28,709 nt of DNA, from IMG/VR virus record IMGVR_UViG_3300038412_000041, one strand, 5' to 3'. Of the stretch, positions 1 to 28,709 are shown piece after piece. Under the pieces are notes generated by a model. That model saw only the letters and a list, made by a program, of their open reading frames with translations, ran no database searches and was not told where the DNA came from. Position 1 is the first letter of the stretch. Every line of letters starts with the position of its first letter. This stretch comes from a virus (lineage: Duplodnaviria > Heunggongvirae > Uroviricota > Caudoviricetes). Made by a program: the position numbers and the translations under genes.

Positions 1-474
1 TGATTGCGGTATCTTTAGAGCAGGTGCCATAGCTGACACATCATTTCCAACAGTACCATTACCTCTGGTGTAGATTTTTACTGGTTGACCTGCTTTATAT
101 ACCATTTCTAAAGCAGCACCACCATCAAGCTTTAGAGATTCTACATAAGGACCTTTGTGAGAGTCTAACCATTGCTCAACTCTGTCATTCTTGACTTTGT
201 TTAAACTAGGCATTGGAATAGGAAGCTTCACTTTCCTTCCAGTTTTTACTTCTATACCAACCTTCTTGAAATAAGGATTTGTTGGATCAATATCGCGTAA
301 GTTATCTTCTAGCTTATCAAACACTTGGTCAGTAATCTTTCCACTCTTGATACCAAGTCCTTGCACTTCTTCAGGTGAAGCCACATAATACTTTTCAGAG
401 TTGTAATATGCGTCTTTTGCCTTCATCAATAGATTGACAGCGCGTTTAACAGGAAAAGCAGATAACACTATCAT
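1..474 (-). CDS. ligA: NAD-dependent DNA ligase, 5' part (runs off the left edge; absent from the ORF track)
   Basis: Manual translation from the ATG at 474, which overlaps the upstream stop as ATGA: MIVLSAF...KDAYYN...ITDQVFDKLED...KVKLPIPMPSLNK...SLKLDGAALEMVY...IYTRGNGTVGNDVS. This contains domain Ia (YY..D..FD), PMxSL, the KxDG adenylation motif and TRGNG..G.DV. Confidence 0.93.
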   Translation of the reverse strand, partial: MIVLSAFPVKRAVNLLMKAKDAYYNSEKYYVASPEEVQGLGIKSGKITDQVFDKLEDNLRDIDPTNPYFKKVGIEVKTGRKVKLPIPMPSLNKVKNDRVEQWLDSHKGPYVESLKLDGGAALEMVYKAGQPVKIYTRGNGTVGNDVSAMAPALKIPQS

Positions 475-1058
475 AGATCACCTGTCACTAAATTGTCGAA
501 AGAGAAAGCGTACTGATGCATTTCATACTTCAACCCTGTCTTATTAAGGCGTTGCTTTAGAGCAAGCAACATTGCATTATTGACGTTTCTGACATTGATA
601 TGTACACACTTGATATGTTCCTGAACATTTTGTATAAGACTGTGTGGTCCTATCGATATTGTAGAGTCTAAACACAAGATTACAGGTTCGGTATTTGTTC
701 TTCCTGGCTTCTTATCAAGTACAGTGACAGAAACTAACTGGTTCTTGTTGATTGCTTCCAACAAACCTTCAATACCAATGGCTACATATCTAGGCCCACT
801 ATGTGTCAGTGGTGGTTGTGTTGTTTGTTCATCAAAATCTTGCATTGTTAAGTCAGGTCCATATTCTTTATTGTACAGTTCCAAATAGTGCTGGTTCCTA
901 GTCTCTTTTATCTTTTCTAATAGGGCTATCTGCTGTTCTAACGTTTTGTAAGATTCCTCAACATCTTTGTCTGGCGAGTATCTGTTAGAATCTAAAAAGT
1001 GCTTGATCTTTGTTTTCCTATTATTGAGTGCTTGAAGTATTAAATCTGCAGGAATCAT
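471..1058 (-). CDS. hypothetical protein
   Basis: Long ORF co-oriented with its neighbours. The likely start is the ATG at 1058 (MIPAD), which overlaps the upstream TGA and follows GGAG. No family recognised. Confidence 0.7.
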   Translation of the reverse strand: MIPADLILQALNNRKTKIKHFLDSNRYSPDKDVEESYKTLEQQIALLEKIKETRNQHYLELYNKEYGPDLTMQDFDEQTTQPPLTHSGPRYVAIGIEGLLEAINKNQLVSVTVLDKKPGRTNTEPVILCLDSTISIGPHSLIQNVQEHIKCVHINVRNVNNAMLLALKQRLNKTGLKYEMHQYAFSFDNLVTGDL

Positions 1059-2785
1059 GCTCCGCTCCACAAAAGTTCATGTATTGTCTTTATAGGACGA
1101 ATGCTGGAATACTTGGATTCCAACTTTTTGAATTTTTCAGATAGCGTTGCTAATGTAGGTAGCAAGTACAGATACTCATTAATCAATGCATTTCTGATAG
1201 CTGTAGTTACACCTGGAATATCTTCATCATCCATAACTGCCATATAGTTTTTAACAGCATTAGGTTTGGATAGAAGAAACTCGGCAGCTTTTTCCTTGTT
1301 ATCATTTATGCAACAGGCAAGAACCATTGCGAATGCCATTTTTGTAGTACCACCAACAGGTATACCAACAGCAGTCAAAAGATTTTCAGTTATAGGTTTG
1401 TCGCGCGTTTTGTAGATATCTTTGGTTGTAGGTTGTCTTAAACCTGCTAGAAAATATGGGATAGGGTTGTCTTTTATGTCTGATGAATCCGTAGTTATAG
1501 CTTTTAATTTGGCAGTCAAAAACTTTACTTCTGCTCCTCGCTGTTCTACCTTTACAGCACCAGACTTTTTCAAGATGTTGCTGAACCTATCAATATCCAC
1601 TTTGTTCGCATTTACTTCAGGAGATATCTCTAAAATACCATCCTTATGCAAAGCAGCTACTACGCAGTTTTTATCTTTTATTCTATAGTCAACTATAAGT
1701 AATATGGCGTCAAATATGGATAGGTTAACAAGACTCAACTCGTTATCTTGCGAGTCTAAGGTAATAACTTGTGCCTCTAATTTTCCTGGAAAACTATCAA
1801 TAAATGGAATTGGTGCTTTCCATTTGTCAGCTACCTCTTTATCTTTTATGTATAGAGAGATAGCGATTAAGCTAGACATGGATGCATCAGGTATCAAGTG
1901 AAAACCTTCAAACAGATCAGTTTCAGAGTACTCACTTACATGATTTACTATGTTTTCACCTTCATAACTTACAAAGTAAGTTCTTCCTTCTTTCCATACA
2001 AGTGAACCGTTATACTTTTTAGCCTCTGCTTTCTTCATTGCTTTCCAAGCACCACCTATTTTGTAATCTGCTCTATGAGATACAGTTATAGCTCCAAGAG
2101 ACTTTAGAAATTCCAGTATGTATTTTATGTATTCTTTCTTTACTTGAAGGTTTGCTTTACCTTGTATTTGATATACTTCAGTTCCTTCAATATCAATAGT
2201 AGCATGAGGTACATTTGAACCATCACGCAACGAGTAAACTTTCTTATTGCCTAGCAAAGACTGTGCATGATAATAGCCTCTACCAACACAGTGTCCCATA
2301 GCATTGCCTTCATCTTCCATAGCTTTACTGCCGGTAAGAGACACTACGCGCCAGGCATTGGGAAAAACGTATACGGTATGGACACCATCCGTATCTTTAG
2401 GAACTTCCATCTTTTTGGTTGTGAGCTTCTTGTGCCACTTAGCACTTGCACCTTGTGCAGCCTCTACTCCAGTTCTAAGAGCAGATTCTCCTTTTAGTTG
2501 TACTTGATTTTCAAGAAAGTCTAACACTCCTGATTCTAAAACATTACGAATATCAGCAAGCTTAACATTGACTGCTTTCTCTTTCAGCATCCACTCAGGC
2601 AATCCTTTAGTGGTCTGCATAACCGTATCTTCAGCAGGTGCTTTATTTAGACACCATTTGCGAAAGGTACCTTCCAACCAATCTTTTAAAGTAGGATGCC
2701 TATTAACCTCTTCTTTTATTAAGCTGTCTAGTTCATCGGTATTTAGAACAACACGTGCGAGTACAGTGTTATTAGCAGGCATCAT
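1055..2785 (-). CDS. PcfJ-like domain protein
   Basis: EGNAMGHCVG..Y...VYSLRD...PHATIDI...QIQGKAN matches the PcfJ-like signature common in large phages. The long C-terminal region is unassigned. Confidence 0.75.
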   Translation of the reverse strand: MMPANNTVLARVVLNTDELDSLIKEEVNRHPTLKDWLEGTFRKWCLNKAPAEDTVMQTTKGLPEWMLKEKAVNVKLADIRNVLESGVLDFLENQVQLKGESALRTGVEAAQGASAKWHKKLTTKKMEVPKDTDGVHTVYVFPNAWRVVSLTGSKAMEDEGNAMGHCVGRGYYHAQSLLGNKKVYSLRDGSNVPHATIDIEGTEVYQIQGKANLQVKKEYIKYILEFLKSLGAITVSHRADYKIGGAWKAMKKAEAKKYNGSLVWKEGRTYFVSYEGENIVNHVSEYSETDLFEGFHLIPDASMSSLIAISLYIKDKEVADKWKAPIPFIDSFPGKLEAQVITLDSQDNELSLVNLSIFDAILLIVDYRIKDKNCVVAALHKDGILEISPEVNANKVDIDRFSNILKKSGAVKVEQRGAEVKFLTAKLKAITTDSSDIKDNPIPYFLAGLRQPTTKDIYKTRDKPITENLLTAVGIPVGGTTKMAFAMVLACCINDNKEKAAEFLLSKPNAVKNYMAVMDDEDIPGVTTAIRNALINEYLYLLPTLATLSEKFKKLESKYSSIRPIKTIHELLWSGA

Positions 2786-2793
2786 CCATCCTA

Positions 2794-3027
2794 TTATCTT
2801 GGTTGTATAGAAACGTTGAAACGTCTCCCATCAACAACAATATCAAAAGAAGTGGTGTCTCCTATAGTCACTACTTCATGTATAGAGGCTTTACTTTTCT
2901 TCATTGCAGATTCCAACCATTGTTTACCACTAAGTCTCGTAACAGGATCACTATATTTTTGCAGCAGCATCGGGATTTGTTCTTTTTCAGGATGTGTCTT
3001 GATAATGCGTCTGATAGGAGAAACCAT
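2794..3027 (-). CDS. hypothetical protein
   Basis: 77-aa ORF with a 1-nt stop/start overlap (TAATG) with the upstream gene. Confidence 0.65.
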   Translation of the reverse strand: MVSPIRRIIKTHPEKEQIPMLLQKYSDPVTRLSGKQWLESAMKKSKASIHEVVTIGDTTSFDIVVDGRRFNVSIQPR

Positions 3028-3254
3028 TATTTACCATTCCTTATTCTAGAGTCTTCAACGCGTTGCCAATCTACCAGGCAATCTTTGTAATAACCACAGT
3101 TCTTCCCTTTCTTCTCTTCTGGAATATCTAAACATTCATGGCATGGAAGTTTTGGCTCCGGTTTAGGGTTATTTACAGCGTCATGTATTGCTTTTCTGAT
3201 CGTATCTTCTTCGTGCAACATTGAAGCTTCTATTAAGTACTCGTCCACTTTCAA
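3027..3254 (-). CDS. TraR/DksA-like C4 zinc-finger protein (divergent)
   Basis: 75 aa with an acidic N-terminal helix, then CHEC-LD-IPE...C-x5-C and a C-terminal helix. Size and layout resemble TraR (CxxC..IPE..CxxC). TTG start preceded by AGGA. Confidence 0.5.
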   Translation of the reverse strand: MKVDEYLIEASMLHEEDTIRKAIHDAVNNPKPEPKLPCHECLDIPEEKKGKNCGYYKDCLVDWQRVEDSRIRNGK

Positions 3255-3263
3255 TTTTCCTAG

Positions 3264-3467
3264 TTAGTTTTGCACGTTAGAGAAAGCCTTCCAGATACTA
3301 TCACTAATTACTTTAGTAATCTGAGTATCAGGAAAGCTACTGTCAGTATAACCATGCAAATGTTTACATTCATAAATTCCTTCAACACCTACACTGCGGA
3401 TAGCGTTAAAAATAATCTTTCCTTCTGGATTGCGATAAAATCTTTCTACCGTGTTCATTTTATTCAT
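3264..3467 (-). CDS. hypothetical protein
   Basis: 67-aa ORF overlapping the upstream endonuclease stop and filling the gap on the coding strand. Confidence 0.55.
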   Translation of the reverse strand: MNKMNTVERFYRNPEGKIIFNAIRSVGVEGIYECKHLHGYTDSSFPDTQITKVISDSIWKAFSNVQN

Positions 3468-5148
3468 TAACCTCTACAGTATTTAAATATATCCAACGTT
3501 TCTTTCCAGAATCATATATTCTAGGTATACCAAATTTTTCGCAATTTTCTCTCTCCGATAAAGACTCATTGAAATTATTACCAAGCAGCTTACGTAATGA
3601 ACTTCTACGTGTAGAGGATTTATGGACTCTTCTTTTGTTGATTATTGGATAATAATCTGGTTTTACATAACCATCAAATGAGAATCCTAACACTTCATAC
3701 ATGTTACCTGTAAACCAGTCATTAGCAGAGTAACTTATTATTTTGGTTGGGTTGTAGTCTCTAATAAAGGCAGTGAACAGTCTTGAAGCACCTCCAGCTA
3801 TATTTCCTACAGAAGCAAAACGAACTAGTTCAAATTCGGTAGGTTTACTTTTTATTCCTCTAATGGAGCGTATACGATCAAAGGACATTAAAGCGACACA
3901 TCTTTTTCCATCAAACAACCCATATGAAATTATAGGTTTTCTTGGTGCTCCTTGTATATGATTTTTATCAAACCAAGCAGCTACAGCTTTAAATGCTGTT
4001 CCTTTCCAGACACGCAACTTTCTAGCTTGAAACTTTTCAGTGGTAAGTCCTAAAATATGTCGTAGCGTTTTTAACACTACACGTTTATTAAACTCCAATT
4101 CGTCTTCGTATATATGTATAAGACGCCAACCTGCTTTATTTGCCGCTTTTGTTTTGTTCGCATGGTATGAAGGACCTATTCTATCTTCAGAGTGCCAAAA
4201 TAGTCCATTTACTTCTATAGCTATCTTTTTTGAAGGGATAACAATATCTAATTCTTTAGGTGCGATTACTTTTCTATCAGATTGCAAAGCATCAGAAAAT
4301 CTTTTCTTTATCCAGTTGAATAATGATTGTTCTATGTCAGAAATAGGCTTTCCATTGTTGCATATAGGACATCCATGACCTGAACTTAATGAAGTACCTA
4401 GTGCGTACCATATATGTTTACATACTTTACATAGAACTTTGCACTTTTTCTGTGAACCGGCATAATGCAATATCTTTATAGTAGGACTAATATTTGATAT
4501 TTCAGTATTGAATTGATCTTTTGGTTTTAACTGAAGTCTATAAATTGGCTTTGCTTCTTCAAGGCAAATATTGCATACATGTTTACGTTGTAACAACTCT
4601 GCCTTTTTAATACCACTTACTTTATGAATTGAACAGTACCACTTTATAGGTTTTCTTAAGCCTTTATACTTGGATATTACTTTTATATGTGGTCGTTTAG
4701 GAAGAGTATTCAAAAAGTCTTCATGACTATTTATAAGTCTTTTTCTTAATTCCTTTACTTTGCACTTTGCACAACAACCTGAAAATGTAGATGCTACGTA
4801 TCTAGGTTGTGCTTTGTATTTTCCGTGTTTTGAGCACTCATAGTTTGTTTCTTTTCTATCACCTAAATAAGGTCCTAAAAACTTTATATTAGGTAAATAT
4901 TTTTCTAGATATATTAAATGTTTATTTAACCATCTTGCATTTTTAGATTTTTTAAAGCCTTCATTAGAACACTTTGAACAACCATAAGAGCCCAATACCT
5001 GTTCAGGTATAGCATTGAACTTGATACTATGAGTTGTACATATAAAAATAGAACTATTCTTAAGCCCTTTAAAGTCTAAAACTTTTATATGTGGACACCT
5101 ATCTAAAAGCCTTTTTTTCATTACATCTAGTGTTACTTTTTTTGTCAT
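3460..5148 (-). CDS. Hef-like free-standing homing endonuclease 1 (4 Zn-finger repeats + Vsr/EDxHD-like nuclease + Mom/GNAT-like C-terminal domain)
   Basis: Four Cxx(H/C)...CxxC repeats; nuclease core ELDIVIPSKKIAIEVNGLFWHS...GWRLIHIYEDE; C-domain NHIQG...FELVRFAS...GGASRLF...IISYS...GNMYEVLGF. The likely start is the ATG at 5148, 5 nt after GAGGT; the ORF-track start is 5163. Confidence 0.8.
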   Translation of the reverse strand: MTKKVTLDVMKKRLLDRCPHIKVLDFKGLKNSSIFICTTHSIKFNAIPEQVLGSYGCSKCSNEGFKKSKNARWLNKHLIYLEKYLPNIKFLGPYLGDRKETNYECSKHGKYKAQPRYVASTFSGCCAKCKVKELRKRLINSHEDFLNTLPKRPHIKVISKYKGLRKPIKWYCSIHKVSGIKKAELLQRKHVCNICLEEAKPIYRLQLKPKDQFNTEISNISPTIKILHYAGSQKKCKVLCKVCKHIWYALGTSLSSGHGCPICNNGKPISDIEQSLFNWIKKRFSDALQSDRKVIAPKELDIVIPSKKIAIEVNGLFWHSEDRIGPSYHANKTKAANKAGWRLIHIYEDELEFNKRVVLKTLRHILGLTTEKFQARKLRVWKGTAFKAVAAWFDKNHIQGAPRKPIISYGLFDGKRCVALMSFDRIRSIRGIKSKPTEFELVRFASVGNIAGGASRLFTAFIRDYNPTKIISYSANDWFTGNMYEVLGFSFDGYVKPDYYPIINKRRVHKSSTRRSSLRKLLGNNFNESLSERENCEKFGIPRIYDSGKKRWIYLNTVEVNE

Positions 5149-5165
5149 CATATACCTCAACATAA

Positions 5166-5184
5166 TATACTAACAGTAAATTAG
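5166..5184 (-). promoter_or_regulatory. candidate phage promoter motif CTAATTT-N5-TAGTATA
   Basis: Intergenic. The same two boxes recur in the intergenic gap at 10628-10643. Confidence 0.3.
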
Positions 5185-5218
5185 CTGAAATATATGGCGG
5201 ATTTCAAACCACCGTTAG

Positions 5219-5959
5219 TTATATAGTTATTAAGGAATGTCCTGCAGCACTAAGGAAAGCTGGATCAGTTACAACAGAGTATTCGAAGCCGACAATATCG
5301 TGTACCTGTCTGAACACTAGCTTTCCATCAAGAACGTAGAAGTCCTTAGCATTGCGTTTGTTTATATGGCTGCATTGACCCATAGTTGCACCACAGCAAC
5401 CACAAGTATATCTGCCAACATAGGAACCCATAGAGAACGTATTGAGTGTTTTGTCCAAGAGTCTAGGTGCAACTTCATAGCCTTTATTTCTATCAACGGC
5501 TGCAAGTTTCAATAGTTTCCAGACCCTACCATTGCCGAAACCAGTCATTGGCCTCAAAGCTGCATCTGCTACTACACCTATAGCTTTGGTATAATCTGCG
5601 TTTTGATGTTCAATGAACATTGGTTTTCCTACAAATGTTTTGTAAGCTTGGCAACCATGCTCTGTGTTGAACTCTGTCAATGAGTCTAAAGGAAAAGCGA
5701 CTCCATTTCTATTTGGTAATCCAGATGGGATAGAGATTGCTGGTATCAAAACATAATCTCTAGGATTTGAAGATATCTGATACTTCTGGGATGCAAAAGG
5801 CAACCAAGTGTGAAAGTCCAAAAGTAAGCCTGCTTTCTCCACTGCTTCAATAGATGCTCTAGGCTCTGACTTTTTCTTCTCCATCTTGTACACATCTATA
5901 GGTTGCAGAAAACCTTGTGCATCTGCATACTCTATCCCTGCATACTTGTTTGTACTCAT
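5219..5959 (-). CDS. putative prohead (capsid maturation) protease with Zn-ribbon insertion
   Basis: PNRNGVAF, YKTFVGKPMFIEHQN (His), GVVAD, FSMG (Ser), CGCCG...CSH and FEYSVVTDPA follow the pattern of HK97/assemblin-type phage proteases, and the gene lies near the portal. Start reassigned to the ATG at 5959 (MSTNK, GGAG 5 nt upstream), which removes the overlap in the ORF track. Confidence 0.72.
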   Translation of the reverse strand: MSTNKYAGIEYADAQGFLQPIDVYKMEKKKSEPRASIEAVEKAGLLLDFHTWLPFASQKYQISSNPRDYVLIPAISIPSGLPNRNGVAFPLDSLTEFNTEHGCQAYKTFVGKPMFIEHQNADYTKAIGVVADAALRPMTGFGNGRVWKLLKLAAVDRNKGYEVAPRLLDKTLNTFSMGSYVGRYTCGCCGATMGQCSHINKRNAKDFYVLDGKLVFRQVHDIVGFEYSVVTDPAFLSAAGHSLITI

Positions 5960-5969
5960 AAAAACTCCA

Positions 5970-6581
5970 TTAGTTATTTGTTTCGTGACCAGAAGGCATT
6001 GGAGCTTTTGGACGCATATCAACCATATCTCTAATCTGTAGACCTTTAAATGGTTCAATCCACCACCGTCTAACGTATTCGACAATGGCATGATAGTCTG
6101 CATAAGGATCAGAGTTATGACTAAACGGTTGAATTTGGACACCAATATGTTTTGGTGTTCTATCCAAAACGCTTACATTCTCGCAAGTCTCTTCCCACCA
6201 ACTTGGAGGTTCCCCGTACATTAAGGAAAACGTTGTGGCTCTAGCCATTTCTTTTTCCTTATTTGGTATATCAAGCATTGTGTTATTACCTACAGCTACA
6301 ATCTCCCAATTCTCCAGCTTCTTGGCAGTTCTTACTACCAATTCATAAAGAGGATCAGCAGAGTCTACAAGTACCGTAACTGTTTGTCTGTGCTTGTTAC
6401 CTATATTCCACATAGATAATAGGTCAGCAGTTATACTTGTACGAAGCTTTGATACTTGGTTAGGTTGGACACTATAGCCACAAACCCAAATCCAAGTGCT
6501 ATTTGGGTATAGTCCTTTCAATCCATCTTTTATCCGTTCGTTCAAAGGTACACTACCAATTACTTTCATACGGTACCTCAT
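5970..6581 (-). CDS. hypothetical protein
   Basis: 203-aa co-oriented ORF with an alpha/beta-looking pattern. No family recognised. Confidence 0.7.
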   Translation of the reverse strand: MRYRMKVIGSVPLNERIKDGLKGLYPNSTWIWVCGYSVQPNQVSKLRTSITADLLSMWNIGNKHRQTVTVLVDSADPLYELVVRTAKKLENWEIVAVGNNTMLDIPNKEKEMARATTFSLMYGEPPSWWEETCENVSVLDRTPKHIGVQIQPFSHNSDPYADYHAIVEYVRRWWIEPFKGLQIRDMVDMRPKAPMPSGHETNN

Positions 6582-6595
6582 AAGTTGGAATCCAT

Positions 6596-7087
6596 TTATT
6601 TTATTAGACCTAAGTACAGTTTGTCACCAGGAACTGGCAAAGATTCAACGTCCAAGAACTGAACGTATAACTCGTATGTCTCTCCACCTGTAATCCTCAT
6701 CTTGACTTCCGCTACAGGTTCTTCTGACAACCTTTCTTGTCTACCTTTATCTATAAGATTTTGTGCGTCTTTAGAGACACTAGGATCAAGTGCATTTAGA
6801 ACGTGCCAATTTATTAGACGTAACAATGTATCTCTAGGAGTTTCGCTTTTGGCTACGTGGCACAGCACAAGCTCATCTTCAACAACACGATCAAAAGCGT
6901 CCCTTGATTCAAGAATCGTGATTACTTCTTTTACTAAAGAACACAACTCGGCAGCATCCCTTATCCTGTTAGCAATTTCATCGTCGTAATCTGCTATGTT
7001 GCCATCTTTCAATAGTCTCGTAAGAGTTTTTTCCACATCTGGCTTGCTAAGTTCCTTAAGCTTTTTCACTAGTTCATGTTGTTGCAT
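6596..7087 (-). CDS. hypothetical phage protein
   Basis: 163-aa ORF preceded by AGGT. The C-terminal EPVA...LP.PG.KLY segment resembles modules of small phage accessory proteins. Confidence 0.7.
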   Translation of the reverse strand: MQQHELVKKLKELSKPDVEKTLTRLLKDGNIADYDDEIANRIRDAAELCSLVKEVITILESRDAFDRVVEDELVLCHVAKSETPRDTLLRLINWHVLNALDPSVSKDAQNLIDKGRQERLSEEPVAEVKMRITGGETYELYVQFLDVESLPVPGDKLYLGLIK

Positions 7088-7100
7088 GGTGTTTTTACCT

Positions 7101-8930
7101 CTAACGTATTGATGGTATTCTTCCGAGTCTATCTTTTACTTGTTGCAGTCGCTTAGTGATTCCATGTTCACCTTCTTTTGCTAGTTCTTTCACACTCTTT
7201 GCCAACAAGTCGTAGGCTTTATCTCTTGCAATGTTTTGTCTGTACACGTATTGACGTTTCCCTGTAGGAGTCTCTGTAGAATATTCTGTTTGAAACTCTC
7301 TAGATAGAACTCCTCGTTTCTGTCTTCCCATCAAGTGACGTATCTGTTGTTCAACGCTTGAGTATTCACCAGGTTGTCCTTCTTGCTCTTGTCCAGGCGG
7401 TGTTTGACCACTTTCCTTCATTATATCGTCGATAGCTTTCCTTGTCTTTACATCATCTCTCAAATCTTTTAACAAGGCATCTATGTTAATACCACCACTC
7501 ATTGCCAACATTGATAACGGTATTGGTAGTCCTTTATCTTTGAGAGAGCCTAGAACATCTAAATATTGAGTATCTGCTTCAGGACGCAATGCTTTACGCC
7601 AGTGTACTGTAGGAATATCGTACATGGTGCTATTATTCATTTTGCGTTGTAGATTTACTGACAAACCTTCTGCAAAGTCTGCTTTCTCGAAAGAGTTTAC
7701 TGGAGTTTCATTAGGTGATTTATAGAATTTGTTAATTTCACCTATAAGAGTAAACATTTTAGATGTGAAAATCTTGTAAGTCAACATGTCTCTGTAGGTA
7801 CGCAAGTTCTCAACAAAGACAGAAAGACTAACATCCATCCCAGCATAGGTACTATCTGAACTCAAGAATGCTTCAGAGATACCTAATGCTCTCATTTTTA
7901 ATGAGTTGGTAGTATCAACAATATCAGTATACTTCCAGAAATCGCCTCCCTGTCTCATCTCAGTAGGTGCAATTCCTTGTCTAGTAGCAATAACTGGACC
8001 AAGAGGGTCCAGATCAGCTTGCATAAACAGAGAAGTCACAGCTTGCATTTCTTCAGGTGTTGGTTCCCAAGTATCATCACCCATTGCTACGTGTAAAAGA
8101 GCGCGTTGTCTTCTACCGGCTTCAATCAACGTTCCTCTATACAAAGTTTTCTCTATCAGATAGATCGGAAGAATACGCTTGTATATTGAAGTGCCTCGAA
8201 AATCTGTAGTGAACGTCTTACGTGGTACCCACAAAGTTGTCAGAGGATCAAGGTCAATCGCTCTCATTGCTAAGGAACGGATCGAATTTTCTCTAACTCC
8301 ATTCTTTCTCAACACTTCTGGACCTCTATCACGCATCATGTAGTGCTGAAAATCTCTTGAAGGATTTACTTTGATAGAAGGGTCAACAGAAAGCATTGGG
8401 ACTAAATCAACTGTGCAATCTTCATTTCTCCAAGGAGTCATGTCAATAAATCTATGAAGTTTTGCATTATAGATCAGTGTTGATACATGTGCACCTGTAA
8501 CCATATAGTCTATGGATATCTCAGGCATTACTGATTTGATATTTAGTTGTTCGATAGCTTGTTCGTAGACTGCCAAAGTCTTCTCATCCTTGCAACCAAT
8601 AAGATTAAAGTCAGAGAAAGGCATCGAACTCATTAGATCAACCATTGAACCTGCTACCGGATCGTGGTGATATATATCGCGGTAAAAACGCATACTGGCG
8701 AGTTCGTTCTCGCCAATAAGGTTTCCAAGCATTGTATCCCAAAGCACACCACCTTGTGGTAATACATCTACAACCATTCCATTTCTACCTGAACCAAACA
8801 TTGTACCACCGCTTGTAATGTTTGCCTGTTCAGTTCTAGCTTTAGCACCTACAGTTCTTTGACGTATTGGATTAGACAGAATTGCCCTCTGTCTTCCAGC
8901 TTGCTCAATTATCCTGACTTGCTTATTCAT
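7101..8930 (-). CDS. portal protein
   Basis: About 610 aa, downstream of the terminase. YRDIYHHDPVAGSMVD, DYMVTG, RGTSIYKRIL, LHVAMGDDTWEPTPEE and a C-terminal low-complexity acidic stretch are typical of large-phage portals. The start is uncertain (8930 or 8939; ORF track 8963). Confidence 0.78.
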   Translation of the reverse strand: MNKQVRIIEQAGRQRAILSNPIRQRTVGAKARTEQANITSGGTMFGSGRNGMVVDVLPQGGVLWDTMLGNLIGENELASMRFYRDIYHHDPVAGSMVDLMSSMPFSDFNLIGCKDEKTLAVYEQAIEQLNIKSVMPEISIDYMVTGAHVSTLIYNAKLHRFIDMTPWRNEDCTVDLVPMLSVDPSIKVNPSRDFQHYMMRDRGPEVLRKNGVRENSIRSLAMRAIDLDPLTTLWVPRKTFTTDFRGTSIYKRILPIYLIEKTLYRGTLIEAGRRQRALLHVAMGDDTWEPTPEEMQAVTSLFMQADLDPLGPVIATRQGIAPTEMRQGGDFWKYTDIVDTTNSLKMRALGISEAFLSSDSTYAGMDVSLSVFVENLRTYRDMLTYKIFTSKMFTLIGEINKFYKSPNETPVNSFEKADFAEGLSVNLQRKMNNSTMYDIPTVHWRKALRPEADTQYLDVLGSLKDKGLPIPLSMLAMSGGINIDALLKDLRDDVKTRKAIDDIMKESGQTPPGQEQEGQPGEYSSVEQQIRHLMGRQKRGVLSREFQTEYSTETPTGKRQYVYRQNIARDKAYDLLAKSVKELAKEGEHGITKRLQQVKDRLGRIPSIR

Positions 8931-8932
8931 TC

Positions 8933-10396
8933 TTAGCATTGTTGTTTTGCTCCTGTATTCCATGAATACACTGCATTGCCACTGTTAAAAACTCTTGAGA
9001 ATCCTGCTTTTTCCATGTTTTCTTTTTCACTTAAATTAGAATCAAACTGTTTGCCTAGTAGTTTTAAAAGTTTGTGCTTTTGTGTTCTATATCTAGGTAA
9101 TACGTCTTTGTTTTTCAGCCAGAAATACCCTGGCATTGTTGAAGTCAAATAATTGAAACCTAGTTTACTGTAGACTGAACCATCACCATGATCTAAATCA
9201 GCGTATGATATTACGCTAGTAGGTTGATACACTTTAACAAAGTATGAAAAGAGTTTTGATGCTCCACCTACTACAACAGTATTTAGCTTAGAAGATAAAC
9301 GCAATATCTCCCATTGATACTTTTTGTTAAATCTAGGCTTATCCAAAGTCATAACGGATACCAGCTTTTCTTTATAGAATAAACCTAAACAAACTTTGGC
9401 GTACACACTTCCTTGTATATGAGTAAGATTAAGGAATTCTGATGCTTCTTTTGAGTCTATCTCTTTTACCTCAGTATCTCTGGCGTATACTCTTTTCTTA
9501 GCCATACCTAGTTTCACTCGGAGCATTGACTTTACTATTGGTGCCTTGTTAAGCAACTCATTTTCCCATAGATGTATTAGTTGGATTCCTTTTTCTTTTG
9601 CTTTTAACGTTTTGTGTTGGTGGTAAGCTTTAGGTTTATCTTTATGCCAATGCAAACCGTTAATTTCTATGCCTATATTGTGCTTAGGTAGTAAAATATC
9701 AATCTCTTTTCCTTCAAGTATTGTTCTATTGTTTAATTCTATATTGATACCTTCTTTAGTCAACCAGTTACAAACGGATTTTTCAATTTTACTAGGACCA
9801 CAGTTAGAACATTTAGGGCAACCGTGGTTTTGAAGATGGTCATCTGCTTTTTGTTCAAAGATAAGGTTACATCGTTTACATAAAATAGCTATCTTGTTTG
9901 AACCTAAAGTGTAGCAAACTTTTGAGTAATCGTATTTCTTACCATGCACAGCTTCTGCCTGTTTGACGTATTCTTTCGTAGTCTTTGTTTTAGACAACGT
10001 TCTTTTAGCATTTCCGCAAGTAGGGCAACCTTGTCCAGCAAGATGAGCGTAAGGTCTTTGTTGGAAAGTTTTATGACATACCAAACAAGATATATCAATT
10101 TTCCTATGACCATTAATATACTTACCGTACTTGTACACAGAACCGTGTACTGTTTTAGCCTTGATTTCAAAATCTTTTTGAGATAGTATCTTTTTCTGTG
10201 ATTTGCTTTCGTTTCCGCAAGTAGGACAACCTTGTCCATGAAAACGGTTGTGTGGTGTTTGTTTATAAGCTCCGTGTTCAGGACAAATAATTACCACTTT
10301 TGTCCTGATATTTACAAACACCACTTTTGAGTAGTCATCTTCTGGGTTGAGTGCTACAAACCTTTTTATGACTTCTTCTTGTGTTAGTCTACGCAT
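8933..10396 (-). CDS. Hef-like free-standing homing endonuclease 2 (3 Zn-finger repeats + Vsr/EDxHD-like nuclease + Mom/GNAT-like C-terminal domain)
   Basis: Repeats of the form YDYSKV...IC..HG..Q...GQGCPTC; nuclease core EIDILLPKHNIGIEINGLHWH...LIHLWENE; C-domain THIQG...WEILRLSS...GGASKLF...ISYADLDHGDGSVYSKLGF. Same architecture as 3460-5148. Confidence 0.82.
   Translation of the reverse strand: MRRLTQEEVIKRFVALNPEDDYSKVVFVNIRTKVVIICPEHGAYKQTPHNRFHGQGCPTCGNESKSQKKILSQKDFEIKAKTVHGSVYKYGKYINGHRKIDISCLVCHKTFQQRPYAHLAGQGCPTCGNAKRTLSKTKTTKEYVKQAEAVHGKKYDYSKVCYTLGSNKIAILCKRCNLIFEQKADDHLQNHGCPKCSNCGPSKIEKSVCNWLTKEGINIELNNRTILEGKEIDILLPKHNIGIEINGLHWHKDKPKAYHQHKTLKAKEKGIQLIHLWENELLNKAPIVKSMLRVKLGMAKKRVYARDTEVKEIDSKEASEFLNLTHIQGSVYAKVCLGLFYKEKLVSVMTLDKPRFNKKYQWEILRLSSKLNTVVVGGASKLFSYFVKVYQPTSVISYADLDHGDGSVYSKLGFNYLTSTMPGYFWLKNKDVLPRYRTQKHKLLKLLGKQFDSNLSEKENMEKAGFSRVFNSGNAVYSWNTGAKQQC
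10011..10238. repeat. 27-nt direct repeat pair (26/27 identical) within the Zn-finger units
   Basis: TTTCCGCAAGTAGG(G/A)CAACCTTGTCCA at 10011-10037 and 10212-10238, 201 nt (67 codons) apart. Both copies encode GQGCPTCGN. Confidence 0.85.
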
Positions 10397-10404
10397 TTAT
10401 CCAA

Positions 10405-10608
10405 TTACAAACCATTTGTGTATACAGGGTTAGTGTCTTCAACAGGAAGACTAACACAATGCTCCACGCACACATAAGTAGGAACGCCAGCAGCCGTAAC
10501 TATAGGCATAGAGTATTCGACATTGTTCGACTTGCATATAGGACACAAACCATGCTCTTCTATATCAAGTCTAGCTTCTACTTTCTGTAGAGGATTAATA
10601 CGCTTCAT
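10405..10608 (-). CDS. small zinc-ribbon protein
   Basis: 67 aa with CPIC...CVEHC and a strong GAGGT RBS. Lies directly after the terminase. Confidence 0.72.
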   Translation of the reverse strand: MKRINPLQKVEARLDIEEHGLCPICKSNNVEYSMPIVTAAGVPTYVCVEHCVSLPVEDTNPVYTNGL

Positions 10609-10627
10609 TTAATTTACCTCATTTGGC

Positions 10628-10643
10628 TATACTACAAAATTAG
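10628..10643 (-). promoter_or_regulatory. candidate phage promoter motif CTAATTT-N2-TAGTATA
   Basis: Intergenic, upstream of the GAGGT RBS. Shares both boxes with 5166-5184. Confidence 0.3.
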
Positions 10644-10652
10644 TTAGAAACG

Positions 10653-12842
10653 TTATCTACGAAACGCATTATAAAGAGAGGAAGTGCTTGATCTTGCACC
10701 AGCTACACTTCCAACAGAACCTACATTTACAGGATTATTGTTGGAAGCTAAGCTTCCTGTTCTACCATCCACTCCATAGACTCCTGTATTTCCGCAGATT
10801 GCAATAAGCCCTCTATTTCCACCTTTCTTTGTTTCATGCAAATTCTTAGCACACCATTCTTCATCTATTAAAACAGAAGCACCTAACGCCATTGCTCTCC
10901 AAATATCGTCGGTTAACCTTGATCCTTTTTCAACACTACGTCCTGTATCTGATACAGTACAGAGTTGCATCAACAAGTGATCTACAGGTCTACCTTTAAA
11001 CATACTAGGATATGTAGTAGTATCAACCACTAACAAGTCGCCAAGAGAAATGTCTGTTTCTCTAGCAGGTAACTCGATCATATTGTCTTCAATGTAAGAC
11101 CTTACATTTATTAGCTCGTTATACTTGATTGATTTTATCTCGGTGTACAGATTGAATTTACTCTCAAGATCGTGGAGTATCTTTATCGAGTTCCATCTGT
11201 CAGCCAAAACTGCCTGTACATTGTATGCTTCTATCAAAGGAAGCATAATGTTTTCGTAAATCTTTGAGTAGCTTAACGTGTACTTACCTTTTTCTGGAGC
11301 AATCTCTATGACAACAGGAAACTTTACCAGTCTACCGCTTGTGGTCTTCACAAAATGTCCTATCGTAAGACCAAAAGAGTTACCGGAATAACCAGCATCC
11401 ATAGACATTACAGAAGGTGGAAGATTTGAAGGTTTAAGTTGATGCACAATCTTGCCAGCACGCCTTACTGAACCATTCTTTACCTTACCATGTATGTATT
11501 CTATTCTTACCCAGTTTGGTTTGTTTGAGAATAACAGTAACGCTGAATCTTGATCTATGAAAGGATTTTCTGCGGATGGAGGTATAGCTCCGAAATCTCG
11601 GCTGGCTTTTTCTGGATCATCGGCATACTCACGCTGAATGTCCTTTTCCGATATCTTTGGATGGACTTCCCATGTAGGTAAATGAAAACAAAAAATACGC
11701 TTCGAGTTTTTGTTGTTCATCACTATCTGGGTTAACACACCGCGCATATGTTGAGGACTACTAATATTCAATTGATAGGCATTTGGTACATTTACCTGAC
11801 CACTCTTTATAGCGTCTCTCCAACCTACACGAACAGTAAGAGCAGAGTTTACCAAGGATTTGTAGACTTCAACACCGTTCAGCTTTACTTGATCGCCACC
11901 TCCAGAGTCTTCAGTATTGAAAAAGTCCATTTCATCCGTCACACCTAAGAATCTGGTATTACCGCGAAGCGTCTTTCTGTTAGGTCCAGACGGATAAACG
12001 TAGATTCCACGATGTAGGTAATGTAAAGATTGACCATACTTTAGATATGTTGCTCCTCTTTCTTTCTCCAAAGAGTGAAGCATTTTATGATAGTTCATGA
12101 ACCAAGGTGATCCGTCAATTATGCCAGAGTAAGGTAACCAAAGCATTTCAACTGCTTTAGCATAAGTCAAACCAACGAATGTACCCATAAATGTAGTTTG
12201 GAGAGTTCCGTAAATCTTTTCAGGATTCTGAAGCTTTAACATTTTATGGGTTAGATACGCAGATATGGCACAAGCCATTAAGCTTTTACCTATACGCTGA
12301 CCTGCTAAACCAGCAAGCTCCGAGTACGCGTACATTGCACCTGAACGATAATGATCCAACTTTGATTTTTTGCAACGAGGACAGCGACCGTACTCCATAA
12401 GAGTAAAGTGCTTTTGTAATTCGTAGGAGTCGTAATCTTTTGGTAGGTCTAATACGTGTTTAAACTTGGTGCTGCATGTAGGACAAATCTCGTTCAGTAG
12501 TGTTAGCGCCAAGAAAAATTGTCTAGCCCACAGAGGTTGATTGATACCTTCTTCTTTGATACAGAACTGGTAGAAATTAGGAAACTCTTTAAAGTCCCTA
12601 TCATCAACTTCTAAATCATACATGATATGGTTGTTTGGGTCTAAAAGATTTCCAACCATATCTACAAGATTCATTTCGGCTTTTTCAAAATCGTAAGCCT
12701 GAATTGAGTTTACCCGATGTTCTTTAAAGCTTAGATTTCCTGGTGTCCACAGGTCGTCTACTGTTAGTTGTCGGTTTTTTGCTGTCTTGCTTTGTGAGGA
12801 TGAGTTGCTTAATATAATCCTTGAGTTTTTGTTTACTGTCAT
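10653..12842 (-). CDS. terL: terminase large subunit
   Basis: Walker A AGQRIGKS, TLRG, Walker B GVTDEMDFF, coupling motif ISSP, and RNase H-like nuclease motifs SMDAGYSGNSFG, LADRWNS and TDDIWRA. The likely start is the ATG at 12842, with GGAG 6 nt upstream. Confidence 0.9.
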   Translation of the reverse strand: MTVNKNSRIILSNSSSQSKTAKNRQLTVDDLWTPGNLSFKEHRVNSIQAYDFEKAEMNLVDMVGNLLDPNNHIMYDLEVDDRDFKEFPNFYQFCIKEEGINQPLWARQFFLALTLLNEICPTCSTKFKHVLDLPKDYDSYELQKHFTLMEYGRCPRCKKSKLDHYRSGAMYAYSELAGLAGQRIGKSLMACAISAYLTHKMLKLQNPEKIYGTLQTTFMGTFVGLTYAKAVEMLWLPYSGIIDGSPWFMNYHKMLHSLEKERGATYLKYGQSLHYLHRGIYVYPSGPNRKTLRGNTRFLGVTDEMDFFNTEDSGGGDQVKLNGVEVYKSLVNSALTVRVGWRDAIKSGQVNVPNAYQLNISSPQHMRGVLTQIVMNNKNSKRIFCFHLPTWEVHPKISEKDIQREYADDPEKASRDFGAIPPSAENPFIDQDSALLLFSNKPNWVRIEYIHGKVKNGSVRRAGKIVHQLKPSNLPPSVMSMDAGYSGNSFGLTIGHFVKTTSGRLVKFPVVIEIAPEKGKYTLSYSKIYENIMLPLIEAYNVQAVLADRWNSIKILHDLESKFNLYTEIKSIKYNELINVRSYIEDNMIELPARETDISLGDLLVVDTTTYPSMFKGRPVDHLLMQLCTVSDTGRSVEKGSRLTDDIWRAMALGASVLIDEEWCAKNLHETKKGGNRGLIAICGNTGVYGVDGRTGSLASNNNPVNVGSVGSVAGARSSTSSLYNAFRR

Positions 12843-13404
12843 TGTTAACTCCAACAAGTCCCTCTACAAGTAGAGAAGACACTTCGTTAGGGAGTTTTAA
12901 GCTGTCTGCCAGGAACAAGATTAGCTTGGCATCCAACATTTTTTGAAATGCAGGACGTACTGCACCTAAATCAAAACCTGGTGCATCTTCTCCTGTAATC
13001 ATGCGTATGCAATCTAGAGTATCTTCTAGAGCGGCTGGCAGTGCAATCTCCATTGATACTAAATTAGTCAAAATGAAGTGCGAAATATCGCGTTGTTGCC
13101 TAGTGACCGCTTCCAAAAACTCTTGTTCCCAACCTTCAGGAACGTTTAATAGATTCGTTATCGGTAGAATTTCTACAGTTTTTGGATTCTTGACCTGCTT
13201 AACTCTCTTCTTTGACTTAATCTTGACTTTAGACTTGATTACAGGTCTAGCTGCTGGTGGAGGAGTTACTTTGACCTGTTTTGTTTTTTGCGCTTGTCTT
13301 ATGTCAACACGACTTTTCAACTTACCTTTTAGAGGCTTGTTTTGAGAAGAGTAACTTACACCTTGCTCCAGCCTGCGTTCAAGTTCCGTGTTTAGATTAG
13401 CCAT
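12724..13404 (-). CDS. hypothetical protein (Lys-rich N-terminus; positional candidate for small terminase)
   Basis: Long ORF immediately upstream of and overlapping terL. The likely start is MANLN at 13404, overlapping the upstream stop. The function is not supported by motifs. Confidence 0.6.
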   Translation of the reverse strand: MANLNTELERRLEQGVSYSSQNKPLKGKLKSRVDIRQAQKTKQVKVTPPPAARPVIKSKVKIKSKKRVKQVKNPKTVEILPITNLLNVPEGWEQEFLEAVTRQQRDISHFILTNLVSMEIALPAALEDTLDCIRMITGEDAPGFDLGAVRPAFQKMLDAKLILFLADSLKLPNEVSSLLVEGLVGVNNDSKQKLKDYIKQLILTKQDSKKPTTNSRRPVDTRKSKL

Positions 13405-13921
13405 TGTTTGTCTCTTCAAATTTTGGTTTTAGTTTTTGCTTTTCCCTAATAAGCTCAATATTTTTCCAAACCCGGTCCAATTCCTTCATTCCAGCCTCAT
13501 GCATATGTTCCGTGTTTGCTATACACAAGGCAGCTAATGTAATCATAACTCCTCCAATCTCTTGCTCTACTTCACCTACTGGTCGGCTGTAAACATGATC
13601 TACTAACTTGTGTGCTTTATCTTTAGATAGACCGAGTGCTTGAACAAGCTCTATCGACTCCTCTAAGAATCGCATACTACGTTCTTTTTTATCAAAGACT
13701 ACAGATTCCTCAAAACACACCTCTAACCACAGATAAACATTTGATTGAAATGTTGCATAGGCATTCGCCAGATCAAGCGTTGTTTTAATCTTTGTGACGT
13801 TGCGTTTTCCAGGTATACCTAACGTGTATTGGTTTTCCAATTTTGCAGCCTGAATCTTTTTAGAGCTATCAACCAAATCAAATAAATCACGTACAAGTAG
13901 GTTGTCATCACTATCATTCAT
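13397..13921 (-). CDS. MazG-like (all-alpha NTP pyrophosphatase) protein
   Basis: ERSMRFLEESIELVQA...EQEIGGVMITLAAL fits the EExxE...E-x-G/D metal-binding pattern. The likely start is MNDSD at 13921, overlapping the dnaB stop. Confidence 0.65.
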   Translation of the reverse strand: MNDSDDNLLVRDLFDLVDSSKKIQAAKLENQYTLGIPGKRNVTKIKTTLDLANAYATFQSNVYLWLEVCFEESVVFDKKERSMRFLEESIELVQALGLSKDKAHKLVDHVYSRPVGEVEQEIGGVMITLAALCIANTEHMHEAGMKELDRVWKNIELIREKQKLKPKFEETNNG

Positions 13922-16900
13922 CTTCGTTGTCCTCACTCAAATCTTTAAGATAACCACCACTAGGTTTTTCAGATTCATCGTCTTCTTCCTCTTCACCTTC
14001 TGGTACATCATCGGATGCATAGATAAGACCTGTATCATTATTAGACAGCAGTTGGAATCTAAACAGTGTCAAGTTACGAGCCTTCAACTGTTCAATCTCC
14101 AAAGTCATTATATCCGACTCATCTTTAGGAGCAACCCACAACCAGGCATGGTTCGAATTGTGTGTCACAACACCATTTGCAACATAACTGTTTGTCCCAG
14201 GAACAGTAAGATCGTACACTTTTTCTTCACCTAACTCTTGTATATCAACAATGGTTATAAAACGACAATGTTTGTTAATATACAGGCTTTCAAAAAGATT
14301 GTAAAATTCTGAACCTTTAAACACTGACATTAGTGTTTTCAAATCACTGTAATTAAATCTAGGTATATAATCGAGATAGAATTTTCGATTCAGTTTTAGA
14401 AAACTACACTCTAGTAGAGTTCGCAGCTTTTCTCTAATATTAGAGAACCTATATGTGGTTGAGTTTAGCATACTAGACAATGAATCATTAACGATACTAG
14501 GAAGATAATCTGTCGAATCATTGTCAACTGCTACGTTAAACTTTTTTAAGTTTGTGATAGAAATCAAATCTATAAATTTTGATGCATGGGCTCCTGTAAC
14601 TTGTACTTGATTTTTACATATACGTGATTTAATACCTAATCTTTGTAAAAGAAGTTGAATTCTAATGCGTTGTACTTTAGATATAGACGACACAGAAACT
14701 CTATTATGCGTTGTCGTCCCATCACCATCAAATAAACCTGCAAGGTAAGAACACACTACTTGTTTGCTTGCATTCAAAACAATATCAGGAACATATTTCT
14801 GTAAAGCTTTACCTCGCATTCCTTCAATAGACAATAAGAATCTATTCAATTCCTTATTGGCAGAGTATAATCGCCAAATCGCTACTTTTTTCTTCGTGTG
14901 TTGTTTCTTCTCTCTATATGAAGCTTCTCCAAATTTTGATATCCAACAGTTTTTAAACTTTTTAAATATGTCATAGTCTGAAGCTACAAACTCTACTCCG
15001 TATTTTCCAAGATAACCATCACTAGACAAACAACCTAAAATATAACCCAAATCTTCGTCAATTTTCAACTTTCCATTAAATGAAAATTGATTATTGCTAT
15101 GTATTTTAGGGGACGCTACATCTATAATAGAAGCATTGCCAAATTTACCAGGTTGGTTATCTACAGCAATGTAATCATTAACTCTTAAGGATGATAACTC
15201 AAACCAGTCTACATTTCCTTTGGAGTCTATCTTTCTAAATCTGTGTTTTCCTGTAGCTTTTATAGTCATGCCATTACTTAGCACAAGCTGATATACCTTT
15301 CTAATACCATTGTAGTGTACATGACTGGCAGAAGCATACTTATCTTCAGTTTTTACATTGATACCTATCAAGTTGCGGGAAGACATTACTATTGAATTTG
15401 GAAACAAGGAGTCTATACGAATCAAACCTTTATCTGTATCTACAAGAGTATCTCCTGTTACACAATGCTCCAACATTGTCTGGGAATATTTAACTGCTCC
15501 ATCCTTATTTACCTGTACCAAAATCACAACAACAATATCATGTGCCTCGGCATAGCGTTTTGCATATCTACAGATATCGCCAAGTTTTTGCCACTGAGCT
15601 TCTGTCGTTCCAGACCCAGAATCTTTCAAGAGTGATACATAGTCAATGAGAATTACATCATAACCATAAGGCTGCAACGTATGCAAAACATCTTCAATAT
15701 TGACATCATTGTAAGGCGTATATATGGAATAACGTGTTCGATTCTTCTTTAATCCAAGTACCCACTCTTTGTACTTCTCGTCAAGAATCTTGCGTTCCTG
15801 ATCCGTTATGTTATGCTGGCTGATCCTAGAAACAGAAATGTCAGCAAGCAAGGCTTCAAGTCTAGCAGTTGCTTGTTCAGCACTCATTTCCAGACTAACC
15901 AAGGCACAATCATTTGCTAGGTCAACCATGTTCTTTAACAGGTTGACTGCCATTGAAGTATTATGAGTCACAAGACCGTTGGCAATATAGGAACGATTGT
16001 ATGGTACAGACAAGTCATAGACGTGTCGTTTCTTGAACGTCTCTCCTACATCTAAAACTCTTGTCCATTGATAATTCAGTATTTCTTTAAATTCCTCTCT
16101 GTTAAGAGACAATACGTCCTTTCTTGATAAGGCAACTGACGTATTGGATTCTTTAGGTGCTAGTATTCCAGAAACCGGAATCATGTCATAGTCTTCAGGT
16201 CTGTATGAGTACCAGATCAGATCATATGTTCCACCACCATAAATCTTTTTAGAGGCTCTGCGAAGTATCTTGTTATAGATGCCAAGATTATCCATCAAGG
16301 CTTTAACACCTAAAAGAAAAGTCGTAGAAGCGTGTGTCAACAGATAACCTTCTCTACAAAGAAGGGCACTCTGAAATACACCTAAAACAAAAGCATATTG
16401 AGTTTTAATCGTTGTCCTTACTTGTCTCGGTACTATTCTGTTTCTCACAGAAACATCTAGGACACTGGAAACAAGCTTGGTGTTTTCCAGATTTATCCGG
16501 TACACGTTATCAGTAGGATTAGCTTTGTAAACATGCTTGTAGTAATCAGATGCACCAACCTGAGATAGAATGTCTTTGATTGATTCCTCAGTCTTTGCAG
16601 CGTCACTAGTAGAGCGCAAGTTGAATGTAGGTCTCTTTCCGTCAGAAAGCAACATGCCGGTCAAGAAGGCATCAGCTTCTGATACCTGTGAGGTCAAAGA
16701 TTCGCACATAGTACCAAAATTGCAAGCTACCCACATATTTGGTTTTAGCTCACATAGTTGGACCCATTGCATATCTCCATCAATGTAAGTCAACATTTTG
16801 TGTTCTTTCAAACCTTCAGTTCTTGCTCCTTTATCAGTGATAACATACCAAGTTTCGCCGATTGACTTATAGGTTGCATCTACCGAATGATATTGATTAT

Positions 16901-17627
16901 CGCTGGTCAATACTCTAGTATTGTTAGGCAAGAAACCGATAGACTTTGAGTTATGCAATTCTTCCAGAGTTTGCAGTCCGTCTTCTGTAGGAACTAACGT
17001 GCTACCAATTAAACATTTGCCACCACCTGTATTAGCACCGATTAGCACTAAAGAACCATTCAGAAATCCACCATTACGGTCATCGTATGGAGCAAAACCA
17101 GTAGGTACAAATGCTGGTCTGTCTTTACCTAACAACTGCTTGTGTAGCTTTAAACTGCTGTTGCCTTTACCAAAGTGGAATATCTCTTGCTTGACTGTTC
17201 TCTTCTGTCTGGCTTCTGACAATAACTTTGAGGCTCCGTCAAGAATTGCTTCAACGTCAGCCGAATCTTGCGAGAGCCCTTCATCAATAAGTTGCATTGC
17301 TTTTAAGGCACCTCGTGCTTTTCTGTACTTGTCCAGCACGTCAATCATGTGCGCTACTTTCTTCTTGTCATTGGCTGGAGAGCCTTCAAATCTTTTAAGA
17401 ATCGTCCTAATGTTTTCAGGAATACTTGGAAGATTGCAGAGTGTTTCCCACTCAGGCAAATCTCCAGTATCCCTAGCTAGCTTCCTAATGTGCTTATACG
17501 CTTCTCTAGCTGGAGGATAATGAAAACTACTAAGGTCGGTACTTCCCAACAAAGCACCACCTAAATCTTTATTTTCACAGATGGTCTTGATGGTTCGCAT
17601 TTCTACACTTATTGATAGCAATTTCAT
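13914..17627 (-). CDS. dnaB: DnaB-like replicative helicase precursor containing two inteins (spliced product about 449 aa)
   Basis: VPTGF..YD...GG, Walker A GANTGGGK|T, VSLEMS, ILIDYV, LVQVN, KYSQTMLEH|SN and the LKARN arginine finger. The extein length of 1237-352-436=449 aa fits DnaB. Confidence 0.93.
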   Translation of the reverse strand: MKLLSISVEMRTIKTICENKDLGGALLGSTDLSSFHYPPAREAYKHIRKLARDTGDLPEWETLCNLPSIPENIRTILKRFEGSPANDKKKVAHMIDVLDKYRKARGALKAMQLIDEGLSQDSADVEAILDGASKLLSEARQKRTVKQEIFHFGKGNSSLKLHKQLLGKDRPAFVPTGFAPYDDRNGGFLNGSLVLIGANTGGGKCLIGSTLVPTEDGLQTLEELHNSKSIGFLPNNTRVLTSDNQYHSVDATYKSIGETWYVITDKGARTEGLKEHKMLTYIDGDMQWVQLCELKPNMWVACNFGTMCESLTSQVSEADAFLTGMLLSDGKRPTFNLRSTSDAAKTEESIKDILSQVGASDYYKHVYKANPTDNVYRINLENTKLVSSVLDVSVRNRIVPRQVRTTIKTQYAFVLGVFQSALLCREGYLLTHASTTFLLGVKALMDNLGIYNKILRRASKKIYGGGTYDLIWYSYRPEDYDMIPVSGILAPKESNTSVALSRKDVLSLNREEFKEILNYQWTRVLDVGETFKKRHVYDLSVPYNRSYIANGLVTHNTSMAVNLLKNMVDLANDCALVSLEMSAEQATARLEALLADISVSRISQHNITDQERKILDEKYKEWVLGLKKNRTRYSIYTPYNDVNIEDVLHTLQPYGYDVILIDYVSLLKDSGSGTTEAQWQKLGDICRYAKRYAEAHDIVVVILVQVNKDGAVKYSQTMLEHCVTGDTLVDTDKGLIRIDSLFPNSIVMSSRNLIGINVKTEDKYASASHVHYNGIRKVYQLVLSNGMTIKATGKHRFRKIDSKGNVDWFELSSLRVNDYIAVDNQPGKFGNASIIDVASPKIHSNNQFSFNGKLKIDEDLGYILGCLSSDGYLGKYGVEFVASDYDIFKKFKNCWISKFGEASYREKKQHTKKKVAIWRLYSANKELNRFLLSIEGMRGKALQKYVPDIVLNASKQVVCSYLAGLFDGDGTTTHNRVSVSSISKVQRIRIQLLLQRLGIKSRICKNQVQVTGAHASKFIDLISITNLKKFNVAVDNDSTDYLPSIVNDSLSSMLNSTTYRFSNIREKLRTLLECSFLKLNRKFYLDYIPRFNYSDLKTLMSVFKGSEFYNLFESLYINKHCRFITIVDIQELGEEKVYDLTVPGTNSYVANGVVTHNSNHAWLWVAPKDESDIMTLEIEQLKARNLTLFRFQLLSNNDTGLIYASDDVPEGEEEEDDESEKPSGGYLKDLSEDNEDE
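14157..15464 (-). mobile_element. intein 2 in DnaB (436 aa) with LAGLIDADG homing endonuclease
   Basis: Starts CVTGDTLV; block B IKATGKHRF; endonuclease motifs ILGCLSSDG and YLAGLFDGDG; ends VYDLTVPGTNSYVANGVVTHN with +1 Ser. Confidence 0.93.
15960..17015 (-). mobile_element. intein 1 in the DnaB Walker A motif (352 aa) with degenerate LAGLIDADG domain
   Basis: Starts CLIGSTLV after GGGK; EGLKEHKM; FLTGMLLSDG; second motif FVLGVFQSA lacks the acidic residue; ends VYDLSVPYNRSYIANGLVTHN with +1 Thr. Confidence 0.93.
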
Positions 17628-17641
17628 ATAGCACCTAATTT

Positions 17642-18247
17642 TTATATTTGTATTGTTCTTGCAGTAGCCAAGTAGAAGGCAGAGCTAACAGAGACAAACA
17701 GTTTTGTGTTAACAAACGTTAATGGGTCTTCACTTGTTGTCACTAGAATCCTTGGTATGTCCGTATGTAGCTCTAATAAGTCTCTTGCCTTTTCCAGTTT
17801 TTGTTGCGTAGAGTTTTGAGCTAAGTTGCCTAATATAAGCATTGATGGTTTTTCGTTATGTTGACTATCACGCATCTTGTCGTAATAACCACCTGTCAAT
17901 GTATGCCATAAAGGTAATGTCTTATTTCTTGTCAATTTTATCTTGTCGTATAGATGAGCTCCTGTAGCTTTCTCCATAAGAAACGCGGCCAGTGCTTTAG
18001 CCTTGTTATCGTTTGGAAAGGATGAGATAACGATTATACCTGGATGAGAAAAAGGTTTGGCAACAAGTTTTTCCAGAATTTGAAGTTGCAGCTTCTTAGG
18101 GACGCGACGATTTTTGATACCTTCAACTTTAGAGTCAATGGTAATTAGATGCTGCTCGCTTTCAAAAGGTCTAGTCCGAATAATATCTTTCGGCATACCT
18201 CTAGCAGCCAAATAGGAAAAGTTTTCATCCTTGATTTTTATAATCAT
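17642..18247 (-). CDS. putative inactive DnaC/IstB-like AAA+ protein (helicase-loader-like)
   Basis: The elements RGMPK, GIIVISSFPNDNKAKALAAFL, MLILGNL and PRILVTTS parallel the order of DnaC/IstB GIP, Walker A, LLILDDL and PTIITTN. The gene is immediately upstream of dnaB. Confidence 0.45.
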   Translation of the reverse strand: MIIKIKDENFSYLAARGMPKDIIRTRPFESEQHLITIDSKVEGIKNRRVPKKLQLQILEKLVAKPFSHPGIIVISSFPNDNKAKALAAFLMEKATGAHLYDKIKLTRNKTLPLWHTLTGGYYDKMRDSQHNEKPSMLILGNLAQNSTQQKLEKARDLLELHTDIPRILVTTSEDPLTFVNTKLFVSVSSAFYLATARTIQI

Positions 18248-18250
18248 GTG

Positions 18251-18655
18251 TTACTTTTTACCAGTAGATTGCAGTTTATTTATTTGTTCTAGGTACTCAG
18301 TGTTAGCTGCCAAAAACACTCTGGTACCTCGTTCCGAAGTGTAACGTTCTCTACTACCATTTACAACAATATTGATCCGTACCAAATCACCGTTGATAAG
18401 GTTTTCAACTGCGGTTTCTTCCCAAACAGCAGAATCATTTAACACCTCCAACATGCAATGGTTAAGACAAAAGTCTTGTCTAGGTACGGTTACAAACTTA
18501 CCTTGATCCCCATCAAAGTATGCCAAGTTCATACGAAAAGTATTGACCTTCTCACTAGAAGAATCCATAGTGGTAAAGTCAATGAGGTCAGATAGTCTTT
18601 TTAAGACTCTTGCATTTACCCTATCAATAAATTCTTGTAATACTTTCATTTTCAA
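18251..18655 (-). CDS. hypothetical protein
   Basis: 134-aa co-oriented ORF overlapping the upstream stop. Confidence 0.7.
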   Translation of the reverse strand: MKMKVLQEFIDRVNARVLKRLSDLIDFTTMDSSSEKVNTFRMNLAYFDGDQGKFVTVPRQDFCLNHCMLEVLNDSAVWEETAVENLINGDLVRINIVVNGSRERYTSERGTRVFLAANTEYLEQINKLQSTGKK

Positions 18656-18975
18656 ACTCTATCAATAACGGAAACAGAGTCAACATATTCACCTACAAAC
18701 GTGGCTTGGAATATACCTTCATGAAGATCATCGTATAACTTTTCTTCTTCAGGATATGGAGCTAGTACGAAGGAAGGACCATACTTTTTGTATCTGCCTT
18801 CAGCTATAGACCTGCCAATCTTTCGGTTAAACTGATCTGTAGGAGCACATCTAGCAAATCTTACTTCCAAGCTTGTAGGTTTATCACCACCTTCTTCAAA
18901 TTTTGGGACACAATAGCAAGTAGCTTTACCGTTAGCAAAGTCTACGTATCTGAAAAATGGTTCATTCTTTTTCAT
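18652..18975 (-). CDS. conserved-looking phage hypothetical protein
   Basis: Strong AAGGAG RBS. ARCAPTDQFNRKIGRSIAEGR resembles the C.P.D.F...G..IA motif seen in many small phage proteins of unknown function. Confidence 0.72.
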   Translation of the reverse strand: MKKNEPFFRYVDFANGKATCYCVPKFEEGGDKPTSLEVRFARCAPTDQFNRKIGRSIAEGRYKKYGPSFVLAPYPEEEKLYDDLHEGIFQATFVGEYVDSVSVIDRV

Positions 18976-18990
18976 GTTGTTCTCCTTAGT

Positions 18991-20487
18991 TTAAACGATG
19001 CCAAAGTTCGCATCTACTTTCTTTCTACCACTGTTAGCCAACGCCAAAAATTTTGCTTTAGTAGGACCATCCATCACAAACTTGTCCTTCATAAATGTCT
19101 GAAATAAGCATGTTCTCATACAGCCTATGCTTGGACCAAACTCTTCAACAAAGAAGCGGATAATCGGTTGTGGTTTTCCAGGTACAACTGTTCTAATTCT
19201 AGCAGTCTCCTGTGTAAATTTTGGTACATTACTAATAGGTGCTATGCAATATAGAGTATCCCAAATCGGAATGTTGATACCTACTTGTACAAGCTGTCTG
19301 GTTCCTACTACACACTTTATTTTTCCAGACCTTGCTCTATCCAGAATTTTCTTTCTTGTCGTCTTGTTCATACTTTTTGAGGTAAACTCTACTGCCAACT
19401 CTTCACCTAATCGTTTGTTGACGTTTTTGACAAGCATTCTGACATGCGCTACTGTTCCACAAGGTACAACGATATGACGACCTGCTTTTATATCAGATAC
19501 GATCTGTTTGATAATCATAAGGTTTCTGCCCTTATGAGTATACAAAAACTTCATAGCACTCGTCCATTGACGATAGTGGTATGAAGTAGTGGCAGGCGTC
19601 ATGTGGAGTGTTACTCTCGGAATCAAGGTCTCAACAATTGCTTTAGCTTTTACAGGACCAATAAGTTTTGTAGCAACTCCAAATATCCTATCTTTTCTAT
19701 CAGGTGTAGCAGTCAAACCTATTCTGGCATGACTCTTGAATACACCTATGACCTTTGAATATTCTTTTGCTGGAACCCCTTGCACTTCGTCAGTGATTAC
19801 CAATCCAAACTTTGAAGAGATTTGCTTGAGTTTTTTAATACCAGTATCAGATATGAAGGACTGGTAAGTAGCAAGAGCTACATCAAGCTTTATCATTTCT
19901 GCAGGGTTGGTTGCGATTCCAACAATCTTACGACCTTCCCACTTTTCAACGTCAAGCAGGTTGGTGTGATCTCTAAAATCAGTCATGAACTGATCTAACC
20001 AATCCTGTTGTGCTGCCAAGATTAGTGTTTTCAGTCCCATCTTTATCGAAATGCAGATAGCCATAAAAGTCTTGCCAGACCTAGCAGGTGCTTGCAAAAT
20101 ACCGTACTGCGTTTTTAGCATCTGCTTTATAGGTTCGATCTGGTGTTCTCTTAGCTTTGAAGTAATCTTCAGAGGATACTTAACCTTTGGTGAGACACGT
20201 TTATCAATAATCTTTGGCCGTTCTTTTAGTATTCTCTTTACTGCGACTCTATCTCCAAACGGTACACCTACAAAACCATTCTTCTTAGACCACATCTGTA
20301 TCTTGCCTTCATAAGCAGGACATTCGTAACATAACTCACAAGGACGTTCTTGAAAGTAGTCACACTTCTCACAGGTCTTATCGTCAAACTGCTCAATCTC
20401 AAAGTTTGCAATCAACTGTTCTTTATCTACGATTCTTATAGGAATCCATAACTTGTTTGTCAGATACGCTTTTGGTTTTTCCATCAT
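18991..20487 (-). CDS. superfamily 2 DNA helicase (UvsW/ResIII-like) with Cys-rich N-terminus
   Basis: Q motif LREHQ, Walker A APARSGKT, motif II TDEVQ, motif III GLTATPDRKD, motif V VGINIP and motif VI QETARIRT. Confidence 0.88.
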   Translation of the reverse strand: MMEKPKAYLTNKLWIPIRIVDKEQLIANFEIEQFDDKTCEKCDYFQERPCELCYECPAYEGKIQMWSKKNGFVGVPFGDRVAVKRILKERPKIIDKRVSPKVKYPLKITSKLREHQIEPIKQMLKTQYGILQAPARSGKTFMAICISIKMGLKTLILAAQQDWLDQFMTDFRDHTNLLDVEKWEGRKIVGIATNPAEMIKLDVALATYQSFISDTGIKKLKQISSKFGLVITDEVQGVPAKEYSKVIGVFKSHARIGLTATPDRKDRIFGVATKLIGPVKAKAIVETLIPRVTLHMTPATTSYHYRQWTSAMKFLYTHKGRNLMIIKQIVSDIKAGRHIVVPCGTVAHVRMLVKNVNKRLGEELAVEFTSKSMNKTTRKKILDRARSGKIKCVVGTRQLVQVGINIPIWDTLYCIAPISNVPKFTQETARIRTVVPGKPQPIIRFFVEEFGPSIGCMRTCLFQTFMKDKFVMDGPTKAKFLALANSGRKKVDANFGIV

Positions 20488-20705
20488 GTACTTTCTAAAG
20501 GTAGATACGTAGCGGCCTTCAACAGTATAACTTTCTGAAAGTGTACGGTTGCTTCTCCTGTTATCTTGGTTTTTAACTCGATGTAGTTATCTCTGACTCT
20601 GTGAGGTATACGAGCATCTTTTTCATAGACACCAGTTACCGATATAGTCTCAGGTAAACGCTTTTCACTTTTACCATTGATAAACTTTATTGCTTTTGTC
20701 CCCAT
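20484..20705 (-). CDS. hypothetical protein
   Basis: 73 aa with a TAAGGAG RBS and an ATGA overlap with the helicase start. Confidence 0.7.
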   Translation of the reverse strand: MGTKAIKFINGKSEKRLPETISVTGVYEKDARIPHRVRDNYIELKTKITGEATVHFQKVILLKAATYLPLEST

Positions 20706-20719
20706 GTATCTGCTCCTTA

Positions 20720-21244
20720 TTACATGTTTTCTCTACGCATGGCTACAGATAAGGCTTCTACTGTATGTTTTATCATCCAACTAGCTGCCTCTAAATCTGC
20801 TATCACCAAATCCGATATTTCGATTAATGTGCAAACCCTATCATACTTTCTTTGATATGGGTTTATCAGTGCTGATATTAAATTCTTTCTGTCATTTACA
20901 CCATGCACACCGTAAGATTTTAGTGTATCAAAGTACCTAGTCTCAAGATATTTTTGAATAGTTGTCATTCCAACGTGCATGTTATTCCTAACAACTACTG
21001 CGTTTATGGTTATTTCTGTGCACCTTGATCTTACTGATTGATCTTGGGCTGCGGCTTCAGCTATTCTTTTAGCAGTAGGAAAATTTTTGTTGAGAGACCT
21101 AACACTTCTTGATAAGTGGAGTGTCTTTATCTCATCAATCTGCGTCTCAAATTCTGGTTGCCACAAAGCACTCATTTGCCTTCTAAACTTTGCCCAGGAC
21201 TCGTCCTTTTTAAGTAGAAGCTTTAGTCTTTGTATCGGAGTCAC
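20720..21244 (-). CDS. hypothetical helical protein
   Basis: 174 aa with a GTGA overlap with the upstream gene and a mostly helical-looking sequence. Confidence 0.72.
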   Translation of the reverse strand: MTPIQRLKLLLKKDESWAKFRRQMSALWQPEFETQIDEIKTLHLSRSVRSLNKNFPTAKRIAEAAAQDQSVRSRCTEITINAVVVRNNMHVGMTTIQKYLETRYFDTLKSYGVHGVNDRKNLISALINPYQRKYDRVCTLIEISDLVIADLEAASWMIKHTVEALSVAMRRENM

Positions 21245-21432
21245 TCTTGTTTTTCCTTTTCTAGTTTTAACCTATATTGGTTTACCAAATAACCTTCTGG
21301 TGTTCGTGATCTGCGCTCGGCATAGTCCAATTCAACTAAGTGATCCAATGTAAGCTCCATTTCACCTAAAACACTTGCAGACTTGAACTCGTTTGTCAGC
21401 TTCCTTAATGCATTTTCTTGTCTAGGTGTCAT
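21241..21432 (-). CDS. small hypothetical protein (possible winged helix)
   Basis: 63 aa. MTPRQENALR...TLDHLVELDYAERR...QYRL resembles a wHTH recognition helix plus wing. Confidence 0.55.
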   Translation of the reverse strand: MTPRQENALRKLTNEFKSASVLGEMELTLDHLVELDYAERRSRTPEGYLVNQYRLKLEKEKQE

Positions 21433-21445
21433 GACATTTCCACTC

Positions 21446-21889
21446 TTAGTTAGCCCCGCTTATGAAATTTACTATAGGATGTTCAACCTTCCTGACTGCC
21501 AAATAATGAAGACTCTCATTTCCATGGAATACTAGATTCTTTGCTATCAAACGTTTGTGAATCTTTGCTTGCGACTCGATCAAAGATGTTGGACTCAAAC
21601 TCCTGCGGTAAAACATTGCGTGGTACAAATCCACCTTCATATTTAGAGGACTGTGTATTAGATAACCAACTGATATTCCTGCTATGTCTCCTAATCGTAT
21701 ATCGTACACGTCCATATTTGATGCGCTCAAGGTCTTGTTGTGAGACAAGATCAATGAGATATTAATGGTTCTCTTGAAAAAGAAGACTGCAACTGCAATA
21801 GGCTTATACACAATTGGATAGAATATTCCAGGATTATCCCTGTAGTTCTTTAATCTATCCGTTACATCTGCGCCGTGTAGCTTTTTCAT
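21446..21889 (-). CDS. hypothetical protein
   Basis: 147 aa with an ATGA overlap with the clamp gene stop. Confidence 0.62.
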   Translation of the reverse strand: MKKLHGADVTDRLKNYRDNPGIFYPIVYKPIAVAVFFFKRTINISLILSHNKTLSASNMDVYDIRLGDIAGISVGYLIHSPLNMKVDLYHAMFYRRSLSPTSLIESQAKIHKRLIAKNLVFHGNESLHYLAVRKVEHPIVNFISGAN

Positions 21890-22923
21890 TGCTCTTCCTG
21901 TGTAGTTAGAGCAGCAGATATGAGAGCTCCTTTATCTGTGCTGTGAACTAACCAAACAAGTTTTCCGTTGTAACCCAATAAAACTTCCGAGTCTTTTTGG
22001 TACCTATAAAGAATGTCGAGAAACAATGAAGGGTCTACAGAAAAATCTGCTTCTTTCTTGACGGTAGCTGTCACCACTTCCTTAAACTTTGCTTTGCCTG
22101 TAGTGCTAATCAAAATCTTGTTGTTAGATGTTTTGATTTTCGTTGCTGCACCTTGTTCCGCAATTGATGCTGCACGTTCAAGTGCTTCTATCAGATCGGC
22201 AACTATGATATTGCACAGACCTTTACCAAAGCTTTTTGAGAACTCTTCTAGTTGTGGTAGTCCAGGGCCTTCTTCTGGTTGAATGGCTGGTAATACAAGA
22301 TACGTGTCTGAAGTAGCTGCTGACATTGTGCCAGCACCTATAGAAAATTTTAGGCCCTCTTCTTCAGGAGGTACTGCTGCCAACAGATTTGCTATATCTA
22401 CCGATCTTGTTCTTAAGCCTGATGCTTCCTTGCTTTTGACTCCAGACTTCCACATGCAAAAATGGATTCTATCCCATGTAGCGGATAGGAATCCTGTGCT
22501 ATCACAGTTAAAGCTGTAGAGCAGATCACCCATCATCGGAGCCAATGTTGTGGCACTCGAAGAGAAGTGTAATTCTTCCGCACACTTTTTACTAAGACCT
22601 GTTTCAATGTTTTGTAATTCTGGTTCTGTGTAAGGCTCATAAGATAACTCCGCTTTATAAGATGCAGTGCTGATTGTAATTGTTGATTTGTCAACTATAA
22701 GGTTCACTATACCTTTCAAAACTTTTTTCAATTCATCAGGTCGAATAGCTATATGGAAACTATCCTTAGAGTCTGTAGCAAACGACTTTACAAATGTCTT
22801 GCCTTCATTACTGGCAGATAATGTGACTTTCTGTTTGTTTACAGACAGGTTTACTAATTCACTGCCAGTAACCACCACTACATTTTTTAACTCATTAAAA
22901 AGAGTTGTTCCATTAATCTTCAT
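21886..22923 (-). CDS. dnaN: DNA sliding clamp, beta-subunit (DnaN)-like
   Basis: 345 aa, the size of a beta clamp. MKINGTTLFNELKNV, DLIEALERAASIA and FSVDPSLFLDIL resemble DnaN segments. GAGG RBS; two genes from the polymerase. Confidence 0.68.
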   Translation of the reverse strand: MKINGTTLFNELKNVVVVTGSELVNLSVNKQKVTLSASNEGKTFVKSFATDSKDSFHIAIRPDELKKVLKGIVNLIVDKSTITISTASYKAELSYEPYTEPELQNIETGLSKKCAEELHFSSSATTLAPMMGDLLYSFNCDSTGFLSATWDRIHFCMWKSGVKSKEASGLRTRSVDIANLLAAVPPEEEGLKFSIGAGTMSAATSDTYLVLPAIQPEEGPGLPQLEEFSKSFGKGLCNIIVADLIEALERAASIAEQGAATKIKTSNNKILISTTGKAKFKEVVTATVKKEADFSVDPSLFLDILYRYQKDSEVLLGYNGKLVWLVHSTDKGALISAALTTQEEQ

Positions 22924-22942
22924 ACTATTCCTCTTTTATAGT

Positions 22943-22950
22943 TATTTACA
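22943..22950 (-). promoter_or_regulatory. candidate promoter box TGTAAATA upstream of the clamp gene
   Basis: Lies in a 31-nt intergenic gap. An identical octamer is in the gap upstream of polA (28129-28136). Confidence 0.35.
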
Positions 22951-22954
22951 GTAT

Positions 22955-23644
22955 TCAGTTTAACGGCACTGTTTGTTTTTGGATGTATCTAATCATGTAA
23001 GAGAGTACTGATAGGTTATCATGGGCAAAGGTTTTAAACCATGCTTGTCTGAATCTACCTACCAAATACATTGGGTTTAGAACACACAATGAATCTCTTA
23101 CATGGATAGGCATGGCTATAGTCTCATTCTGTTCAACATCACTCATTAAAGAAATGGCTTGCTCCATATGACAATGATCAGTACTCCAAACAAGGGCTAC
23201 AGTTTTTCTATGACGAACCAGCCACATGTTCAATACAACATTGTTTGCGGCCAAGTGCAGCATAGGTCTTCTACTCAATAGCGCGACACTTGATACCCAG
23301 CGACCACTATTGTTAAAGACTTTGCCGTTAATCAGGTCTGCATATTTTATGCCTTCTTCTCTAACACCATTAAGCTTTAAGAGTTTTGCTGCATGTTCTT
23401 TATATGTAGGTCCTCCATTCCATTCAAGATATGTAGAATCTCTTGATGGTACAGGCACCACATGTGTTGGTTTACCCATCATTGCATAACAACTAGCATT
23501 TAAATAGGTAGAGTCATTTTCAAACGAGTGCCTGTTATCTTCAAATGATCCATGCACAAGTAGCTCACTACTCCAATGGAGAAAGGTAGATATCTGCTCA
23601 CTACCATGCAATACCAAAACGCCACACCAGTCTGCGTTTTTCAC
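22955..23644 (-). CDS. hypothetical protein
   Basis: 229 aa with a GTG start overlapping the polA stop (GTGA). No family confidently recognised. Confidence 0.68.
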   Translation of the reverse strand: MKNADWCGVLVLHGSEQISTFLHWSSELLVHGSFEDNRHSFENDSTYLNASCYAMMGKPTHVVPVPSRDSTYLEWNGGPTYKEHAAKLLKLNGVREEGIKYADLINGKVFNNSGRWVSSVALLSRRPMLHLAANNVVLNMWLVRHRKTVALVWSTDHCHMEQAISLMSDVEQNETIAMPIHVRDSLCVLNPMYLVGRFRQAWFKTFAHDNLSVLSYMIRYIQKQTVPLN

Positions 23645-26600
23645 AGTTTCACTCCTTTCTCTCGCAGCGTCTTCCCAAGACCATTCTTAAAGTCCTTACT
23701 GTTAGTGTCAATATGAATGGCATCTTTCCAATCACTAAGTATAGGATAATGCTTGTCCAGATACTCACGCTGTTCCTTGTACTTTGGATTTCGGCGTATC
23801 TCGTAAAGCTTTGCTTCTAATTCTTCCGGGTCTGTACCATGAATCTCACCATGCTTCACAAATGCCTTTTTCATGATTTCAAGTAATGTATTTTCGTGCC
23901 AATCCCATTTTACTAATGTGTCATCAGATGCACCTATCTCAAACTCGATTTCAGGCTCCACATAAAACTTTACGCCAAAGTGCTTGGTATAGTATTCACA
24001 AACACCTATAGTCGCACACCATTGTAGTATTTGTAGACTTGCTAATGCTAGGTCTAGTTCAGCTACAGTTTTCACTGCATCATGGACAAATGACACAGTG
24101 CCACTGTCAAATCTACCTTTGCGTAGCTTGAATTTCTCTACATATTGATTCAGATGTACATCATACAGATAGCCAGCAGTCTGCCCTAGATCAGATGAGA
24201 TACCTTGAATTGGTGCATTAGCACCACGTCGTTCAGCACCTGCACTAAGATTATCAAGACCAAACAGGTGACTGAAAATGTTACGCACTCTACCAATCTT
24301 TGATACTGTGTACCCTTTAGTTACTGCTGCTTTCTTTTGAGAATCAAGGTAGTTTGCGCCTTTAGTGAAACGCTTAAAGAACCGTTTCATAAGATTTGCT
24401 ATTAGGTCTTTTGCCTGCTTCGCTTGTTTAGCAATTGATGCAGCACCTCTACCATAAATTGATCCAAATACGACACGCTTGATCGAATCGCGTTGTTCAG
24501 GTGTCACCTTGTCTACAGGAATCTCGAAGAAAAAGTTACAATTGAGTTTATGAATATCACCTACAGTATCCATCAACTCTTTGAATATTGGATTTCCTGT
24601 TTTTCTATACTGCTGTCTTAACCAGCGACCATTAACGAAAAGCTGACAAAGCAACAAATCACTACTCTCAATCGCCCACATTCTCACTTCATGAGCGCAA
24701 TTATGTACTATCAAACCATTAGCTACAAAAGCAGGGCGTTTTTGATCCTTCATAGTTAAATCAAAAACATCCGTGAGACCTCCTTCTTTTATTGATACTA
24801 TAGGTGATATGGATACATTATATGAATTATATTCTTGTAGTTGTGCTTCTGACATGTCATTCTTTTGTAAGGTAGGTAACTTACCCATACTAGAACTTTT
24901 TTCCACACAACCTTTTAACTTTTTTGAAATGCTTAGTTTATTTAAGCCGCTACCCCATATCTTAATAGAGTCCTCTACACTTAGACGTAACTGAGTAACC
25001 GTTTTTGTTTTACTAAAAGTTGTATATAATCCGTAACTATTTAATATTGCCTGCATACCGCGTAACAATTTAATACTAGCACTAGACCAGTTCAAACTTT
25101 TATTTTGCTGTATATGTCCATCACACTCTAAATAGGCAGACAAAAAACCTAACTGAGATTCTTTATCTGCTTCCAACACACTCCATGGAACATGTTTAAA
25201 ATGTGATGCAGTTTTACCATTTTTTCTACCTATCTGTGTATAAATACCTAATTCTTTCAACCAGACTACAAGTTGTTTAGACCGAATACGTACAACTAGG
25301 TGATCGTAGTTGTTATTATAAATAACTCCATTGTATAGCCTATTATCTCCTGCTTTATGTGCTATCCTGTATGAAGGCTTTACTCCGAATACTCTATAGA
25401 AGCTATCTATGTACCGTTTAATCAATTTTCTATTAGAGTTTGAAAAACTTACATTATTGCTATTGGTATCAATCCAACCTTCTGAAACTATGGCACCTAA
25501 CAACCAAGCCAAATCAGGCGTCATTATTTTCGGTTTTTGTATCTTTGCAAATGACATGGAACTTGTTTTTATATCTCTACTAGCACACCACAAATCTCTT
25601 GCTTTTACTGCATCTTTAATGTTATTGAATCCTATAACTTTATAATATTTTTTGGTGTTAGGTATTTTAATTTTAACAAGATATTTGTAAGTGGAATACT
25701 TATATACATTATTGTAACCAGAACTATTATTTGCCTGTACACCTAAACTGGACAAAGTTAAAGGCAACTTTGTTCTTCTAACAAGTTCAAAGTTGGATAA
25801 ACATAGATTGTCACCTAATACACAATGCTTTGCTTCTACCCAAGAAAAAGTACCTTGTCTAAAAACAAGCATTTTGTGTTCTGGTGTTACACGTATATAA
25901 TTTCCAGATTTCGTTTTTAAAGCTATGGTTTCTTTCTTACCCATATACGTTGCAAATACCGCAACATTGTCTCCTTTTATACTTTTAACCTTAGTCTGTA
26001 TTTCTGTTTTAACATAAGGTTTCTTTGTAGCCAGAGAATCTAATCTAACTAAACCATTGTTTGTAGGTATCAAAGAATTACCTGCAACGCAATAATCGAA
26101 TTTGATAGTGATGCCATTCTTGGGTGCTACAAAAGCTCGTTTGATTACCTTGGCCAAAGGACCACGCTGAATAATATTTTGCAGATTTGGATCAGAAGAA
26201 TTTGGTCTACCTGTTACCGTATCCAAGTATCCAAAGTTAGGACGAAGTCTATGGTCAGACATATCCTTATCTTCTTGTAGCTTACGTAAAAATCCAACTA
26301 CGTATGTGGATTTTACCTTATCTACTTGGGCCAAGTTTTTGAACGCTTCTACCTCTGGTATCTTTTTATATACCTCTTGAAACTCTTTATCTATACTTGG
26401 ACCTGTTTTTCCATAAGATACAGGTTCCAAACCAAGCTCATCAAAAAACAATGCATGTTTATGACTAGGCTTTGATAAAGAAAATATCCAGTTAACGTCA
26501 CCAAACAAAGAATCTTGCGGTATACCTGCAGCTTTCAAGAGTTTTGTGTTGACTGCTTTTACTGAAGGAAGACTAATGAATACTTCTGTCAGCTTTTTCT

Positions 26601-28023
26601 TGATTTGATCTAGAGGTCCATTTGCAAGCAGTAGTGATTTTAACCACTTGATATCTAGAAAATCTCCTCGGTGTTCCATCATTGACTGAATATGGATAAT
26701 GTTGCTCATCTGTAGCAGCATCATCTTTTTGTAGGATTCAGTGTACATCTTTCCGTTTATCAGTTTCTTTGACCTCTCTAACTGCTTTTCATAGATCAAC
26801 CAAGGTATGGTTGCATCTGCACCGCAATAGTCAATAAGTCCAGGTTCATCTATTGGTACATTGGCAATGTTCATTCGATCCTGTTTGCCAAATGCATTCT
26901 CAGAGTAAAAGTCACAACCGTACCACTTAGTTATCCACTCTAAAGAGAATGATCCTACCCTTTTACCAAGACGATTACCTATAAGATTCTCATCTAACAG
27001 GTACTCACCAGCCATCAAATCCCAAATAGGCCACTGTATAACCTGAAGCTTCAACCACTCTCTAAAAACGGTAAGATCAAATTTCAAGTTTTGACCTAAC
27101 ATAAACTTGTTAGGATCATAAGACAGAGTATCAAACTTTTTGCCAAATAGCTTCCGCATGTCGCGTCTGATTATCAAGACCTCTTCTTCGGAGAATGGAG
27201 AGTCTTGGTGTTCGACTGGAACCACATATGCTACCTTTGAAGAAAACGCAAACTGCATAAACAAAACTGTTGGATGCTTCCTACTCAAATCAACTGTTTC
27301 TGAGTCAAAGCTGAAGGCATCTACCCGCATTAATACATCAAACAGCTTTTTCCATTTGTCAATGGTATCTACTAGCTTTGTATTAGGTTTGAATTGAATG
27401 TTGTAGACAGGTTTTCTGGCAAGTGCATTACCTAAGCATTTTGACAAAAATCCCGCTAAATTCGCTACTTTTTGCGATTCCTCAGCTTCCTCTATATCTT
27501 TTTTGCTTTGATAGGCCGCAGACAAGTTTGGACCTCTGGTCCACCAGATACCGTCGTCTCTTTTTATTGGTCTACCTTGGTAGAAGAATGCGTCGCGTTC
27601 CTCGATATCTTCAAGATATGTTGAAGCCATTCTACCGAAGACAAAAATATCTGTAGGCTTGACTTTGTTAATGTATTTTCTGATACGAGATACCGAAACT
27701 CTACTGGCTACTTCTTGTAAGTTTTGAGGTAGATGCCGACACCTAAAATAGTCAAAGTTTATAGCAGCTATTTCAGGCATTCTAATACCTGAATAGTCTT
27801 GAGCCAGCTTTACGAGATTGTTGAGCAGGTTGCCTTGAGTAGCAGATAACAGTCTGCCGCTCTCAATATCTTCAGTATCAATAAACTCATAGATCAACAA
27901 GATTCTACGTTTTGCAGAAGACCAGGACGAGGATATTGGAAGACTGACGTTAAAAGGATACGTCTCTTTGCTTGCAATGTTAGCTGGAATAGGGTAGTCG
28001 TACTTGATATACTTAAAATTCAT
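23641..28023 (-). CDS. polA: family A DNA polymerase precursor: degenerate UDG-like N-domain, 3'-5' exonuclease, polymerase and one intein (spliced product about 996 aa)
   Basis: ExoI FSFDSET, ExoII GQNLKFD and ExoIII YCGADA; TVTGRPNSSDPNLQNI; IKRAFVAP; motif A FDY|CAHEVR; DIH; motif B KRVVFGSIYG; NAPIQG; motif C FVHDA. Confidence 0.95.
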   Translation of the reverse strand: MNFKYIKYDYPIPANIASKETYPFNVSLPISSSWSSAKRRILLIYEFIDTEDIESGRLLSATQGNLLNNLVKLAQDYSGIRMPEIAAINFDYFRCRHLPQNLQEVASRVSVSRIRKYINKVKPTDIFVFGRMASTYLEDIEERDAFFYQGRPIKRDDGIWWTRGPNLSAAYQSKKDIEEAEESQKVANLAGFLSKCLGNALARKPVYNIQFKPNTKLVDTIDKWKKLFDVLMRVDAFSFDSETVDLSRKHPTVLFMQFAFSSKVAYVVPVEHQDSPFSEEEVLIIRRDMRKLFGKKFDTLSYDPNKFMLGQNLKFDLTVFREWLKLQVIQWPIWDLMAGEYLLDENLIGNRLGKRVGSFSLEWITKWYGCDFYSENAFGKQDRMNIANVPIDEPGLIDYCGADATIPWLIYEKQLERSKKLINGKMYTESYKKMMLLQMSNIIHIQSMMEHRGDFLDIKWLKSLLLANGPLDQIKKKLTEVFISLPSVKAVNTKLLKAAGIPQDSLFGDVNWIFSLSKPSHKHALFFDELGLEPVSYGKTGPSIDKEFQEVYKKIPEVEAFKNLAQVDKVKSTYVVGFLRKLQEDKDMSDHRLRPNFGYLDTVTGRPNSSDPNLQNIIQRGPLAKVIKRAFVAPKNGITIKFDYCVAGNSLIPTNNGLVRLDSLATKKPYVKTEIQTKVKSIKGDNVAVFATYMGKKETIALKTKSGNYIRVTPEHKMLVFRQGTFSWVEAKHCVLGDNLCLSNFELVRRTKLPLTLSSLGVQANNSSGYNNVYKYSTYKYLVKIKIPNTKKYYKVIGFNNIKDAVKARDLWCASRDIKTSSMSFAKIQKPKIMTPDLAWLLGAIVSEGWIDTNSNNVSFSNSNRKLIKRYIDSFYRVFGVKPSYRIAHKAGDNRLYNGVIYNNNYDHLVVRIRSKQLVVWLKELGIYTQIGRKNGKTASHFKHVPWSVLEADKESQLGFLSAYLECDGHIQQNKSLNWSSASIKLLRGMQAILNSYGLYTTFSKTKTVTQLRLSVEDSIKIWGSGLNKLSISKKLKGCVEKSSSMGKLPTLQKNDMSEAQLQEYNSYNVSISPIVSIKEGGLTDVFDLTMKDQKRPAFVANGLIVHNCAHEVRMWAIESSDLLLCQLFVNGRWLRQQYRKTGNPIFKELMDTVGDIHKLNCNFFFEIPVDKVTPEQRDSIKRVVFGSIYGRGAASIAKQAKQAKDLIANLMKRFFKRFTKGANYLDSQKKAAVTKGYTVSKIGRVRNIFSHLFGLDNLSAGAERRGANAPIQGISSDLGQTAGYLYDVHLNQYVEKFKLRKGRFDSGTVSFVHDAVKTVAELDLALASLQILQWCATIGVCEYYTKHFGVKFYVEPEIEFEIGASDDTLVKWDWHENTLLEIMKKAFVKHGEIHGTDPEELEAKLYEIRRNPKYKEQREYLDKHYPILSDWKDAIHIDTNSKDFKNGLGKTLREKGVKL
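24700..26091 (-). mobile_element. intein in PolA motif A (464 aa) with LAGLIDADG endonuclease and AP2-like insert
   Basis: Starts CVAGNSLI; block B IRVTPEHKM; motifs LLGAIVSEG and FLSAYLECDG; ends VFDLTM...FVANGLIVHN with +1 Cys. Confidence 0.93.
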
Positions 28024-28049
28024 TAGGTCAGCCCATGTCGGAGCAATTG

Positions 28050-28084
28050 AAAAAGAAAGGCAGCTAGTGATCTAGTTGCCTTTT
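28050..28084. terminator. probable intrinsic terminator, possibly bidirectional
   Basis: Inverted repeat AAAGGCAGCTAG-TGAT-CTAGTTGCCTTT, followed by TTTCTTTTT on the minus strand and TTTT on the plus strand. Confidence 0.65.
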
Positions 28085-28128
28085 AACAGGCTAAAGATAT
28101 AGCCCGATGGAGGATCATTTCTACATAC

Positions 28129-28136
28129 TATTTACA
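28129..28136 (-). promoter_or_regulatory. candidate promoter box TGTAAATA upstream of polA
   Basis: Intergenic, immediately after the upstream stop codon. Same octamer as 22943-22950. Confidence 0.3.
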
Positions 28137-28137
28137 A

Positions 28138-28698
28138 CTATTTGGTTTCAGCTTGTTGTTGCTGATTTAACGTCTGTGGTTCCTCAGTAGATGGTGTTGT
28201 GGCATCCTGTACTTCATTGGATGTTTGCTTTGTAGGATCACTAGATGTAACTACAGACTCGATCTTGTCACTAGCAGGAATAACAGAAGCGGTTGTCTTT
28301 TCCTCATCCTGTACAACAGCTTCCTGGTCTTTAACTTGTACAGCTTCAGGTTCTTGAACAGTATGCTGCACTTGTTGCTGCTGGATAACAGGATGTGCTT
28401 CTTCTGCAGGAGTACCAAACCCAAACGACTCATAAGAGTTTGAAGATACCACAAGCTCTTTTTGTTCAGGAGCTTTTGCAGGCATATTTCCCAATACTTC
28501 GTTTACCTTGTCAGCAAATGCTGTAGGCAAAGAGTTAATGTTTTGTGGTTGCAACCCTCCAGTCAAAAACTTATGCTCCTTAGCCATGTGTGAGTCAAAT
28601 GTTGCTTGTGTATGAGGGTCCCAAACGCCGTCTACAGGTTTATGTAAAAGATGTAGATCACTAAGGATTGTTTGGATAGCACGTACTAAGATATTCAT
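28138..28698 (-). CDS. protein with an N-terminal peptidoglycan-binding-like domain and an acidic Q/E/T-rich disordered tail
   Basis: VRAIQTILSDLHLLHKPVDGVWDPHTQATF resembles the PG_binding_1 pattern (Q..L..LG....VDG..G..T). GGAG RBS. Confidence 0.6.
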   Translation of the reverse strand: MNILVRAIQTILSDLHLLHKPVDGVWDPHTQATFDSHMAKEHKFLTGGLQPQNINSLPTAFADKVNEVLGNMPAKAPEQKELVVSSNSYESFGFGTPAEEAHPVIQQQQVQHTVQEPEAVQVKDQEAVVQDEEKTTASVIPASDKIESVVTSSDPTKQTSNEVQDATTPSTEEPQTLNQQQQAETK

Positions 28699-28709
28699 TG
28701 TAAAGCTCC

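Follow-up and report, generated by a model that had tools for sequence, protein, structure and literature searches.

Pol I-type enzymes are low-processivity repair polymerases. To our knowledge, the only well-understood route by which such an enzyme becomes a replicase is that of T7, which captures host thioredoxin on the thumb. A replicase composed of PolA, a polIII-beta clamp, and a polIII-gamma loader was predicted for the large phages RSL1 and Ma-LMM01 by Kazlauskas and Venclovas in 2011 (PMC3201878), and this idea has been known since then. The partnership was inferred from gene content alone, and no docking site on PolA was named; a clamp loader was reported for RSL1 (PMC3201878). Surveys of jumbo phages found the loader, but not the clamp (PMC7824862). 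An actinobacterial family A enzyme, PolA2 (APEX), was described in 2026 with a QxxLF motif in a vestigial exonuclease domain (PMC12926913). In the UDG-fused phage PolAs of the SP15-like/YerA41 type, thumb-region inserts were proposed to raise processivity (PMC13697223).

The present study concerns a 28,709-nucleotide stretch of DNA (hereafter, the window) from the tailed-phage record IMGVR_UViG_3300038412_000041. An earlier note on this DNA proposed that a Pol I-type polymerase may be made replicative by a clamp-binding peptide in the thumb and a clamp supplied by the phage. Each of the checks suggested there that could be computed from sequences and structure models was favorable and supports this reading. 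We assign a probability of approximately 0.65 to the main proposal, namely, that PolA is tethered via a thumb-tip peptide to the phage DnaN-type clamp for replication.

Results

All of the features described below are on the minus strand. The family A DNA polymerase gene polA (P0001) is located at positions 23641–28023, on a contig whose recorded length is 189.8 kb. It encodes 1460 aa, or ~996 aa once an intein is spliced. The product scored 144.2 bits against Pfam DNA_pol_A (PF00476), above the gathering cut-off of 34.3, and was also matched by DNA_pol_A_exo1 (PF01612) and phrog_17 (E 5e-78). The predicted structure of residues 200–655 (pLDDT 89.6) has the Pol I-like exonuclease and thumb fold of family A, and its top Foldseek matches were Klenow and Bst Pol I. 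An N-terminal extension of ~200 aa (27424–28023) precedes the exonuclease domain; the phrog_17 match extends over it from residue 24, and a Pfam search of the extension returned no match.

The 3'-5' exonuclease domain (approximately residues 218–420, 26764–27372; PF01612) has intact DxE, NxxFD, and YxxxD motifs. D240, E242, F315, Y399, and D403 were invariant in a 44-sequence alignment (A2), and N312 and D316 were nearly invariant. The earlier note was correct in treating PolA as a spliced protein: a 464-aa LAGLIDADG intein (C645–N1108, 24700–26091) was identified with Pfam Intein_splicing and LAGLIDADG_3, its boundaries being read from the translation. The intein (C..HN) splits polymerase motif A between DY and CAHEVR. 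PolA homologues without an intein also exist (~1000 aa). Motif B is RDSIKRVVFGSIYG. In motif C (VHDA), the catalytic Asp is retained, and the Glu is replaced by Ala or Ser throughout the clade.

The second gene downstream of polA, past a 229-aa open reading frame, encodes a 345-aa protein (P0002, 21886–22923) that matched phrog_947, annotated as a processivity factor (E 3e-11). As a single sequence, P0002 scored 17.7 bits against Pfam DNA_pol3_beta_3, under the cut-off of 27, and is not assigned to the DNA_pol3_beta_1/2/3 families on this basis. Its homology to beta clamps was significant only with an 18-sequence family profile (A1), which matched beta clamps in the PDB over all three domains (E 5.6e-13). 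By hhalign, residues 1–341 were aligned with residues 1–359 of E. coli DnaN (probability 86%), and the identity to E. coli beta was ~13%. The AF2 model (pLDDT 93.8, pTM 0.86) gave top Foldseek matches that were bacterial DnaN throughout, at full length, with TM values of 0.74–0.79; solved beta clamps were matched at TM 0.76–0.78. The profile and the predicted structure agree with the previous description of this protein as DnaN-like. P0002 is a true three-domain DnaN clamp of a very divergent branch.

The gene between polA and the clamp gene (P0003, 229 aa, 22955–23644) had no match in Pfam and PHROG searches. A homologue (24% identity, E 7e-17) directly follows polA in a metagenomic contig, P0020. 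A 147-aa gene (21446–21889) overlaps the clamp stop codon by 4 nt, and its position downstream of the clamp gene is kept in relatives: GR7B, SKa-4, PhiXhv-15, and the P0020 contig each have a homologue of 129–154 aa there. Family and Atlas searches of this gene gave no lead. Its product could be an accessory factor.

The thumb of PolA carries an insertion at its tip (approximately residues 484–513, ~28 residues, 26485–26574), between helix H and the FNxxS/H1 helix. A helix (residues 486–499) is followed by a loop, and this layout agrees with the AF2 secondary structure. When PolA was aligned with T7 gp5, Salmonella Pol I, and bacterial Pol I using MAFFT, the insertion shared one site with the thioredoxin-binding domain of T7 gp5, and bacterial Pol I had no insertion there. 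The segment after the motif, FSLSKPSH..LFFDELGL, aligned with FNLSSTKQ..ILFEKQGI of Klenow (HMMER). The motif had been expected near the thumb position of the T7 insert, and the alignment places it inside an insertion at that very site. However, ~28 aa stand against ~71 aligned T7 columns, without sequence similarity, which argues against homology with the T7 domain. As judged by the alignment, the PolA insert is a positional analogue of the thioredoxin-binding domain and not a member of that family.

The candidate clamp-binding motif QDSLFG (residues 503–508) is located at 26500–26517, where the reverse complement reads CAA GAT TCT TTG TTT GGT (Q503 D S L F507 G508). Its first five residues (503–507), which had been noted exactly at 26503–26517, fit the QL[SD]LF or QxxLF consensus. 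The QDSLF pentapeptide by itself is not beyond chance. By a rough estimate, Q..[LM]F is expected approximately once in the ~9,500 aa encoded by the window, whose proteins contain ~30 instances of the looser pattern [STGDA][LIM][FW]. The motif is raised above chance by its location and by the conservation of its core at this position across the family. Among 44 homologous jumbo-phage PolAs, this core is [GSTD][LIM][FW]G, with G16/S15/T8/D5 in column 505, L24/I12/M5 in column 506, F30/W11 in column 507, and G in 40 of 44 sequences in column 508. It is held in at least 40 of the 44 homologues, at identities down to 29%. However, the Q at the first position is present in just five. The expectation that QxxLF would be conserved therefore held for the core and failed for the Q, and the conserved element is [GSTD][LIM][FW]G rather than QxxLF. 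The columns beside the motif are variable, with an entropy of ~3 bits, and indels occur after the conserved G. In this alignment, the combination of a conserved core and variable, indel-bearing flanks is what a loop-borne linear motif typically shows. The jumbo-phage clade comprises RSL1, Salmondvirus, Sarumanvirus, GR7B, and many uncultured phages.

The same motif was present in the cultured phages GR7B, JA13, BcepSaruman, SKa-4, RHph_N42, PhiXhv-15, and RSL1. The PolA of RSL1 is a member of this clade (E 4e-156) and has KAKSLFGG at the motif position. Neither T7 nor the N4-like phage Kuerle, which served as negative controls, had such a motif at the thumb site; Kuerle PolA does carry an insertion there, but it lacks LFG. 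A clamp homologue was detected in all seven of the cultured relatives searched, RSL1 included, and a search for a clamp gene in Kuerle found none. The predicted co-occurrence of motif and clamp was thus observed in the seven relatives, with Kuerle lacking both, and it counts as one evolutionary observation rather than independent statistics because the motif, clamp, and loader were co-inherited in one clade. In the P0020 contig, the motif is present and the clamp gene adjoins polA. The clamp loader phrog_5846 was found in 5/5 cultured relatives searched; it is annotated beside polA in RHph_N42 and adjoins polA in another contig, P0028. Counting the loader reported for RSL1 (PMC3201878), each of the seven cultured relatives has the motif, the clamp, and a loader. 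Searches of the window and of the ~61 kb readable around it in this genome detected no clamp loader. The clade-wide co-occurrence of motif, clamp, and loader probably has a single origin.

Two copies of the clamp were modelled with PolA thumb residues 464–589, and only the partner chain was scored. The ipSAE was 0.66 in each of three runs and 0.01 for the best control. In the calibration, from which our job departed, scores at this level were obtained for 58 of the 80 complexes with solved structures and for 2 of the 110 mismatched pairs. The score may partly reflect likeness to solved complexes because many beta-clamp/peptide complexes have been solved. Contacts agreed by at least 95% among the runs, and the partner pLDDT was at least 79. 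Motif residues touched the clamp cleft, most tightly through S505, L506, and F507, with L506 and F507 inside the cleft. The clamp residues in contact were 150, 152–155, 224–225, 228, 297, 322, and 339–342. By hhalign, these map to T172, G174–L177, D243–V247, N320, S345, and approximately M362–R365 of E. coli beta, positions that we take to be the known peptide-binding cleft. In conservation, the clamp residues at the modelled interface did not exceed the average of the whole protein (permutation p = 0.17). The model agrees with the suggestion that the thumb segment docks on the clamp, placing it in the canonical cleft, and it predicts that the motif binds between clamp domains II and III.

Discussion

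We propose that this jumbo phage may replicate with a proofreading family A polymerase tied to its own DnaN-type clamp. The tether would be a short linear motif, QDSLFG in this phage and [GSTD][LIM][FW]G family-wide, on a surface loop of the thumb insertion. L506 and F507 would enter the hydrophobic cleft of clamp domains II and III, beside the clamp C-terminus, and the clamp ring around the product duplex would keep the polymerase thumb side on DNA. Since the phage encodes its own clamp two genes away, this clamp probably makes PolA processive. A gamma/RFC-like loader presumably loads the clamp and would be encoded elsewhere in this particular genome.

The [GSTD][LIM][FW]G loop may instead be a structural or DNA-contacting element of the thumb that provides intrinsic processivity, in which case the clamp would dock elsewhere on PolA, such as on a C-terminal extension, or serve other clients. 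In the PolA monomer model, the loop was predicted fairly confidently (pLDDT ~83) with a beta-bridge between D504 and V510; therefore, it is not disordered and may be packed instead of free. The near-invariance of G508 would suit a structural turn, and DNA-gripping thumb inserts in this region have been documented in SP15-like PolAs (PMC13697223). We nevertheless regard this explanation as unlikely because the complex model placed this loop, and no other thumb surface, in the canonical cleft, with controls near zero. Variable, indel-bearing flanks are also unusual for a packed core, and the N4-like PolA with an insertion at the same site, but without LFG, comes from a phage without a clamp. Regarding docking elsewhere, the C-terminal segment YLDKHYP..F.NGLGK is conserved in close relatives; however, this conservation is confined to the nearer subclade.

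The motif may also recruit the host beta clamp, instead of or besides the phage clamp, which would then have another role, such as in late transcription or repair. QDSLF does fit the bacterial consensus, E. coli Pol I is reportedly stimulated by beta (cited in PMC3201878), and host beta is described as being exploited by phages, including Mu. However, the Q that is part of this consensus is not conserved in the PolA family, all of the relatives examined inherited the motif together with a phage clamp and a loader, and, in the model, the phage clamp retains a hydrophobic cleft that accepts the motif. We consider recruitment of the host clamp to be improbable. A chance likeness without any specific function appears highly improbable: a single Q..LF in the window is close to our own estimate of expectation and relaxed matches are common, but chance does not account well for a core kept in distant homologues while its flanks vary.

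If PolA is tethered to the phage clamp as proposed, a thumb peptide that recruits a ring clamp would represent a second, convergent solution at the T7 site. It appears fairly likely that the family A thumb tip is a recurrent docking point, at which this jumbo-phage clade evolved a minimal [GSTD][LIM][FW]G clamp peptide and T7 a thioredoxin-binding domain. The tether would explain PolA-based replication in phages of 190–270 kb and fill the loader-without-clamp gap left by jumbo-phage surveys (PMC7824862). As far as we found, its docking site would also be the first for a clamp to be mapped on a replicative family A polymerase, and it would be part of a hybrid replisome of PolA, beta clamp, and gamma-like loader that is not known from cells. 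The peptide may offer a compact tag that could be transferred to family A polymerases to make them clamp-dependent.

T7 gp5 is likewise a family A replicative polymerase that binds a processivity partner via an insertion between thumb helices H and H1. However, its insert is ~71–76 aa long and binds host thioredoxin, whereas the ~28-aa insert described here has no sequence similarity to it and is proposed to bind a phage-encoded ring clamp via a short peptide. The gene set predicted for RSL1, in which a family A polymerase is accompanied by a divergent clamp of the DnaN type and a gamma-like loader in a phage of >150 kb, matches the set proposed here, whereas the PolA of Ma-LMM01 is outside this PolA clade. 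In contrast to the 2011 proposal, the docking site is here mapped to the thumb-tip loop and modelled; our literature search found no paper mapping a docking site at the thumb tip.

The bacterial clients of the beta clamp (Pol III alpha, Pol II, Pol IV, Hda, and MutS) use the same type of pentapeptide, and the modelled cleft and clamp C-terminus are the same. However, their motifs are mostly terminal or in disordered linkers, whereas that of the phage PolA lies in an internal loop of the folded thumb. Q is the most conserved residue of bacterial clamp-binding motifs, whereas in the phage PolA family the Q is not conserved and the Gly after the Phe is. PolA2 is also a family A enzyme with a predicted beta-clamp-binding motif backed by structure modelling; however, it is a cellular and probably low-fidelity repair enzyme, with its motif in an exonuclease-domain loop and directed to the host clamp. 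The phage PolA is proposed to be replicative, and it has intact exonuclease motifs, a motif on the thumb, and a clamp supplied by the phage. The SP15-like/YerA41 PolAs resemble it in having N-terminal extensions and thumb-region insertions. However, those inserts form large bundles of helices that directly grip DNA and were proposed to substitute for a clamp, whereas the short loop described here is proposed to recruit one.

Results and Discussion

PolA and the clamp gene

The family A DNA polymerase gene (polA; window 23641-28023, minus strand) encodes 1460 aa, with Pfam matches to DNA_pol_A (144 bits), DNA_pol_A_exo1, Intein_splicing, and LAGLIDADG_3. The intein (C645-N1108; window 24700-26091, minus strand) interrupts motif A between DY and CAHEVR, and PolA homologues without an intein are about 1000 aa. 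The DnaB-like helicase gene (window 13914-17627, minus strand) is likewise split by a LAGLIDADG intein; this region also matches the terminase family phrog_17415, the profile of which itself seems to contain an intein. In the alignment of 44 PolA homologues, the exonuclease motifs of PolA are intact, which is consistent with a replicative enzyme. Motif C reads VHDA (residues 1312-1315; window about 24079-24090, minus strand), where Pol I and T7 have the canonical HDE; VHDA or VHDS was present in every clade member checked, and the second acidic residue has been lost clade-wide.

The second gene downstream of polA (window 21886-22923, minus strand) encodes a 345-aa protein. As a single sequence, it was barely recognizable: it scored 17.7 bits against Pfam DNA_pol3_beta_3, under the cut-off, and matched the PHROG "processivity factor" family phrog_947 with an E-value of 3e-11. 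A tblastn search of the phage collection gave no match, and a word-indexed homologue search recovered the query alone. An exhaustive HMMER search found 18 relatives of 342-366 aa, except for one 136-aa fragment, which was excluded from the clamp alignment. The profile of these relatives matched solved beta clamps over all three domains (E 5.6e-13), and hhalign paired residues 1-341 with residues 1-359 of E. coli DnaN at a probability of 86%. The clamp fold that the earlier note had expected of this gene was borne out by the AF2 model (pLDDT 93.8, pTM 0.86), the best Foldseek matches of which were all bacterial DnaN over the full length (TM 0.74-0.79). We concluded that the protein is a real clamp of the DnaN type, though highly divergent, with an identity to E. 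coli beta of about 13%.

Two small genes adjoin the clamp gene. A 147-aa gene (window 21446-21889, minus strand) has a 4-nt overlap with the clamp stop codon. Its homologues (about 130-154 aa) come immediately after the clamp gene in the cultured jumbo phages GR7B, SKa-4, and PhiXhv-15 and in a metagenomic relative, and all have the motif L-G-x-x-G-x-x-VGY-x-x-x-x-P in common; the product could be an accessory subunit of the clamp or loader. A 229-aa ORF (window 22955-23644, minus strand) lies between polA and the clamp gene, and its GTG start overlaps the polA stop. A homologue (24% identity, E 7e-17) directly follows polA in the metagenomic P0020 contig (L035:13238-14077). Searches of Pfam, PHROG, and Atlas gave no lead or family match for either gene.

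Position and conservation of the thumb motif

The reverse complement of window positions 26500-26517 encodes QDSLFG, residues 503-508 of PolA, which exactly confirms the position given for the motif in the earlier note. HMMER aligned the downstream segment (FSLSKPSH...LFFDELGL) to FNLSSTKQ...ILFEKQGI of Klenow. A MAFFT alignment took in T7 gp5, Salmonella Pol I, two other bacterial Pol I, an N4-like PolA, and a Loughboroughvirus PolA. The PolAs of the jumbo phages carry an insertion of approximately 28 residues, which follows the end of helix H and precedes the FNxxS helix (H1). The thioredoxin-binding insert of T7 gp5 (approximately 71 columns) shares this insertion site, so that the earlier placement of the motif at roughly the T7 thumb tip stands, and the bacterial Pol I have nothing there. 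In an AF2 model of PolA residues 200-655 built on the 44-sequence alignment (pLDDT 89.6), which resembles Klenow and Bst Pol I, the insertion forms a helix (486-499) followed by a loop bearing the motif (500-518; loop pLDDT about 83).

Conservation was assessed in the 44 PolA homologues (29-60% identity). Column 505 contains G (16), S (15), T (8), or D (5), column 506 L (24), I (12), or M (5), column 507 F (30) or W (11), and column 508 G (40). The flanking columns have an entropy of about 3 bits, and indels of 0-5 residues occur after the conserved G, as is consistent with a short linear motif on a loop at the protein surface. In these sequences, the family motif is [GSTD][LIM][FW]G, which retains positions 3-5 of the bacterial QL[SD]LF. 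The proposed QxxLF signature thus needs to be revised: its core is conserved, but Q occurs at column 503 in only 5 of the 44 homologues. Among cultured jumbo phages, the site reads PKNSLFG in GR7B, PQGSLFG in SKa-4, PSKGLFG in PhiXhv-15, QKNGLFG in RHph_N42, KAGFLFG in BcepSaruman, PKFGLMG in JA13, and KAKSLFG in RSL1. This conservation excludes a pure chance resemblance to clamp-binding peptides.

Two other leads were set aside. A clamp-binding site in the C-terminal tail, of the kind T4 gp43 has, was considered for PolA; this segment of PolA is conserved only in the near subclade. A relaxed form of the motif at protein termini was too common to inform on further clamp clients among the window proteins.

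Model of the clamp-thumb complex

Two copies of the clamp were folded with PolA thumb residues 464-589, each with its own alignment, alongside three controls. The ipSAE was 0.66 in all three runs, and the best of the three controls reached 0.01. Among solved complexes, 58 of 80 attain this mark, and among mismatched pairs 2 of 110 do; this calibration is only rough for a three-chain fold made from our own alignments, and likeness to solved complexes can itself yield a pass. Contact agreement between the runs was at least 95% and partner pLDDT at least 79.

In the model, thumb residues 498-507, 509, and 511 contact the clamp, most tightly through S505, L506, and F507. The clamp side comprises residues 130-131, 150, 152-155, 219-220, 224-225, 228, 257-260, 297, 322, and 339-342. 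By hhalign, the E. coli equivalents are T172 and G174-L177 for 150 and 152-155, D243-V247 for 224-228, N320 for 297, and S345, which adjoins V344, for 322; those of 339-342 are about M362-R365, extrapolated just past the aligned block. These E. coli positions make up subsites I and II of the cleft in which beta binds peptides. The model therefore reproduces canonical docking, although the clamp shares only about 13% identity with E. coli beta and the motif is part of a folded thumb. Against this, the clamp residues at the modelled interface showed no greater conservation than the clamp as a whole (p = 0.17), but key positions keep their character (W/F/L at 150, H154 in 15 of 18 sequences, F155, D297 in 16 of 18, and L339).

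Co-occurrence and genome setting

The clamp profile found one gene each in GR7B, JA13, BcepSaruman, SKa-4, RHph_N42, and PhiXhv-15, and phrog_947 found the clamp gene of RSL1. In GR7B, JA13, SKa-4, PhiXhv-15, and the P0020 contig, polA is followed after a few genes by the clamp gene. All five cultured genomes searched encode a clamp-loader ATPase (phrog_5846; PF13177 and AAA). Two clade members that are more distant, the Rhizobium phage RHph_N42 (L006:10178-11311) and the P0028 contig (L036:13713-14864), have the gene of the loader ATPase, not the clamp gene, directly after polA. The RHph_N42 clamp gene lies elsewhere in its genome, and in the P0028 contig no clamp gene was detected up to 10 kb from polA. 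T7 and the N4-like phage Kuerle served as negative controls: neither has the motif at the thumb site, and Kuerle has no clamp gene. The clade-wide co-occurrence is best counted as one evolutionary event.

The window derives from a metagenomic jumbo-phage genome, and the contig recorded for the polymerase and clamp genes is 189,810 bp. A megablast search of the region against the phage collection gave no match. The minus strand carries a head and packaging module (portal, protease, and intein-bearing terminase) and a replication module (intein-bearing DnaB, ResIII helicase, clamp, PolA, and the start of an NAD-ligase gene). On either side of the portal and protease module is a large HNH/homing-endonuclease-like gene (window 3460-5163 and 8933-10396, both minus strand; phrog_559, E 1e-87 and 2e-127), the two being paralogues. 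Upstream of polA, a 60.9-kb Logan contig encodes an SNF2 helicase, 2OG-Fe oxygenases, and baseplate and tail-fibre proteins. A clamp loader, which the earlier note proposed to look for elsewhere in the genome, was not found in the approximately 61 kb read, including that contig, and tblastn with the RHph_N42 loader gave no match to this phage in the window or any locus. Two adjoining 2OG-Fe(II) oxygenase genes and a gene of the InPase family (L033:7925-9141) are located upstream of the window end, where they separate the tail-fibre module from the SNF2 helicase gene; they may play a role in DNA or nucleotide modification.

In the Salmonella phage S144 (53 kb), a clamp-like gene (phrog_947, E 7e-46; annotated "DNA polymerase beta subunit") is located directly upstream of PolA (L021:1342-3312, L021:347-1345). 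S144 PolA has no thumb insertion, and its N-terminus reads MSFLFDG. In S144, PolA and a clamp may have been paired independently, with an LF motif at the PolA N-terminus.

Proposed mechanism and comparison with known systems

The clamp-docking interpretation is computationally supported, with the corrections described. We propose that a phage loader would put the clamp onto primed DNA, the thumb-tip loop of PolA would insert L506 and F507 into the clamp cleft, and the ring would retain the polymerase on the product duplex on the thumb side. The clamp would then be a functional counterpart of thioredoxin on the T7 thumb, but acting topologically. We consider this mechanism as a whole to be the most likely reading, with a probability of roughly 0.65. 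In the main rival reading, which we regard as unlikely, the loop has a structural or DNA-gripping role, and the clamp docks elsewhere or has other clients. Recruitment of the host clamp by the motif appears considerably more improbable still. Docking of the phage clamp at the thumb tip is directly testable with the cultured relatives.

The partnership itself is an old proposal. RSL1 and Ma-LMM01 encode PolA with homologues of polIII-beta and polIII-gamma, and the clamp was suggested to serve PolA (Kazlauskas & Venclovas 2011, PMC3201878); RSL1 belongs to the same clade as the PolA of the present study. A jumbo-phage subgroup was described as having a T7-like polymerase and an RFC-like loader with no detectable clamp (Iyer et al. 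2021, PMC7824862), a gap that the divergent DnaN plausibly fills if the subgroup is the same. Thumb inserts were discussed in a 2023 PolA reclassification (PMC10201439) and 2026 UDG-PolA structures (PMC13697223), neither of which mentions a clamp-docking peptide. A search of the literature for a clamp-binding motif in a jumbo-phage DNA polymerase gave no paper, and the mapped thumb-tip site is, as far as we could find, unpublished. A QxxLF motif was reported in 2026 for another family A polymerase, actinobacterial PolA2 (PMC12926913); PolA2 is a cellular repair enzyme, and its motif lies in the exonuclease domain, not at the thumb tip.
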